The position numbers and the translations under genes were made by a program. A stretch of 64,000 nucleotides of DNA from Candidatus Methanomethylophilaceae archaeon (lineage in GTDB: Archaea > Thermoplasmatota > Thermoplasmata > Methanomassiliicoccales > Methanomethylophilaceae). The notes beneath the pieces were generated by a model. That model was not told the DNA's origin. It saw only the letters and a list, made by a program, of their open reading frames with translations, and searched no databases. The stretch is taken from assembly GCA_050944155.1 (NCBI GenBank), contig JBMNQN010000001.1, positions 32,001 to 96,000 of the forward strand, in the 5' to 3' direction. This document shows, piece by piece, positions 1-64,000 of the stretch. Numbering within the stretch: the first letter of the stretch is position 1; every line of letters starts with the position of its first letter.

Positions 1-126
1 TTTCCGTTTTTATTGTTTCGTCCCGACGCGAAATGCAGGGAGTACCGTGCCATACCCGGGATGCTTCCGACCGGCGTCAAAAGTATCCGGGCAACGGTTA
101 ATATCGTTCAAACCAATCGTCCCGCC

Positions 127-1671
127 ATGACGGGAAATGCAGCGTTCGTACGCGACGGCAGGCCGCACGCCGACCCCGCCGCGCTCAGGGCAAGGTTGCC
201 CGAGTTTGCGGAAGCCGCCCGGAAATTCCATTCGGGCGAAATGAACAAGAAAGAATTCAAGTCCTTTTCGGGGTGGTTCGGGAGCCTTCCCCAGAGGGAC
301 GACGAAACCCATATGGTAAGGTTCCGTCTGGCCGGCGGACGGCTCACGGAACCCAAACTGGCTTACATCGTGGATTCGGTCGAAAAATATGGTATCGACT
401 TGGTGCACCTGACCACGGGTCAGACTATTCAATTCCACAACGTTCAATGGGAAGATGCCTGCGAGATTCTGGACGGCATGTTCGATGTCGGAATCATACC
501 CATGGGCGGCGGCGGGGACAATCCCCGCAACGTTGCCGCGTCGCCGCTTTCCGGGGTCGATCCCGGGGAAGCTTTCGACGTTCTGCCTTTCGCGGAGGCA
601 TCCGAGGACTATCTTCTCGGAATCCTGGAGTCGATAAAACTTCCAAGGAAATTCAAGATGGCTTTCTCCAACGGTTCCGGGTCGGACGTTCACGCCACCA
701 TCAGAGATCTGGGATTCGTCGCCAAACCCAACGGTAAATTCGACGTCTACGCCGGGGGAGGTCTGGGGAACAGAGGTCCCAGGGCGGGCGTTCTCGTACT
801 CAGCGACTGCGAACCGTCCGACGTTCTGTATTGCGTCGAAGCAATGATTACGCTTTTCCTGGAGCACGGGGCGTACGAAACCAGGGCCGAGACCAGAACC
901 AGGTTCATGCGCGACAGACTGGGCGAGGAAAGGTTCGTGGAGGCTTTCGGGGAACACCTGCGCGCATCCCGCGAGAGAGGAGGGTTGGATTTGGATATAG
1001 ATGTGATTCTGGCTAAACCTTCGAAAACTGAAGGGTGGCCGATGTCCCAGAAGCAGCCCGGTATGTATGCGGCGAGAGTTTCGCCCGTTTGCGGCGACCC
1101 GACCAAAGAGGAACTGAAAAAGTTCCTGCGCATTCTCAGGGAGAACCCCGGTTCCGAAATCAGGACGTCGCCCAATCAGGAGATGTTTTTCATCAACCTC
1201 CCGAGGGAGGCGGCCGAAAACCTGTCAAAGGAGTACTCGGAGACGGAATTCCGGAGATCGGTTTCCTGCGTGGGAAGCCACATATGCCAGACAGGTCTGA
1301 GGAACTCAAGGGCCGCCCTGAAAAGTATATTGAGTGCGGAAAAGGAACAGAATTTCCCGGACGGCACCCTTCCGAGGGTGAGGATTTCCGGGTGCGGTTC
1401 GTCCTGCTCCGCCCATCAGGTCGGGGAACTGGGTCTAAGAGGAGCCACCGCAAAGACTCCCGAAGGCAACAAGCCCGGTTTCGAGATTTTCTACAAAGGG
1501 TCGGACGAACCTTTGGACGTCGTAATCGGAGAACCACTTGGGGTGATTCCGGAGGAATCCCTGCCCGCATTTTTCATCGATTTGGGAAAGGCCGTTTCGC
1601 CGGGCAGGTTTTCCGATTGGATAAAAGAAAACGACGGTAAGTTCAGGGAAATCGTCGGAAAATACGTTTGA
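127..1671 (+). CDS. Ferredoxin-dependent nitrite/sulfite reductase (siroheme, 4Fe-4S)
   Basis: MVRFRLAGGRLT, HLTTGQTIQ, GDNPRNV, LPRKFKMAFS, and the cluster motif CVGSHIC...GCGSSC. Start moved to ATG 127 (uncertain). Confidence 0.85.
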   Translation: MTGNAAFVRDGRPHADPAALRARLPEFAEAARKFHSGEMNKKEFKSFSGWFGSLPQRDDETHMVRFRLAGGRLTEPKLAYIVDSVEKYGIDLVHLTTGQTIQFHNVQWEDACEILDGMFDVGIIPMGGGGDNPRNVAASPLSGVDPGEAFDVLPFAEASEDYLLGILESIKLPRKFKMAFSNGSGSDVHATIRDLGFVAKPNGKFDVYAGGGLGNRGPRAGVLVLSDCEPSDVLYCVEAMITLFLEHGAYETRAETRTRFMRDRLGEERFVEAFGEHLRASRERGGLDLDIDVILAKPSKTEGWPMSQKQPGMYAARVSPVCGDPTKEELKKFLRILRENPGSEIRTSPNQEMFFINLPREAAENLSKEYSETEFRRSVSCVGSHICQTGLRNSRAALKSILSAEKEQNFPDGTLPRVRISGCGSSCSAHQVGELGLRGATAKTPEGNKPGFEIFYKGSDEPLDVVIGEPLGVIPEESLPAFFIDLGKAVSPGRFSDWIKENDGKFREIVGKYV

Positions 1672-1868
1672 TTCGTCCTCTGCGGAAATCAGTTCCCGCA
1701 AATCCGCGGATCTTCGGACGTCGGAGACGGAAGCGACCCGTGTTGAAAACGGAGCGAACAGATTATTCTCGGGACGCTGAGGTATCGGCGAGGGAAAACA
1801 TTCACGGGAACCGAAAACGTAAAAAAGAAGAATTAGAAGTGAAAAAACAGACAGCCAGCAGAATCAGG

Positions 1869-1941
1869 TGGGCCCGCCCAGATTTGAACTGGAGTTTCAT
1901 GCACCCCAAGCATGGAGGATACCAAGCTACCCTACGGGCCC
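1869..1941 (-). tRNA. tRNA-Pro(GGG)
   Basis: Reverse complement folds as a cloverleaf: GGGCCCG acceptor, CATGC-TTGGGGT-GCATG anticodon arm, TTCAAAT T-loop. Confidence 0.93.
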
Positions 1942-1963
1942 TTAATTGGTTTGTTTAAAGAGT

Positions 1964-2155
1964 TTAGCCGAGAGGCGCGATGTTGCCGATGAGGTCTGCG
2001 TGGGACACGATCATTCTGCGGCAGCAGTATCTTTCGAATCCCAAATCGTCGAGGACCTTTTTCGGGTCTTCTCCCATTTCTACGCGTCTGGCGTACTCGG
2101 GGTAGGCGCTGCCCACCACCTTTCCGCATGTGAAACATCTCACCGGTATTATCAT
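1964..2155 (-). CDS. rpoN: RNA polymerase subunit N (Rpo10)
   Basis: [12 protein letters not shown]...RYCCRRM zinc motif. Confidence 0.97.
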
Positions 2156-2161
2156 TTTATC

Positions 2162-2560
2162 TCACCTGTACGACTTCTGTTTCTTGGCGCGGGCACCGTG
2201 TCCGAGCTGGTTCTTGGGCAGTTTTCTCCTGTCATCGTTGATGAGGAGAGTTCTGTCATAGTTCTTGAACATAGTCTCGAGTTCTTCGTCTTTGAAGAAG
2301 TCCACGAGTCCTCTCGCGATCGCGGTTCTCGCTGCCGCGGCCTGGCCCATCACGCCTCCGCCTTTGACGGTTACGCGTATGTTGACCCTGTCGGCTTTAT
2401 CGGATGCGAGTCCGAGAGGCTCCTGAATTTTGAGTCTCGCGAGTTCCGGAGTGTAAATGTCAAGGGGAATCTTGTTGACGGTAACTTTGCCGTTTCCTTC
2501 TTCGATAACGGCGCTCGCAACCGCCGATTTTCTTTTTCCGCTAGTGTTCACGCGTTCCAT
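2162..2560 (-). CDS. rps9: 30S ribosomal protein S9
   Basis: SGKRKSAVA, GGGVMGQA, GARAKKQKSYR. Confidence 0.97.
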   Translation of the reverse strand: MERVNTSGKRKSAVASAVIEEGNGKVTVNKIPLDIYTPELARLKIQEPLGLASDKADRVNIRVTVKGGGVMGQAAAARTAIARGLVDFFKDEELETMFKNYDRTLLINDDRRKLPKNQLGHGARAKKQKSYR

Positions 2561-2564
2561 GGAA

Positions 2565-2990
2565 TCATCTCACGTTCGAACCCAGGAATTTGGAGACGGC
2601 TCCCAGGGTTGTGTATTTGCCGGTAATCTTCTTTTTCGCTTCGGCGGGTACCTCCACGGTTACGTCGGCGAACTGTTTGGGCGTTCCGACGTAAACGTGC
2701 AGTCTTCTGTAGGCTTCTCTTCCGCTGGTGTTTTTCCAGGGAATCATGCCTCTTACCGATCTCTTGAACAGCAGGTCGGCTCTTCTGGGATAGAAGGGCC
2801 CCTTTCTCTTGGTGGCGTCTCCCAGGTCCATGCGGTGTTTGTATTTTTCGAACACCTGTTCTTTCCTGCCGGTGATGAGTATGGCTTCGGAGTTCAGTAC
2901 TACTATCTCTTCCCCGTCCATGATTCTCTCGGCCACGATGCTTGCGAGCCTTCCGTACGTCAGGCCGCTTCCGTCTATGAACGTAACCAT
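2565..2990 (-). CDS. rpl13: 50S ribosomal protein L13
   Basis: GRLASIVA, KGPFYPR, VRGMIPWK; operon context. Confidence 0.96.
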   Translation of the reverse strand: MVTFIDGSGLTYGRLASIVAERIMDGEEIVVLNSEAILITGRKEQVFEKYKHRMDLGDATKRKGPFYPRRADLLFKRSVRGMIPWKNTSGREAYRRLHVYVGTPKQFADVTVEVPAEAKKKITGKYTTLGAVSKFLGSNVR

Positions 2991-2994
2991 CTTT

Positions 2995-3357
2995 TCACCT
3001 CATGATCCTGACGTTGGAACCCTTGGGGTTGGATGTCATAAGTTCTCTTATGCCGACGGCTTTGCCGCCCGCTTCGTTGATTGCCTGTCTCGCCTTCTCC
3101 GAAAAGGAGTATGCCGCAACTGTCACTTTCTTGGTTATGCTGCCTGCCGCGAGAACTTTTCCGGGGACTATCAGGGTCTCCCCGTCTTTCGCATATCTTT
3201 CGATTTTGCTCAGATTCGTTTCGGCCCAATTCCTTCTGGGTTTTTCGAGCCGAACCGCAATGTCTCGCCAGACGGCAGATTCGTTCTCCCTCGACACCGC
3301 TTTGAGATCGTAGATCAGGGCGATGAGCGAAGGGTCCGTTTTCAAACTTGCCTTCAT
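2995..3357 (-). CDS. rpl18e: 50S ribosomal protein L18e
   Basis: NLSKIERY, VPGKVL, VTVAAYSFS, NPKGSNVRI. Confidence 0.96.
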   Translation of the reverse strand: MKASLKTDPSLIALIYDLKAVSRENESAVWRDIAVRLEKPRRNWAETNLSKIERYAKDGETLIVPGKVLAAGSITKKVTVAAYSFSEKARQAINEAGGKAVGIRELMTSNPKGSNVRIMR

Positions 3358-3404
3358 TTTCTGACTCTCCCGACTTTGGGTGAGTCTGTCGTATACAGGA
3401 CCTA

Positions 3405-3412
3405 TTTATAAA
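3405..3412 (-). promoter_or_regulatory. Probable TATA box of the rpl18e operon
   Basis: TTTATAAA about 48 nt upstream of the rpl18e ATG in a divergent intergenic region. Confidence 0.5.
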
Positions 3413-3508
3413 CATTGCTGAAACGCGGGTTTCGGCACAGGTCTCCGCATCCCCGGTTCCGCGTACGCTATATTTAATAACATCCGCGCATTAGCAACGC
3501 CCGATATC

Positions 3509-4546
3509 ATGATAAGATTCGGACCTGCGGGAATACCGCTTTCGTGCAAAGGCCGCACTCTCAAAGACGGCATCGAGGATGTCCACAACCTCGGTCTGAC
3601 GGCGATGGAAGTGCAGATGGTCAGACCCGGCAATTACACAAGGTATCCCGACGAGGAAGAGGTCGGATTGACACTCAGAGAAATAACCGAAGATTTTGTC
3701 ATCGAGTTCGTAAGAAACGGGGAGCTCATATGCGACCCCGACGTCCCCATCGACGAGGACGACGAACTCGTTTACATGTCTTCCGGCATCACGGACAGTT
3801 TCGGTTCTCTGTACGGCATAGGCGAAACGGCGAAAAGAATGGACGTAAGCATGTCTGTACACACGCCCTACTACATGGACCTGGGATCCGAAACCCCTCT
3901 TGCCGACATCTGCATAAACAGCATCCGCCACGCGGCTCTGATCGCAAACGCCCTGGGCGGAGACACCGTGGTTACCAGTCTGGGTCTTTACAATTTGGGA
4001 TCCAGGGAGGAAACCGACGCGCGCATATACGAAAACGTGGCGGACCTTATGGACTGGTGGAAAGGCGAGGGACTTAAGCCCAGTCTCGGCGTGGAGATAA
4101 CCGGACATCAGGAAACCTTCGGTTCCCTGGAACAGGTACTGGATTTGTGCGACAGCATCAAAGGTCTGGTTCCCGTGGTGAATTTCCCCCACCACCATTC
4201 CCGTACCTTCGGTTCTCTCGGCGAAACCGAAGACTTCATCAGCCTTCTGGAACAGGTGGAACCTTATGCCAAAAACGGAATCTATTCCCACTTTTCGGGC
4301 GTCGAACACGCCGACGGCGAAGAGAAAAAGTACACACCCATCAAAAAGGGAGACTTGAAATTCGAAACCCTTGCGGATGCGCTTACGGATATGAAGCCGG
4401 AAATCAAAATCATATCCTGCTCTCCGCTGCTGGAACACGACGCCATGTACATGAGAATAATCGCCGAAAGGGTTCTCAGTAAGAAAGTTGCGAAGCATCT
4501 GAAAGAAAAGCGCAAACAGGAAGCCGCGGAAGCTGCCGGGGAATAA
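3509..4546 (+). CDS. Endonuclease IV-like (AP endonuclease family 2) TIM-barrel protein with an internal insertion
   Basis: IRFGPAG, MEVQMVR, SVHTPYYMDL, GVEITGH..FGSL, HFSGVE, SPLLEHDA. Confidence 0.8.
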   Translation: MIRFGPAGIPLSCKGRTLKDGIEDVHNLGLTAMEVQMVRPGNYTRYPDEEEVGLTLREITEDFVIEFVRNGELICDPDVPIDEDDELVYMSSGITDSFGSLYGIGETAKRMDVSMSVHTPYYMDLGSETPLADICINSIRHAALIANALGGDTVVTSLGLYNLGSREETDARIYENVADLMDWWKGEGLKPSLGVEITGHQETFGSLEQVLDLCDSIKGLVPVVNFPHHHSRTFGSLGETEDFISLLEQVEPYAKNGIYSHFSGVEHADGEEKKYTPIKKGDLKFETLADALTDMKPEIKIISCSPLLEHDAMYMRIIAERVLSKKVAKHLKEKRKQEAAEAAGE

Positions 4547-4548
4547 AC

Positions 4549-5082
4549 GTGGATTCTGCGCTGGATTACATAATCGGCAAATGCGGAGAGTCCGCATCTT
4601 CCGTGTCAGGAGAAGACCGCGGAAAACTGGCCGACCTGATAGTATCCAAGCGCAAAATTTTTATCTACGGTTCCGGACGTTCCGGACTGGTGGGCCAGCT
4701 TTTTTCCGTACGTCTGGTACAGCTGGGTCTCGACGTTCACTTCGTGGGAGAGATGACCACCCCAATCATGTGCAAAGACGACCTGCTGATTCTGGTTTCC
4801 AACACCGGAGAAACTGCTTCCGTGGTGAAAACAGCAAACATTGCTGGTCGTATCGGCTCTCACGTAGTATGCATAACGGCGGACCCTAACAGCAAATTGG
4901 CGCATGCTTCGGATACGGTGATTCTTCTGAAAACAGGGAAGATCAAACCGGAATTCGCTCCCCTCGGAACGGTGTTCGAACTTTCCGCCCTTATGTTTTT
5001 CGACAGTTTCGTGGCGGACATGATGGAAAAACTCGGGTGCAGCGAAGACGACATGAGAAGCAGACACGCTATCTGGGTCTGA
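4549..5082 (+). CDS. hxlB: 6-phospho-3-hexuloisomerase (SIS domain)
   Basis: IFIYGSGRSGLV, VGEMTTP, SNTGET, PLGTVFE, RSRHA. Confidence 0.85.
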   Translation: MDSALDYIIGKCGESASSVSGEDRGKLADLIVSKRKIFIYGSGRSGLVGQLFSVRLVQLGLDVHFVGEMTTPIMCKDDLLILVSNTGETASVVKTANIAGRIGSHVVCITADPNSKLAHASDTVILLKTGKIKPEFAPLGTVFELSALMFFDSFVADMMEKLGCSEDDMRSRHAIWV

Positions 5083-5592
5083 TCAGTCTTCGCAGATTAT
5101 TATACATGCGTCTTTCTGTTCTCCGTCTTCCGTGCGGAACGCCATGAACGTGCCGTCGGAAGGGTCGATGACTATTGCGAATCCGGTGCCGTTTCCGAAC
5201 ATGGAAACGTGCGTTTCTATATCCGTTTCGGACATGTAGCATCCGAATCCGGGATGGGAATGGTACCAGCCCACAATCGAGCCTCCGGTTTCGTCCATGG
5301 AGGCGAACAGTTCCTCGAATCCTTCGGGATCGAATCTCACGCTGGTTTCCGTCGAATCCAGTTCGGACGTCGCCGTGCCTTCGGCCACCGCATATTCTCC
5401 GCCGTCGTCTCTGTAAACCTCTCCGAGAACGAATCCCATGACTTCTTTTCCTTCGGCGAAACCCTCGTCGGCGTGATTAAGCATATTTCCAAGCGCTGAT
5501 TCGGAAACGAATAGGTCCGCTTTCTTCACCGTGCGTTTTCTGTAGGTTCTTTCCTTCTTTTCGAAAGAGATGATTTTAGGCATTGCCGTCAC
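5083..5592 (-). CDS. JAMM/MPN+ (Mov34) metallo-isopeptidase, Rpn11/CSN5-like
   Basis: EVMGFVLG (catalytic Glu), VGWYHSHPGFGCYMSETD (HxH-x7-S-x2-D), AIVIDP. Start is GTG 5592 or ATG 5583. Confidence 0.92.
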   Translation of the reverse strand: MTAMPKIISFEKKERTYRKRTVKKADLFVSESALGNMLNHADEGFAEGKEVMGFVLGEVYRDDGGEYAVAEGTATSELDSTETSVRFDPEGFEELFASMDETGGSIVGWYHSHPGFGCYMSETDIETHVSMFGNGTGFAIVIDPSDGTFMAFRTEDGEQKDACIIICED

Positions 5593-6061
5593 CGAATCTG
5601 ACTTCAGCCCTGAAGGCGGGTTTGTTTTCGATATACCAGCGGGACGCCTTCATGCAGGAATCCGTTCCGTAGGGACTCTTGGGATTCGGGTCTGCCAGAA
5701 GATTCTCCAGGCCCATGACGAACGACGTAAGGTTGGAACCGAAGTTCCAGTTGTCCAATATTTTCACGCAGACGTATCCGCCGTCTTCAGGCATCATTAT
5801 ATTGGGGTGGAAAATAGGGGTTTTCCAGGATGCTCTGGGTCTTTCGAAAGGATATTCTTCGGAGAGTATCAGTTCGAACCTGTGTTCTGAAGACATTTCG
5901 GTTTCAGAGATTCTCGCCGGCGAGTTCATCAGAACCACGCTAAGGGTTATGGGAAAAACCGCGTTCTCCGGAATACTTGGTATGTTCAGTCCGAGATACC
6001 CGTTCAGGCCGTTGATTTCGTTATTGATTCTTTTGACGAGAATCGGTTTGACCAGTCCCAT
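5576..6061 (-). CDS. Ubiquitin-conjugating enzyme E2 (UBC fold)
   Basis: YPFERP, IFHPNI, GYVCVKILDNW (Cys98), LLADPNPKSP all follow the UBC consensus. Confidence 0.9.
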   Translation of the reverse strand: MGLVKPILVKRINNEINGLNGYLGLNIPSIPENAVFPITLSVVLMNSPARISETEMSSEHRFELILSEEYPFERPRASWKTPIFHPNIMMPEDGGYVCVKILDNWNFGSNLTSFVMGLENLLADPNPKSPYGTDSCMKASRWYIENKPAFRAEVRFGDGNA

Positions 6062-6297
6062 CAGATTCCGCCTTCCGGGTCCGGAATCATTTCCACAACG
6101 TCGCCGTCCGAAAGGTTGGTTTCGGCGATGGTACGGCTTCCCAGAAGCAGTTTCGGCCCTTTTCTGAGGATGAAAGCACCCGCCCCCTCTCCCCAGTAGT
6201 CCGCCGCCGCATCGATTATGTCGGATATTTTTTCGTAAGGTTCCAGCTCCATCCGAATGGATGCTCCGGCCGCCGTGTTTACCACCGTAATTTTCAC
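6061..6297 (-). CDS. Ubiquitin-like protein (78 aa, beta-grasp) ending GG-I
   Basis: MKITVVN..IRMELEPYEKISDI..RTIAETNLSDGDVVEMIPDPEGGI parallels ubiquitin; lies between E1 and E2. Confidence 0.82.
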   Translation of the reverse strand: MKITVVNTAAGASIRMELEPYEKISDIIDAAADYWGEGAGAFILRKGPKLLLGSRTIAETNLSDGDVVEMIPDPEGGI

Positions 6298-6307
6298 TGT
6301 CGTTTTT

Positions 6308-7066
6308 TCACTTCCTCGTATGATTCGGACAATCTGGATCGATATCCAAAGAAACAGTGTCCAAAGTTCCTTTTTCCCCGTTGTAGTACGTAATTCCGCG
6401 GACGCATAATTCCTCTCTTCCCGAAATAATCTTTTCGGCTTCCCTCACCTGCAATGCCGCGATTATGGACGTAGTGGTAATCTCCGCTGCGGTATGGGGA
6501 ACGAACATGTGGGAATTTCCCGTACAGGAAAACCTCAGTTCTGCGATTTTTGAGTGGGTGGAATTCATGGCGCACTGAAGACAGGGGCCGTCCGCAACGG
6601 TCTGTACTTTTCCGGACATACCGTCGGTCGCACCGTCGATGTACGGGATTCCGTAGTATTTCGCGTGGGAGTTCACGTGAAGTCTGGCACTTATGTTGTC
6701 GAGACATCCGAGAATCAGATCGAAATCCCAGGACTTCAGTTCCCGTACGTCCGAAACTATTCCTTTCACGTCGGCGTCGGGAGACAGTTCGTTCGCTCTT
6801 TCGGCAAGTATGTCGCATTTCATGGGTCCGCCCGCGTCTTCTTCTCTGAAAAACACGCAGCGGCTCAGATTGGATTTTACGATATTGTCCGTATCTACAA
6901 CGGTTATGTCCCTGAAACCGGCCAGAACCGAACATTTCACGGCTTCGTTTCCCAGGGCTCCCGCGCCTACGACGAGAATCCTGGAATCGGCTATGCGGTC
7001 GATGTCAATCCATTCGATTCTTTTCATGCGGTCGAATCTGTCGGAATCCCGTTCTCCGGTCTTCAT
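6308..7066 (-). CDS. ThiF/MoeB/E1-family Ubl-activating enzyme
   Basis: ILVVGAGALG, DTDNIVKSNLSR, CLDN, PCLQC, FSCTG (candidate catalytic Cys), DPDCPNH. Start moved to ATG 7066. Confidence 0.92.
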   Translation of the reverse strand: MKTGERDSDRFDRMKRIEWIDIDRIADSRILVVGAGALGNEAVKCSVLAGFRDITVVDTDNIVKSNLSRCVFFREEDAGGPMKCDILAERANELSPDADVKGIVSDVRELKSWDFDLILGCLDNISARLHVNSHAKYYGIPYIDGATDGMSGKVQTVADGPCLQCAMNSTHSKIAELRFSCTGNSHMFVPHTAAEITTTSIIAALQVREAEKIISGREELCVRGITYYNGEKGTLDTVSLDIDPDCPNHTRK

Positions 7067-7137
7067 CGCACGGGCAGAGCTTCCGTGTAATAAAACACCG
7101 CGGTCTGTTTTATACTCCGAAAGACTATCGGAAAGAC

Positions 7138-7335
7138 ATGGCGGAACTGCCCGAACATTCCCACTGCCTGTTCTGCGGCGACCCTGTCGCTTACGGAGAG
7201 CAATTCTGTTCCGAGGACTGCGCCGGGCATTACGCAAAAAAGAAGAAAAAGGATTTTCTCAAAGAAAACGGATTTTACATCATAGCCGCAATCGGCATAA
7301 TCGTTCTTTCCGTCATTTTCTGGATGATGCGCTGA
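7138..7335 (+). CDS. DUF2116-like zinc-ribbon protein with a C-terminal membrane anchor
   Basis: HSHCLFCG..FCSEDC, a basic stretch and a hydrophobic C-terminal helix. Confidence 0.75.
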   Translation: MAELPEHSHCLFCGDPVAYGEQFCSEDCAGHYAKKKKKDFLKENGFYIIAAIGIIVLSVIFWMMR

Positions 7336-8086
7336 GTCTTTCGCAGGTTTTCTTTACGTTGTGAACCCTGACGATGGCGGCTCCGTGCTTCACGGCTTCC
7401 GCAGCCGCTTCCGCGGATGCGTCGTCGTCTCTGCGTCCGTATTCGAATTCCAGATATCTTTTCCTCGACGGACCTATCAGAACGGGGTATTCTTTTCCGA
7501 AATACGAAGCGCTCCTGGTCAGTTCCGAATTCAGTTCGTGGGTTTTTCCGAATCCCACTCCCGGGTCGAGTATGATTCTTTCCTTTTTTACTCCGCCCGC
7601 TATCGCTGCCTCGGCACGTCCGTTAAGGAATTCCCTTATCTGCGGCTTTGCGTCTCCGCTCATTTCCACGGAGTGCAGCTCGTTCGGTCCGCCGTGCATA
7701 TGCATTATTATTGCGTACGAATCCGTTTCCGAAACGACTTCGATCATTCCTTCGTTTCTCAGACCGTATACGTCGTTTATTACGGTCGCTCCGGCATCCG
7801 CCGCGGCGGCGGCGATTTCGGGTTTCATGGTGTCCACGGAAACGGGAACGTCCGAGGAGGACGTGAACTCCCTTATGACGTCGACTATTCTGGAAATTTC
7901 TTCCTCTGCGGATACGGGAATCCATCCGGGGCGGGTGGATTCGCCGCCCACGTCTATTATCGACGCGCCGTCGTCGACCATCTCGAAGGCTCTTTTCAGA
8001 GCGGCGTCCGTGTCCTTGTAGGAACCTCCGTCCGAAAACGAATCCGGAGTCATGTTGAGTATTCCCATTACGGCGGGATACTTCAT
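7313..8086 (-). CDS. folP: Dihydropteroate synthase
   Basis: VMGILNMTPDSFSDGG, IDVGGESTRPG, DPGVGFGK, SRKR, IVRVHNV. Confidence 0.95.
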   Translation of the reverse strand: MKYPAVMGILNMTPDSFSDGGSYKDTDAALKRAFEMVDDGASIIDVGGESTRPGWIPVSAEEEISRIVDVIREFTSSSDVPVSVDTMKPEIAAAAADAGATVINDVYGLRNEGMIEVVSETDSYAIIMHMHGGPNELHSVEMSGDAKPQIREFLNGRAEAAIAGGVKKERIILDPGVGFGKTHELNSELTRSASYFGKEYPVLIGPSRKRYLEFEYGRRDDDASAEAAAEAVKHGAAIVRVHNVKKTCERLSASSRK

Positions 8087-9180
8087 GGCATCAGTCTGTC
8101 CACGAGTTCTATGAGGTCTACGATCTCGACGTTTCTGTCTCCTTTTCCGGCGCTGAGGTTGCTCACGCAGAAAGGACAGGTGGTGATTATCATATCGATG
8201 CCTTCCGCCTCGTCCAGACGGGTCGCGGATATTCCGAGGGATTCTTCGGGGAAGGCGCTTCTCACTCCGCCTCCGCCTCCGCAGCAGTGGCTCAGGCTGC
8301 GGTTATACTTCATCTCTCTGAAATCCAGGCCGGGGATTTTGGCTATGACCTGTCTGGGTTCTTCGTAAACTCCGCAGTGTCTTCCCAGGTGGCAGGGATC
8401 GTGATATGTGGCGGTGGCGTTCAGAGGTTTCAGATTAAGGTCCTGTTTCGCAAGGAATTCGGTTATGTGCAGAACTTCGAAAGGAACGTCCACGTACTTC
8501 GGATACTCGGTTTTGAACATCCTGTAGCACCCTGCGCAGGAGAGTACCAGGGTTTTGACTCCGAGTTTCTTTATGGCGTCTACGTTTTTACGGAACAGAG
8601 TTTCGGTATATTCGTTGTCGTATCCGACTCTCTGCATTACGGAACCGCAGCAGACTTCGTCGACAACCGTGAAATCGATGCCCAGTTTTTTGAGTACGGA
8701 CATGGTGGACTCGGAAGTCTTTTTGGAGCGGTATGTTGCCGTGCATCCGGCAAAGTATCCCACCTCCGCTTTGTGCCTTTTCACTCCGAGGGTTTCCTCA
8801 ACGCTTTTCTCTTCGCGGTACGGATTTCCGTATTTCACGATGCTGTCCGTCATGGCTTTGTGTTTGGGGAGCATGTGTCCGTTTTTCACCAGGTCGGCGC
8901 GGGCGGTTTCGACGATGTCCACCACATCCACTTTGGAAGGGCAGCGTCTTACGCAGTCGGCGCAGGTGGTGCATGTGTACATGTTTCTTATCACAGACTC
9001 GTCGGCGGGAAGGTCTCCGTTCACAAGTCCGTACGCCATGGTTACGCGTCCCCTCGAAGACGCCGTGTCCCAGCCTATTTCTTTGTACGACGGGCACACG
9101 CTTTTGCAGAATCCGCACATCGTGCAGACGTTCAGAGCTTTTCTTATTTTGTCGAGATTTTCGGTTTTTACGTCAGACAT
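8083..9180 (-). CDS. Fe-S oxidoreductase, HdrD/GlcF-like (two 4Fe-4S motifs, two CCG domains)
   Basis: CTMCGFCKSVCP, CTTCADCVRRCP, EVCCG, YHDPCHLGR, CCGGGGG, CPFC. Confidence 0.88.
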   Translation of the reverse strand: MSDVKTENLDKIRKALNVCTMCGFCKSVCPSYKEIGWDTASSRGRVTMAYGLVNGDLPADESVIRNMYTCTTCADCVRRCPSKVDVVDIVETARADLVKNGHMLPKHKAMTDSIVKYGNPYREEKSVEETLGVKRHKAEVGYFAGCTATYRSKKTSESTMSVLKKLGIDFTVVDEVCCGSVMQRVGYDNEYTETLFRKNVDAIKKLGVKTLVLSCAGCYRMFKTEYPKYVDVPFEVLHITEFLAKQDLNLKPLNATATYHDPCHLGRHCGVYEEPRQVIAKIPGLDFREMKYNRSLSHCCGGGGGVRSAFPEESLGISATRLDEAEGIDMIITTCPFCVSNLSAGKGDRNVEIVDLIELVDRLMP

Positions 9181-9183
9181 GTT

Positions 9184-10425
9184 TCACTCAACTCTGGGAA
9201 TGGTAACGCTTCCGTCCATCAGGACGATGAATTCCGCTTCGGGATTCTGCCTCAGCGCTTCGTCTACGGCATCCTGCACGGAAGGGAACGCTCTCATGTT
9301 TGCTTTGTTGATTAACTCCGGATCTAGATCCGTTACGGCCCAAATCTCGGCCCAGGTCATTATCTCGGCCATTTTGGCGGCTTTGTGATATCCGAGTTTA
9401 TACTCTTCGCTGAGATTTTTTAGAATCTGTTCCGGACCGTCGGGACAGGTGAGCTGGGTAAGGAATGTGGCGCTGCCGATACCCTCGCGGCATTTGGACA
9501 CCATAACGATTTTTCCGCCTTTTTTCAGAGCCCACTTGCCGTTGTCGAGAGCCTTCTGGGACTGATACAGATCCACGTCCATGGGGTACGGAGCGACGGA
9601 AATGACCACGTCCGCTTTGCGGGGAATGGCGACGGAGAACACCTCGTTGGCGTATTCGACGGCCTTTCCGAAGGCTTCGTTCAGACCTCCGCTTACGGCT
9701 TTGTAGATATTCTGGTGTCTGTCGAGGACCAGCTGTATGGAGAATATCTTCTTTCCTTTCACCGCTTCCAGGGCATCCATCATATCTTCGTGGACAGGGT
9801 TTCCTTCGAGTGCCAGAGACTGCGCTTCCATCTTCATGGCCATCTTGTGGTTGGTCTCTATCGTCTTGAAAGAGGCGACTCCCGGAAGGAAGGATTTGCG
9901 GCCTCCCGTGTATCCGGCGAAATAGTGGGGTTCCACGCTGGTGATTATTACCAGTCTGTCGGAATCGACGGCAATTTTGTTGACTTCCATGGGAGTACCG
10001 TTCTTGGACTTACCCAGGTTTACGCATTCCGATTCTTTTGCGTTGTGAACGATTATGCGGTCCTTGAGACTCTCGTAGTGTTTTCCGAATATGAAGTCGT
10101 ATTCCTCTTCGGTGGGAGCCCTGTGGTTTCCCGTCGCTATGAGATATCTGGCACTCCTCAGATCCATTCTCTTGGAGAGTGCGTCGAGAACCTTGGCGGT
10201 AGGCGTGGGACGGGTTCCGTCGTTGACGATGAAGACCACGTCTTTCCCGCCCTTCAGGAAATCGCTCAGGGATTCCGATCCGACGGGAGAGTCTATGGAC
10301 TCTCCGATGGTTTTGTCCACGGGTCCGCAGACGACGTCCTTCGGGTAGTACGCCCCTATGTAGTTCTTGTCAGGGATTTCGGCAGGCAGGGACCCATCCT
10401 TTCCGTACTTGATATCGATGTTCAT
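9184..10425 (-). CDS. larA: Nickel-pincer-dependent lactate racemase family protein
   Basis: VNDGTRPTP, IATGNHR, EPHYFAGYTGGRKSFLPG, DLYQSQKAL. Confidence 0.88.
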   Translation of the reverse strand: MNIDIKYGKDGSLPAEIPDKNYIGAYYPKDVVCGPVDKTIGESIDSPVGSESLSDFLKGGKDVVFIVNDGTRPTPTAKVLDALSKRMDLRSARYLIATGNHRAPTEEEYDFIFGKHYESLKDRIIVHNAKESECVNLGKSKNGTPMEVNKIAVDSDRLVIITSVEPHYFAGYTGGRKSFLPGVASFKTIETNHKMAMKMEAQSLALEGNPVHEDMMDALEAVKGKKIFSIQLVLDRHQNIYKAVSGGLNEAFGKAVEYANEVFSVAIPRKADVVISVAPYPMDVDLYQSQKALDNGKWALKKGGKIVMVSKCREGIGSATFLTQLTCPDGPEQILKNLSEEYKLGYHKAAKMAEIMTWAEIWAVTDLDPELINKANMRAFPSVQDAVDEALRQNPEAEFIVLMDGSVTIPRVE

Positions 10426-10511
10426 AACCGACGTCTTATCTCGGATATATTATTAAATTTTCGCGCCGTTTACAGAAAACAGCGAACGGCATAAACGGAG
10501 ATCGGAACTGA

Positions 10512-11450
10512 ATGGCATCATTCGGAGAAACGGGCGAAAGGGAAACCATACGTAACATCATGAAGATAATCAGGCCGTCCGGCAGAGACGGTCCGGGAGA
10601 CGATGCCGCCCTTGCGGACATAAGCGGCCGTCTTGCGATATCCACGGACGCTACCACGGTCGAGAGACACATGCCGGAGACGATGACTTTCGAACAGTTC
10701 GGGTGGTATTCGGCCGCGGTAAGTTTCAGCGATATATCCGCCATGGGCGCCAGGCCCAAAGGGATTCTTGCGTCTCTGATGTTTCCTCCTTCTCTCGGCG
10801 AAGAAAAAATTTACGATATCATGAGCGGTATCGACCAATGTGCCGAATTCTGCGGAACGGCCGTTATCGGCGGGGACACCAAAAACGGAAACGGAGCAAT
10901 CGTGACCACGGCCATCGGCGATACGGAAGACCGTAAGCCGATGATGCGCAGCGGAGCCAAACCCGGAGATCTGGTTGCGGTGACCGGACCTTTGGGGGCA
11001 CCGGCTGCCGGATGGCATTCCATAAAGAACGGATTCGGTCTGGAAGACGCGGAAGACGCTCTCATGGTACCGATTCCCAGATGGGAAGAGGGAATCGCCC
11101 TTTCGTCTTCCGGCGCGGTGACTTCCTGCATGGACCTTTCCGACGGACTTGCGGAAGCCGCATGGGGAATCTGTTCGGCAAGCCGTGTCGGCATGGAGGT
11201 GTGCCGCGAATTTCTGCCGGAAGGCCCGGGTGTTGACGATATACATTCGGAACTTATGGTTTCCAAGGACGAAATGATGCTTTACTGGGGCGGAGAGTAC
11301 GAACTGATGTTCACCTTCGGAAAGGACGAAGTGGAAAAACTGTACGAAGGCAAAGTTGATTTTTCGATTATAGGTACGGTCACCAACGGAAGGGAACCGA
11401 TAGTATTCGGCGAAGACGGAAGGGAGGTTATGAAACACGGCGTCTATTAA
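10512..11450 (+). CDS. thiL: Thiamine-monophosphate kinase
   Basis: GDDAA, SDISAMGARP, IGGDT, MDLSDGL, GGEYELMFT. Confidence 0.93.
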   Translation: MASFGETGERETIRNIMKIIRPSGRDGPGDDAALADISGRLAISTDATTVERHMPETMTFEQFGWYSAAVSFSDISAMGARPKGILASLMFPPSLGEEKIYDIMSGIDQCAEFCGTAVIGGDTKNGNGAIVTTAIGDTEDRKPMMRSGAKPGDLVAVTGPLGAPAAGWHSIKNGFGLEDAEDALMVPIPRWEEGIALSSSGAVTSCMDLSDGLAEAAWGICSASRVGMEVCREFLPEGPGVDDIHSELMVSKDEMMLYWGGEYELMFTFGKDEVEKLYEGKVDFSIIGTVTNGREPIVFGEDGREVMKHGVY

Positions 11451-11457
11451 TCCGAAA

Positions 11458-12450
11458 GTGGAAGCCGCGTATTACACGAGAGAAAACGGCGGCTACAGAT
11501 GCGGGCTGTGCCCCCACAGGTGCCTGATAAAGCCGGGCAGCTACGGAAGATGTTCTTCCAGATACGGCGAGGAAGATATGCTCACCGCCTACACGTACGG
11601 AAAGCTTTCCTCCATATGCGTCGACCCCATAGAGAAAAAGCCACTGTATCATTTCCATCCCGGCGAAAAGACGTTCTCCGTTGGAAGCGTGGGATGCAAC
11701 ATGTCCTGCCGCCACTGCCAGAATTATGCCATATCCCAGAACGCGACGGGCAAGAAGAGAACGACCTATGTCTCCCCCGAAAAACTGGTGTCCATGTGCA
11801 GGGGAGAGAAGCTGGACATACTCTCCTTCACGTACAACGAACCCACGATATGGTACGAGTACATAATGGACGTAATGGACCTGGACCCGGATTTGATATG
11901 CGTGCTGGTTACCAACGGACTGATCAGCCGGGAACCCCTTCTGAATCTCTGCAGGGTGACTTCGGCCATGAACATCGACGTGAAGGCTTTCACCGACGAA
12001 TTTTACATGAAAATCTGCGGTGCCCATCTCGACGACGTTCTGAATTCCGCGAAAACGGTATTCGATGAAAACGTGCACCTGGAACTTACGTATCTGATGA
12101 TTCCGGGACTGAACGACGGCATGGACGAAATAGGGAGGTTCGCATGCTGGGTAAGGGATACGCTGTCCCCGGACGTACCCATACATTTCACGAGATTCCA
12201 CCCCGACAACGAGATGAACGACGTAAACTGGACGTCTCCCGACTCTCTTCTGGCTGCCCGCCAGACCGCAATGTCCGAGGGAATGAATTACGTTTACACG
12301 GGAAACATTCTGGCCGAGGGCGCAAGCGACACGTACTGTCCCGAATGCGGAACGGACGTGATAAAACGTCTGGGGTACCTGATCGAAATCGAGGCCCTGG
12401 ACGGAAACAGGTGCGCGGGCTGCAGGCACGAGCTGAACATCATCAGATGA
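11458..12450 (+). CDS. AmmeMemoRadiSam-type radical SAM enzyme (PflA-like)
   Basis: CGLCPHRC, VDPIEKKPLYHF, GCNMSCRHCQN, FTYNEP, HFTRFHP, TYCPECG. Confidence 0.9.
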   Translation: MEAAYYTRENGGYRCGLCPHRCLIKPGSYGRCSSRYGEEDMLTAYTYGKLSSICVDPIEKKPLYHFHPGEKTFSVGSVGCNMSCRHCQNYAISQNATGKKRTTYVSPEKLVSMCRGEKLDILSFTYNEPTIWYEYIMDVMDLDPDLICVLVTNGLISREPLLNLCRVTSAMNIDVKAFTDEFYMKICGAHLDDVLNSAKTVFDENVHLELTYLMIPGLNDGMDEIGRFACWVRDTLSPDVPIHFTRFHPDNEMNDVNWTSPDSLLAARQTAMSEGMNYVYTGNILAEGASDTYCPECGTDVIKRLGYLIEIEALDGNRCAGCRHELNIIR

Positions 12451-13306
12451 GGAACAGGGGATTTCCGATAAGCGCAACGAAAACGGTTGCGGCGAGAATC
12501 GGAAGTATAAACGGAATCATCGGCGTAACCCAAATTTCCTTTTCTCCGTGTTCTCTCAGTCTGGCATATATTTCCTCCGTTTCTTCGGGAACCGGAATTT
12601 TCACCAGTTCTCCGTTTTCCACGTCGTGCATAGGCCAGACGTGCGATTTTTCGGCTTCGTCCAAATCCATGATATATCCGGAAAGTGCCAGTCTGTTCAT
12701 TTTCGTCTTTCCGGCGTTTCTGTACGCGAAATAAATCACCGCCGTGAGGGAGAACAGCAGCGCAAGGAAAAGGACGGCAAGGGAGAAAACGAAAATCACG
12801 GGAAGAGGCCCCCCGGGCACTTCAATCAGAGGCAGGCCGAAGAAAGAAGGGTACACAGGGAAAGCAATCGTAAGAGAAATCATGCATTTGGCATCGGCTC
12901 CGCCTCTAAGAAGTCCGAACACATACATCAGAAGATAGACCGCATAGAATATTCCGGCCATCAGTCCCGCAATGACCCAGCTGTCGGAAGAGGACGCAAC
13001 ATACGGAATCAGGAACGATAAGAAAACCGTTACGTAAATCAGGACGGAAACGTAAAGGGAACGGTCGGAATCCCACAGTATGTCGAAAAGAATCACTGCG
13101 AATCCCGCCGCGATGACGGCGTATTCCCATTTCATTCCGCGATCGAAACTCATTGCGAGCCATACGGCGATGCCGCATACGCCGATTGCAAGCCAATGCC
13201 AATCGTGCACTTCCCTGCGGCGGATATCGCTTACGGCCGCGGATGCGAGAACCGCAAAAACCGCGACACTGAGCGCGAAGGAAATCCACTCCGTCGGAAT
13301 CGGCAT
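12443..13306 (-). CDS. Prepilin/prearchaellin peptidase (A24, FlaK/PibD-like)
   Basis: Multiple TM helices, SDIRRREV and GGADAK aspartates, IWVTPMIPF C-terminus. Confidence 0.88.
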   Translation of the reverse strand: MPIPTEWISFALSVAVFAVLASAAVSDIRRREVHDWHWLAIGVCGIAVWLAMSFDRGMKWEYAVIAAGFAVILFDILWDSDRSLYVSVLIYVTVFLSFLIPYVASSSDSWVIAGLMAGIFYAVYLLMYVFGLLRGGADAKCMISLTIAFPVYPSFFGLPLIEVPGGPLPVIFVFSLAVLFLALLFSLTAVIYFAYRNAGKTKMNRLALSGYIMDLDEAEKSHVWPMHDVENGELVKIPVPEETEEIYARLREHGEKEIWVTPMIPFILPILAATVFVALIGNPLFLI

Positions 13307-13358
13307 AGCCCGGTAAAGGAGCGCAGATTATAATAATTGAGTAGCCTCTGGGGCTGTC

Positions 13359-14930
13359 GTGAAATTCAAACGGTTCCTCCTGGCAACGGTATTGCTTTCG
13401 GCACTGCTGCTTGCGTCCGTCCCGCTATCAGAAGATTCGTCCGCTACCGATGTAGGAGACGTCAGATACTACGCGTATTCCGGAGGAAAGGAAATTTCCG
13501 CGGGAGAAACCATAGAGATACTTTCCGGAAATTCCTCCACCCTGAGTTTCCATCTTTTCGTTCCGGACAGTGTCAGTCCCGGAACCAGACTGGTTTCCAT
13601 GTAGGTCATGTCCGCAGGGGATATGATTTCCTCTGTGGATCTTCCGGGAGAGGTTGCAATCAGCCCCGGAGGAGGCACATCCGTCGACGTTACGTTCCAT
13701 TCCGAAGCAATCGTGCACGGTGATACCGAAGCGGTCATCAGAATCTCGGTTTTGGACGTGAATACCGAGACCAGTACTTCCGGCGACGTGAATCTGAATT
13801 TCAGTATAATTTCCACGGTAGCCAGCGAAGACAGTTACAACAAAATTATCGGAATTTTCCCCAACAATCTCGAAGAACCGTTCAATCAGCCTGCCTACTC
13901 GGCGACGATAACCTTTGTGTTCTGGGTATTTTTCGGACTTCTTCTCGCTTACGTCATCATTCCCGCGGTTTTGTGGATTCCCTTTAAACACAACAAGAGC
14001 GTCCGCGGAGAGATAGTCGGAGGAATCAACAGAACCATAGTGCTGATTACCGCGGTGTTCGGAATAGCCCAGGCACTCAGGGTGTACGGTGCGCCCGACA
14101 GGACCATAGCGCTTTACGACAGCCTTTACGCAATCATAGTGGTCCTGATGGGCGCCGTTGTGGTATGGAGAATATATCTAGTAACGATTAACCACGTATT
14201 CCGCAAAATAGGCGATAACGTTTCGGTGGGCGGAGTGGACGAGACGCTCATACCCCTGTTCCGTATGATCGGTCAGATTGTCATAGGCACGGTTGCCGTC
14301 GCCGCAATCTTTTCCGCACTGGGAGCCAACCTGATAAGCATAATCGCCGGTGCGGGTATCGCGGGTCTGGCACTGTCTCTGGGAGCCCAGAGCATGCTGA
14401 ATCAGTTCTTCAGCGGACTTATGCTTCTCATATCGCGCCCCTTCGGAGAGGGGGACATAGTGAAAGTCGGAAGCGAGGCCTCCGTTCTTAAGGTCAACCG
14501 CGTCGGAATAATGAACACCAGATTCTATCACAACGACAACGAGATGATAATCACCATGCCCAACAACATGGTTACCTCGTCCGTGATATACAATTACACC
14601 AAGGAAAACAGATTCTGGCACATCTACGTGTATTTCGAAGTGGCCTACGGAAGCGACATGGACAAAGCCAAAAGCATAATGATGGACGTGGCCCTCGACA
14701 ACCCGAAGGTAATGAAGGACGGGTCTGTTCCCATGCCCGGTGTCAGGATGACTTCCCTCAAAGATTCGAGCGTAACTCTCAGACTTTCCGTTTACGTATA
14801 TGATTACAAAGACAGTTTCTCCGTGGACGGTCAGCTCAGGGAAAAAATCTATCAGGAGTTCAGGAAAAACGGAATAGAGATACCCCTCCCGCAACTGGAT
14901 GTCAACATGAAGGGCGAAAAGCAGTCCTGA
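13359..14930 (+). CDS. mscS: MscS mechanosensitive channel with an N-terminal exported domain; in-frame TAG at 13602-13604 (putative pyrrolysine)
   Basis: ORFs 13359-13604 and 13608-14930 share a frame and are joined by TAG GTC. The first part has a signal peptide. MscS core: GLALSLGAQ..NQFFSG..RPFGEGD..MPNN..VAYGSD..GIEIPLPQ. Confidence 0.8.
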
Positions 14931-14933
14931 TTA

Positions 14934-14962
14934 GGACTCCCGGAAAAATTTCCGGGAAGTCC
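14934..14962. terminator. Inverted repeat between convergent genes, possible bidirectional terminator
   Basis: GGACT-CCCGGAAA-AA-TTTCCGGG-A-AGTCC fills the gap between the mscS and idsA stops. Confidence 0.55.
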
Positions 14963-14964
14963 GT

Positions 14965-15948
14965 TCAGATTTCGCGGTTTATGGCGAAGCGGGCAAGCTC
15001 GATCATGAAATCCTTGTCCTCGCCGGGAGGCAGGAATTCAATCTTTCCGATTGCCTTTTCCACTTTCTCTTCGGCGAGTCTGAGACCGTATTCGATGCTT
15101 CCGGCCTTTTTCATGATTCCGAGAACTCTGGATATTTCCTCTTCGGAAGCGTCGGCCTTGCCGAGGATTTTCTTGAACTCTTCCAGTTCTTTCGGGTCTT
15201 TGATGTTTTTGACCGCATGGGTGACCATTACCGTGCATTTTCCTTTGCGTATGTCGTTTCCCACGGACTTTCCGGTTTTCGAAGAATCGCCCGCGATTCC
15301 GAGATAGTCGTCGTACATCTGGAATCCGAGACCCAAATCGATTGCGTACTCGTAAATGGCGTTCACGGTTTTTTCGTCGGCCCCTCCGATTATGGCTCCT
15401 CCGGCAGCGGCGGCGGCGAACAGAACCCCTGTCTTCAGTCTGATTGTTTCAGTATATACTTCTTCGGTGACGATGTTGCCTTCGTTGTTCACGTCCATCT
15501 GCTGGCCTCTCGCCAGGTCCCAGACGGCTTTGGTGACGTATTTCAGAACGTTCCTCATGGCCTCTGCCGGAATATCCAGTTCGGCAATGATCTGGAACGC
15601 TTTGGCGAAAAGCGCGTCTCCCGCAAGTACCGCGGTGGGCATTCCGTAGCCGACGTGTATGGTTTTCATTCCTCTGCGCATATCGTCCCCGTCCATGAGG
15701 TCGTCGTGGACCAGAGTGAAGTTGTGTATGTATTCCACCGCAACCGCAAGAGGCACGGCTTTGCTCTTGTCTCCTTTGACGGCACCGCAGCAGGCCAGGG
15801 CCATCGCGGGCCTCATTCTCTTTCCGCCCGCGTAAGGGTACTGTCTGGTAGCCTCGATCAGGTTGGCGGGTTCTTCGTCTTCTATGTACTTTTTAATCGG
15901 ACCGTCGAGTTCGGCCGAGGTTTTCGAAAGATATTCTTTGGCGTTCAT
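14965..15948 (-). CDS. idsA: Geranylgeranyl diphosphate synthase
   Basis: GGKRMRP, LVHDDLMDGDDMRRG, GQQMD, FQMYDDYL. Start ATG overlaps the fni stop. Confidence 0.93.
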   Translation of the reverse strand: MNAKEYLSKTSAELDGPIKKYIEDEEPANLIEATRQYPYAGGKRMRPAMALACCGAVKGDKSKAVPLAVAVEYIHNFTLVHDDLMDGDDMRRGMKTIHVGYGMPTAVLAGDALFAKAFQIIAELDIPAEAMRNVLKYVTKAVWDLARGQQMDVNNEGNIVTEEVYTETIRLKTGVLFAAAAAGGAIIGGADEKTVNAIYEYAIDLGLGFQMYDDYLGIAGDSSKTGKSVGNDIRKGKCTVMVTHAVKNIKDPKELEEFKKILGKADASEEEISRVLGIMKKAGSIEYGLRLAEEKVEKAIGKIEFLPPGEDKDFMIELARFAINREI

Positions 15949-17000
15949 TCTAGACTCTCCATCCATTGCCTGGTTTCGCCTAAAACGACGAACCTGGCTC
16001 TTGAAAGCTGTTTGATATCGGAAGACCCGGTAAGCAGCATGGCCGCTCTGAGTTCTTCTCTGATTACGGTAAGTTTTCTTTTCACGGCATCCGCCGATTC
16101 GGCGGCTTCCCTCAGGATTGCGTTGGCGACTCCGGCACACGAAGCGCCCATGGCTACGGAAGCGGCCACGTGCGTACCGTCGAGGATGCCCCCGGAAGCT
16201 ATCAGCGGAAGTCCGCATTTCGCCTCCGCAAGCGAAACCGGAGCGGGTATCCCCCAGTCGAAGAAAGTTTCGCCCATGTACGTGCGCACCTCGTCGTTTG
16301 CTTCGGCGGCCCTGTACATTTCGACTCCCGCGAAACTGGTTCCTCCCATGCCGGCTATGTCCATTCCTTTTATTCCGATTCCCTTCAGTCTCGCCGCAAC
16401 GTCGCGGGATATTCCCGCCCCCGTCTCTTTGACGATTATCGGAAATTCGGAAGCAAGTCCGCGTATCGCCGAGAGGCAGCCCTTCGCGTTGGTGTCTCCC
16501 TCGGGCTGTACCACTTCCTGAAGATAATTCAGGTGCACGGCGACCAGATCCGCGTCTATGAGATCGAACGCTTTTTTCACATCGTCACGGGAAAACGGGT
16601 CCTTTCCGTGCTGGGGAATCAGCTGCGGCGCGCCTATGTTTCCTATGACCAGCGGAACGTCGAATTCTTTGATGACGCTGTAGCTTTCCGGCTCCACTCC
16701 CCGGACTCCGGCCCTTTCGCTTCCGATTCCCATGCCTATTCCCAGTTCGGCGCAGGCTTCGGCGATGTTGGAGTTTATTTTCTTGGCTCCCGGAAACCCG
16801 CCGGTAATCGCGGTGACGATGAGAGGAAAACTAAGTTTTTTGCCGAACAGTTCGATACCGGTGTCTATTTCTTCCGCATCGATTTCCGGAAGGGCGTTGT
16901 GAATCAGTCTCACGTCGTCCCAGTAACAGTATCCCGGGGCGATTCTCTCTTCGAGGCTGATGTTAATGTGGTCTGCTTTTCTGTCTTTTATCAATTTCAT
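15945..17000 (-). CDS. fni: Type 2 isopentenyl-diphosphate isomerase
   Basis: [41 protein letters not shown]. Confidence 0.95.
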
Positions 17001-17776
17001 TGCAATCCGCCCTTTGCTATCGTACAGGTAACTTTTTCTCCGCGCAGAAGCGCACCCAGTCTCCCGTCCGCCGTACCGTTTACGAGAATGCATTCTCTCT
17101 CGTTTCTGCTCATGCGCAGCATGGTTTCCATCTTTTCGCGTACGCCGCCGGTAACATCGGCGACTCTGTCGCTGTAAGAAACGGAAGAGAACGTATCGAG
17201 TCCGACCGAAGCTATCAGTTTCGCGTCTTTGTTGATTTTGGGATCGTCGGTATAGAGTCCGTCGATGTCCGATACGAATATTATTTTTTTGACGTCGAAA
17301 AGATCGGCAAGTATCTCCATGAGCTGATCTCCGGAACATATGCCGAAACCTCTCCTCCTGTCGGTTACCACGTCTCCGAAGGTTACAGGCATGATACCCA
17401 GATTCCTGAGCCTTACAATCGCTTCGGTGTCACGGGCAATCAGTTTTCCGCCGTCCATGACGAAACAGGATCCCGGGGGAACCGAAACGGCGGGAATGCC
17501 CGCATCGATAAGCTGTTTGACGACCATCAGGCTGAGTTTCCTCACGTCGTACTGAACCTGGGACGCGGGAAGAATCTGGTCTTCCGAGCTGAAGCCGTTC
17601 TGGAGTCTGTATTTTTTTGCCAGAACATGCCCGAACGACCCGGCGCCGTGGACAATAAGTACGTCCTGCCCGGATTCCTTTATCTCTCTGCAGAGACGGG
17701 CCACTCGTTCTTCGTTGAACGTTCTGTACCGGGTTTTATCCGTAATGACGCTGCCACCCAGCTTGATTAGAATCAT
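16997..17776 (-). CDS. ipk: Isopentenyl phosphate kinase
   Basis: [29 protein letters not shown]; operon with fni and idsA. Confidence 0.92.
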
Positions 17777-17871
17777 TTCGTCCCCGTATCGTCTGGATAT
17801 TATAATTATTGTTTCCGTCTTTTCGAAAAATTGTTAAAAGTCTACATCATAGTGTCAGCGAGAGGGTTTTG

Positions 17872-19338
17872 ATGTACTCTGACGGAAAATTGTGGATTGC
17901 CAAGGGAGACGAAAAAGTATACCTGCTTCCGAAATATGCCAACAGGCACGGTCTGATAGCGGGTGCCAGCGGTACCGGTAAAACGGTCACGATTAAGGTT
18001 ATGGCGGAATCTTTCAGCGCCATGGGCGTCCCCGTTTTCATGACCGACGTCAAAGGAGACGTCAGCGGACTGTGCCGTGCGGGCAAAGACAGCGATTCGA
18101 TGCAGAAGCGCATAAAAACCCTCGGAGTGGACGGATTCTCGTACAAAGGATTCCCCTGCGAGTTCTGGGACATTTACGGGGAGAACGGACATCCGGTCAG
18201 AACGACTGTCGACGACATGGGTCCGGATCTTCTGACCAGAATCATGGGTCTGTCCGAAGTTCAGGAGGACGTTCTCAGAATGGTGTTCCGCATATGCAGG
18301 GACGAAGGCTGGGAACTCATCGATACCAAAGACATCAAAGCCGCCGTCGGATTCATACAGGAACACAGGAAGGAGTACGAAGAGGAATACGGCCTCATGA
18401 GCGCCCAGTCACTGGGGGCGATTCAGCGTTCGGTCATGTCGCTGGAAGACGCCGGCGGAGACATCTTCTTCGGAGAACCTTCTCTGGACATCGAAGACTG
18501 GTTCGAAACCGGAGAGGACGGCAGCGGAACGATAAACATTCTCAATTGTGTGAAACTCGCGCACAACCCCAGACTTTATTCCACTTTCATCGTCTGGCTA
18601 TTAAACAAACTATTCACAGTTCTGCCCGAAGTGGGCGATATGGATAAGCCCAAACTGGTCTTTTTCTTCGACGAAGCGCACATGCTTTTCAGCGATGCCC
18701 CGCCGGTAATGGTTCAGAAGGTGGAGCAGGTCGTAAAGCTGATAAGATCCAAGGGAGTGGGAATTTACTTCATTTCTCAGAGTCCCTCCGATATTCCCGA
18801 TTCCGTACTGGCACAGTTGAGCAACAGGATTCAGCACGCGCTGCGCGCATACACCCCTAAGGAGCGCAAAGCCGTAAAAACCGCAGCCGAAACGTTCCGC
18901 CCCAATCCCAAATTCGATACTTCGGAAGTAATTATGGAACTGGGAACCGGAGAGGCGCTGGTTTCGTTCCTCGACGAAAAGGGACGTCCGGGCATTGTGG
19001 AGAGAGCTTTCATTCTTCCGCCCCAATCCTTCCTGGGACAGATTTCGGACGACGATTACAGAGCGATGGTTTACGGCAGTGCCCTTGACGAAAAATACCG
19101 TGAGCGTGTAGACAATTATACGGCATACGAAGCCCTCGCCGACCTGAAGGAAAAAAAGGCCGAAGAGGCCGAAAAGAAGGCCAAAGAGACCGAGAAAGAA
19201 AAAGCCCGTTCCGGCGGTTCGTCCGGTAAGAAGAAATCCTCTTACACAAAGAAAATGGCGGACAGAACCGTAGGGAATGCGGCATCCGCGATAGGCCGCG
19301 GTCTGGGAAACATGATTTCCAAGAAGCTCTTCCGCTGA
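17872..19338 (+). CDS. DUF853/HerA-like ATPase (YjgR family)
   Basis: ANRHGLIAGASGTGKT, FFDEAH, LIRSKGVG, QHALRAYTP. Confidence 0.88.
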   Translation: MYSDGKLWIAKGDEKVYLLPKYANRHGLIAGASGTGKTVTIKVMAESFSAMGVPVFMTDVKGDVSGLCRAGKDSDSMQKRIKTLGVDGFSYKGFPCEFWDIYGENGHPVRTTVDDMGPDLLTRIMGLSEVQEDVLRMVFRICRDEGWELIDTKDIKAAVGFIQEHRKEYEEEYGLMSAQSLGAIQRSVMSLEDAGGDIFFGEPSLDIEDWFETGEDGSGTINILNCVKLAHNPRLYSTFIVWLLNKLFTVLPEVGDMDKPKLVFFFDEAHMLFSDAPPVMVQKVEQVVKLIRSKGVGIYFISQSPSDIPDSVLAQLSNRIQHALRAYTPKERKAVKTAAETFRPNPKFDTSEVIMELGTGEALVSFLDEKGRPGIVERAFILPPQSFLGQISDDDYRAMVYGSALDEKYRERVDNYTAYEALADLKEKKAEEAEKKAKETEKEKARSGGSSGKKKSSYTKKMADRTVGNAASAIGRGLGNMISKKLFR

Positions 19339-19339
19339 A

Positions 19340-19570
19340 TCAGCGGTATTCCACGCCGTCGTGGTCCAGAACTTCGTTCCAGAGTTTCAGAGTGTCGCGG
19401 GCCTCGTCCTCGTCCATGACCTCTATGGCATAGCCTGCGTGAATGACTGCCCACTGTCCGACCTCCGCGTCGATCATTGCGACGCTGGCCTGTCTGATCA
19501 CTCCTCCGAAATCTATGTCAGCTGTTTCTCCTTCTATCTTTACAATTTTTCCGGGAACTGCCAAACACAT
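19340..19570 (-). CDS. hypC: Hydrogenase maturation chaperone
   Basis: MCLAVPGKI..VIHAGYAI. Start moved to ATG 19570. Confidence 0.93.
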   Translation of the reverse strand: MCLAVPGKIVKIEGETADIDFGGVIRQASVAMIDAEVGQWAVIHAGYAIEVMDEDEARDTLKLWNEVLDHDGVEYR

Positions 19571-19575
19571 TTTTT

Positions 19576-19929
19576 TCACCCCGCAACTATGAGTACAATA
19601 GCCTCGGCCGGCTGACCGCCGGAAGCCTCCAGAGCCTCTATGGCTTTTTCTCTGTCGCAGCCTGTCTGGGACATTACGAGCTCGATGTCTTCTTCGGGTA
19701 TCGTACTGCCGGCTTCGGCTTCAGCGGAAAGAGGCCTTACGGATTCGTTTCCGACAATCTGATAGCTTCTTGAACCGCTCATTTCTATACGGACTACCTG
19801 TGCATCCGTCAGGACGATTTCGTTTTCCTTGGTTCTGATGATAACTTCGGTTACGTTCGGAACCTCGGTCTGGCTTATGCCCATCTTCTTCATCGCCTGT
19901 TTCATCTGGCGCGGATTCACTCTAGCCAT
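19576..19929 (-). CDS. nac: Nascent polypeptide-associated complex protein
   Basis: NPRQMKQAMKKMGI, EVIIRT, and a C-terminal UBA-like EDIELVMSQTG. Confidence 0.93.
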   Translation of the reverse strand: MARVNPRQMKQAMKKMGISQTEVPNVTEVIIRTKENEIVLTDAQVVRIEMSGSRSYQIVGNESVRPLSAEAEAGSTIPEEDIELVMSQTGCDREKAIEALEASGGQPAEAIVLIVAG

Positions 19930-19957
19930 ACGATACCCCGAATCACTGCATGTTTAA

Positions 19958-21151
19958 TTAACGTTGTGCGGAAACGGCCTCTTTGGCCTTTTCGACCAGC
20001 GCCGCAAGGAGTTTTTCCGAAACATCGGTGTCGGGAACTCCGCCCTGCGCAAAATCTTTCTTTCCTCCACCTCTGCCCCCGAATTCCCGAAGCGTCTCGC
20101 CGAGAATCTTCTTGCAGTCCACGTTTTCGTTTCCGGAAGAAACGATAACGGAAAGGCTCTCTCCCTCGGACACGAATATTGCGGTTCCACCGTCTTTTTT
20201 CACCTTTTCGGCTTTTTCCGAAAGTATGCCGCGGTCGGCGCCGGGAACGGACGCGGCGTAGATTTCGTTTCCGTTTTCGAGAATCGGCACGACGGAAGAA
20301 AGAACCGAACCCGTGACCTTCCTGAGAGCTTTTTTCATGAATTCCGATTCGCGTTTCAGATTGGAGACGGCTTTCACCAGATCTTCCGGTTTGGAATCCG
20401 CCGCCTCCGCCGTTTCCATGCAGGTCATCGCAAGTTCCGCTGCCGCCTCTGCTGCTGCTTTTCCCACTTTGAAGTGAACGGAAGTCCCGTCCCTGCCCGC
20501 AGACACAATGCGGTCGACGAAAAGCATTCCTATTTCGGAAGTTTCCATCACGTGTATTCCGCTGCATGCGGAATAGTCGATATCGCCGATTTCCACTATG
20601 CATACATCTCCCTTTTCGGGCAGACGTTCGGCCTTCATTCTGACTTTTTCTTTGAAATCCGGATCGTCGCGGCTCATCATCACTCTTTCCACGGTGAGAT
20701 TGTCCGATATCACGGAATTAGCGAACCTGAGAGCTTTGCGCACAGTTTCCCATCCGATTTCGCCGTTTACTATCACATACTTGTTTTCCGGAGAGATGAA
20801 TATCTTCACGATTTCCAGGTCCGGAACCTCTCTTTTCAGGGAGCAGAACAGAAGGTGCTCCCCCGTGTGTCCCGCCATGAGGTCGAAACGCCTCTCCCAG
20901 TCCACGCTTCCCCAGACTCCATCGCCCTTTTTGAAAGAATTTCCGGGAACTATGTGCACTATGTTTCCGTCTTCGCCGTAGAAAGTTTCGGTTACGCACA
21001 CACCGTTCAGAAATCCGGTGTCGCACACCTGTCCGCCTCCGCCGGGATAGAACGCGGTTTTGTCCAGAACCACCCTGTCCCCTTCCGCGGACACGACCTC
21101 GGCTCCGAATTCGAACTGATAGCCGTCGTGTCTGAACAGTTCTTCCGTCAT
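19958..21151 (-). CDS. Freestanding AlaX tRNA-editing protein with a C-terminal DHHA1 (C-Ala) domain
   Basis: LDKTAFYPGGGGQ, HTGEHLL, ACSGIHV, GGRGGGKKDFAQGG. Confidence 0.85.
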   Translation of the reverse strand: MTEELFRHDGYQFEFGAEVVSAEGDRVVLDKTAFYPGGGGQVCDTGFLNGVCVTETFYGEDGNIVHIVPGNSFKKGDGVWGSVDWERRFDLMAGHTGEHLLFCSLKREVPDLEIVKIFISPENKYVIVNGEIGWETVRKALRFANSVISDNLTVERVMMSRDDPDFKEKVRMKAERLPEKGDVCIVEIGDIDYSACSGIHVMETSEIGMLFVDRIVSAGRDGTSVHFKVGKAAAEAAAELAMTCMETAEAADSKPEDLVKAVSNLKRESEFMKKALRKVTGSVLSSVVPILENGNEIYAASVPGADRGILSEKAEKVKKDGGTAIFVSEGESLSVIVSSGNENVDCKKILGETLREFGGRGGGKKDFAQGGVPDTDVSEKLLAALVEKAKEAVSAQR

Positions 21152-21234
21152 AACTCCGGGGAGAGCATCCCTAATCTAATAAATATCGGTAACAGGTTCC
21201 GTTAGCGTTGGTTTTTATGGGAGGTATCCGCGAC

Positions 21235-21681
21235 ATGGACGAATTGGACAGGCGTATCGTCGAACTGATGTGCGCTTCCAGCCAGGGCTCCTACAGGCAG
21301 CTGGCAAAACAGCTGGGGATACATCCGACGACACTTATACAGAGGGTCAAAAATCTCGAATCCAAAGGCATCGTGAAAGGGTACAGGGCCAAGACGGATT
21401 ACATGAAGATGGGTTTCGAGTACATGGGCATAGTTCATGTTTATGCGGACAGCATAGTCAGCGTCCAGAATGCCCTGGCGGAGATGCCGAGAGTGGTCGG
21501 TGTTTTCGACGTGACAGGAGAAAGCGACATCATCGCATGGGTTGCCTGCACGGACAGGGAAGAGTTTTCCGAAGCCGTCAAGGAAATAAACAATCTGCCC
21601 AACGTGAGGAAGACAAATACCGCGGTGGTTCTCAGCATAGCGAAAGATCCTTTGGATTTCGTCCCCCGTCTGTCGGACTGA
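21235..21681 (+). CDS. Lrp/AsnC transcriptional regulator
   Basis: MDELDRRIV, HTH, RVKNLESKGIVKGY, VTGESD. Confidence 0.9.
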   Translation: MDELDRRIVELMCASSQGSYRQLAKQLGIHPTTLIQRVKNLESKGIVKGYRAKTDYMKMGFEYMGIVHVYADSIVSVQNALAEMPRVVGVFDVTGESDIIAWVACTDREEFSEAVKEINNLPNVRKTNTAVVLSIAKDPLDFVPRLSD

Positions 21682-21744
21682 AACCAGGGATAATTTTTAT
21701 ACGAATTAGAAAGTAGCGGAGAGCATCCATTCGGAGAAATAATC

Positions 21745-23553
21745 ATGAAGAGAACCAACACATGCAGAGATCTCAGACTTGCGGACGTAGGTAAAAGCGT
21801 ATGTCTTCAGGGCTGGGTCAGGTTCTCGAGAGACCACGGAGGCGTAGCCTTTATCGATTTGGCCGATCGCTACGGAATAACCCAGATAGTTTTCGATCCG
21901 GAGGATGTCCCCGCGGAATCCGAAAAACTCGCTGAAGTTATGAAAGATTTCACCAGAGAATCCGTTGTTTCCGTCAGCGGAATCGTAAGAAAGAGAGTGG
22001 AAGGCACCGCGGATCCCCGTAACCCCACCGGAGAAGTCGAAGTTCTCATCACGGATGCCGAAGTTCTGGGAAAATCGAAACTTCCGCCGTTCGAAGTGGG
22101 AGACCAGAAGGAAGGCGTTCTCCCCAACGAAGACGTCAGGATGAAATACAGGTACCTGGACCTCAGGCGCACCGAGATGATCGAAGCTCTCACGCTCAGA
22201 AGCAGGTTCATGCATCTCGCGAGGCAGTATCTCGAAAACCGGGACTTCCTGGAAGTCGAAACTCCGATACTGGCACGTTCCACTCCCGAGGGTGCCAGAG
22301 ACTACATCGTACCTTCCAGGGTCCACCCCGGATCGTTTTACGCTCTCCCGCAGTCGCCCCAGCTTTTCAAACAGATGCTGATGGTCGGAAGCATCGACCG
22401 TTACTACCAGTTTGCCAGATGTTTCAGGGACGAGGATTCCAGAAAAGACCGTCAGCCCGAATTCACACAGCTGGACATGGAGATGTCCTTCGTGGAAGAA
22501 AAAGACATCCAGGACACAATAGAGGGACTGCTGGCACATGTTTGGGAGGGGCTGTACGGGAAGAAGCTCGAAACACCGTTCCCCCGTATCGGATACGTTG
22601 ATGCCATGGAGCGTTTCGGCTCCGACAAGCCCGACATGAGATACGGACTGGAGTTTGTGAAACTCACGGATACGGTGAAAGACGTTCCCTACGAAATATT
22701 CCGCAAAATAATCAAAGCGGGAGGAATCGTCGCAGGTCTGAACGTAAGCAAATCCCTATCCAAAGAAGAACTCGGAAGAAACGAAATAGACCGTTACATC
22801 CACTACGCCAAAAAGGCCGGACTCGGGGGACTGACATGGATGAGAGTCCAGGACGGAATACCTTCGAGCAACATAACGAAATATTTCCCCGAAGAAACTC
22901 TTCTCGCAATCAAAGAAAAAATGGGTGCCGAAGAAGGAGACGTTCTGTTCCTGATTGCGGGTCCGTGGAAGTCCACATACGAAGGCGGAGGACTTCTGAG
23001 AAAGAAAATCGCCGAAGATCTGGGTCTTGTTCCCGAAGGTGTTTTCCACTTCTCGTGGCTGGTCGACTGTCCCATGTTCGAAGTCGATCCCGTATCCGGG
23101 AAATTCGATGCGTTCCATCATCCTTTCGTCAAACCTCTCGGAGATATCGACGACAAAAATTGCGGCGGAGCCTGTTTCGATCTCTGTCTCAACGGCAACG
23201 AACTGGGTTCCGGTTCCCTCAGGATAAACGACCCCGAGATGCAGAGGGCGGTTCTGAGAAAGATAGGAAAATCCGACGAAGACATAGAGGCGGAATTCGG
23301 TTTCTTCATCGAATCCCTGAGTTACGGAGCGCCGCCCCACGGCGGAATAGCCATCGGAGTGGACAGACTCATAGCGATACTGCTCGGAAAGGATACGATA
23401 CGCGACGTGATAGCCTTCCCGAAAAACAAGAAAGCCGTGTCTCTCCTGGACAGTTCTCCGGCCAAAGTTCCAGACGAAAAACTGGAAGAGCTTCAGATCA
23501 TGACGCTTGCCGTGGAAGACATCGACTTCGGATTCGAAGAAGACGAAGAGTGA
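21745..23553 (+). CDS. aspS: Aspartyl-tRNA synthetase, bacterial type, probably non-discriminating
   Basis: 602 aa; RDHGG, YRYLDLRR, STPEGARDY, ALPQSPQLFKQ, CFRDED.R.DRQPEFTQ, GAD insert, GAPPHGG. Confidence 0.95.
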   Translation: MKRTNTCRDLRLADVGKSVCLQGWVRFSRDHGGVAFIDLADRYGITQIVFDPEDVPAESEKLAEVMKDFTRESVVSVSGIVRKRVEGTADPRNPTGEVEVLITDAEVLGKSKLPPFEVGDQKEGVLPNEDVRMKYRYLDLRRTEMIEALTLRSRFMHLARQYLENRDFLEVETPILARSTPEGARDYIVPSRVHPGSFYALPQSPQLFKQMLMVGSIDRYYQFARCFRDEDSRKDRQPEFTQLDMEMSFVEEKDIQDTIEGLLAHVWEGLYGKKLETPFPRIGYVDAMERFGSDKPDMRYGLEFVKLTDTVKDVPYEIFRKIIKAGGIVAGLNVSKSLSKEELGRNEIDRYIHYAKKAGLGGLTWMRVQDGIPSSNITKYFPEETLLAIKEKMGAEEGDVLFLIAGPWKSTYEGGGLLRKKIAEDLGLVPEGVFHFSWLVDCPMFEVDPVSGKFDAFHHPFVKPLGDIDDKNCGGACFDLCLNGNELGSGSLRINDPEMQRAVLRKIGKSDEDIEAEFGFFIESLSYGAPPHGGIAIGVDRLIAILLGKDTIRDVIAFPKNKKAVSLLDSSPAKVPDEKLEELQIMTLAVEDIDFGFEEDEE

Positions 23554-24891
23554 TCAGAGTCTTTTCTCTATCAGTTCTTTCACCGCATCGGCCACTTCCG
23601 CCGAAGAATACGCTCCTCCGGTCTTCCTGATAACGTAGCCTATGGCTTTGTTTGCGGCCTTTTCGTTTTTGCGGTAATCATCGACGATAGAGGGATTTCC
23701 GTCCAGATACTCTTCGACGATTCTGTCGAGATCTCCGGCCGCTTCCGATGCGACGGAAACATCCGTGCCGGTCAGGAAAGATTTGATGCGTATCCTGCAT
23801 TCGGTATCTGTGATTTCTCCTGCCTTGAATTTTTTCACGGCGTCCACGATTTCGGAAACGTCTCCTCCGCCGCGGGCTTCGAACGCCTTCCACCCGGAAC
23901 TTATCTGACCGGAAACCCAGGATTTCGCCGTTTCGGAATCGGTCTCTTTGGCAAGGGTTTCGAAGAGATGTGCCAGATCCAAAGAAGTGGATACGTACTG
24001 TCTCGCAGTTTTCTCGTCTATTCCGTACTGTTCGGAGATGCGGACTATCATCTTCTGGGGACTTTCTTTCAGAACCAGGGAATCAGCAAGATTTTTGATG
24101 TCGAAAACACCAAGATCGGGGTCGTCGATGTATCCGTAGTCGGATTCCGTCTCTTTCTTTCTGACGGAGACGGTAACTCCCCTTTCTTCGTCGAAGCGTC
24201 TGGTTTCCCTTACGACTTTTCCTCCGGCCTTCAGAAGCCTGGTCTGTCTGACCGCTTCGTACGTCAGAGCGCGTTCCACGTTTCTGAGACCGGTCACGTT
24301 TTTGACTTCGCATCTTTCTTTTCCGACGGATATGTTACAGTCGCAGCGGATGCTGCGTTCCCCGTCGTCGCCGAGATTCAGAGTATAACGGATATCGCCT
24401 ATGAGCTGTTTGAGAAATTCTCTCGCTTCCGCAGGAGAGGAAAGATCCGGTTCGGTGACTATTTCCGCCAGCGGTATGCCGGAACGGTTGTAGTCCACCA
24501 AAGACGAAAGATCGCCGGTTCTTTTGGTTTTTCCCGGGTCTTCTTCCAGGTGGATTCTGGTTATGCGTATGGGTTTTTTTCCGCTGAGACGGTAAACGCC
24601 GCCCAGTCCCACGGGACAGTCGTACTGGGTAATCTGATAGTTCTTGGCGTTGTCCGGATAGAAATAAATCTTTCTGGCAAACCAGATTCTGTCCGCCACG
24701 GTGCACCCGAGCATTTTGGCCAGAAGTATCCCGTATTCTATGGCCTTTTTGTTCATGGACGGTATCGAACCGGGAAGACCCAGACATACGGGGCAGACGT
24801 TCGTGTTGGGTTCCGCCTCCGACGTGGGACAGGAGCAGAACATCTTGGATTCGGTGGGAAGCTGTACGTGTATTTCCAAACCTATCTTCAC
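23554..24891 (-). CDS. gatB: Asp/Glu-tRNA amidotransferase subunit B
   Basis: IGLEIHVQL, KMFC, PNTNVCPVC, RKIYFYPD, HLEEDPGK, DYNRSG.PL.EIVTEPD. GTG start overlaps the gatA stop. Confidence 0.95.
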   Translation of the reverse strand: MKIGLEIHVQLPTESKMFCSCPTSEAEPNTNVCPVCLGLPGSIPSMNKKAIEYGILLAKMLGCTVADRIWFARKIYFYPDNAKNYQITQYDCPVGLGGVYRLSGKKPIRITRIHLEEDPGKTKRTGDLSSLVDYNRSGIPLAEIVTEPDLSSPAEAREFLKQLIGDIRYTLNLGDDGERSIRCDCNISVGKERCEVKNVTGLRNVERALTYEAVRQTRLLKAGGKVVRETRRFDEERGVTVSVRKKETESDYGYIDDPDLGVFDIKNLADSLVLKESPQKMIVRISEQYGIDEKTARQYVSTSLDLAHLFETLAKETDSETAKSWVSGQISSGWKAFEARGGGDVSEIVDAVKKFKAGEITDTECRIRIKSFLTGTDVSVASEAAGDLDRIVEEYLDGNPSIVDDYRKNEKAANKAIGYVIRKTGGAYSSAEVADAVKELIEKRL

Positions 24892-26204
24892 GGTTCCGCC
24901 TCCGGTTTTATCATGTCGAAGTTTTTCTTCCATTCTTCCGCGAGGGAGAACAGAGCGTCCTCGTTCCAGTGGGCGGAAGCGAACTGGACTCCGATAGGCA
25001 TTCCGTCTCCGTCGTAGCCGCAGGGGACGGACATGTGAGGAATTCCCGCAAGGTCGGGAGGACACGCAAACGTTTCCGCCCTGTACGTTTCCGTCGGAGT
25101 CATTTCGGAAATCTTTCCGAATTCCGGCGGCACGAAAGGCACGGTCGGGGTGAGTATCGCGTCGTACTTTTCAAAAACCGAGCGGTATCCGTCTATTACG
25201 TTCTGACGCACCATTTTCGCCTTTGTGTAGTAACGTTCTCTGTATCCGGACATGCCGGCCAAAGTTCCGAGAAGAATCGTGCGTTTTGTCTCCTCGCCGA
25301 AATATTCGGAACGGAAGGACGTGAAATAGTCGTCGAATTTCAGTGTCAGATCTCCGTCCTGTCTTCCGTATCTCATGCCGCAGTAGCATGCAAGACTTGC
25401 GGAAGCTTCCGCGGCGACTATGACATGGCATGCGGGAACCGCGTATTCTGCGAACGGCATTTCGATTCTTTCGACGGTTATGCCCATATCTTTGAGTTTT
25501 TCCGTGCTTTCCGAGAAAGCCTTTTTCACCGCCGGAGATACGCCGCGGTCCGCGTCTTCGGGAACTGCGATTTTTCTCACCGTTCCGTCTTTAAGTTCCG
25601 GCTGAATGCAGGACGCAGGGTCCTTCGCATCTTTTCCGGACATAATAGTTACGTATTTTCTCAAATCCGAGGCGTCGGCGGAAAACACCCCCACTTTATC
25701 CAGCGAGCTGCTGCAGCCTATGGTCCCGTATCTCGATATTCTTCCGTAAGTGGGAACGAATCCGTAAACTCCGCAGAAACTTGCGGGAAGGCATACCGAA
25801 CCTCCTGACGAAACTCCGATCGATATCTGCCCGTCTATAAGCGCGGCGGCACAGGCCGCTCCTCCGGCGGAACCTCCGCAGGTTCTGTTCGGGTCGTAAG
25901 GATTCTTCGGAACTCCGAACGCGGAATTTACCGAAAAGTTTCCTAGACCGAATTCGTCCATATTCGTTTTCCCGATCAGCAATCCTCCCGCCTCTTTCAT
26001 TCCGGAAACGGAAGTGGCATCGAACGGGGGACGGTATCCCTCCAGAATCCTGGAACCGCAGCAGGTTTCCGTACCTTCGGCGGCAAAACAGTCTTCCGCG
26101 GAGAAAATAAACTTATGATTTCCCGTTTTTTCTCCGCCGGTCAGCGTTCTGAACATCCGGTATTTTTCGTTTAGCAGGGAAAGATCCTTCGGAAAAGAAC
26201 TCAT
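24888..26204 (-). CDS. gatA: Amidotransferase subunit A (amidase signature, partly degenerate)
   Basis: GKTNMDEFG, NPYD..GGSAGG, GGS...PASFCG..PTYGRISRYG; lies between gatC and gatB. Confidence 0.9.
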   Translation of the reverse strand: MSSFPKDLSLLNEKYRMFRTLTGGEKTGNHKFIFSAEDCFAAEGTETCCGSRILEGYRPPFDATSVSGMKEAGGLLIGKTNMDEFGLGNFSVNSAFGVPKNPYDPNRTCGGSAGGAACAAALIDGQISIGVSSGGSVCLPASFCGVYGFVPTYGRISRYGTIGCSSSLDKVGVFSADASDLRKYVTIMSGKDAKDPASCIQPELKDGTVRKIAVPEDADRGVSPAVKKAFSESTEKLKDMGITVERIEMPFAEYAVPACHVIVAAEASASLACYCGMRYGRQDGDLTLKFDDYFTSFRSEYFGEETKRTILLGTLAGMSGYRERYYTKAKMVRQNVIDGYRSVFEKYDAILTPTVPFVPPEFGKISEMTPTETYRAETFACPPDLAGIPHMSVPCGYDGDGMPIGVQFASAHWNEDALFSLAEEWKKNFDMIKPEAEP

Positions 26205-26473
26205 AGGAGTCTGGGCCCCCTTACGTAGTTTTCGTAGGTGTTCATGTCTCCGAGAAGAACTTCCGGGTCGATTTCTTTGGACGGAACGTCTTCTCTGGTT
26301 ACGTCGGCGACTTCCACCGGACCGATACCGAAGGTTTCGGATTCCGGTGCTCCGTCGAGCGCGGACAGGAATTCCAGTATTTCTTCCAAATCCCTGCCGA
26401 ACTTTTCGAACTCTTCTTCGGTGAATTTGAGGTGTGCGCCTCTCGCGACTTTCTCCAAGATTTCTCTGTCCAT
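26201..26473 (-). CDS. gatC: Amidotransferase subunit C
   Basis: LEKVA..AHL..EE...F..DLEEIL, REDVP, YVRGPR. Confidence 0.88.
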   Translation of the reverse strand: MDREILEKVARGAHLKFTEEEFEKFGRDLEEILEFLSALDGAPESETFGIGPVEVADVTREDVPSKEIDPEVLLGDMNTYENYVRGPRLL

Positions 26474-26507
26474 TACAGACCCACACCTCAAAATATGCGA
26501 TTTGATT

Positions 26508-27050
26508 TTAATATTTGCCCGTCGGCCGTCCGATGAGTATTATAGTATTCAGAGTGACGGCGCCCTTCTCGAACGTCAGTTCTTTACCGGCGTCTTTCAG
26601 GTATTTCCCCATGTCGATGCCGTAAGCGCTTACCGAATCGACTCTCTGAAGAGGGTATCTGCATTCCGCATCGGGATACGTGCACGTGCCGCAGTATCTG
26701 CATCCTCCGTCCCCCAGTATTTTTACCGGGGCGAAGGGACGTATCATATCCCCCGCACGTCTGGTACTGCCGATCATTTCGTCGGAAACGCGTCTGACGT
26801 CTTTGGCGTTTTTAGGATCTACAACATACCTTCTGCGGACAAGGTACGCCTCGGAATAACCTTTCAGAATTTCGGAGCACTCTTCGATACTGCCCGTTCC
26901 GGGAGGACAGCCCCAGTTCGTTCCGTAGCATCCGCATTCGTTTTTTTCGCACAGAGTCCTGAACTCTTCCGCTTCGGGGGAAGTTTCCGGTACCCTGGTT
27001 TTCAGAACTTCGAACCCCTCCGTCCTCAGTCTTTCGATAAATCCGTACAT
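26508..27050 (-). CDS. DUF2284 metal-binding protein
   Basis: CEKNECGCYGTNWGCPP, GGCRYCGTC, CRYP, YGIDM. Start uncertain. Confidence 0.8.
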   Translation of the reverse strand: MYGFIERLRTEGFEVLKTRVPETSPEAEEFRTLCEKNECGCYGTNWGCPPGTGSIEECSEILKGYSEAYLVRRRYVVDPKNAKDVRRVSDEMIGSTRRAGDMIRPFAPVKILGDGGCRYCGTCTYPDAECRYPLQRVDSVSAYGIDMGKYLKDAGKELTFEKGAVTLNTIILIGRPTGKY

Positions 27051-27144
27051 CTTTCCAAAGGTATCTTCCGACAGGGTTATATCGCTTTTCGGCGGCGGAG
27101 GGATTAATGATTTAAGCATGCAAACTTTACGACCGTTGATAACG

Positions 27145-27660
27145 ATGGCAGATGCAGCATCCAACAAGAAACTGGCCACAGCCATGAAAACCATGGATGA
27201 AGGAGATTTCAAGAAAGCCTATTCTCAGTTCAAAAAACTCACCGACGAATTTCCGGACGATGCGGAATGCTGGTATGCCCGTGCCGAGTGCGGAAATTAC
27301 GCGTCCGGAATGTTCGGCGCCAAAATCTCCGCCGACGAGATAATCTCCGCTTACGAGAAAGCCTGCGAACTGGATCCCGAGAACGTCGACTTCTACCAGT
27401 CCTACGGACTTTTCTGCATTTCTATCAACAAATTCGACGACGCGGAGAAACTGTACAACGAAGCCGCAGAGATGGACGAATCCAGGTCTTCCGCTCTTTA
27501 TTCCGAATTCGCCATAGAGTATTACAACACGGTGCTTGCGGGATACGGGGAAATCATGGACGACCCCAAGGCGCGTGCTCCCTTTGCAAAGAAAGCCCTT
27601 TCGTACATGCTCAAAGCGCTGGATATGACGCCGGAAGAGGCAAAATCCCTGCTGGAATAA
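27145..27660 (+). CDS. TPR-repeat protein
   Basis: FPDDAECWY, AYEKACELDPENVDFY, AEKLYNEA helical repeats. Confidence 0.75.
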   Translation: MADAASNKKLATAMKTMDEGDFKKAYSQFKKLTDEFPDDAECWYARAECGNYASGMFGAKISADEIISAYEKACELDPENVDFYQSYGLFCISINKFDDAEKLYNEAAEMDESRSSALYSEFAIEYYNTVLAGYGEIMDDPKARAPFAKKALSYMLKALDMTPEEAKSLLE

Positions 27661-27706
27661 GCTTTCCGCTGCAACGGAATCAACAAAAAACTGCAGATAA
27701 CAGAGA

Positions 27707-27784
27707 TGGTAGCGAGGGGTCGATTTGAACGACCGGTCTCCGGGTTATGAGCCCGACGGGATATCCTGGCTACCCTACCTCGCT
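27707..27784 (-). tRNA. Initiator tRNA-Met(CAT), CCA encoded
   Basis: AGCGAGG/CCTCGCT acceptor with A1-U72, TCGGG-CTCATAA-CCCGG arm with three G-C pairs, TTCAAAT, ACCA end. Confidence 0.94.
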
Positions 27785-27866
27785 ATACGTCGCTTTATTA
27801 GCCCTTAGTATATATCTTTTTGTACGGCCCCGGAAACGGGGTCGAAAACATCGCGAACGCGTGTTT

Positions 27867-28199
27867 TCAGAGGAATTTTTTCAGGAATTTCAGATCCTGG
27901 ATTTTTCCTTTGATTTTGACTTTGCCCGTGACGTAAGCCCTCATGGGTCTGAGTTCGCCGTCTATGAGCGCATTCAGATGCTCGGGGGTCGATATGACCG
28001 TCACGTCGGGGGTTTCCGTTTTTTCTTCTTTGAATTCGGTTATCTTCGAATCTTCGAGTTTTATAGTGTACACTTCGGTACCAAGGTCCAAGAGGAATGT
28101 TTTCTTGAGATGTGCGATTTCGTTCCGCAGTTCCTCGTCTTTTTCGCTTCTTTCGTTGAACTGTTTCACGAGCCCGTCCAAACGTTCGTACATTGTCAT
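27867..28199 (-). CDS. SCP2 sterol/lipid-binding domain protein
   Basis: PDVTV..LIDGEL.PMRAYVTGKVKIKG..DL. Confidence 0.85.
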   Translation of the reverse strand: MTMYERLDGLVKQFNERSEKDEELRNEIAHLKKTFLLDLGTEVYTIKLEDSKITEFKEEKTETPDVTVISTPEHLNALIDGELRPMRAYVTGKVKIKGKIQDLKFLKKFL

Positions 28200-28203
28200 G
28201 TAA

Positions 28204-28848
28204 TCACCAATCGCTGATTTTTGTGTTGGCCGCAAGAGTCGTCAGATTTCTGACGGACTCCCAGGAACACCTGGTATTCGGAGGAGGAACCCCCTTTTCT
28301 TTAATCCATCTTTCTATGAAATCCATCGTGACTCTGTCGCTGGGGTATCCGCTTCCCACTGATTCTCCGAATTCTTCGGATATTTCCTTTATTCTCCGGT
28401 CCCTTATCACTTTGGCGACGATCGAAGCGGCGGAAACCACAGGATATTTATCGTCGGCTTTGTGTTCCGCGACGATTTTGAATCTGTTTCCGCATTTTCT
28501 CGAAAGACGCGAAGAAAACGCCGAGGTGTTTACATCAGGGCAGTCGGCGTAAACCAGACCGGAAGGAAGCTTTCCGACTGCTTCGGCGAACATATCGAGT
28601 TCGATTTCGTTGAGAGACATTTTCTTTCTCAGGGAATCGATCTCTTCGGCGGAAACTTCCAGGAACTCCGTTTCGTAATTACCGAATATTTTTTCGTAAA
28701 GAACTTCCCGTCTGTGCGGGGTGAGTTTTTTGGAATCCTTTACACCCATGCTCATCAGGTCTCCGTCGGAATCGGTTCTGACAATGGCCACCACGAGAGG
28801 CCCCATTACCGAGCCTCTTCCTGCCTCGTCTATGCCGCAGTAATTCAC
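28204..28848 (-). CDS. rnhB: Ribonuclease HII
   Basis: GIDEAGRG..GPLV, VKDSKKL, HKAD..VSAASIVAKV.RD, GSGYPSD. Confidence 0.96.
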   Translation of the reverse strand: MNYCGIDEAGRGSVMGPLVVAIVRTDSDGDLMSMGVKDSKKLTPHRREVLYEKIFGNYETEFLEVSAEEIDSLRKKMSLNEIELDMFAEAVGKLPSGLVYADCPDVNTSAFSSRLSRKCGNRFKIVAEHKADDKYPVVSAASIVAKVIRDRRIKEISEEFGESVGSGYPSDRVTMDFIERWIKEKGVPPPNTRCSWESVRNLTTLAANTKISDW

Positions 28849-28917
28849 GGAACCACCGGTTACCCGATACTTGGTAACCGTATATACTTTAAGTCGGACG
28901 AGTTATACGATGCCGGC

Positions 28918-29802
28918 ATGAATCTGAAATGCGACGTACAGTACGGGAAAACCGATTCCGAATTCAGGCTCACCCGTGTGGGCGTCACCGGAGTGAAAAA
29001 ACCGGTAATGGTCAGGAGAAAAGGAGAGAAAAACGAGTTAAACAAGTCTCTCAACTGTAACATAGACATTTTTGTCGACCTCCCGGCCGAACAGAAAGGT
29101 TCCCACATGTCCAGAAACGTGGAGGTCCTCACCGACGTTGTGTCCGAGAGTCTGAACGAACCTGTATCCGGTTTGGAAAATATGGCGGCAGACATGTGCA
29201 GAAAGCTTTTGGATCATCACGAATATTCGCAGACCGCAAACGTCTCCATAAGCGCGGATTACTTCAGGCCCAGAAAAACTCCCAACGGGAGGGATACCTA
29301 CGAAGTCTACAGACTTACCGCCGAGGCCGAAGCGGTACGCGGAAAGGGCGTGAGAAAAACCATCGGAGCAGAAGCCATCGGCATGACCGCATGTCCCTGC
29401 GCCCAGCAGACGGTTACCGAAATTCTCGGATGTTCCGGGGAGACGACGGTAATATCCCACAACCAGAGAAACGTCTGCTCCGCATCCATAACCATGGACG
29501 AAGATTTCGAAGTCGAAGCCGACGTTCTGATCGACATAATCGAAGAATCCTTCTCGTCGCCCACTTTCGAACTCCTCAAAAGAGAGGACGAAGGGAGAGT
29601 GGTCATAAACGCGCACACCAACCCGAAATTCGTGGAAGACGTTGTACGCGGAGTTCTCAGCAGGATAGTGGATAATTTCACGGAACTTCCGGACAATTCC
29701 GCGGTGGTCGTAAGAAGCGAATCCGAAGAGTCGATACACAAGCACAACGCATTCGCTCAGAGGGAGGCGACTCTCGGAGAGCTCAGAAAAGAAGCCGAAT
29801 GA
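28918..29802 (+). CDS. mptA: GTP cyclohydrolase MptA/FolE2
   Basis: RVGVTGV, VDLP..KGSHMSR, MTACPCA, SHNQR, LLKREDE, NPKFVED, ESIHKHNA. Confidence 0.9.
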   Translation: MNLKCDVQYGKTDSEFRLTRVGVTGVKKPVMVRRKGEKNELNKSLNCNIDIFVDLPAEQKGSHMSRNVEVLTDVVSESLNEPVSGLENMAADMCRKLLDHHEYSQTANVSISADYFRPRKTPNGRDTYEVYRLTAEAEAVRGKGVRKTIGAEAIGMTACPCAQQTVTEILGCSGETTVISHNQRNVCSASITMDEDFEVEADVLIDIIEESFSSPTFELLKREDEGRVVINAHTNPKFVEDVVRGVLSRIVDNFTELPDNSAVVVRSESEESIHKHNAFAQREATLGELRKEAE

Positions 29803-29803
29803 A

Positions 29804-30559
29804 TCAGATCGGTTTCAGTTTTTTATCCAAAATCGAGATGTCGTCGACGTAAATACCGTCGGGAAGTTCCAGATCGTTGAGGCAGCCCACCCAGTAGACC
29901 ACCACTCCGGGTCCGAAAATCTTCGTGTAGGGGATGAGCTGTTTTCTTGAGTTGTATCTGAATTCCACGTTGTCTCCGAAAGAGGCTTTGCTTTCGATCC
30001 AGAAGATTTTTTTCCCTTCGTACAGCATCGGCTCGTCCAGCAGACTGTCCGGCGTTTTCTCGAACTTTCCGCGCAGATCGTTTTCGGTTCTGTACGAAAT
30101 TCCCTGTCCGTCCAGCCACCCTTCGAGGAGGGACTCTCCCCATACTCCCCTTTCTTTCTGTTTCGCGGTTCCGTAGGGCGAGTAAATAAGATCGTTCTCG
30201 GTGGCTTCCCTCAGTTCCCGGGCAGTCTCTTCGCTTTCCAGCAGTTCCGGGTTTCTGACGAATTCCCAGAACTGTTTTTTCGTCGCTCCGTCTTCCTGGA
30301 AAATCATCATGGCCGTGAGAATGGGCGGGAAACGCTGCCTGTCGGCAATCTGCATTATGGTCTTTCCCTTCTTCCAATCTCTGAGCATGTATTTTGCGTT
30401 CTTTTTCACCACGTGAAACCGTTTTTTGACATCCCTGGAAACCTTCTGGGTCAGGAGGGATTCGAGCATCCTTCTGTCGTATCCTTCGGCTTCCAGTCTG
30501 TTTACGTCCGCTGCGGTCTTCAGGCCGTTGTATATTTTTTTGTATTCTGTATAATCCAT
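29804..30559 (-). CDS. C15orf41/CDIN1-like (TPD) PD-(D/E)xK nuclease-like protein
   Basis: GVWGE..L..WL, TENDLR, KTPD, WIESKASFGD, Y...FGPG.VVYW. Confidence 0.78.
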   Translation of the reverse strand: MDYTEYKKIYNGLKTAADVNRLEAEGYDRRMLESLLTQKVSRDVKKRFHVVKKNAKYMLRDWKKGKTIMQIADRQRFPPILTAMMIFQEDGATKKQFWEFVRNPELLESEETARELREATENDLIYSPYGTAKQKERGVWGESLLEGWLDGQGISYRTENDLRGKFEKTPDSLLDEPMLYEGKKIFWIESKASFGDNVEFRYNSRKQLIPYTKIFGPGVVVYWVGCLNDLELPDGIYVDDISILDKKLKPI

Positions 30560-30563
30560 TTAA

Positions 30564-31913
30564 TCAGCCGTTCAGGTTTTTTACCAAGTCTTCGGCGGCG
30601 GAAAGGACCACGTCCTTAACCATGGATACCGGAGGGCAGTAAGCGTTTTCGGCCGAAACGAGAAACTCGTCGGCGGTCATGCCCGCAATTATTGCGGAGG
30701 TTAGCCAGTTAATGCGTCCCACTATGTTCTCTCCGGCAACCATCTGGGCTCCCACAATGCGGCGGGAAGTGCCGTCGGCGATGATTTTCACGGAGAAATC
30801 TTTTCCTCCGGGCGAGTATCTGGCTCTTGTAAATCCCTTGGATTTTCCTTCGACGGTACGGATTCCGTACCAGGAAGCCAATCCCGACGAAAGTCCCGTT
30901 CCGGCGACGTACATGTCGTCCATAACGCTGATCCAGGGGCTGGCAGTGGGTCCGAAGATTCTGTTTCCGCCGGCTGCGTTGCATCCGGCGATTTCTCCCT
31001 GTTTAACTGCGGAAGAACCGAGCTGGCTCATCGTGGGTCCGGGTGCGGCGGCAGACTGGCACTGTATAAGGTCGCCTGCAAGGTAAATGTCTTTCACAAG
31101 GCGTCCGCGTCTGTAGGGCTGGAGAGTGGGCGATACGGCAACCGCGCCCAGCATTCCTATGTCGAATCCAAGCGCCTTGGGGATATCCAGGTTTGCGCGC
31201 ACGCCGGTAGCAAAAATAACCATGCCGCAGGGATATTCCTTTCCTTTGGCCTTCACACCCGTGACCTCGTCTTTTCCGATTACGGCTTCCACGGGAGCTT
31301 CGGTGACTATTTCGACTCCTTTTTCTTCCATGTATTTTCTGACGCACAGTGCCACGTCGGAATCGGCTATGCGCGGAATCACCTGATCCATCATCTCGAT
31401 GACGGTGACCTTTTTTCCGGCATTGACGAAAGCCACGGCCATTTCCAATCCGATGACTCCCGCTCCGGCAATCACGATTTTATCGGTTTTCTTCATGCGT
31501 TCCTGGATTTTTTTGCCGTCCGAGACAGTTCTTACGGTGAACGCACCTTCCAGATCGGTTCCCGGTATCGGCGGAACGAAAACTTTGCCGCCGGTTGCGA
31601 TTACGAGAGAATCGTAACCGTATTTTTTCCCTCCCGCGGATACGGTTTTCTCTTCCGCATCCACAGAGTCGACTCTGAGTTTCGTCAGAACGCTGATGTT
31701 TTTCTCGCGTTTGTAGTACTCGGCATCATGCATTACGATGCTGTCCCAGTTGTTTTTTCCCTCCAATACCCAGGGTATTGCGCAGGGAGAATAGGCAATA
31801 TCTTCGTCTTCGGTTATGACCGTGATTTCCGACTTTGCGTCGTGTTTTCTGGCAGACGATGCTGCGGTCATACCCGCCGCGCCGGAGCCTATAATCAATA
31901 TCTTTCTAGCCAT
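30564..31913 (-). CDS. FAD-dependent NADH oxidase / CoA-disulfide reductase family protein
   Basis: IIGSGAAG, YSPCAIP redox Cys, ATG, GAGVIG.E, YLAGD, AYCPP. Confidence 0.88.
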   Translation of the reverse strand: MARKILIIGSGAAGMTAASSARKHDAKSEITVITEDEDIAYSPCAIPWVLEGKNNWDSIVMHDAEYYKREKNISVLTKLRVDSVDAEEKTVSAGGKKYGYDSLVIATGGKVFVPPIPGTDLEGAFTVRTVSDGKKIQERMKKTDKIVIAGAGVIGLEMAVAFVNAGKKVTVIEMMDQVIPRIADSDVALCVRKYMEEKGVEIVTEAPVEAVIGKDEVTGVKAKGKEYPCGMVIFATGVRANLDIPKALGFDIGMLGAVAVSPTLQPYRRGRLVKDIYLAGDLIQCQSAAAPGPTMSQLGSSAVKQGEIAGCNAAGGNRIFGPTASPWISVMDDMYVAGTGLSSGLASWYGIRTVEGKSKGFTRARYSPGGKDFSVKIIADGTSRRIVGAQMVAGENIVGRINWLTSAIIAGMTADEFLVSAENAYCPPVSMVKDVVLSAAEDLVKNLNG

Positions 31914-32029
31914 GTGGCTTACCGCTCCGTGGATGATACTGCGTATTATTAACGTTTCCCGGAATGCCGGCCGTATCGGGGCGGACGGTTCGGGAAAAGA
32001 TATAACGGAGTTCGCGGTTGAAAGCGGAC

Positions 32030-33019
32030 ATGAAGCGCAGGATTCCTTCCGAACCGGAGGCGGTATGGAAAGAAAAGGATATGTCCAAAGGCAGAAAAGT
32101 GGATGCCATGGTTGCGATTATGCGTACAAGCGGATGCTGCTGGGCAAAAACCGGAGGCTGCACCATGTGCGGTTACAACAACGCTTCTTCGCCGGAAATT
32201 TCCGAATCGGATCTGATGAGCCAGATTGACGTAATCATGAAAAAATACAAAGGAGAGCCTTTTGTCAAAATATACACTTCCGGAAGTTTCCTCGACACGG
32301 AAGAAATACCCCTCAGGGTCAGAGACACGATTTTCGACAATTTTTCCGGATGCGAGCGCGTTCTTTTCGAATCCCGTCCCGAATTTGTCACCGAAGAAAC
32401 GGCGGAATCCCTTCCGAAAAACACAACCGTGGCACTGGGTCTCGAAACTTCGAATCCGGAAATACTCGGGAAGGCAATCAACAAGGGATTCACGCCCGAA
32501 GAAAGCAGAGCGGCCGGCGAAATAATAAGGGACGCCGGTCTGGACGTCCGCACGTATCTGCTTCTCAAACCTCTGTACGTAACGGAGAGCCAGGCAATCG
32601 AAGATACGGTTGCTTCGGCTCTTTTTGCGGACGGTTATTCTTCCGAAATTTCCGTAAATCCGTTGAACGTTCAATACGGGACCCTGACCGAAAAGATGTG
32701 GAAACGCGGCGAGTTCAGACCCCCGTGGATCTGGTCTCTTCTGGAGGTGTTCGGACGCCTTCACGGAAAGACCATGGCGAGACTCATGTCGTCCCCTTCC
32801 GGAGGAGGCTCTAAGAGGGGAGTCCACAACTGCGGAGACTGCGACAGGAGGGCACTCGACGCGGTGGAGAAATATTCGTTCTCGCAGAACGCGGAAGACC
32901 TGAACGTCGAATGCATCTGCAGGGAAACGTGGAAAAACTATATCAGGGCCGAAAAAATACTCGGTACATCGGCCGATTTGGAAAGAGGGCTGATCAACAA
33001 TCTGGCACTCAGGATGTAA
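32030..33019 (+). CDS. Archaeosine biosynthesis radical SAM protein RaSEA
   Basis: RTSGCCW...GGCTMCGY, VKIYTSGSFLD, ESRPE, INKG, YLLLKP, PPWIWS, RGVHNC. Confidence 0.85.
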   Translation: MKRRIPSEPEAVWKEKDMSKGRKVDAMVAIMRTSGCCWAKTGGCTMCGYNNASSPEISESDLMSQIDVIMKKYKGEPFVKIYTSGSFLDTEEIPLRVRDTIFDNFSGCERVLFESRPEFVTEETAESLPKNTTVALGLETSNPEILGKAINKGFTPEESRAAGEIIRDAGLDVRTYLLLKPLYVTESQAIEDTVASALFADGYSSEISVNPLNVQYGTLTEKMWKRGEFRPPWIWSLLEVFGRLHGKTMARLMSSPSGGGSKRGVHNCGDCDRRALDAVEKYSFSQNAEDLNVECICRETWKNYIRAEKILGTSADLERGLINNLALRM

Positions 33020-33023
33020 AAGC

Positions 33024-33350
33024 ATGACGGATTTCGACATTAAGAGAGGATGGGCAGGAAAAATCGAGAACGGCGGTCTGAAGAAAATCATGGAAGAAAC
33101 TTTCGGAAACGTCGAAGCCGAAGGAAATATGCTGGTTTCGAAATACGGCGTTCTCGGAAGAATCGAAGCGGAAATGATTTCCAAAACCGTTCTGAGAGTG
33201 GATACGGTCAACAGGGAAGGGCCGATGAACGACGAAGAGATACTCGACACGAAGAGAAAACTCAACGCGTTTCTCGAAGCCGCCACCGGTTTCGACGTCA
33301 AGGCGCGCAAGAAGCGTGCCCAGGACAAAGCCAAGAAGGGGCTTCTTTAA
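33024..33350 (+). CDS. Conserved archaeal protein (DUF5611-like)
   Basis: FDIKRG..FG..YG.L..NAFLE.ATGFD.K.RKKR pattern. Confidence 0.65.
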   Translation: MTDFDIKRGWAGKIENGGLKKIMEETFGNVEAEGNMLVSKYGVLGRIEAEMISKTVLRVDTVNREGPMNDEEILDTKRKLNAFLEAATGFDVKARKKRAQDKAKKGLL

Positions 33351-33395
33351 ACTTTTCTGCGCATTCGCGTCCCTATTAGGGGAGGCTGCGCACTC

Positions 33396-33405
33396 TTTAT
33401 ATATA
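33396..33405 (+). promoter_or_regulatory. Probable TATA box of the rpl3 operon, followed by a long structured leader
   Basis: TTTATATATA about 190 nt upstream of the rpl3 ATG. Confidence 0.55.
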
Positions 33406-33597
33406 ACCTGGTTATACCAACGGCTAGATTGGACAATATAATGTCCGACCAGACGCTCTGGGCTATGCTTCGGCATCCCAGGTTCGCCCGGAAAAAACAC
33501 GTTATGGGGTCGAACGGGCGTCACGGCCGGATGTTTAAAGCGTTCGTCTGTAAAGACAGCGAGGATAGCAGAGACACCCTCGCAGGTACGTGAAAAT

Positions 33598-34596
33598 ATG
33601 CCACAGAGAAGACACCCCAGAAGGGGATCGATGGGGTACGGCCCCAGAAAAAGAGCTCAGTCGCAGAGGCCGGTGCTGGACTCCTGGCCCGAAGCAAAAG
33701 GCGCTCCCAAGATTCAGGGATTCGCAGGATACAAGGCCGGAATGACCCACGCCTTCGTCCTCGACAAGAACCAGAAGAGCACGACGGCGAGGATGGAGGT
33801 TCAGACGCCCGTAACGGTCGTCGAAGTTCCGCCCATGAAGGTAGCTGCGGTCAGATTCTACGAAAACAGCACCCTCGGCCTCAAAACCGCGGGCGAAGTG
33901 TGGGCAACCGACCTTGACCCCCTGCTCGAGAAGAAGATGAGCGTGCCCAAAGGCCACACCGAAGAATCTTTTGCGAGATATGACGGACTGGATATCGAGG
34001 ACGTGCGCGTTCTCGCATACACACAGCCCAAACTCGTCACGGGAGTTCCCAAGAAAGTGCCCGAACTCATGGAACTGAGAATCGGCGGCGGAACAATCGA
34101 CGAGAGGGTCGCCTACGCCAAAGGGATTCTCGGAAAAGACGTAACAATCACCGATTTCGCTCCCGAAGGAGCGCTGGTCGACGTCATAGCGGTGACCAAG
34201 GGAAAAGGATTCCAGGGCGCAACCAAGCGCTGGGGAATCAAGCTGCTTTCCCACAGGAACAGCAAACACCGCCGCATGATCGGAAACCTGGGGCCCAAGA
34301 GACCCGGATACGTAAGGGGAACCGTCCCCATGGCGGGTCAGATGGGTTACCACCAGAGAACCGAATTCAACAAGAAAATCATAAAAGTCGGAGAAGAGGG
34401 AGCCGAAATCAACCCCAAGGGCGGATTCCTCAACTACGGAGAAGTCAGGAACACTTACGTTCTCGTGCACGGCTCCGTTCCCGGACCGACAAAGAGAATA
34501 ATCAGATTCAGGGACGCCTCGAGGCTCCCGAAGAAAGTGGACACCGAAGCGCCCGAAGTGACCTACGTGTCCACCGAATCCAAACAGGGGGCATGA
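33598..34596 (+). CDS. rpl3: 50S ribosomal protein L3
   Basis: PRRGS..PRKRA, GYKAGMTH, TKGKGFQG, AGQMGYHQRTE. Confidence 0.98.
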   Translation: MPQRRHPRRGSMGYGPRKRAQSQRPVLDSWPEAKGAPKIQGFAGYKAGMTHAFVLDKNQKSTTARMEVQTPVTVVEVPPMKVAAVRFYENSTLGLKTAGEVWATDLDPLLEKKMSVPKGHTEESFARYDGLDIEDVRVLAYTQPKLVTGVPKKVPELMELRIGGGTIDERVAYAKGILGKDVTITDFAPEGALVDVIAVTKGKGFQGATKRWGIKLLSHRNSKHRRMIGNLGPKRPGYVRGTVPMAGQMGYHQRTEFNKKIIKVGEEGAEINPKGGFLNYGEVRNTYVLVHGSVPGPTKRIIRFRDASRLPKKVDTEAPEVTYVSTESKQGA

Positions 34597-35369
34597 AGAT
34601 GAAGCAGACAAACGTCTACAGTATCAACGGAGAAGTTTCCGGTAAAATCGATGTTCCCGCGGCATTCGAGACGGTCTACAGACCCGATATCATAAAGAAA
34701 GCCGTGCTCGCGGCTGCCGCCAACGGAAGACAGCCCTACGGTCCCGCCAGAGGAGCCGGAATGAGGCACTCTGTCAGCACCTGGGGAAAAGGACGCGGAG
34801 TTTCCCGTGTCCAGAGGCTCAAGGACGGCAGAAAGGGAGCGGAATCGCCCAACAACGTCTCCGGACGCAGAGCGCACCCCCCGATGCCCGAGAGAAAGTG
34901 GGAACACAAGATAAACAAAAAAGAACTCGCGATTGCCCGCAGATCCGCACTCGCCGCCACCGGCGACGCCGTCTGCGTGAAAGAACGCGGCCACAAGTTC
35001 GACGACAGCGTTTCTTTCCCGATTGTCGTGGAAGACGCTTTCCAGAACATTTCGTCCACGGCGGAAGTCGCCGAATTTTTCGACAAAATCGGAATAGGAT
35101 ACGACGTGGAACGCGCCAAAGACGGAACCAAAATACGCGCGGGTAAAGGAAAGATGAGGAACAGAAAATACCGTGTTCCCGTTTCCGTGCTCGTAGTGGT
35201 CTCCGACAGGGAAGTTCCCGTGTTCAAGGGAGCGTCCAACCTTGCGGGAGTCGAGGTGGAATCCGTCAGAACGCTCAACACGGGTATTCTCGCACCCGGA
35301 GGAGACGCGGGAAGACTCACAGTTTACACCGAGTCTGCCATCGCCGAGATAGGAGGATGGGTACAATGA
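34593..35369 (+). CDS. rpl4: 50S ribosomal protein L4
   Basis: RPDII, WGKGRGVSRV, GRRAHPP, RAGKGKMR, LAPGG..GRL. Confidence 0.97.
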   Translation: MKMKQTNVYSINGEVSGKIDVPAAFETVYRPDIIKKAVLAAAANGRQPYGPARGAGMRHSVSTWGKGRGVSRVQRLKDGRKGAESPNNVSGRRAHPPMPERKWEHKINKKELAIARRSALAATGDAVCVKERGHKFDDSVSFPIVVEDAFQNISSTAEVAEFFDKIGIGYDVERAKDGTKIRAGKGKMRNRKYRVPVSVLVVVSDREVPVFKGASNLAGVEVESVRTLNTGILAPGGDAGRLTVYTESAIAEIGGWVQ

Positions 35370-35647
35370 GGCAGAGCGACGTTCTTATCAGGCCCCATGT
35401 GACCGAAAAGTCGATGAACCACACTTCCGGAACTTCCGCACAGGATTTCAAAGACGGAAACAGAATCGAGTTCATCGTTCACAGAAAGGCAGACAAGCAG
35501 ACCATAAAGACGATCTTCGAAGAGCGTTTCGAAGTCAAAGTCGACAAAGTATGGGTAAGAATCGAAAAAGACGGCAAGCACGCCATCATCAAACTGGCGG
35601 ACGGTTATTCCGCCGAAGATGTGGGCATGAGGGTCGGTATATTCTGA
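35366..35647 (+). CDS. rpl23: 50S ribosomal protein L23
   Basis: PHVTEK, FIV..KADK..IK, KHAIIKL. Confidence 0.95.
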   Translation: MRQSDVLIRPHVTEKSMNHTSGTSAQDFKDGNRIEFIVHRKADKQTIKTIFEERFEVKVDKVWVRIEKDGKHAIIKLADGYSAEDVGMRVGIF

Positions 35648-35657
35648 GGTGAGACGA

Positions 35658-36359
35658 ATGGGAAAAAGACTTAGGACACAGAGAAGAGGACGCGGAACGC
35701 CCCTCTACCGCTCACCCAGCCACAGGCACGTGGATGATGTCAGACTTCCTTCCATGAGCGAAGGAACGGGAACCGTCAAAGATCTGATACAGGCCCCCGG
35801 AAGAACCTGTCCTCTCGCAGTGGTGGAGTTCAACGGAGTAAACGACTACCAGCTTGCGGCCGAGGGAATGAAAGTCGGACAGACGGTTACCGTGGGCGGC
35901 AGCGAAATCCGCTCCGGAAACATCACGCTGCTTTCGGAGATTCCCGAGGGAACTCCGGTGCACAACGTCGAAGGCATACCGGGAGACGGAGGAAAGTTCG
36001 TCAAAACGGCGGGAACTTCGGCGACGGTCGTCAGCAGAGGCGAATACGTTGTTCTGCAGATGCCTTCCGGGGTGCTCAAAGAGTTCCACCCCAACTGCCG
36101 CGCCGCCATAGGTATAGTGGCAGGAGGCGGAAGAGTGGAGAAACCCCTGGGTAAAGCCGGAGCAAACGCACTGGCGCTCAGATCCAGATCAAAGGCGAAC
36201 TTCCACACCAAGGGAGTGGCCATGAACGCGGTGGACCACCCCCACGGCGGAGGAAGCCATCCCCATGTGGGAGGACCCAACTGCCAGAGGAGAACCGCTT
36301 CTCCCGGACAGAAAGTCGGTTTCATCGCCAAAAAGAAAAATAAGAAGGGCAGGAGGTAA
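35658..36359 (+). CDS. rpl2: 50S ribosomal protein L2
   Basis: MGKRLRTQRRGRG, PGDGGKF, GVAMNAVDHPHGGG. Confidence 0.98.
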   Translation: MGKRLRTQRRGRGTPLYRSPSHRHVDDVRLPSMSEGTGTVKDLIQAPGRTCPLAVVEFNGVNDYQLAAEGMKVGQTVTVGGSEIRSGNITLLSEIPEGTPVHNVEGIPGDGGKFVKTAGTSATVVSRGEYVVLQMPSGVLKEFHPNCRAAIGIVAGGGRVEKPLGKAGANALALRSRSKANFHTKGVAMNAVDHPHGGGSHPHVGGPNCQRRTASPGQKVGFIAKKKNKKGRR

Positions 36360-36364
36360 TCGAT

Positions 36365-36826
36365 ATGGCAAAAGTAAAGATACAGGGATCCGCGAAAGCA
36401 TCCAGGCGCAGGACGAGAAAGAAAGCGTCGGCGATCCAGGCGAGGAGAAAGAAAGAGTTCCTCTACCGCGGATTCACGATGGACGAACTTCTCGCCATGC
36501 CCTTCGACGAGATACTCGGACTTCTGCCCTCCAGGGCCAGAAGGACCTATCTCCGCGGTCTCAACTACGAACAGCAGCTTCTTTTCGACGAGCTTTCGAA
36601 ATCGGACAAAAAGGTCAGAACGCACCGCAGAGACCTTCCGATCGTACCGCAGTTCGTCGGAAAAACGGTATCCGTGTACAACGGAAAAGAATTCAAGGAC
36701 GTGGAAATAAAACCGGAAATGATCGGCCACTTCCTCGGAGAGTTTGTCATGAACAGGAAAGAACCCCAGCACTCCGGACCCGGAGTCGGTGCAACCAGGT
36801 CTTCGAAGTTCATGCCGCTGAAGTGA
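36365..36826 (+). CDS. rps19: 30S ribosomal protein S19
   Basis: FLYRG, RTHRRD, VYNGKEF, PEMIGHFLGEF, ATRSSKFMPLK. Confidence 0.97.
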   Translation: MAKVKIQGSAKASRRRTRKKASAIQARRKKEFLYRGFTMDELLAMPFDEILGLLPSRARRTYLRGLNYEQQLLFDELSKSDKKVRTHRRDLPIVPQFVGKTVSVYNGKEFKDVEIKPEMIGHFLGEFVMNRKEPQHSGPGVGATRSSKFMPLK

Positions 36827-36837
36827 GGTGAAAAAAG

Positions 36838-37287
36838 ATGAATTCAGGATATACGGCAGAATCCGATCCGGACATCTCCGCGAAAGCGGTGGGAAGAGAC
36901 ATACCCGTCTCCCCGAAGTTCGCCCGCGAAGTGGTGGGAATGATCCGCGGAAAGAAAGTGGAGGACGCCACGGTTATGCTTGAAGAAGTCATCGCTCTCG
37001 AGAGAGCGGTGCCTCTGAAAAGATACAACAAACGCGTCTCCCACAAACCCGGTACGGGACCCGGGAGATACCCGGTGAAGGCGGCGAAAGCGGTTCTTTC
37101 GGTTCTCGAAAGCGCCTCTTCCAACGCCGAGTACAAAGGACTTGACGCGTCCAACATGTTCATCGCAACGATTTCCGTTTCCAGGGGCACGGTCATAATG
37201 GGCCGCATGCCCAGAGCCCAGGGAAGGGCCACTCAGTGGAATCAGGAAACCGTGAACATAGAAGTGATATTAGAGGAGGAAGAGTGA
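36838..37287 (+). CDS. rpl22: 50S ribosomal protein L22
   Basis: VSPK, GRYPVKAA, NAEYKGL, PRAQGRA. Confidence 0.97.
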   Translation: MNSGYTAESDPDISAKAVGRDIPVSPKFAREVVGMIRGKKVEDATVMLEEVIALERAVPLKRYNKRVSHKPGTGPGRYPVKAAKAVLSVLESASSNAEYKGLDASNMFIATISVSRGTVIMGRMPRAQGRATQWNQETVNIEVILEEEE

Positions 37288-37288
37288 A

Positions 37289-38002
37289 ATGGCATCCGAG
37301 AGAAAGTTTGTCACCGAAAACATACGCAGGGTCCTCCTCAAAGAGTACCTGATGAAGGAAATCAGCCGTGCCGGTTTCGGCGGGCTCCAGGTTCAGAGAG
37401 TTCCCAACGGAACCCGCGTGGAGCTTACCACCGAAAGGCCCGGTCTGGTCATCGGAACTCGCGGAAGGACCATCAAAGCTCTGACCGCAGCCATCAGCAA
37501 CGATTTCGGATTCGAGAATCCGCAGATTGAAGCCATCGAAGTTGAAAACGCCAACCTTAACGCCCAGATTATGGCGGAAAAGCTTGCGTTCTCTCTCGAG
37601 AGGGGATGGCACTTCCGCAGGGCGGGGCACTCCACCGTGCGCAGAATCATGGATTCCGGCGCCAGGGGATGCCACATTATCCTTGCCGGAAAACTTACCG
37701 GTCAGAGACACAGAACAGAGAAGTTCAAAGAAGGCTACATCAAGTTCTGCGGCGAACCCAGCGAAAAATTCATACACAGAGGTTTCGCCGTCGCAAAACT
37801 CAAGATGGGAGTCATAGGAGTCACCGTCGAAATCATGGACAGGGATTCCAAACTGCCCACCGACATCGTGATAGCCAGCAAGACCGAGGCTTACGAACTT
37901 CTCCCCGATCTGTTCAAGGCGGAATCCGTCGAGGAACCCGCCGCGGAAGAACCGGTTGCCGAAGAACAGGCTGTCGAAGAGCCTGCCGGGGAGGTGCAGT
38001 GA
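37289..38002 (+). CDS. rps3: 30S ribosomal protein S3
   Basis: RPGLVIG.RG, LERGWHFRRA, GARG..I..GKL. Confidence 0.97.
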   Translation: MASERKFVTENIRRVLLKEYLMKEISRAGFGGLQVQRVPNGTRVELTTERPGLVIGTRGRTIKALTAAISNDFGFENPQIEAIEVENANLNAQIMAEKLAFSLERGWHFRRAGHSTVRRIMDSGARGCHIILAGKLTGQRHRTEKFKEGYIKFCGEPSEKFIHRGFAVAKLKMGVIGVTVEIMDRDSKLPTDIVIASKTEAYELLPDLFKAESVEEPAAEEPVAEEQAVEEPAGEVQ

Positions 38003-38205
38003 TGGCATCCCTCAGGCCCTCCGACATAAGGAACATGACCGACGAAGGGCGCAACCAGAAGCTCAAGGAGCTCCGTGACGAACTTATGCACGAGAGGGGA
38101 GTTTCCGCTACCGGCGGAGCACCCACCAGCCCCGGAGCCATCCGTGCGCTCAGAAGGAACATCGCCCGCATTCTGACTATCCAGAAGGAGGAGGAAGAAA
38201 TCTGA
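38002..38205 (+). CDS. rpl29: 50S ribosomal protein L29
   Basis: IRNM..KLKELRDEL, PGAIR.LRRNIARILT. Confidence 0.95.
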   Translation: MASLRPSDIRNMTDEGRNQKLKELRDELMHERGVSATGGAPTSPGAIRALRRNIARILTIQKEEEEI

Positions 38206-38504
38206 TGGGAGGAATCTGTCCGGTTTGCGGACTTCCCAGCGAGCTGTGCATGTGCGAAGAAATCGCACGCGGACAGCAGAGCGTCAGGATATCGGTGGAC
38301 AGCCGCAGATACGGCAAAATGGTCACCGTTATCGACGGGATTGACGAGAACGACATCAACATCGCGGACCTGGCCAAACAGCTGAAGAACAAATGCGCCG
38401 CCGGAGGAACATACAAAGACGGACGCATCGAACTTCAGGGCGACCACAAAAAGAAAGTAAAAGCGGTCCTCGAGGAGATGGGATTCACAACGGAAGTAAG
38501 ATGA
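38205..38504 (+). CDS. Translation initiation factor SUI1/aIF1
   Basis: CPVCGLP.ELC.C, RRYGK.VT, LK.KCA.GGT, IELQGDH. Confidence 0.95.
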   Translation: MGGICPVCGLPSELCMCEEIARGQQSVRISVDSRRYGKMVTVIDGIDENDINIADLAKQLKNKCAAGGTYKDGRIELQGDHKKKVKAVLEEMGFTTEVR

Positions 38505-38759
38505 ATGAAGAGGGCGGAAATCGTGAGAGCTGAACTTATCGGATTGGAAGTGACGGTGCTGTCCGCACCGTATTCGGGAATAGCCGGCAGAGTGGTGGAC
38601 GAAACAAAAAACACGTTCGTCATAGAATCCGCCGGATCCGAAAAAATGGTACCCAAGCCGGGAAACGTGTTCAGATTCGTCACGGAAGAAGGAACCGCGG
38701 ACCTTAACGGTTCGGACATCCTCTTCAGGCCCGAGGACAGAATCAAAAAAGCAAGGTGA
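38505..38759 (+). CDS. rnp1: RNase P protein subunit Rpp29/Pop4
   Basis: ELIGL.V, GRVVDETKNT, RPEDR. Confidence 0.92.
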   Translation: MKRAEIVRAELIGLEVTVLSAPYSGIAGRVVDETKNTFVIESAGSEKMVPKPGNVFRFVTEEGTADLNGSDILFRPEDRIKKAR

Positions 38760-38764
38760 TTAAT

Positions 38765-39091
38765 ATGACAGCCAGAAACATCGGAATCAACGTAAAGGCT
38801 CCGGAGACCGAGTGCTCCGACCCGGACTGCCCCTTCCACGGCACGCTCCCCGTAAGAGGCCAGATAATCGACGGCGTTATCGCATCGGTCAAAATGGACA
38901 AGACTGCGGTCGTCGAGCGCACTCTTACCAGATACAACAAGAAATACGAAAGATACGAGAAGAGGACGAGACGCTATTCGGCCCACCTTCCCCCGTGCAT
39001 GCATTTGGAGGCCGGAGACAAGGTGACCATAATGGAGTGCCGCCCGATCTCGAAGACCGTGGCTTTCGCGGTCATCGAAAAGAAGGAGTGA
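38765..39091 (+). CDS. rps17: 30S ribosomal protein S17
   Basis: [25 protein letters not shown]. Confidence 0.97.
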
Positions 39092-39098
39092 AGCCGGA

Positions 39099-39497
39099 AT
39101 GAAAGGAATATCCGGAAATCAGACCAGAGGATTCATCGTCGGATCGCGTCTCAACGTCATAGACAATACCGGCGCCAAGGTCATCGAAATCATAGCGGTG
39201 CCGGGATACCACGGCGTTGCCAGGAGAGTCCCCTCCGCGGGAATAGGCGACCTGGTCATGGCATCCGTCAAGAAAGGAACTCCCCAGATGAGGAGACAGA
39301 TCGTTTACGCCGTAATCGTCCGCCAGAAGCGCTCCATAAGGCGCCCCGACGGAATCATGGTGTCTTTCGAAGATAACGCGGCGGTAATAACGACGGAAAC
39401 CGGCGAAACGAAAGGTACGGACATAAAAGGTCCGGTGGCCAGAGAGGCGGCCGAAAGATGGCCCCGCGTATCTGCCACGGCAAATACGATTGTGTGA
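39099..39497 (+). CDS. rpl14: 50S ribosomal protein L14
   Basis: [29 protein letters not shown]. Confidence 0.97.
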
Positions 39498-39507
39498 GGC
39501 GGAAGAG

Positions 39508-39882
39508 ATGAAAAGCAGCAAAGCAAGGGTACAGAGAAAGAAGCAGTACAATGCTCCGGCCCACACCAGAAGAAAAATGCTTTCGGCCCACCTGAGCGAC
39601 GACCTCCGCGACAAATACGGAGTGCGCACCGCCAGAGTATGCAAGGGCGATACCGTCGTGATTCTCAGAGGAAACGAAGACATCCGCGGAATCGAAGGCA
39701 AAGTTCTCGAAGTATTCACCGACACCGGAAGAGTTTCGGTGGAAGGAATAACAATAAATCAGGCAGACGGGACCGCCACCGCGCGCCCCGTACACGCATC
39801 CAACCTGGTCATCGTCAAAATCAACGACGAAGACAAATGGAGGATGGACGCCCTGGAAAACAAGAAGGAGGCTAAACAATGA
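39508..39882 (+). CDS. rpl24: 50S ribosomal protein L24
   Basis: QRK..YNAP.H, LS.DLR.KYG, KGDTV..RG, HASN. Confidence 0.96.
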   Translation: MKSSKARVQRKKQYNAPAHTRRKMLSAHLSDDLRDKYGVRTARVCKGDTVVILRGNEDIRGIEGKVLEVFTDTGRVSVEGITINQADGTATARPVHASNLVIVKINDEDKWRMDALENKKEAKQ

Positions 39883-40586
39883 GCGACCACATGAAAAGAC
39901 TGGCGGCTCCGAGAAGCTGGCCCATCAAAAGAAAGGCCAGCATCTGGGTCGCCAAGCAGTCTCCCGGAGCCCACTCCGTGGAGGCCAGCATGCCCCTGGT
40001 AACTCTTCTCAGAGATATGCTCGGGGTCTGTGACACCGCGAGGGAGGCCAAGAGGATCGTCGGAAACCGCGAAATTCTGGTAAACGGAAAACCCGCGAAA
40101 AACCCCAAGATGCCCGTCGGAATAATGGACGTCGTCACCATACCCAAGATGAACGCCCACTACCGCATCCTCCTGACCGACAAAGGAAAACTGACCGCAA
40201 CGGCCATCGAGGAAGAGAATTCCGGCTGGACCCTGTGCAGGGTCGAAAACAAGACCGTGGTAAAAGGCGGGAAATATCAGATCAACCTCAGCGGCGGAAG
40301 GAACATCGTTCTCGACGGAAACGACTACAAAACCGGAGACACCCTCAAGCTGGGTCTGACCGACAACAAGGTTCTCGGCCACTACAAACTGGAATCGGGA
40401 GCATCCGCCCTCATCATCGAAGGAATCCACGCCGGTTCGGCGGAAACCGTTTCGGAATACACCCCCACCATGGGTAACGGCGCCAACGTCGTGATTTTCG
40501 AAGACGGTACCAGCACGGTCAAGAAGAACGTCTTCATAATAGGCGGCAAAAAGCCCGAAATCAAACTTCCGGAGGCGTCCCAATGA
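39879..40586 (+). CDS. rps4e: 30S ribosomal protein S4e
   Basis: HMKRLAAP.SW, PGAH, REAK, PVGIMDV. Confidence 0.96.
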   Translation: MSDHMKRLAAPRSWPIKRKASIWVAKQSPGAHSVEASMPLVTLLRDMLGVCDTAREAKRIVGNREILVNGKPAKNPKMPVGIMDVVTIPKMNAHYRILLTDKGKLTATAIEEENSGWTLCRVENKTVVKGGKYQINLSGGRNIVLDGNDYKTGDTLKLGLTDNKVLGHYKLESGASALIIEGIHAGSAETVSEYTPTMGNGANVVIFEDGTSTVKKNVFIIGGKKPEIKLPEASQ

Positions 40587-41086
40587 CCATGAAGGACATC
40601 TCCATCGAAAAGGTGGTAATCAACGTAGGCGTCGGCGAAGCCGGCGAGAGACTCGTTAAAGCTCAGAAAGTTCTGGAAATGGTTACCGGTCAGAAACCCG
40701 TTCAGACCGTATCCAAAACCGTCAACAGAGACCTGAGCATACGCGTGGGAATGCCTATCGGATGCAAAGTCACCCTCAGAAACGAAAAGGCCGACGGGTT
40801 CCTCAGACAGGCTCTGTCCATCAGGGAAAACCGTATACACAACTATTCTTTCGACAAAGAGGGCAACATGTCTTTCGGAATATCCGATTACACGGATTTC
40901 GAGGGCATGAAATACGATCCCGAAATAGGAATATTCGGAATGGACGTCAGCGTGGTCTTCACCAGGCCCGGCAGAAGAATCGAGCGCAGAAAACTGATGT
41001 CCAGAAAGATACCCAAAAGCCAGCGCGTGAACAGAGAAGAAGCCATGCAGTTCATGGCCGACAATTACGAAGTGAAGGTGGTCTGA
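40583..41086 (+). CDS. rpl5: 50S ribosomal protein L5
   Basis: [38 protein letters not shown]. Confidence 0.97.
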
Positions 41087-41232
41087 TGAAACCGAAGAAG
41101 AAATACGGCAGAATCGAGGGATGCACCCGTTGCGGACGCAGAAGGGGCATCATAAGAAGATACGGCATGCATCTGTGCCGCCAATGTTTCAGAGACATGG
41201 CTCCGGAGCTGGGCTTCAAGAAATACTCGTGA
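41086..41232 (+). CDS. rps14: 30S ribosomal protein S14 (zinc-binding)
   Basis: CTRCG..IRRYG..LCRQCFR..LGFKKY. Confidence 0.96.
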
Positions 41233-41241
41233 GGTGAACAG

Positions 41242-41631
41242 ATGCAGAGCGATCCACTCAACGACGCAATGTGCGTCATGAAAAATGCAGCGACGAACGG
41301 AAAGAACGAGTGCACGATTTCCCTGTCCTCCAAACTCATAGGCCGCGTGCTGAAAGTTATGCAGGATCACGGATACATAAACCAGTTCGAGTACGTGGAG
41401 AACGGAAAAGCAGGCGAATTCCGCGTCATGCTCAAAGGAGCGATAAACAACTGCGGCGTGATTAAGCCCAGGTATTCGGTCAAAATAGCGGACATAGAGA
41501 AATACGAAGCGAGGTACCTCCCCGCCCAGGATTTCGGTCTTCTCATAATGACCACAACCGCCGGAGTAATTACCCAGGACCGCGCCAAAGAGCTGGGAAT
41601 CGGCGGAAAACTTCTTGCTTACGTATATTGA
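41242..41631 (+). CDS. rps8: 30S ribosomal protein S8
   Basis: DPLNDA, GYI..FE, INNCGVIKPR, LPA..FG, GG.LLAYVY. Confidence 0.97.
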   Translation: MQSDPLNDAMCVMKNAATNGKNECTISLSSKLIGRVLKVMQDHGYINQFEYVENGKAGEFRVMLKGAINNCGVIKPRYSVKIADIEKYEARYLPAQDFGLLIMTTTAGVITQDRAKELGIGGKLLAYVY

Positions 41632-41640
41632 GGAATAAGA

Positions 41641-42192
41641 ATGACAATAGCAGGGATAATCGAAAGAACCATCGCCGTCCCCGAAGGAGTCTCCGTCACT
41701 CTTGACGGAACGACTCTTACGGTCAAAGGACCCAAGGGGGAACTGAGCAGAAACTTCGCACACCCCAGCGTAGCAGTCGCAGTCGCAGACGGCCATGCGG
41801 TCGTCAGCTGCGAGTACCCCAAGACCCAGGAGAAGGCGATGGTGGGAACCTTCGCCGCCCACATCAGGAACATGATCCACGGGGTCACCGAAGGGTACAC
41901 CTACGGAATGAAAGTGGTATACTCCCACTTTCCGATGAAAGTTACCGTCAAAGGCGACCAGGTCGAGATAGGAAACTATCTGGGAGGTCACGCAATGCGC
42001 TACGCGGATATCGTCCGCGGATGCAAGGTCAAAGTCAACGGTGCGGACATAACCATCGAGGGCATTGACATCGAGGCGTGCGGACAGACCGCGGCCAACA
42101 TCGAAAGGGCGACCCAGAGGCTCGGATTCGACAAAAGAACGTTCCAGGACGGAATATACATCGTCCACAGATCCCACAAGGTGAAAGAATGA
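41641..42192 (+). CDS. rpl6: 50S ribosomal protein L6
   Basis: VKGPKGEL.R, NMI.GVTEG, YSHFP, GQTAANIE, FQDGIY. Confidence 0.97.
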   Translation: MTIAGIIERTIAVPEGVSVTLDGTTLTVKGPKGELSRNFAHPSVAVAVADGHAVVSCEYPKTQEKAMVGTFAAHIRNMIHGVTEGYTYGMKVVYSHFPMKVTVKGDQVEIGNYLGGHAMRYADIVRGCKVKVNGADITIEGIDIEACGQTAANIERATQRLGFDKRTFQDGIYIVHRSHKVKE

Positions 42193-42860
42193 CCGTGAAG
42201 AATTTCAGCGACCTTCCGGGCTTCAAGGACGAAAACCTGGCAGAGCTCAAATCCATGGGCATCACCGACATCCAGGGACTCGCCGAAGCGCTTAACGACG
42301 AAGGCAAAATCAAAGAAGTAATCAAGAACCTTTCCGGAGTAGGCCCCAAGACCGCCGAAAAATGGAGAGGTCTTTTGGAAACGGCCGAAGCTCCCGCCAA
42401 GCCCGAAAAAGTTCCCGAAGCGGAAATCGTGGAGACGGAAGGAACGGACGTTTACGAGGTCAAGGCCAAACCCGAGCTTGACGAGGAAACCGCCGACGGT
42501 CTCGCCAAAAGGGCAATCATAAGCGGCCGCCGCCCCGCCTTCAAGAGGCAGGAGTGGTTCAGATACTCCAAGCTCGGAGAGAAATGGAGAAGGCCCAAGG
42601 GAAGACACTCCAAGATGAAGAGAAACAACAAACAGCGCCCGCCGGTCGTGGACGTAGGATTCCGCGGACCCGCCGCCGTAAGGGGACTCCACCCCTCGGG
42701 TTTCTCCGAAGTACTCGTCCACAACGTCGACGGGCTGGAGGACATCGACCCCAAGGTTCAGGCAATACGCATAAGCGGAACCGTCGGAACCAAAAAGAGA
42801 ATAGCAATCGAAGACAGAGCCGATGAACTGGGCATAAGAGTTCTCAACAGGATGGTGTGA
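42189..42860 (+). CDS. rpl32e: 50S ribosomal protein L32e with an N-terminal HhH extension
   Basis: F.RQEW, WRRPKG.HSK, RGLHPSG; N-terminal LPGF and LSGVGPKTAEK. Confidence 0.93.
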   Translation: MTVKNFSDLPGFKDENLAELKSMGITDIQGLAEALNDEGKIKEVIKNLSGVGPKTAEKWRGLLETAEAPAKPEKVPEAEIVETEGTDVYEVKAKPELDEETADGLAKRAIISGRRPAFKRQEWFRYSKLGEKWRRPKGRHSKMKRNNKQRPPVVDVGFRGPAAVRGLHPSGFSEVLVHNVDGLEDIDPKVQAIRISGTVGTKKRIAIEDRADELGIRVLNRMV

Positions 42861-42862
42861 AC

Positions 42863-43324
42863 ATGTCCGATCTGAGAAACCAGAGAAGAATGGCATCCGA
42901 AATTCTCAAATGCGGAGAAAACAGGGTGTGGATGGACCCCGAAAGAATGGACGACATAGCCGACTGCATCACCCGCTCGGACATCCGCGTGGCGATAAAC
43001 GCCGGCATGATCAAAGCCAAAGCCAAAGAAGGTACTTCCAGGGGAAGAATCCGCTATGCCGCCGTCCAGAAGTCGTCGGGCAAGAGGAAAGGTCCCGGAA
43101 GCAGAGAGGGAACCGCCAACGCCAGGGTTAAGGACAAAGAACGCTGGATTGCCGTCATAAGACCGATCCGCGACGAACTCAAAACCCTGAGAGACGAAGG
43201 AAAAATCACCCCCTCCACTTACAGGCTGTTCTACAGGAGGGCCAAAGGAGGCCAGTACAGGTCCCGCAGGAACCTCAGGCAGCACATGATCAGCGGAGGA
43301 TACCTCAAGGAGGAGGAGAACTGA
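42863..43324 (+). CDS. rpl19e: 50S ribosomal protein L19e
   Basis: QRRMA..LKCG..RVW.DP, SRGR, GPGSREG, Y.RAKGG. Confidence 0.97.
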   Translation: MSDLRNQRRMASEILKCGENRVWMDPERMDDIADCITRSDIRVAINAGMIKAKAKEGTSRGRIRYAAVQKSSGKRKGPGSREGTANARVKDKERWIAVIRPIRDELKTLRDEGKITPSTYRLFYRRAKGGQYRSRRNLRQHMISGGYLKEEEN

Positions 43325-43824
43325 TGGCAACAGGACCCAGATACAGAGTGCCCTTCCGCAGAAGAAGGGAAGGACGTACCGATTACTACGTCCGCCGCAA
43401 ACTTCTCACCGGCCGCGAGGTAAGAGCGGTGCTCAGGCGTTCCAACAGAAACGTCAGCATCCAGTTCGCCGAGTTCGGTATGGAAGGAGACAGAATACTG
43501 GCCGCTGCCAGCACCAAGGACCTGCGCGCCATGGGATGGGAACACTCGTGTTCTTCCATTCCCGCGGCCTATCTCGCCGGATATCTGGCGGGTAAGAGAG
43601 CGGTTGCGCAGGGCATAGAATACGCCGTCCTCGACCTGGGAATGCAGAATCCCAGAGCCGGAGGCGTGCTCTTCGCCGCGGTCGCCGGAATGTGCGACGC
43701 AGGCATCGAGATTCCCCACGGGGAAGATGTTTTCCCCTCCGAGGACAGACTCAGGGGAGAACACATCGGAGACGGCCTCGGAAGCGCCGTCGACAGCATG
43801 AAAGAAAAAATGGAGGCTGAATGA
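43324..43824 (+). CDS. rpl18: 50S ribosomal protein L18
   Basis: RRRREGRTDY, AAYLAG, LDLG, DAG.EIPH. Confidence 0.97.
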   Translation: MATGPRYRVPFRRRREGRTDYYVRRKLLTGREVRAVLRRSNRNVSIQFAEFGMEGDRILAAASTKDLRAMGWEHSCSSIPAAYLAGYLAGKRAVAQGIEYAVLDLGMQNPRAGGVLFAAVAGMCDAGIEIPHGEDVFPSEDRLRGEHIGDGLGSAVDSMKEKMEAE

Positions 43825-44504
43825 ATATGGTCGACTGGATTCCCAAAACAAGACTGGGCCAGATGGTCCTTAACGGGGAGATCACAACCATGAGCGACGC
43901 TCTGGCAACGAAACTGCCCCTCCGCGAAGCGGAAATCGTCGATATCCTGCTTCCCGACCTCAAAGACGAGGTCATCGACCTGAACATGGTTCAGAGGATG
44001 ACCGACTCGGGAAGGAGAGTAAGGTTCGCCGCCACCTGCATAGTCGGAAACGGCGACGGATTCGTAGGAATCGGAAGAGCCAAAGGAAAGGAAGTCGGAC
44101 CTTCCATCAAGAAGGCCATCGACAACGCGAAACTGAACCTCATCGAAATTAAAAGAGGATGCGGTTCCTGGGAGTGCGGATGCGGAACGCCCCACACTCT
44201 GCCTTTCGAGATATCCGGTTCCACCGGTTCCGTTTCCGTGTTCATCAAACCCGCTCCCCGCGGCATCGGACTCGCGGTGGGCGACGTTGCGAAGAGCCTT
44301 TTGGTGATGGCAGGAATAAAGGACGCGTGGGGATTCGCCCGCGGAAACACCAAAACCAAGGTCAACTACGCCATGGCGACCTTCGAAGCCCTCAGAATGA
44401 CCGCTTCGATGAGAGTCACCGACGAACAGGCGGAAAAACTGAACATCGTTTCCGGACCGGTGGGTCTCGCCGAGGCCGAAAGCGGATTTACGGAGGAGGA
44501 GTGA
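43821..44504 (+). CDS. rps5: 30S ribosomal protein S5
   Basis: WIPKTRLG, VQRMTDSGRR, RGCGSWEC, PAPRG.GL. Confidence 0.97.
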   Translation: MNMVDWIPKTRLGQMVLNGEITTMSDALATKLPLREAEIVDILLPDLKDEVIDLNMVQRMTDSGRRVRFAATCIVGNGDGFVGIGRAKGKEVGPSIKKAIDNAKLNLIEIKRGCGSWECGCGTPHTLPFEISGSTGSVSVFIKPAPRGIGLAVGDVAKSLLVMAGIKDAWGFARGNTKTKVNYAMATFEALRMTASMRVTDEQAEKLNIVSGPVGLAEAESGFTEEE

Positions 44505-44505
44505 A

Positions 44506-44970
44506 ATGGCATACGCCGTTATCAGAGTCCGCGGACAGCCCGACGTTAATCACGACATAAAGCACACCATGATGCTGCTGGGACTCAACAAAGTGAACCA
44601 CTGCGCCATAGTTCCCCAGAACGATTCCACCGAAGGAATGCTGCAGAAAATCAAGGATTACTGCACCTGGGGCGAAGTGGACGCGGAAACGCTGACCGAA
44701 ATGATCTCCCGTCGCGGAAAAACCGAGGGAGGAGGGGATTTGGACGACGAGTTTCTCAAGGCCAACTCCCAGTTCGCCAGCGCCGCCGAACTCGCGGAAG
44801 CGATACTGAACAACGACTGCAGACTCAGGGACGTGGACGGCGCAAAGCCGCTGTTCCGCCTGCATCCGCCGGTAAAAGGTTACGAGGGGATCAAACGTCC
44901 CTTCTCGACCGGAGGAGCCCTCGGATACAGAGGCGCGGAAATAAACGCCCTGATCAAGAGAATGCTGTGA
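44506..44970 (+). CDS. rpl30: 50S ribosomal protein L30
   Basis: AVIRVRG, GML.KIKDY.TWGE, FRLHPP, GGALGYRG. Confidence 0.96.
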   Translation: MAYAVIRVRGQPDVNHDIKHTMMLLGLNKVNHCAIVPQNDSTEGMLQKIKDYCTWGEVDAETLTEMISRRGKTEGGGDLDDEFLKANSQFASAAELAEAILNNDCRLRDVDGAKPLFRLHPPVKGYEGIKRPFSTGGALGYRGAEINALIKRML

Positions 44971-44979
44971 GGGATAAAG

Positions 44980-45402
44980 ATGCCAAGCAGAACCAAAAAG
45001 ATGAGAGGATCCAGAACCCACGGCCGCGGTAAGAAAGCCGGACGCGGAGCAGGTCTCATTGGAGGCCGCGGAAGGGCGGGACTGAGCAAGACCGGAAAGA
45101 TCTACATGTTCAAACACGAACCCCAGCTCCTCGGAAGGTACGGATTCAAGAGGCCCATGTGTCTCAGCGTTTCCGATTTCACCATAAACGTGGCCGAACT
45201 CCAGGAGCGTATGGACGATTTCATCGCAAAAGGATTTGCCACCAAAGACGGTGATTCCTACTCGGTGAACCTTACCGAAGCGGGCTACGACAAGCTTCTC
45301 GGCAACGGGAATATTGATGTAGCAGTGAAGGTTACGGTAGCACGTTCGTCGGAAAAAGCTCGCATAAAGATCGAAGCTTCGGGCGGCAGTATTTCCGAGT
45401 GA
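44980..45402 (+). CDS. rpl15: 50S ribosomal protein L15
   Basis: RGSRTHG.G, GGRG.AG, KLLG.G, KIEASGG. Confidence 0.96.
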   Translation: MPSRTKKMRGSRTHGRGKKAGRGAGLIGGRGRAGLSKTGKIYMFKHEPQLLGRYGFKRPMCLSVSDFTINVAELQERMDDFIAKGFATKDGDSYSVNLTEAGYDKLLGNGNIDVAVKVTVARSSEKARIKIEASGGSISE

Positions 45403-45421
45403 AGTCCGAGAGGAATAACGG

Positions 45422-46957
45422 ATGGAAGACAGACCGAGCCTACTGTACAAGGTAAAGCCGGTGGCTGACAGGCTGCCGTCCGTACAGCGTCCGGAGGGAC
45501 ATGTACATTTCAGAACGAAGATGATGTGGGTCATCGTCGTTCTGGTGCTTTACTTCGTGATGACCAACGTGTACGTGTACGGACTGGACCAGGGCAAAAC
45601 CCTGGACCTGTTCGCGCAGTACAGAACAATAATGGCCGGAGCATCCGGTACCATTCTTCAGTTGGGTATAGGCCCCATAGTCACCGCTTCCATCATAATG
45701 CAGCTTTTCGTCGGAGCCAAGATAATCAAACTGGATCTGACGAAAAAAGACGACAAAGCATGCTACCAATCGGTCCTCAAGCTTCTCGTAATAGTCATGA
45801 TAATCGTGGAGGCCACCCCCCAGGTGTTCGGTTACCTGGTGCCCTCTTCAGGACTTATCGAGAAAACGAGCGCGGGATGGGCCAAAGTCATAATCATAGC
45901 GCAGCTCTGCGTCGGTTCGTACATCGTATTTCTTATGGACGAGCTGGTTTCCAAATGGGGAATAGGCAGCGGTATCTCGCTGTTCATAGCCGCGGGAGTT
46001 GCGGAATCCCTGTTCACGGGAGCCCTTAACTGGAATCCCGTGTCGGAGAGCGCGGCGGTAAGCCTCAACAATCCTCCGGCGGGAACCATTCCCAAAGCGA
46101 TATACATACTGATGAACACCAACTCGGCCGAAATGTCGGCCTGGGGTTACGAAGCCATATTCCTGGGCGAGCCCAACTCGATGGTGGCGCTGATATGTAC
46201 GCTGATAGTGTTCTTCGTGGTGGCCTATCTGGAGTCCACGAGAATCGAACTGCCGCTGTCCCACGGAAGTGCCAGAGGCGCCAGGGGACGCTACCCCATC
46301 AAGCTGCTCTACGCAAGCAACATTCCGGTCATACTCATGTCGGCGCTGCTTGCGAACGTAAGCATGTTCGCACTGCTCTTCTATACCAACGATTTCCTGA
46401 GCGGAGTTCCCCTTCTGGGACACAACGATCTGCTGGGTTACTTCGAAGAAGGGTCGACTTCCGCAACCGGAGGTCTTGCCTGGTATCTGTCGGCGCCGAC
46501 GGGACTGTCTTCCTGGCTGTTGCCGATGATCAACCCTGCAGCCTACGGAAACGGCCACGGAATAATATCCAACCTGTGCCACGTGGCCATCTATGCGTCG
46601 ATAATGATTGCGGGTTCGATTTTATTCGCCAAATTCTGGGTACAGACCACCAATCTGGGTTCGGAGGCGGTCGCAAATCAGATTCAGAAGAGCGGTATGC
46701 AGATTCCCGGTTTCCGTAAGGATCCCAGAGTTCTGAAGAGGGTTCTGGACAGATACATACCCACGATTACCGTGCTTTCGGGTGCACTGGTCGGTGCCCT
46801 TGCGGCTTTCGCCGACATGCTGGGTACCACCGGAAACGCCAGCGGTACGGGTGTGCTTCTTACGGTAGGAATCATAATAAAGCTTTACGAAGCCATAGGG
46901 CGTGAACAGATGATGGAAATGAACCCCATGCTGAGAGGCTTCTTCGGAGGCGAGTGA
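45422..46957 (+). CDS. secY: Preprotein translocase SecY
   Basis: LGIGPIVTASII.QL, SKWGIGSGISL, YPIKLLY.SNIP, IPGFR, GTG.LL.V. Confidence 0.97.
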   Translation: MEDRPSLLYKVKPVADRLPSVQRPEGHVHFRTKMMWVIVVLVLYFVMTNVYVYGLDQGKTLDLFAQYRTIMAGASGTILQLGIGPIVTASIIMQLFVGAKIIKLDLTKKDDKACYQSVLKLLVIVMIIVEATPQVFGYLVPSSGLIEKTSAGWAKVIIIAQLCVGSYIVFLMDELVSKWGIGSGISLFIAAGVAESLFTGALNWNPVSESAAVSLNNPPAGTIPKAIYILMNTNSAEMSAWGYEAIFLGEPNSMVALICTLIVFFVVAYLESTRIELPLSHGSARGARGRYPIKLLYASNIPVILMSALLANVSMFALLFYTNDFLSGVPLLGHNDLLGYFEEGSTSATGGLAWYLSAPTGLSSWLLPMINPAAYGNGHGIISNLCHVAIYASIMIAGSILFAKFWVQTTNLGSEAVANQIQKSGMQIPGFRKDPRVLKRVLDRYIPTITVLSGALVGALAAFADMLGTTGNASGTGVLLTVGIIIKLYEAIGREQMMEMNPMLRGFFGGE

Positions 46958-46958
46958 A

Positions 46959-47642
46959 ATGGCTAATCCCGGAAGTCCCGATTCTATGAAAAATTCGATG
47001 GAAGGCATGCCTCCCATGTCCAAGACCACGCTGCTGGGTATGCTGTTTACCCTGGGACTGATGTTTGTTCTCCTGAGATTCAGGGCAGAAGTGGGAAAGT
47101 ATCTGAACTATGTGTTCCAATACGTCGATTTCGGGGGATTGTACCCCGTCACCACGCTGATACTTATGGGTCTCATAATGACGTCGCTCAGCAGTATCAT
47201 AAGATCTCTCCTGACGGATCCTCTTAAAATGGCGAGATCCCAGCACATTCAGAAGGAGTTCAACGCCGAGATGAGGAAGGCCAGGATGGAAAACAACCTG
47301 TACAAGCTCAAGAAGCTGGGAGAACAGCAGCCTCAGATGATGGCAGCTTCCATGGAGTCTAGCCAGGATCAGATGAAAATCATGCCGCTGACGATGGTAA
47401 TCGTCATACCCATTTACACGTGGGTCTGGTACTTCATAGAAAACACTGCGGTATCGACGATCATCAACGTCCCCTGGGCAGTCGTCAATCTTACCCAGTC
47501 CTTCGTACTCCCCGTATGGATTCTGATATACACTCTGATAAGCATACCCATCGGACAGCTGATCAACAAAATCATAAGATATCTCCTGCTGAGCAGACGC
47601 TTGGCGGAATTGGACGCCGAAGAGCGGCAGGCAACGGTCTGA
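46959..47642 (+). CDS. DUF106 / EMC3-TMCO1 (Oxa1 superfamily) membrane insertase
   Basis: TM helix, coiled coil, MKIMP.TM..IP..W, C-terminal W..Y..S; usual position after secY. Confidence 0.85.
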   Translation: MANPGSPDSMKNSMEGMPPMSKTTLLGMLFTLGLMFVLLRFRAEVGKYLNYVFQYVDFGGLYPVTTLILMGLIMTSLSSIIRSLLTDPLKMARSQHIQKEFNAEMRKARMENNLYKLKKLGEQQPQMMAASMESSQDQMKIMPLTMVIVIPIYTWVWYFIENTAVSTIINVPWAVVNLTQSFVLPVWILIYTLISIPIGQLINKIIRYLLLSRRLAELDAEERQATV

Positions 47643-48181
47643 TGAGAATTACCATCAGCGGTCCTCCCGGTTCCGGCAAGACCACCGCATGCAGAAACCT
47701 TTCCGAAGCTTTGGGATACGAAGCCGTGGTTTTCGGCAGTCTGTTCAGGCAGAAGGCGGCGGATATGAACATATCTGTTGCCGAACTTGGAAAGATGGCG
47801 GAACAGAATCCGGAGATAGACAGGGAAATAGACTCTGAAATTCTCAGAATAGCCGAGTCCAACGAAGACATTATTCTGGAATCGAGACTTTCCGCCTATC
47901 TCACCAAAAGAAACGGAATCGATGCTTTCAGAATACTCATCCGCGCAAGTCCCGAGGTGCGGGCGGAGCGCATATGCGGCAGGGAATCCTGCGGTTACGA
48001 TACCGCATGCACGGAAACCGCCGAACGCGAGAAATCGGAAGCCAAACGGTACATGAAATATTACGGCATAGATTTGGGGGATCTGAGCGTTTACGATCTG
48101 ATTGTCGATACCGACAATCTCGCTCCGGAACAGGTTACCGCCGTAATTCTCGGAGCTATAAATGACAGAATGGCTGGTTAA
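47642..48181 (+). CDS. cmk: Cytidylate kinase (archaeal type)
   Basis: ITISGPPGSGKTT, ESRL, RE.SE..RY..YYGID, YDL..DT. Confidence 0.93.
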   Translation: MRITISGPPGSGKTTACRNLSEALGYEAVVFGSLFRQKAADMNISVAELGKMAEQNPEIDREIDSEILRIAESNEDIILESRLSAYLTKRNGIDAFRILIRASPEVRAERICGRESCGYDTACTETAEREKSEAKRYMKYYGIDLGDLSVYDLIVDTDNLAPEQVTAVILGAINDRMAG

Positions 48182-49139
48182 AGACCCGGACACCCTTCAG
48201 GACAGATGGGGTAAAAGACCGTCGGACCGTACCACAGGGGAACTTTTGGAAGCGGGAGTAATAGTTCTGGACAAACCCCGCGGCCCCACTTCCCACCAGG
48301 CGGCCGCATGGGCCAGAGACGCTCTTCATACCGAAAGAATAAGCCACGGAGGGACTCTCGACCCGAAAGTCAGCGGTGTCCTTCCCGTAGTCACGGGAAA
48401 GGCGGTGCGTCTGACGGACGTTCTTCTTTCCTCGGACAAGGAATACGTATGTTCGATGAGGCTCCACGGAGACAGGGACGGTAAGGAAATAAGGAAAGTG
48501 TTTTCCGGGTTCGAAGGTACGATACGGCAGACGCCTCCGGCGCGTTCTTCGGTAAAAAGAAAGCCCAGGACGCGCACCGTAAAGGAATTGGAAATATTGG
48601 AAATCGAAGGCAGGGACGTTCTTTTCAGAGTATCCTGCGATGCCGGGACCTACATACGCACTCTCTGTACGGATATCGGAGATGCGCTGGGATGCGGCGC
48701 AAATATGGCGGAACTGCGGCGCACCCGTTCGGGAAGAATGACCGAAAAAGACGCGGTAAGTCTTCAGGACCTGAGGGACGCATACATGTTCTGGCAGGAA
48801 AAAGGAAGGGAAAACTGGCTGCGCAGTATGGTGAAACCCGTCGAGTATCTTACCGAACCGCTTCCGAAAATAGTAGTCAAGCCGACTGCGGTCGATGCGG
48901 TCTGCCACGGCGCGGATCTGACCGTTTCGGGAATCCATAAACTGGAAAAGGGAATCAGAAGAAACTCCGTCGCTGCGATGGTCACCGCAAGAGGCGAACT
49001 GATCGGAATAGGAAAGACGATTATGTCTTCTCCGAAAATCATGGCTTCGGAAAAGGGCACGGCGGTGAAAACCGAAAGGGTAATTATGGAACCGGGACAT
49101 TATCCCAAGATGTGGAAATTCTCTACGGATTTACACTGA
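48162..49139 (+). CDS. cbf5: H/ACA pseudouridine synthase Cbf5/TruB
   Basis: LDKP.GPTSH, HGGTLDPKVSGVL, KEY, GTYIRTLC, ELRRTRSG, PUA domain. Confidence 0.95.
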   Translation: MTEWLVKDPDTLQDRWGKRPSDRTTGELLEAGVIVLDKPRGPTSHQAAAWARDALHTERISHGGTLDPKVSGVLPVVTGKAVRLTDVLLSSDKEYVCSMRLHGDRDGKEIRKVFSGFEGTIRQTPPARSSVKRKPRTRTVKELEILEIEGRDVLFRVSCDAGTYIRTLCTDIGDALGCGANMAELRRTRSGRMTEKDAVSLQDLRDAYMFWQEKGRENWLRSMVKPVEYLTEPLPKIVVKPTAVDAVCHGADLTVSGIHKLEKGIRRNSVAAMVTARGELIGIGKTIMSSPKIMASEKGTAVKTERVIMEPGHYPKMWKFSTDLH

Positions 49140-49186
49140 GAACCCAAAATCTAATAACGACCAACGGTTAAGGTCAGAGAGATAAA

Positions 49187-49525
49187 ATGGCATTGTTTTC
49201 CGGAAAAAAGACCGTGTTCGGACCCGAGGTTATTTCGGTGGGAGAATTCGATCCCGAAGCCGATGGAGGGTACAGGAACGTAATCTGCACCCGGATCGAA
49301 GTAAAACCCAAACGTCATCTTTTCGTAAAAGTGAAGTCGGATTTCCCGGTGGACCTGGCTGTGCTGAATCAGCGCGGACAGCCCATAGGTCACAAAGACG
49401 GAGTGACCGATTACACCCTGGGACCGATTTCCACCGAGGACTGGACGGAAATGGGATTCATTCTGGGTCTGTTCAGAGGGGACAAGGCTAAGGCGGAAGT
49501 CGAAGCCTGGATGGAGAGGAAATGA
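49187..49525 (+). CDS. Hypothetical protein (beta-rich, 112 aa)
   Basis: Clean ORF coupled to the next gene by an ATGA overlap. Confidence 0.6.
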   Translation: MALFSGKKTVFGPEVISVGEFDPEADGGYRNVICTRIEVKPKRHLFVKVKSDFPVDLAVLNQRGQPIGHKDGVTDYTLGPISTEDWTEMGFILGLFRGDKAKAEVEAWMERK

Positions 49526-50661
49526 AACACAAACTGGAGAAGGGGAACAAAGGAGCGTTTTGGTCCACCAGAATGTCGTCCGAACTGAGTCTCGTCAGGA
49601 AGTCCGACAGGAACATCGTTCTTCTAACCGTCATATCTCTCATTCCGTGCATCATTGCTTATTATTTTCTTTCGGAGACGGGAAAGTACGGTACGTACGA
49701 TCTGATTCCGATTCTGACTATGCCTCTGTTCTTCGCCGGAGTTCTGGTGTACGTGGGACAGAAGAGATGGAAGCAGTTTCTCGTAATATTGGTGATAACC
49801 GCGGTTCTGGCCGTACTTTGGTATCTGGAATATGTGGACATTTCCGTAACGGTTCTGTTTTTCGTTATGTTCATACTCATAGGAGCCACGGGAGTGGTTT
49901 TCCTCGCCGAAGCGATTCAGAGGGCAATATTCTACCGGGTCGTGCATTCCATCGAGTACATGAACGTGAAGAAAAAACTGTCTCTCTGGGACAAGTCGGT
50001 CGCCTTCTTGTTCAACGTACCCGACGACCTGGATACGCGCAACATAACCATGAATTACAATCTGCAGAGAACGTCCATACCCTGGAAGGAAATGATGCAG
50101 ACGATAATGACCGCTCTGATGCTGGGTATGTTCATTTGGATTTACGTTTCCATGAATCCGTCCTTCATGCAGACGAAAATCATAGACTCGATACCGGTCT
50201 TTATGTTCTCTCTGATTCTGATCATACCCCTCTTAGTTCTTCCGCTGACGATATTCAAATCTCTGGACGTGAGGGTGGAAACCAATTACCGTGCGTTCCG
50301 CATTCACAACGGGGCCATGGAAACCCTGAAGAGAATGGCCCTGCCCATAATGGCAGCGCTGTTTTTCGTTCTTCTGGCTATTAACAAATCCGACCCGCTC
50401 AGAGTGCTGACGTTCATAGGGATATCCGCGTTGGCCATAATTTTCGTCGTGGGATACACCTGCATATTCTTCTACACAACCAACGAAAGGGAAATCGTTT
50501 CCGATATCGTGGCCAAGTGGAAGATATTCCGTCCCGTTCCGATTTTCGCCGGATTGGAGGAGGAAAGGGGAAAACAAGCTCCCGCTATGGACGGACTGCC
50601 GGGAACCCCGGTAAGAGACAGAACCGATTTCGGAGAGCTGATTTTACCGCCGTTAAGGTAA
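49522..50661 (+). CDS. Hypothetical polytopic membrane protein
   Basis: About 8 hydrophobic segments arranged in two blocks. Confidence 0.7.
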   Translation: MKHKLEKGNKGAFWSTRMSSELSLVRKSDRNIVLLTVISLIPCIIAYYFLSETGKYGTYDLIPILTMPLFFAGVLVYVGQKRWKQFLVILVITAVLAVLWYLEYVDISVTVLFFVMFILIGATGVVFLAEAIQRAIFYRVVHSIEYMNVKKKLSLWDKSVAFLFNVPDDLDTRNITMNYNLQRTSIPWKEMMQTIMTALMLGMFIWIYVSMNPSFMQTKIIDSIPVFMFSLILIIPLLVLPLTIFKSLDVRVETNYRAFRIHNGAMETLKRMALPIMAALFFVLLAINKSDPLRVLTFIGISALAIIFVVGYTCIFFYTTNEREIVSDIVAKWKIFRPVPIFAGLEEERGKQAPAMDGLPGTPVRDRTDFGELILPPLR

Positions 50662-51093
50662 TCAGAGGAATTTCGGGTTGGCCCTTCCCGGAGACGAAAG
50701 GGATTCGAAAATCGGTATGAAAACCTGACCGGAACTGTACCCTTCGGTTTTGTTCAGACCAATGAGTTCGGGTTCTTTCTGATTGGTTATTATGATTTTG
50801 TATCTCTGTTCGACGTTGTCGGCGGTTATGAACGGGGCTTCGTACGCGGTCGCAATTTCAAGAGCAACTTCGGCGGCGTCCTGGATTTCTTCGGGAGTCA
50901 TGCTGTCCGGCACGGTCACTATGAAAGAGCATTCTTCGGTTTCTCCGTTGATCATGAAACTGATTTCGGATTCGCTGATGCATTTTCTGAAGAATTCGGC
51001 CTTTTCGCCGTCTCCGGCCGATTCGCACATTTTTTCCGCAAAAACACTCGGAATGTCCAAATAAATCGCTTCTTTACCGAGAATTTTCCACAT
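50662..51093 (-). CDS. Hypothetical protein
   Basis: Acidic ORF filling the gap. Start moved to ATG 51093. Confidence 0.55.
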   Translation of the reverse strand: MWKILGKEAIYLDIPSVFAEKMCESAGDGEKAEFFRKCISESEISFMINGETEECSFIVTVPDSMTPEEIQDAAEVALEIATAYEAPFITADNVEQRYKIIITNQKEPELIGLNKTEGYSSGQVFIPIFESLSSPGRANPKFL

Positions 51094-51209
51094 GATATCC
51101 GATTCGCAAACATATAGATAAGAGGTTCGTTTCCGTTGGTCTGGAAAAATATTCCCGCGGCATGACGGAAAGATTAAAACCGTTGTGATGGGTGAAGGTT
51201 GCGTTCGCA

Positions 51210-52340
51210 ATGGCAGAGGATTTTACGGTTACGCCCTGGGAAGTGACGGGGGATATTGATTACGATTTGCTCCAGAAGCGTTTCGGAACCGTTCCCATAG
51301 ACGATTCGTTGCTTTCCCGCATTTCCGGATACGGCGGAATACATCCGATGCTCAGACGCGGAATATTCTATTCCCACAGGGATCTTAAAACCGTTTTGGA
51401 CGAGTACGACAAGGGAAACAAATTCGTACTGTATACGGGGAGAGGTCCCTCCGGAAATACACATCTGGGTCATATCATGCCCTGGATTTTCAACAAGTGG
51501 GTCCAGGATGTTTTCGGATGCGAAATGCTGTTTCAGATCACGGACGACGAAAAGTTCCTTTTCAAGGATATGACCCTCGAAGACACCAAGAGAATGGCTT
51601 ACGAAAACGCTTTGGATTTCGCCGCTCTGGGTTTCGATCCGGAGAAGACGAAAATTCTCCTGGATACGGAAAACATACGGACGCTGTATCCAATCGCTCT
51701 CAAGGTATCGAAAAAGACCACTTTCTCCACGGCCAAAGCCGTTTTCGGATTCGATAATTCCACCAACATAGGTTCGATATTTTTCACTTCGATTCAGGCC
51801 GCGCCCGCCTTCCTTCCCACGGAAATGGCGGGAAAACCGGTGCCCTGTCTCATTCCCTGCGGAATAGACCAGGACCCTCACTTCAGGGTTGCCAGGGATG
51901 CGGCTCCGGGACTGGGATATCCGAAACCCGCCATGATTTACTGCAAAATGTTCCCCGGACTGAGCGGCGGAGGAAAGATGTCCTCTTCCGACGAAAATTC
52001 CACGATATACACTACCGACGATGCGAAAACCGTGAAAAAGAAAATCGGGAGAGCGTTCACCGGAGGCTGCGTTTCCGTGGAAGAGCAGAGACAGAAAGGG
52101 GGAAATCCCGAAGTCTGCGCGGTTTTCGATTACTTTTATTTCATGTTCGAGGAAGACGATTCGAAACTCAACGAACTGGCCGAAAGATGCAGATCCGGAG
52201 GGATACTGTGCGGCGAATGCAAGGCCAGACTCACGTCGAAAATCAACGTATTTCTTGCGGACCATCAGGCCAAGCGCGAGAAAGCCGCTGATGCGGTGGA
52301 AAAGATGGCCTGCGGCTTCGAATGGAAGAGGAACGATTGA
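51210..52340 (+). CDS. trpS: Tryptophanyl-tRNA synthetase
   Basis: VTPW, LYTGRGPS..HLGH, TDDEK, IDQDPHFR, KMSSS. Confidence 0.96.
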   Translation: MAEDFTVTPWEVTGDIDYDLLQKRFGTVPIDDSLLSRISGYGGIHPMLRRGIFYSHRDLKTVLDEYDKGNKFVLYTGRGPSGNTHLGHIMPWIFNKWVQDVFGCEMLFQITDDEKFLFKDMTLEDTKRMAYENALDFAALGFDPEKTKILLDTENIRTLYPIALKVSKKTTFSTAKAVFGFDNSTNIGSIFFTSIQAAPAFLPTEMAGKPVPCLIPCGIDQDPHFRVARDAAPGLGYPKPAMIYCKMFPGLSGGGKMSSSDENSTIYTTDDAKTVKKKIGRAFTGGCVSVEEQRQKGGNPEVCAVFDYFYFMFEEDDSKLNELAERCRSGGILCGECKARLTSKINVFLADHQAKREKAADAVEKMACGFEWKRND

Positions 52341-53837
52341 ATGGATATCAGCTACAACGAAACAAAACTGCTTCTGGCACTTAACAAAAACGGTAAGAGA
52401 ATTTCACCCGAGGAATTGATTTCGGAAGGAATTTTCTCGCTGGAAGTGGAGGTGATGGGTGCCGCTTCATGGCTGGAATCCAAGGGATTGGCTTCGGTCG
52501 AAGAAGAAACCGAAGTGTATTACGAACTTGCCGACCGTTCCGCGGTCGAAGACGGTCTCCCCGAGAGGAAAGCAATCGAAGCTATTGCCGCCGCGGGGGG
52601 CAGAATGGATATGTCCGACCTTGCCGAAGCCGTTCCGGGGGAGGACAGAATCGCCGTGGGATGGCTTAAAAGAAAAGGTCTCGCCGACATATCCTCCGAG
52701 AACGGAAAAAAAGTTCTGGCACTTACCGAAAAAGGACTTTCCTCGACAGGAAAGAAAATGCCGATAGAGGAATTTCTGGAAAAGATGGCCTCCTCTCCCG
52801 TTAAGAGTTCGGACGCTCCTTCCGAATTCATAAAAGAGCTGAAGGGAAGAGGCGGAATAATCAAAGAATCCCCGTCTGTCCGCAGAACCGTATCCATAAC
52901 CGAAGAGGGAAAACGCATTGCGTCTTCCGGACTGGAACTCAAAAAGGAGATAACGGACATAACAGACCGCATAATCCAGAGCGGAGAATGGCGCGACGCG
53001 GAGTTCCGGAGATACGACGTAAAGACGTTTGCTCCCTCCGTGTACCCGGCGAAAAGGAGTCCGATAACGAGGCTGAGCGATCAGATCGGCAGAATGCTTC
53101 TGGATATGGGCTTCACGGAAATGTCGTCCGAATACGTCCAGCCCTCTTTCTGGAATATGGACGTTCTTTTCACCCCTCAGGACCATCCCGCGAGAGATCT
53201 TCAGGATACTTTCTACCTCGAGCACCCCGCTTCCATCAAAGAGGAAAACGAAGAATTGGTGGAAAAAATCAAAAATCTCCATGAAAACGGAGGAGATGCC
53301 GGTTCGACGGGATGGGGCGGAAAATGGTCCAGAGAATTTTCGGAATCCGCCATACTGAGGACGCACAGCACGGTCAGCAGCATCCGCTACATAGCCGAAC
53401 ATCCCGATGCTCCCTGTAAGGCATTTTCGATATCCAGGATATTCAGGAAAGAATCCGTGGATTCCACCCATCTTCCCGAGTTTACTCAGATTGAAGGCAT
53501 AGTCATAGACGAAAACGGAAACTTCGACATGCTCATCTCCCTGATCCGCGAATTCTATTCGAGGATGGGATTCGATCAGATTAGGATAAGACCCGCTTAC
53601 TTCCCGTACACGGAACCTTCCCTGGAACTCGAAGTGTTCTTCAACGGAAAATGGATGGAACTCGGCGGGGCGGGCATATTCAGACCGGAGGTCGTGGAGC
53701 CCTTCGGAGTGAAGTATCCAGTTCTCGCATGGGGCTTCGGATTCGAAAGACTGGCTATGCTGAAATGGAACATAAGCGACATCAGAGACCTTTACATATC
53801 CGATATCGACGTTCTCAAAGAAAGCAGAGTCTTATAA
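52341..53837 (+). CDS. pheS: Phenylalanyl-tRNA synthetase alpha subunit
   Basis: FWN.D.LF.PQDHPARDLQDTFY, LRTH, FRKE..D.THL.EF.Q.EG, FPYTEPS, G.ERLAM. Confidence 0.96.
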   Translation: MDISYNETKLLLALNKNGKRISPEELISEGIFSLEVEVMGAASWLESKGLASVEEETEVYYELADRSAVEDGLPERKAIEAIAAAGGRMDMSDLAEAVPGEDRIAVGWLKRKGLADISSENGKKVLALTEKGLSSTGKKMPIEEFLEKMASSPVKSSDAPSEFIKELKGRGGIIKESPSVRRTVSITEEGKRIASSGLELKKEITDITDRIIQSGEWRDAEFRRYDVKTFAPSVYPAKRSPITRLSDQIGRMLLDMGFTEMSSEYVQPSFWNMDVLFTPQDHPARDLQDTFYLEHPASIKEENEELVEKIKNLHENGGDAGSTGWGGKWSREFSESAILRTHSTVSSIRYIAEHPDAPCKAFSISRIFRKESVDSTHLPEFTQIEGIVIDENGNFDMLISLIREFYSRMGFDQIRIRPAYFPYTEPSLELEVFFNGKWMELGGAGIFRPEVVEPFGVKYPVLAWGFGFERLAMLKWNISDIRDLYISDIDVLKESRVL

Positions 53838-55052
53838 GTCGAAGACGGCGGGTTTCCCGTTCTTTACCTGTTTGTAAAGGAGCTCTATGGTTTCCCTGCG
53901 GGATTCGTTGCGACTGGATCTCAGAGCCTTTCCGAGACGGCTCATACACTCGTCTTTTTCTCCTCTGGCATATGCTATTCCGGCGCGCATGAGCTGTATT
54001 TCGTCGAAACGGGATACGTCTCCGGATTCGGTGAAACGTGCAACCGCGTCCGAAAGCGCTTTGTCTGCTTTTTCGTATTCTCCGATTGTGTACAGGGCTC
54101 TGCCCATGAGCATGGCGGCTCTGGCGGTTCTCTTTTCCGAGTAGATTTTCTTCGCGTCGGACAGGGCACCCTCCGCGTCTTTTTTGATAAGTTTGATTTC
54201 CGCGCGTATTATTTCGGGTTCGGAAGAACCTAATTTTTCTAGTTCTTTCGCGCACTTTTCCGCATATTCCCAATCGCCGCAGGCTACGGCTATTTCGGAC
54301 TTTATGCTGAGCAGGGCTTCGGCGCTGTCCCCCGTTTCCGGTATTGTTTTGACTATTTCCAAAAGGTCGTCGTTGTGATTTTCCAGAAATTCTTCGGATT
54401 TCCTAATCAGCATCTTTCTGGCTTCGGTCATCCTTCCCGCCGCAGAGAGGTGGTAAAGTCTTTCCTGAATGTCCCCTCCGTTGTCCATCCACCAGTCGGC
54501 GGCGGCGCTGTTCCATCTGCGTACCGACTCTTCGTCAACGGCTTTAAGATAGTTTTTCTTGACTTCCGCGGACAGCGTAACGGTGCCGTCATGGGCGCAC
54601 GGAATCACTCCGGATTCGGTAACCGGCAGGGATTTTTTGTTAACGGGTACTCTTATGGCGCACACGAGTCCCAGTGCTTCCCTGTCGTAATGGGACAGTT
54701 TGTCCCACATGAGCGCCGGGTCGCAGCGTCTCATATCCAATACGGTTTCCACCGGAACTCCCGCTTCTTTGAATTTCTGCTTCAGATGTTCCGCTTCTGT
54801 CTTGCCTTCCGGTTCCAGATAGTAAACTCTGCGTCTGATTCCGGAACCTATAACATGAACCTGATTTTCCTTGACCTTTCCGGTCTGTCTGAGTTTTTTC
54901 AGTTCGAGGGAAGCGTGGGCCCTGGATATTCCGACCGAGGAAGCTATGCCGTCCTGGGTCAGATCGAAAGGAAGATTGTAGACCTCGTCCTCGTCTATCA
55001 TTTTGAATCGGTCGAGGTGAAGAAGAATTCTTTCGCGTATGGTAACGTCCAT
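53832..55052 (-). CDS. Winged-helix regulator with a C-terminal TPR-like region
   Basis: LTQDGIA..VGISRAHASLELKKL HTH, RRVYYL wing, helical repeats. Confidence 0.75.
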   Translation of the reverse strand: MDVTIRERILLHLDRFKMIDEDEVYNLPFDLTQDGIASSVGISRAHASLELKKLRQTGKVKENQVHVIGSGIRRRVYYLEPEGKTEAEHLKQKFKEAGVPVETVLDMRRCDPALMWDKLSHYDREALGLVCAIRVPVNKKSLPVTESGVIPCAHDGTVTLSAEVKKNYLKAVDEESVRRWNSAAADWWMDNGGDIQERLYHLSAAGRMTEARKMLIRKSEEFLENHNDDLLEIVKTIPETGDSAEALLSIKSEIAVACGDWEYAEKCAKELEKLGSSEPEIIRAEIKLIKKDAEGALSDAKKIYSEKRTARAAMLMGRALYTIGEYEKADKALSDAVARFTESGDVSRFDEIQLMRAGIAYARGEKDECMSRLGKALRSSRNESRRETIELLYKQVKNGKPAVFDL

Positions 55053-55138
55053 GATGCTTCGTCATAACTTAATGCGTTAATATTTCTTTACTCGCTTCAA
55101 GAAAACTATCTAGTAGGGCGCGATGCACTACCGGTTTT

Positions 55139-55975
55139 ATGGAAAGGCTTCTGATCTGTACAGAATCCGACCCGCCATCGGTCAATATGAGGGATTCTCT
55201 CGAGGAACTCGGAGAGTGGGAACCGATCGGTTCGAAAGACGGAACATCCGTGGTCCGCTGCGGCAGCGATTACATAATGTCTTCCAAGCGCTGGCACGTG
55301 GAATTCGAAGACGTCCTGGAGGTTGCGGGAAGATTCGGAGTGCATCCCGATCTGACAGTTTTCATGTCCCGTCATTCTTCGGAAAGTAAAAAACCCGTGC
55401 TCACCGTGCATCCGATAGGAAACTATCATGGAAACGATTTGGGAGGAAAAGAAAAAACTCTGGTAAAATCCGCGCCCGCGCCCATGAGCGCCGCGCTAAG
55501 AAGCATAAGCGCCCTGAACGACATAGAAAATATGGACGTTTCTTTCGAAGTCACCCATCACGGACCGTGGCTGGACTGTCCCGTATTCTTTATCGAGGTC
55601 GGAAGCGGAGTTCCCCAATGGGGCAATAAACATGCCGCAGAAATTCTGGCACTGGCTCTTATGAATTACAAAGAAGAAAACTATCCCGTTGCCGTGGGTG
55701 TGGGCGGAGGCCATTACGCACCGAGATTCACCGAAGCGGTTCTCGGGCGCAAAGTCGACATAGGCCACATGATTCCCAACTATCAGCTGGACGGAAGGGA
55801 CAGGGAGGACATAGCCAGAATGATGCGCGAAGCCTGTTCCGCATCCGATACGAAAACCATTCTGTTGCACAGAAAATCCATGAAAGGCGTGTGTGCGGCC
55901 GAAATAAAAGAAATAGCGGAATCCGAAGGATTCGAAGTCGCGAGCTCTTCGGATTTCGAAGAACTGGGTCAGTGA
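55139..55975 (+). CDS. dtdA: D-aminoacyl-tRNA deacylase (archaeal DTD2)
   Basis: SRHSS, LTVHPIGN, EVTHHGP, FIEVGS, GGGHYAP. Confidence 0.92.
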   Translation: MERLLICTESDPPSVNMRDSLEELGEWEPIGSKDGTSVVRCGSDYIMSSKRWHVEFEDVLEVAGRFGVHPDLTVFMSRHSSESKKPVLTVHPIGNYHGNDLGGKEKTLVKSAPAPMSAALRSISALNDIENMDVSFEVTHHGPWLDCPVFFIEVGSGVPQWGNKHAAEILALALMNYKEENYPVAVGVGGGHYAPRFTEAVLGRKVDIGHMIPNYQLDGRDREDIARMMREACSASDTKTILLHRKSMKGVCAAEIKEIAESEGFEVASSSDFEELGQ

Positions 55976-56652
55976 GACCTGACGACGGTTCCTTTTATTT
56001 TCTCTCCCAGTATCGCCGATTTCAGATCGTTAAGGTCGCGCCCGTAAACCACGTAGATATCTATGCGGCTTTCTTTCGCAACCTGAACTCCCAGAGGATC
56101 GAAAACTCCGGATCTGGAAGCTCTGTGTCTTCCGTACACCAGTTCTTCGAGTCTGTCGATGGTTATTTCGGAATACCTTTCGGCGTGTCCGTTTGCCCTC
56201 GGGTCGTCGGAATATACCGCATCCACCGAAGTGGCGTTTATTATGCGGTCGGCTTTGACCTCTCTTGCAAGCAGCGCCGTAACTCCGTCCGTGGTGTGTC
56301 CAGGTTCGGTTCCTCCCATGACAACGATTTTTCCTTTTCCGCCTTTTTTCGCGGCCTCTTCAACCGTTAACGGAATATCGGGATAGCACCAATCTCCGAG
56401 AGCAAGACCCAGAAGTCCCGCGTTCATGCGGGTGGCCCCTATGCCGAGCAGATCCATCTGATCTACGGTACCGCCCAGTTCGGCTGCGACGGAGGCGTAA
56501 TATCTTGCGGTTTTGCCCCCTCCGCACACTACATAAATCTGGACCTTGTCCGCAAGGTCTTTCAGCATTCCGGCCAGACGTTTTATGTAAGAGCCGTCGT
56601 CGTCCCCCGGAATAAGGACCGAGCCGCCTATGGAGATTACGATTTTTTCCGT
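55969..56652 (-). CDS. pyrH: Uridylate kinase (apparent non-canonical start)
   Basis: IVISIGGS, VCGGG..AR.Y, D.LGI..TRMNA, MGGT.PGHTTD, VY..DP. Confidence 0.92.
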   Translation of the reverse strand, partial: TEKIVISIGGSVLIPGDDDGSYIKRLAGMLKDLADKVQIYVVCGGGKTARYYASVAAELGGTVDQMDLLGIGATRMNAGLLGLALGDWCYPDIPLTVEEAAKKGGKGKIVVMGGTEPGHTTDGVTALLAREVKADRIINATSVDAVYSDDPRANGHAERYSEITIDRLEELVYGRHRASRSGVFDPLGVQVAKESRIDIYVVYGRDLNDLKSAILGEKIKGTVVRSH

Positions 56653-56711
56653 GATACCACCAATACTTATATTACGGAGGCTGACTTGACATAAAAATAT
56701 TAGGTGCGCAG

Positions 56712-57944
56712 ATGAGCGATTCAGGTATTTCTGAAAGGGCAAGGTACGATTTTAAGAAAGCTATGCAGGAGATTATGCAGTACCGAGGCCGCAACACCGA
56801 ATTGATTTCCGTATATATTCCGGAATCGAAACAGATTTCGGAGGTTATGGCGTATCTCAGGGAAGAACAGTCCCAGGCCTCCAACATAAAATCCAAAACG
56901 ACGATGAAAAACGTCACGAGCGCAATAGACTCCATAGCCGCCCGTCTCAAAACGTACAAAAGTCCCCCGCCTAACGGTCTGGTGATTTTCTGCGGCGAAG
57001 TCCCCAGAGCAGGGGACCAAACCAAAATGGTTCAGTACACCATCGAACCGCTGGAACCCATAACCGCATTCATTTACAGATGCGATTCGTCATTCTTCAC
57101 CGAACCCCTTGAGTCCATGCTTCTGGACAAAACTTCCTACGGACTCATAACCATAGACAGAAGGGAAGCAACTGTGGGAATCGTCAGCGGTTCCAGAATA
57201 ATCGTCATGAAGCACTTCGATTCCCTGGTCCCCAGCAAGCACCACCAGGGAGGTCAGTCTTCCGTCCGTTTCGAAAGGCTTATTGAAATAGCCGCCCACG
57301 AGTTCTACAAAAAAGTCGCAGACTACTGCACCGAAGCCTTCCTGGACAAACCGGAACTCAAAGGAATCATCGTCGGCGGTCCCGGGGCAACAAAGGACTT
57401 TTTCGTCAAGGAAGAGTACCTGCACCACGAACTCAGAAAGAAAATCGTTCAGCCCCTTTTCGATACCGGAAACACTGACGAATCGGGTCTCAGGGAACTC
57501 GTGGAAGCCGCGAAAGACACAATGGAAGGTATCAAGCTCACCGACGAAAAGAAACACATGCAGAGGCTCCTCGGAGAAATCAGAAAAGCCGACGGAGGGC
57601 TTTCCGCATACGGGGAAGACGAAGTCCGCACGGCAGCGGAAATGGGGGCCGTGGACACTCTTCTTCTTTCCGAATCCCTGAACAAAAGACGCATTACTCT
57701 GGAGTGCGGTTCGGGGCACGTAACCAAAGTCACCGTGGACAATGCGGACGAAAAGTTCGAATGTCCCGAATGCGGCTCGGCCGCCCAGGTAACCGAAGAC
57801 AAAGATCTCATTGACGATTTCTTTGAAATCGCCGACGAGTTTTCGACGGATCTTCAGATAATATCTCCGGACTCCGAAGAGGGGGATATGCTTATCAGGG
57901 CGTTCGGAGGAATCGCCGCCGTACTCAGATACAGAATTTCGTGA
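56712..57944 (+). CDS. prf1: Peptide chain release factor aRF1
   Basis: TELISVYIP, ASNIKS, YRCDSSF, GGQS..RFER, FGGIAA.LRY. Confidence 0.97.
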   Translation: MSDSGISERARYDFKKAMQEIMQYRGRNTELISVYIPESKQISEVMAYLREEQSQASNIKSKTTMKNVTSAIDSIAARLKTYKSPPPNGLVIFCGEVPRAGDQTKMVQYTIEPLEPITAFIYRCDSSFFTEPLESMLLDKTSYGLITIDRREATVGIVSGSRIIVMKHFDSLVPSKHHQGGQSSVRFERLIEIAAHEFYKKVADYCTEAFLDKPELKGIIVGGPGATKDFFVKEEYLHHELRKKIVQPLFDTGNTDESGLRELVEAAKDTMEGIKLTDEKKHMQRLLGEIRKADGGLSAYGEDEVRTAAEMGAVDTLLLSESLNKRRITLECGSGHVTKVTVDNADEKFECPECGSAAQVTEDKDLIDDFFEIADEFSTDLQIISPDSEEGDMLIRAFGGIAAVLRYRIS

Positions 57945-57954
57945 AGGAATCGAA

Positions 57955-59706
57955 ATGGAAATAACGTCTGTTTTCAGAAAAGAAGTTTCGGATGCGGTCG
58001 CCGGAGTCCTGTCGGAAATGGGATACAGCGGGGATTTCGTCACGGAGGTACCTTCCGTGGGAGACGCGGATCTTGCCGTTCCCTGTTTTGCGTTCGCAAA
58101 AACGATGAAAGCCTCCCCGAAGGACATTGCCCTGAAAATCGCAGAACGCATAAAGCCGTCGGGAACCGTGGGCTCGGTATCCGCGGTGAACGGATACGTT
58201 AATTTTTCGATAAGCACCGACGCACTGATATCCGGGACTCTCGGAGAGATAGTGTCGAAGGGAAAGGATTACGGAAGCTTCCCTCCCAACGGAGTGAGAG
58301 TCAACGTGGAGCACACGTCCACCAATCCGACCGGACCGATTCACGTGGGACGTGCCAGAAACCCGATAATCGGAGATACTCTGGCGAGATGTCTCAAAAT
58401 GTGCGGTTACGACGTGACCACCGAATACTACGTGAACGACGTGGGAAAACAGGTCGTGGTTCTCACATGGGGAGTGGAAAACATTCCGAAAGGTTCCCTG
58501 GACGAGGGAGACAGAGACAAGACGGACCACAAACTCGTCGCATACTACAGGGAAGCCAACAAACGGATGGAAGAGGACCCGAAAGCCGCCGAACAGATTT
58601 CGGAAATGCTGAGGGAGTTCGAAAAAGGAGACAGAAAGGTCATCGATTCCGTCCGCCACACGGCCGAAATCATGATGGAAGGGTTGAAGGAGTCCCTTTC
58701 CGGCATCAACGTCGAGCTGGACAGATACACATGGGAATCCGATTTCATAGCCGACGGTTCCGCGGCTTCGGTGGTGTCGGAACTCAAAAAATCCGAATAT
58801 GCCGGTCAGACCGAAGACGGCGCATGGTTCGTCGATATGGCAGAATTCGGCATCAACGGGAAAAATACCAAATTCACTTTCACAAGGTCGGACGGAACGA
58901 CTCTCTACACGACCAGAGATCTTGCGTACCACCTTAACAAATTCTCCAGGTCCGACAGGGTCATAGACGTTCTTGGCGAGGATCAGAAACTCGGGTCGAA
59001 ACAGTTGCGCATAGCTCTCAAGATGATCGGCTGCGACAGGGAGCCCGAACCCATGTTCTACTCTTTCGTATCCCTGCCCGAAGGCAAAATGTCCACCAGA
59101 AAAGGCGTCGTCGTTTACCTGGACGACCTGATAGACGAGGCGGTGGAACGCGCTTACGGCGAGATAAAGAAAAGGCGCACGGAAGATTCCGAAGACGGTC
59201 CGCAGAATTTACGCGGAATGTCCGAAGAAAAAATGAGGGAAACCGCCCGCATTATCGGAGTCGGCGCCGTAAGATACAACGTGATAAGGGTTCAGCCGGA
59301 AAAACAGTTCACGTTCAAATGGGAGGAGGCCCTGAATTTCGACGGAAACAGCGGGCCGTATCTTCAGTACGTCCACGCCAGGGCTTCGAGCATTCTCCGC
59401 AGAACCGGCGAATTCGAATTCGATACCGATCCGTCCAAACTCACCGACGAATACGAGATAAAGCTGGTGAAGGTTCTTTCCAGGTTCGGCAACGTGATAA
59501 AGGAGGCTGGAGAACAGAAGAGAGTCAACGTTCTTCCCGCCTACGGACACGAAGTCGCCTCCGCGTTCAATCAGTTTTACGTTTCCGTCCCCGTTCTCAA
59601 ATCGGGAGACAGGATGAACGCGCGTCTGACCCTCGTATACTGTACAAAGACGGTTCTTGCGAATGTTCTCGACTGTCTGGGTATGGGTGCTCCGGAGGAA
59701 ATGTGA
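57955..59706 (+). CDS. argS: Arginyl-tRNA synthetase
   Basis: EHTS.NPTGPIHVGRARN, YYVND.G.Q, RSDGT..Y.TRD, KMSTR.G, YLQY.HAR. Confidence 0.97.
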   Translation: MEITSVFRKEVSDAVAGVLSEMGYSGDFVTEVPSVGDADLAVPCFAFAKTMKASPKDIALKIAERIKPSGTVGSVSAVNGYVNFSISTDALISGTLGEIVSKGKDYGSFPPNGVRVNVEHTSTNPTGPIHVGRARNPIIGDTLARCLKMCGYDVTTEYYVNDVGKQVVVLTWGVENIPKGSLDEGDRDKTDHKLVAYYREANKRMEEDPKAAEQISEMLREFEKGDRKVIDSVRHTAEIMMEGLKESLSGINVELDRYTWESDFIADGSAASVVSELKKSEYAGQTEDGAWFVDMAEFGINGKNTKFTFTRSDGTTLYTTRDLAYHLNKFSRSDRVIDVLGEDQKLGSKQLRIALKMIGCDREPEPMFYSFVSLPEGKMSTRKGVVVYLDDLIDEAVERAYGEIKKRRTEDSEDGPQNLRGMSEEKMRETARIIGVGAVRYNVIRVQPEKQFTFKWEEALNFDGNSGPYLQYVHARASSILRRTGEFEFDTDPSKLTDEYEIKLVKVLSRFGNVIKEAGEQKRVNVLPAYGHEVASAFNQFYVSVPVLKSGDRMNARLTLVYCTKTVLANVLDCLGMGAPEEM

Positions 59707-60203
59707 TGGAAATCAGAAAACTCAAGCTGAAGGATTTGGAAGGAGTACGTAATCTGGAACTCTCCTGTATCAGAGAATATTTTTCGGAAACCATAGAGAA
59801 CAAATGGGAAGACCTTCCCGCCGAGTGGAAAGACAATCTCGGCGCCAGCAGCAAAAATCATTTCAAAGCGTATCTGGACAGCGGACTCAGTTTCGTGGCC
59901 GAGGAAGACGGCGAAATAGTGGGTTTCCTTTTCGCCCAGATGCTGCACCATATAGGCGACGCTGAAAATATGGTCTGGATAGAAAATATGGGCGTACACC
60001 CGTATTTCAGACGGAACGAGATAGCCTACAGAATGCTTATCGCGTGTATAAAAGAAGGCAGAGCCATGGGTGCCGATGTGGCCCACAGCACGATACCCAG
60101 AGATAATGCGCCGTCCATACTGCTCCACAAGAAAGCCGGATTCTTCATGGACCCGAGGCAGGTCGCGTTGATCGACCTCAAGGATCCGAAACTGAAACTC
60201 TGA
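59706..60203 (+). CDS. GNAT acetyltransferase
   Basis: FVAEEDGEIVGF, GVHPYFRR, N..S..LHKKAGF. Confidence 0.88.
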   Translation: MEIRKLKLKDLEGVRNLELSCIREYFSETIENKWEDLPAEWKDNLGASSKNHFKAYLDSGLSFVAEEDGEIVGFLFAQMLHHIGDAENMVWIENMGVHPYFRRNEIAYRMLIACIKEGRAMGADVAHSTIPRDNAPSILLHKKAGFFMDPRQVALIDLKDPKLKL

Positions 60204-60885
60204 ATCTCCCGGCAGTTTCGTCAATGAGTTCCGTTTCTTCCCGGGTGAGACCCGTTTCGTCGAAATCGAACAGTTCTCCGAAACCATCCCGTATATTTTT
60301 CACCATAACATCTCTGGAAACCGAATGACCCAGACACTCGTTTACCGATGTGATTCCGTCATAGTTTCCGTGTTTCACAGGTTTAAGAATTTCTCCAGCA
60401 AGAGGTTCCGGTTCCATTATGAGGGTACCGTGATGGAGCACGAATCCGTCGCGGCGGTACTGTGCGCTTCCGGATATTTTCTTACCTTCCGAGAGTACGT
60501 CGTTGGGCTCTTTGAAAAAAGCATTTACGCCGGTTCTGCGCAGAGCCGAAATCAGGCATCCGCACAATCTTTCGTAAGATTCTGATTTCTTTCCGAAATT
60601 GTCCTCCGCAACCACGGAATAGATAATCTGGGACGTTCCGGTGAACACGGTACTGCCACCGCTTATGCGTCTGACCGCGGAAACGCCGTATTCCTTCAGT
60701 TTCCCGCACCGGACGTCTTCTTCGATGTTTCTGAAACGTCCCAGGGAAACCGCAGGGCGGTTTCTCGAATATACCATGACCGTGCACGGCGCGAGCTTTC
60801 CGGAAACATGCCCGAAAACGGCCGAATCCGCCGCCGCACCCCGCTCCGGATCCACATGACCCAGATCTGTGAATCTGCAGTTCAC
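60178..60885 (-). CDS. Lipoate-protein ligase family protein (catalytic domain only)
   Basis: VSLGRF, VRRISGG.TVF, PNDV...GKKISGSAQ, HHGTL. GTG start overlaps the upstream stop. Confidence 0.85.
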   Translation of the reverse strand: MNCRFTDLGHVDPERGAAADSAVFGHVSGKLAPCTVMVYSRNRPAVSLGRFRNIEEDVRCGKLKEYGVSAVRRISGGSTVFTGTSQIIYSVVAEDNFGKKSESYERLCGCLISALRRTGVNAFFKEPNDVLSEGKKISGSAQYRRDGFVLHHGTLIMEPEPLAGEILKPVKHGNYDGITSVNECLGHSVSRDVMVKNIRDGFGELFDFDETGLTREETELIDETAGRFRVSVSDP

Positions 60886-61547
60886 TTGCGTTTGCTCTGG
60901 TATCTTCTTCTTTCGGTGGTGGTCTTGGTGGTTTTCGGAGCCTCTTTCGCGGATCTTCTGTTCCTTTCCTGCTGCTCCATTTCCGTGAACGTCATGGTCT
61001 TTTCCTTCTTGGGAACGTTGCGTCCCCTGACGTAGAACGCGACGGCTATGAGGATGACCACCAGTATTATCGCCACATACGTCGTCCAATCGGACCATAT
61101 CGAGTGGTTTACGTTAATGACGACGTTGGCATAGTTCAGAGAATTTCCGTAAGAATCGGTGACGAACTCCACCTCGGGGGTAAGCGATTCTCCGTGAACC
61201 GTGAGGCTCTTTTCTCCGGAAGAACCGATCATGAATACGAGGGAAGCGACGGTAATTCCTCCGTTCCCCGAAACGGTAATCTCCGTACTGGCTAATTGAT
61301 CTGTGCTGTTCTGGTACGTTACGTAAACCCGTACCTTAGCTTCTTCGGCGTTGTTGTTGATTATCGGTACGTCCAGGTGTCCCTCGGTTCTGTTGTCGAA
61401 TCCGCCGTAGCCTATGTCGGAAGTCAGAATCATAAGGCTGCTGGATGCGGGCGCGGAATCCGCCTCATCCGAATCGATGATTCCCGCAAAAGGCAGAACT
61501 GCCGCTATAACGAGAACCGTTGCAGCCAGGATAATTTTGTTTTTCAT
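60882..61547 (-). CDS. Exported beta-rich protein with a C-terminal TM anchor and basic tail
   Basis: Signal peptide ending DSDEADSA, TM segment YVAIILVVILIAVAFYV, K/R-rich tail. Confidence 0.72.
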   Translation of the reverse strand: MKNKIILAATVLVIAAVLPFAGIIDSDEADSAPASSSLMILTSDIGYGGFDNRTEGHLDVPIINNNAEEAKVRVYVTYQNSTDQLASTEITVSGNGGITVASLVFMIGSSGEKSLTVHGESLTPEVEFVTDSYGNSLNYANVVINVNHSIWSDWTTYVAIILVVILIAVAFYVRGRNVPKKEKTMTFTEMEQQERNRRSAKEAPKTTKTTTERRRYQSKRK

Positions 61548-61556
61548 CGGTAAACC

Positions 61557-62714
61557 TCAGGTTATTATTTCTTCCAGGCGCTCCTGTTCTATTGCACGCC
61601 TGATTTCCATGGAAAGTCTTCTGCCCGTGCTCATCTCCTTTCTCCAGAGCGCATTTCCGTAAGGGTGTCCCACGGACATGTGGACGTTGGTTCCTCCGCC
61701 TATGCGGGGCGCAACGTCGTAAATGAAGAAATTGAGATCTTTGTCGACGCAGGTCTGCAGGCAGAACGGACCTATTATTCCGGGGTCGTAATACTTCTTG
61801 GAGGCCTCCACGTATTTTTCGGCCATGGCAAACGCCTTGTCCAGAAGAGACTCTCTGAGAGTGGCCGAGTTATGTCCGCATACGGTGTACTCGGGAATCA
61901 CTCCCATTTCTTCCAGTTCGACCTGCTGTTTTCCGGGCAGCCTCGCGTATCCGTCCAGAGAGCTTTCGAATCTCCAGTCGATTCCGAGAAGCTCGAGTTT
62001 TTCTCCTTTTTCTTCCAAGGGAGAGTAGAAGAAATCCAAATTGAACACGGGACCGATGATGTACTGTTCCATTCTGGCGTGTTTAAGGAAATCTTCTTCG
62101 ATGACGCCCTGCGAAATCAGTTCTTCGGATTTCTGCACGAATTGATCGTAATCTTTGACGGTGAAGAATCCTCTCTCGAGTTTTTTGGTCTTATGATGGA
62201 CCTTGATTATTGTCAGGTCGTTGATGTCTTCGGGTTTTTCGACCTTTTTGGGGAACGGAAGACCCGCTTTCTCGAGAATCCAATAATAATCCCTTTCGTC
62301 ACCTCTTTCTTCCGAGCGCAGAAGGTTTCTGCTGCCGACGATGGGAACGGCGAAATCGTTTTCGATTGCGTCTATGCCGCAGTACGCCACAAGAGAACGG
62401 TTGGGAACGAACAGTACGTTGTTTTCTATGAGACCGTTCTGGATTTCGGGTTTGAGAATGTCCGAGAATCTGTCGAGAACCACGGTTTCGTCTACGGCTC
62501 CTCTGACTATTTTTCCGGAGCCGTCCCTCTGGGCTCTGAAGTAGTTGTTGAAAGTTTTCTCCCTGCCTTTCTGGCACACGGCCACGGTTCTGAATCCCTC
62601 GGAAACGGCTCCGTCGCAGGTGTCAAGCGCCGAGTGGGATCCGAGCACTCCGACTTTGGCTTTCTCGGGATTAATCTTTTTCAGGTTCCTGATTACCGTG
62701 TCCCTGTCTATCAT
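61557..62714 (-). CDS. purP: PurP-family formate-dependent AICAR/FAICAR ligase (ATP-grasp)
   Basis: LGSHSALD..DGA..EGF, FVPNRS, ERGFF, IIGPFCLQ, DVAPRIGGGT, STGRR. Confidence 0.9.
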   Translation of the reverse strand: MIDRDTVIRNLKKINPEKAKVGVLGSHSALDTCDGAVSEGFRTVAVCQKGREKTFNNYFRAQRDGSGKIVRGAVDETVVLDRFSDILKPEIQNGLIENNVLFVPNRSLVAYCGIDAIENDFAVPIVGSRNLLRSEERGDERDYYWILEKAGLPFPKKVEKPEDINDLTIIKVHHKTKKLERGFFTVKDYDQFVQKSEELISQGVIEEDFLKHARMEQYIIGPVFNLDFFYSPLEEKGEKLELLGIDWRFESSLDGYARLPGKQQVELEEMGVIPEYTVCGHNSATLRESLLDKAFAMAEKYVEASKKYYDPGIIGPFCLQTCVDKDLNFFIYDVAPRIGGGTNVHMSVGHPYGNALWRKEMSTGRRLSMEIRRAIEQERLEEIIT

Positions 62715-63287
62715 TTCGTTCCTCTCGTTTCCGTAATCCGTCCCTTATATTATATTTTGTTGAAACGGGGACGTGTATCATCTGAAACGCCGTATTTTCC
62801 ATAGAAGGTAAAAATACGGCCGCGGTCCTAGATATCGGCGGATGGTGCGTATGTCGGAACTGTGGTTCGATACCGAAGGGATGATGTCCGCCGGATACCT
62901 CGGCGAATGCGAAATCTGCGTTCCCGTTTCCGGTACCGTCTTCATAGACGGCATGTAAGCGGACATCAAACGTTTTAGGGGCAACCCGTCCGAACGTTCC
63001 GAAGGCCCCGGATCGTTTCAGAACACATAACGGGCCTTACCTTCGTTTTTCGTTCTGTAAAAAAAAGACTCATCCCCCGACCGAGTTCATCGCATGTGCC
63101 AGACACAGATATTTTCTTCAAATCCAAGCAGAAAATAAGTGCAAATAGCGACGCTTCGAAACACTCCGTGAGCAGGAGACGGTTACGGATTCTTCGGCTC
63201 CGCAAAAGTTTCCGGAAAGATTCGGACAACCATATTAAATACGAACAAAACCTACCGTTTTCTGCAAATAATTTAGGATGGGGATGC

Positions 63288-64000
63288 ATGAACTATAGAA
63301 CGCTAGTCGGGATGCTAGCGGCGGCCTTCGTAGTTTTGGCTGCGGCAGCAATGGTTATGGACGGCGGAGACGCCGACGCGTATACGGACGAATCGGGTAT
63401 AGAGTTCAGGATCGACGGAACCGAAGCCGCCGTCGTTTCATACGGCGGAGACGCCGGAAATCTGATTATACCCGCAGAAATTTCCACGGATACCGGAACT
63501 TACGGCGTATCGGCCATCGATCGGGACGCCTTCAGAGGAAACGAAGTTCTGGTTTCGGTTTTCATACCCTCTTCGGTGAAAACCATCGGAGCGGGAGCGT
63601 TTATGGAATGTCCGTATCTGGAATCCATTGAGGCAGACCCGTCGAACGATGTTTACGATACCGTTTCCGGTTCCCTGTTCTCCGAAGGCGGAGCATTCCT
63701 CATACAGGTGCCGGGTGCCGCGTCGTCCGTCGACATCCCCGAACAGACGTCAGGCATCCACAGGCGGGCGTTCGTCGGCTGCAGTTCCGTAGATTCGATA
63801 ACCGTGGACGAAAACAATTCATTTTACGTAACCGTCGACGGCTCTCTCTACACGGCCGACGGAAAAACGCTTGTACGCGCGGTAACCGGAATATCGGATT
63901 TCGCCGTTCCGGAGAACGTAGAGGAAATTGCGGCGGCCGCATTCTACGGCAACACCGATTTGATCTCGGTGTCGATACCGTACGGAGTCGAAACCATAGG
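63288..64000 (+). CDS. BspA-type leucine-rich-repeat surface protein (runs off the window; absent from the ORF track)
   Basis: My translation gives a signal peptide MNYRTLVGMLAAAFVVLAAAA..DADA, then repeats LVSVFIPSSVKTIGAGAFMECPYL and VPENVEEIAAAAFYGNTDLISVSIPYGVETI. Confidence 0.85.
   Translation, partial: MNYRTLVGMLAAAFVVLAAAAMVMDGGDADAYTDESGIEFRIDGTEAAVVSYGGDAGNLIIPAEISTDTGTYGVSAIDRDAFRGNEVLVSVFIPSSVKTIGAGAFMECPYLESIEADPSNDVYDTVSGSLFSEGGAFLIQVPGAASSVDIPEQTSGIHRRAFVGCSSVDSITVDENNSFYVTVDGSLYTADGKTLVRAVTGISDFAVPENVEEIAAAAFYGNTDLISVSIPYGVETI

Follow-up and report, generated by a model that had tools for sequence, protein, structure and literature searches.

A probable eukaryote-type ubiquitin-like conjugation system and a candidate RING-H2-like ligase in Methanomassiliicoccales

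An operon for a ubiquitin-like modifier (Ubl), its E1 and E2 enzymes and a JAMM metallopeptidase was analysed in a 64,000-nucleotide stretch of genomic DNA (the window) from a host within Methanomassiliicoccales, in keeping with the original prediction of a probable methanogen, and it is likely to be a eukaryote-type ubiquitin-like conjugation system that is resident in Thermoplasmatota and passed on vertically. The ligase that the operon seems to lack is probably a membrane-anchored RING protein, whose gene adjoins a proteasome gene. More tentatively, the operon and this protein may constitute a five-component ubiquitin system of Methanomassiliicoccales, in which a RING-H2-like E3 would tag proteins in or close to the membrane and so direct them to degradation by the proteasome, a reading that we regard as possible rather than likely.

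The operon and its products

The four genes are arranged on the minus strand in the order E1, Ubl, E2, JAMM at 7066-5083 and overlap or are near-contiguous (Table 1), which agrees with the complete co-directional operon that had been proposed. The three junctions were also read in the sequence as proposed: the gap between the E1 stop and the Ubl start is 10 nt, the Ubl stop TGA and the E2 ATG have one base in common (TGATG, 6063-6059), and the JAMM ATG lies 8 nt within the E2 gene, a start choice supported by the MPK(I/V)IS N-termini of relatives. The upstream motif TTTTATTA may possibly be a TATA-like box of the archaeal kind. Contigs from RNA libraries left 5128-5335 and 5856-5959 uncovered in all four runs; the gaps are given no meaning here, and these contigs carry no strand, end or single-transcript information.

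Table 1. Features of the operon in the window
Feature	Position	Strand	Remarks
E1, minimal ThiF-type Ubl-activating enzyme	6308-7066	-	ATG start, 252 aa; Pfam ThiF
Ubl, ubiquitin-fold modifier precursor, C-terminus ...IPDPEGG-I	6061-6297	-	GTG start, 78 aa; predicted fold
E2, UBC-fold conjugating enzyme, catalytic Cys98	5576-6061	-	161 aa; Pfam UQ_con
JAMM/MPN+ metallopeptidase, Rpn11-like	5083-5583	-	ATG start, 166 aa; Pfam JAB
TTTTATTA, possible archaeal TATA-like box	7088-7095	-	about 25 nt upstream of the E1 ATG; sequence reading

In the HMM searches proposed for the four proteins, the Pfam matches of E1 (ThiF), E2 (UQ_con) and JAMM (JAB) all exceeded the curated cut-offs, and the Pfam search with Ubl gave no match. 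The ThiF match of E1 (2e-42) covers residues 22-247. Among 29 aligned homologues of E1, GAGALGNE, R69, K83, D123, C162-x2-C165, C181 (in the SCTG loop) and C246 were invariant in all 29, and H249 (of C246-P-x-H) fell into the class of at least 90% conservation without being fully invariant. The nucleotide-binding Gly motif, Arg finger, Asp and Cys of an adenylating enzyme are thus all present (GAGALGNE, R69, D123 and C181), and C181 is the putative catalytic Cys. Sequence matches of E1 in the PDB were best with eukaryotic Uba1 (4e-23) and included SAE2 and UBA3, with MoeB (2.8e-14) and ThiF behind. The 252-aa protein has neither the separate Cys domain nor the C-terminal UFD of canonical E1s, and no more than about 28 residues separate its CxxC from the AAEITTT helix. 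This architecture leaves the recruitment of E2 by E1 unexplained and was counted against the explanation preferred here.

Ubl was modelled by AF2 (pLDDT 90) with a ubiquitin fold, and its best neighbours in Foldseek were ubiquitin, NEDD8 and SUMO (TM 0.85, rmsd 1.4 A, 24% identity). The segment I71-P-D-P-E-G-G77 is invariant in 36/36 sequences, and 0-10 variable residues come after it, as is characteristic of a modifier that is processed. Both the fold and the C-terminal Gly-Gly of a canonical ubiquitin-type modifier were thus found. With no lysine of Ubl invariant across the 36 aligned sequences, there is no sign of a conserved chain type.

The UQ_con match of E2 (2.6e-15) scored 56.7 bits, above the cut-off of 27, and its best sequence matches in the PDB were eukaryotic E2s (about 1e-10). 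The motif IFHPNIMMP-x-DGG-x-x-C98 was invariant in all 35 aligned E2s, including Cys98, the residue named in the original prediction, and the AF2 model (pLDDT 88) has a UBC fold; the fold, the HPN motif and the Cys of a canonical E2 are therefore combined in this protein. The UBC and beta-grasp folds on which the original prediction depended are thus those predicted by the AF2 models, UBC for E2 and the ubiquitin fold for Ubl. JAMM (JAB, 1.3e-14) retains E47, H108-x-H110, S118 and D121 in 27/27 sequences and is predicted to be the enzyme that both processes and deconjugates Ubl. Its best PDB match was Rpn11 (4.3e-14), followed by CSN5 (3e-11) and then by the Caldiarchaeum Rpn11-like protein (7e-8), so that it scores better against yeast Rpn11 than against its archaeal counterpart. 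The cassette is closer to eukaryotic enzymes than to SAMP or Bil systems. The intact catalytic motifs that had been claimed were conserved among relatives in the alignments of all four proteins, and the Pfam matches, folds and motifs together support a self-contained E1-Ubl-E2-JAMM set.

Distribution and genomic setting

Distribution was counted over 201 genomes of Methanomassiliicoccales and 401 genomes of the phylum Thermoplasmatota. The UQ_con (E2) match was found in 137 of the 201 genomes and in 33 of 37 genera of the order, and the cassette order is also present in other Thermoplasmatota families. The order E1-Ubl-E2-JAMM, together with the neighbours SIS, an AP-endonuclease-2-like gene and L18e, recurs in 68/75 related loci, far exceeding what chance would produce. 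The operon genes are single-copy, the operon has been retained in a genome of only 1.04 Mb, and no mobility or defence genes were found among its annotated neighbours. This housekeeping setting, held across the order, favours a resident cellular role over defence, as had been suggested for the window itself, and the fixed site among ribosomal and cofactor genes indicates vertical inheritance. At one locus (L028), an insert between E1 and Ubl was considered as a component of the system and rejected, because it consists of a PAS histidine kinase and a hemerythrin gene on the opposite strand.

The candidate RING ligase

The original prediction had described the set as free of an E3. This holds for the operon, in or beside which no E3 gene was found at any of the 75 loci, and probably does not hold for the genome, in which an unlinked RING-H2-like candidate was found; its co-occurrence with E2, operon linkage in other Thermoplasmatota and a docking model speak against the claim. 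The candidate is a membrane-anchored protein of 178 aa encoded on a separate contig (G000 contig 2:22248-22781) beside Pop5 and proteasome alpha, and comprises an eight-ligand RING-H2-like finger plus extra zinc ribbons. Its pattern C-x2-C-x11-13-C-x-C-x4-H-x2-C-x5-6-C-P-x-C is invariant in 20/20 sequences and deviates, by its C-x-C-x4-H, from the RING-H2 spacing C-x-H-x2-H. When a profile of the motif was searched against the PDB, the top of the list held only RING-H2 E3s, with Arkadia first (1.3e-7) and Arkadia, RNF165, AMFR and RNF4 matched at 1e-7 to 1e-6. Matches to zf-RING_2 were obtained for 7/7 members tested, all below the cut-off (17-25 bits vs 27.3), and RINGv (PF12906) gave no match in the host's own genome.

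The presence of the RING gene follows that of E2 closely. Both were found in 132 genomes of the order, E2 only in 5, RING only in 6 and neither in 58 (n=201), and in genus g2 both occur in the same 7 of 16 genomes. Across the phylum, where a RING-only profile (A6) was used, the counts were 85 with both, 10 with E2 only, 24 with RING only and 282 with neither (n=401). A profile of the full-length RING protein (A5) had matched 230 of the 401 genomes and was replaced by A6, because the C-terminal zinc ribbons match unrelated proteins (e.g., profile positions 114-220 in genus g7). The 10 E2-positive genomes without this type of RING weigh against the RING protein as the ligase. Moreover, relatives do not count as independent cases, and the co-occurrence may therefore rest on about three loss events. 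In five E2-negative genomes, the operon site holds remnants without the GG, HxH or E1 motifs, and the RING gene is absent upstream of Pop5-psmA; these co-losses and degenerate remnants amount to natural knock-outs that can be compared directly. Where the RING gene is present, Pop5-psmA is no more than about 2 kb away (22/22 loci). Docking of the RING protein with E2 gave 0.74, against 0.01 for the best of 3 controls, with a contact agreement between runs of at least 80% and a partner pLDDT of at least 81; of 80 solved complexes, 58 attain the mark that it passed, as do 2 of 110 mismatched pairs. Complexes of E2 with RING are textbook examples, and the docking result may thus simply mirror likeness to them.

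These data were weighed against the reading in which E1 and E2 alone conjugate Ubl and the RING-like membrane protein is unrelated, a reading that we consider unlikely, although it is the best placed of the alternatives. It is favoured by the E3-free operon at all 75 loci, by the bacterial Bil E1-E2 pair, which is described as conjugating without an E3 (bioRxiv 10.1101/2023.09.26.559546), and by three families in which RING-like domains occur without detectable E2 (f26, 12/15; f9, 5/5; f11, 2/2), the lineage E2 profile having given no match in 5 RING-only genomes of these families in a search run without a positive control. It is opposed by the tight match of E2 and RING, with 11 of 201 genomes discordant and several of these incomplete, by the joint disappearance of E2 and the RING gene, each from its own syntenic site, and by the docking model. 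It also sits poorly with four loci of other Thermoplasmatota (L124-L127), in which RING-like ORFs stand directly upstream of Ubl-E2-JAMM, E2-JAMM or E1-Ubl-E2-JAMM.

With the RING protein as the probable ligase, we infer the chemical steps, the E3 role, the substrates and the proteasome link as follows. JAMM would trim the residue or residues beyond the invariant C-terminal Gly-Gly of Ubl, and the minimal E1 would adenylate Gly77 and probably hold Ubl as a thioester on Cys181, from which Ubl would be transferred onto Cys98 of E2. The membrane-anchored RING-H2-like protein would then guide E2, once charged, to substrates, probably on the cytoplasmic side of the membrane, and JAMM would also undo the modification. 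The likeliest outcome would be that tagged proteins reach the 20S proteasome, for which the one line of evidence is gene adjacency, and the alternative would be a non-proteolytic signal. If the more tentative reading, with membrane or nearby proteins as targets, were true, it would constitute an ERAD-like pathway in a euryarchaeon, and E1-E2-RING ubiquitylation would be ancient in, or early acquired by, a lineage that belongs to neither TACK nor Asgard archaea. How widely the system occurs in Thermoplasmatota bears on the origin of E2- and RING-dependent ubiquitylation.

A DUF2116 gene (7138-7335), the divergent neighbour of the operon, was considered as a hidden E3 and rejected: it has a single four-ligand site only, it accompanies FolP on the opposite flank of the operon in locus L054, and it is not adjacent in Methanomassiliicoccaceae. 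In related Thermoplasmatota, the same RING was observed fused to large surface proteins and expanded to at least 14 copies.

Relation to known systems

According to the available text of the reports, the operon of Caldiarchaeum subterraneum encodes Ub, E1, E2, a small RING finger protein and an Rpn11-like protein (PMC5654768, PMC6043591). The two systems are alike in their five activities (counting here the candidate RING), in a UBC-fold E2, in a Ub precursor trimmed after GG by a stand-alone Rpn11-like JAMM (predicted here), and in enzymes nearer to eukaryotic than to SAMP or MoeB enzymes. They differ in that the RING gene is here unlinked and its product membrane-anchored with additional zinc ribbons, in that the Caldiarchaeum E1 is described with a Cys domain of about 60 aa (PMC11354881) whereas the present E1 is a 252-aa ThiF core, and in the host, which here belongs to a euryarchaeal methanogen lineage. 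Asgard systems, as far as the preprint text available describes them, share an E1-E2-RING cascade (counting here the candidate RING) and a ubiquitin-like modifier; in contrast, no ESCRT/UEV linkage was seen here, and further differences lie in the gene order of the operon, in the minimal E1 and in the position of the RING gene beside a proteasome gene (bioRxiv 10.1101/2023.07.25.550441). In the archaeal E2/UEV tree of the same 2023 preprint, a 'Ca. Thermoplasmatota E2' clade takes a deep position.

The 'JAMM-3' prokaryotic JAMMs, described in 2018 from operons with Ub, E1 and E2 homologues and regarded as E3-less (PMC6043591), resemble the present JAMM in being Rpn11/CSN5-like and encoded together with Ub, E1 and E2 in an E3-free operon, a fit made by description only. 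Likewise by description only, the window JAMM can be likened to an MPN protein of Methanomassiliicoccus luminyensis, of the same order as the window host, which was reported in 2015 as a PSMD14/Rpn11 orthologue branching with eukaryotic PSMD7 and PSMD14 outside archaeal JAMM1/JAMM2, with adjacent E1, Ubl, E2 or RING partners unmentioned in the available text of that report (PMC4453063). The question of an earlier report, which the original prediction had raised, is thus answered in part: pieces have been recorded (E2 database annotations, the Rpn11-like protein in 2015, JAMM-3 in 2018 and the E2 clade in 2023), and literature searches found no paper describing the operon in Methanomassiliicoccales, although supplements of PMC6043591, PMC4327156 and PMC4453063 may tabulate it. 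The hosts of the archaeal ubiquitin systems studied (Caldiarchaeum, Asgard) are uncultured or barely cultivable, and their physiological substrates are described as unknown (PMC5654768); the present order of methanogens includes cultured species and would allow in vivo tests of substrates, proteasome link and E3 function.

An antiviral defence of the Bil or CBASS-Cap2 kind, tagging virion proteins, is a very improbable reading. BilABCD is described, in the preprint text available, as an antiphage system of E1, E2, Ubl and a JAB DUB without a dedicated E3, the same four activities as here, and its DUB cuts off a short tail so that the reactive Gly is exposed, a likeness to JAMM that is proposed here (bioRxiv 10.1101/2023.09.26.559546). 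In PADLOC, the 'E1-E2' models matched E1 weakly (best 6.5e-12, ThiF part only) and JAB models matched JAMM, the sole Bil match being BilC (E 0.0025). Against this, E2 and Ubl had no PADLOC match, the BilA, BilB and BilD models were unmatched, and no system-level match was returned for the operon. The Bil analogy drawn in the original prediction also breaks down on architecture: the order is E1-Ubl-E2-JAMM rather than the Ubl-E2-DUB-E1 of BilABCD (type I/II), the E2 motif is HPN-Cys rather than CEHH, and the E1 is a 252-aa ThiF core without an inactive adenylation domain, whereas the Bil E1 has inactive and active adenylation domains and a CYS domain (same preprint text). The CBASS Cap2/Cap3 arrangement is likewise not seen, E1 and E2 being separate genes and a CD-NTase being absent among the neighbours. 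Single-copy genes at a site fixed across the order among ribosomal and cofactor genes, without defence or mobility flanks, also argue against the defence reading and for the resident conjugation system.

In the Haloferax SAMP/UbaA/JAMM1 system, an archaeal E1 activates a GG-ending beta-grasp modifier and a JAMM reverses the modification. Sampylation is not known to involve an E2 or E3 and uses ThiS/MoaD-type modifiers, whereas the present operon has a conserved UBC E2 and a Ubl that has no ThiS match and neighbours ubiquitin, NEDD8 and SUMO. The reading in which Ubl is a mere thiocarboxylate sulfur carrier (MoaD-, ThiS- or SAMP-like) with E2 and JAMM accessory or inert gains from the lack of a PF02597 (ThiS/MoaD) match in the host's own genome (92% complete) and from the presence of a second ThiF gene, by which the operon Ubl could be the sole beta-grasp carrier, and is nevertheless barely credible given the structural neighbours of Ubl, the order-wide invariance of the E2 Cys/HPN motif and the JAMM site, an E1 nearer to Uba1 than to MoeB/ThiF, and an operon not linked to sulfurtransferase or cofactor-biosynthesis genes.

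Organization, motifs and folds of the operon

The four co-directional genes were found with the spacing given in the original prediction, the E1 and Ubl genes being separated by 10 nt, the Ubl stop and the E2 start having one base in common (TGATG), and the JAMM start lying 8 nt within the E2 gene. Housekeeping genes flank the operon: one side contains genes for an SIS-domain protein and an AP-endonuclease-2-like TIM barrel, as well as ORFs resembling ribosomal proteins L18e, L13, and S9 (assigned by eye from translations), and the other contains genes for a DUF2116 zinc-ribbon protein and a pterin-binding FolP-like protein along with cofactor genes. The DUF2116 gene (7138-7335, plus strand) encodes a protein with a C-terminal stretch that is hydrophobic-looking by eye; the gene is convergent with the FolP-like gene (7313-8086, minus strand), whose 3' end it overlaps by 23 nt, and this pair is kept together even away from the operon (locus L054).

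Table. Genes of the conjugation operon and the candidate E3. Coordinates are window positions unless a contig (C) or locus (L) of the window's own genome (G000) is named.
Feature	Coordinates	Strand	Length	Pfam match and remarks
E1	6308-7066	-	252 aa	ThiF, 2e-42, above curated cut-off
Ubl	6061-6297	-	78 aa	No Pfam match; GTG start
E2	5576-6061	-	161 aa	UQ_con, 2.6e-15, above curated cut-off
JAMM	5083-5583	-	166 aa	JAB, 1.3e-14, above curated cut-off
RING-H2-like protein	G000:C2:22248-22781 = L091:1246-1779	-	178 aa	Outside the window

Motif conservation was assessed in alignments of homologues from related loci (E1, n=29; E2, n=35; JAMM, n=27; Ubl, n=36). In E1, GAGALGNE, R69, K83, D123, C162-x2-C165, C246, and C181 of the SCTG loop, the putative catalytic cysteine by its position, were invariant in all 29 sequences, and H249 of the C246-P-x-H motif was conserved in at least 90%. 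The protein consists of a bare ThiF core lacking both Cys domain and UFD, which is unusual in a canonical cascade. The stretch IFHPNIMMP-x-DGG-x-x-C98 and a second cysteine, C136, were invariant in 35/35 E2 sequences, and E47, H108-x-H110, S118, and D121, which make up the MPN+ pattern, in 27/27 JAMM sequences. All 36 Ubl sequences contained I-P-D-P-E-G-G followed by 0-10 unconserved residues (a single Ile in the window's Ubl), and no lysine was invariant among them; the invariant GG with its disposable tail gives the protein the look of a processed, conjugatable modifier.

Structures predicted by AlphaFold2 with these alignments (pLDDT 90 for Ubl and 88 for E2) were searched using Foldseek, and Ubl matched ubiquitin best (24% identity; TM 0.85, rmsd 1.4 A), with NEDD8 and SUMO next, whereas E2 matched eukaryotic UBC enzymes best. 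It had been stated beforehand that ORFs without UBC and beta-grasp folds would refute the assignment; since the Ubl model resembles ubiquitin and the E2 model eukaryotic UBC enzymes, no such failure was seen. A sequence search against all PDB chains matched E1 best to eukaryotic Uba1 in its active adenylation domain (4e-23), with SAE2 and UBA3 next and MoeB (2.8e-14) and ThiF lower; E2 to eukaryotic E2s (about 1e-10); and JAMM to Rpn11 (4.3e-14) and CSN5 (3e-11), with a Caldiarchaeum Rpn11-like protein behind at 7e-8.

Conservation, distribution and expression

Scanning a single genome of each species for the pattern yielded 75 loci, 74 of them from Methanomassiliicoccales or archaea labelled as close to that order, and all four genes were present in the order E1-Ubl-E2-JAMM in 68, among them two loci with unrelated genes inserted between E1 and Ubl (L028 and L034); five of the 75 were cut by contig ends. 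Identity to the window's E2 dropped with taxonomic distance, being 53-75% in most loci labelled Methanomethylophilaceae or Methanoplasma, 38% in a Methanarcanum locus (L040), and 40-47% in Methanomassiliicoccaceae, and the SIS, AP-endonuclease-2-like, and L18e neighbours recurred in both major families. Whole-genome search of the order with the Pfam E2 model gave matches in 137/201 genomes, 93/140 high-quality genomes, and 33/37 genera, the coded genera g7, g22, and g2 having matches in 0/40, 0/4, and 7/16 genomes, respectively. Across the phylum Thermoplasmatota 95/401 genomes matched, including families outside the order (15/15 in family f13), where the operon order was repeated at 40-48% identity (L084, L087-L090); none of the 14 control genomes matched. 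The unpublished genome G521 underlies none of the claims. The system is also retained in the window's own genome (1.04 Mb, 92% complete). Because of this pattern of synteny, distribution, and retention, the operon is probably vertically inherited with a resident role, unlike a defence island; the resident cellular role proposed earlier is favoured by the conserved housekeeping context and the wide distribution in order and phylum.

Several loci departed from the common layout. In L028 and L034, both from Methanomassiliicoccaceae, the E1 gene lies 2.5-4 kb away from Ubl-E2-JAMM, and the insert in L028 (1826-5321) comprises a hybrid PAS sensor histidine kinase gene and a hemerythrin gene in opposite orientation. 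JAMM proteins of Methanomassiliicoccaceae carry N-terminal (PPP..ER..AHKWL) and C-terminal (WDEYQNPYYG..VR.R) extensions, both missing in the window's family. An uncultured archaeon (L060:5992-7013) has just two E2 copies in tandem, 43-44% identical to the window's E2, with no E1, Ubl, or JAMM match within the 12-kb locus, and a contig labelled 'uncultured bacterium' (L075) encodes E1 (35% identity), JAMM (31%), and E2 (31%) in another order and in longer ORFs. Extension of ORFs yielded one of 389 aa spanning E2 and JAMM (L074:5983-7152) and a JAMM ORF of 385 aa (L024:6480-7637), which could be fusions, read-through, or assembly errors.

RNA-library contigs from four runs of three digester or biogas-fermenter studies matched portions of the operon with identities of at least 99%, one contig of 1074 nt corresponding to 5978-7051 (E1, Ubl, and the start of E2). 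These contigs are a weak hint that the operon is expressed, as RNA libraries can contain DNA and the contigs give neither strand nor transcript ends.

A RING-H2-like candidate E3 and its loss together with E2

The absence of an E3 claimed in the original prediction holds for the operon itself, with none within or adjoining it, and probably fails for the genome, where a zf-RING_2 search gave one match, on another contig and below threshold (22.3 bits against a cut-off of 27.3). In the encoded protein, a crude hydropathy scan places a hydrophobic helix near the N-terminus (residues 4-22), with basic residues after it; the protein also contains the motif C-x2-C-x11-C-x-C-x4-H-x2-C-x6-C-P-x-C and two more zinc ribbons. 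Six lines connect it to the operon: RING homology, co-occurrence in the order, co-occurrence in the phylum, gene neighbourhoods, docking, and adjacency to proteasome genes.

All eight ligands were invariant in a finger-only profile of 20 sequences, and the top PDB matches of this profile were the RING-H2 E3s Arkadia (1.3e-7), RNF165, AMFR, RNF4, RLIM, ZNRF3, and Hrd1. The zf-RING_2 match was sub-threshold in 7/7 family members scanned, and Prok-RING_1 matched some at up to 26.8 bits. The protein was found in 138/201 genomes of the order: 132 had both E2 and RING, 5 had E2 only, 6 had RING only (three of them at E > 1e-4), and 58 had neither. The 7/16 genomes of genus g2 that carry E2 are exactly those that carry RING. 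Across the phylum (RING-only profile, E <= 1e-6; n=401) the corresponding counts were 85, 10, 24, and 282.

Outside the order, a RING match lay within 5 kb of an E2 match in at least nine genomes among the matches listed. In loci picked for close match coordinates, a 1471-aa or 1547-aa protein with a C-terminal finger is encoded directly upstream of Ubl-E2-JAMM (L124, L125), a 1435-aa finger protein upstream of E2-JAMM (L126), and a 409-aa protein (signal/TM segment, TM helix, finger) upstream of E1-Ubl-E2-JAMM (L127). Within the order, no more than about 2 kb separated the RING gene from Pop5 and the gene for the proteasome alpha subunit (psmA) in 22/22 loci; in the window's own family it immediately adjoins them, and in the window's own genome it lies upstream.

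Docking of a RING-protein segment (residues 48-104) plus two zinc ions onto E2 scored 0.74 (best of three controls, 0.01), a mark attained by 58/80 solved complexes and 2/110 mismatched pairs; the runs concurred in at least 80% of contacts, with partner pLDDT of at least 81. On the E2 side the contacts involve the first helix (residues 3-15) and residues 72 and 106-110, and on the finger side the C-x-I-C and C-P-Y-C loops; this is the canonical E2-RING surface. The model supports binding of the finger to E2, though such a score may reflect mere likeness because E2-RING complexes have been solved many times over.

Five complete or near-complete E2-negative genomes were inspected at both syntenic sites (SIS and Pop5-psmA), and the RING gene was missing at the Pop5-psmA site in all five. 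At the SIS site of G030 (g2; L131) the E2 gene is lost, the Arg finger, GCLDN Asp, and SCTG Cys are all absent from the E1-like ORF, the Ubl-like ORF ends without GG, and HxH is replaced in the JAMM-like ORF. The same site holds only a JAMM-like remnant in G079 (g2; L135), only a Ubl-like ORF without GG in G098 and G106 (g7; L132-L133), and nothing in G006 (g22). These degenerate remnants may be pseudogenes or repurposed proteins, and since they differ between genomes they speak for decay on at least three separate occasions, each with loss of E2 and RING together. General genome shrinkage does not account for the loss, as genome size is greater in g7 (1.5-2.3 Mb) than in the window's genus (1.0-1.3 Mb).

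Against a strict RING-E2 link stand fingers in genomes with no detectable E2 (12/15 in family f26, 5/5 in f9, and 2/2 in f11), ten E2-positive genomes without RING, the Pfam cut-offs unmet by the finger, and the fact that related genomes are not independent samples in the co-occurrence counts.

Proposed cascade and relation to known systems

From the gene content, motifs, folds, conservation, co-distribution, and neighbourhoods directly observed, we infer a cascade in which JAMM would remove the Ubl tail beyond Gly77, E1 would adenylate Ubl and form a thioester at Cys181, and Ubl would be passed on to Cys98 of E2; the membrane-anchored RING protein would then bring E2~Ubl and substrates together on the cytoplasmic side of the membrane, and JAMM would also act in deconjugation. 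A link to the proteasome is suggested only by the RING-psmA adjacency, the Rpn11-like JAMM, and the 20S alpha and beta genes in the genome. Ubl may have a side role as a sulfur carrier, since a second, MoeB-like ThiF gene lies beside CinA (G000:C6:50750-51415 = L076:1492-2190) and PF02597 (ThiS/MoaD) had no match in the 92%-complete genome.

PADLOC gave generic matches only (to 'E1-E2' models in their ThiF part, to JAB models, and to BilC at 0.0025), and none of its models was matched by E2 or Ubl. As far as their accessible published description goes, Bil systems differ from the operon, whose gene order, 252-aa E1, and HPN-Cys E2 are unlike theirs.

In NCBI annotation of close relatives, E2 is named 'ubiquitin-conjugating enzyme E2' and Ubl 'hypothetical protein'. 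According to the accessible portions of the respective sources, the MPN protein of Methanomassiliicoccus luminyensis was reported as an Rpn11 orthologue together with that of Caldiarchaeum (PMC4453063), a 'JAMM-3' group, encoded in operons alongside homologues of Ub, E1, and E2, was defined and set against the E3-bearing Caldiarchaeum and Asgard archaea (PMC6043591), a Thermoplasmatota E2 clade lies deep within the archaeal E2 tree (bioRxiv 10.1101/2023.07.25.550441), and a listing for Euryarchaeota gives only one marine group II genome with RINGs and UCH (PMC4327156). The operon belongs to an already known kind of system, since the annotations, the Rpn11 orthologue, the 'JAMM-3' operons, and the E2 clade were already on record; what is new is the RING candidate, membrane-anchored and unlinked to the operon, and the joint loss of E2 and RING. 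Full-text search of the literature on Methanomassiliicoccales or Thermoplasmatota and ubiquitin found no paper on this operon, its synteny, or its RING partner, although supplementary tables, which lay outside the search, may list them.

Five large Thermoplasmatota genomes (3-5.5 Mb; G266, G272, G311, G317, and G323) contain from 14 to at least 16 finger matches each, along with 2-7 for UQ_con, and many of the fingers lie C-terminally in ORFs of 1000-4900 aa. The system appears to be markedly expanded in them. In loci of other families (L127-L130), the finger is at the extreme C-terminus after a TM helix and is preceded by apparently extracellular domains (Cohesin, PKD, and CARDB above Pfam cut-offs in L129; PKD/Ig-like matches only below threshold in L128), a layout that recalls receptor-like TM-RING ligases.
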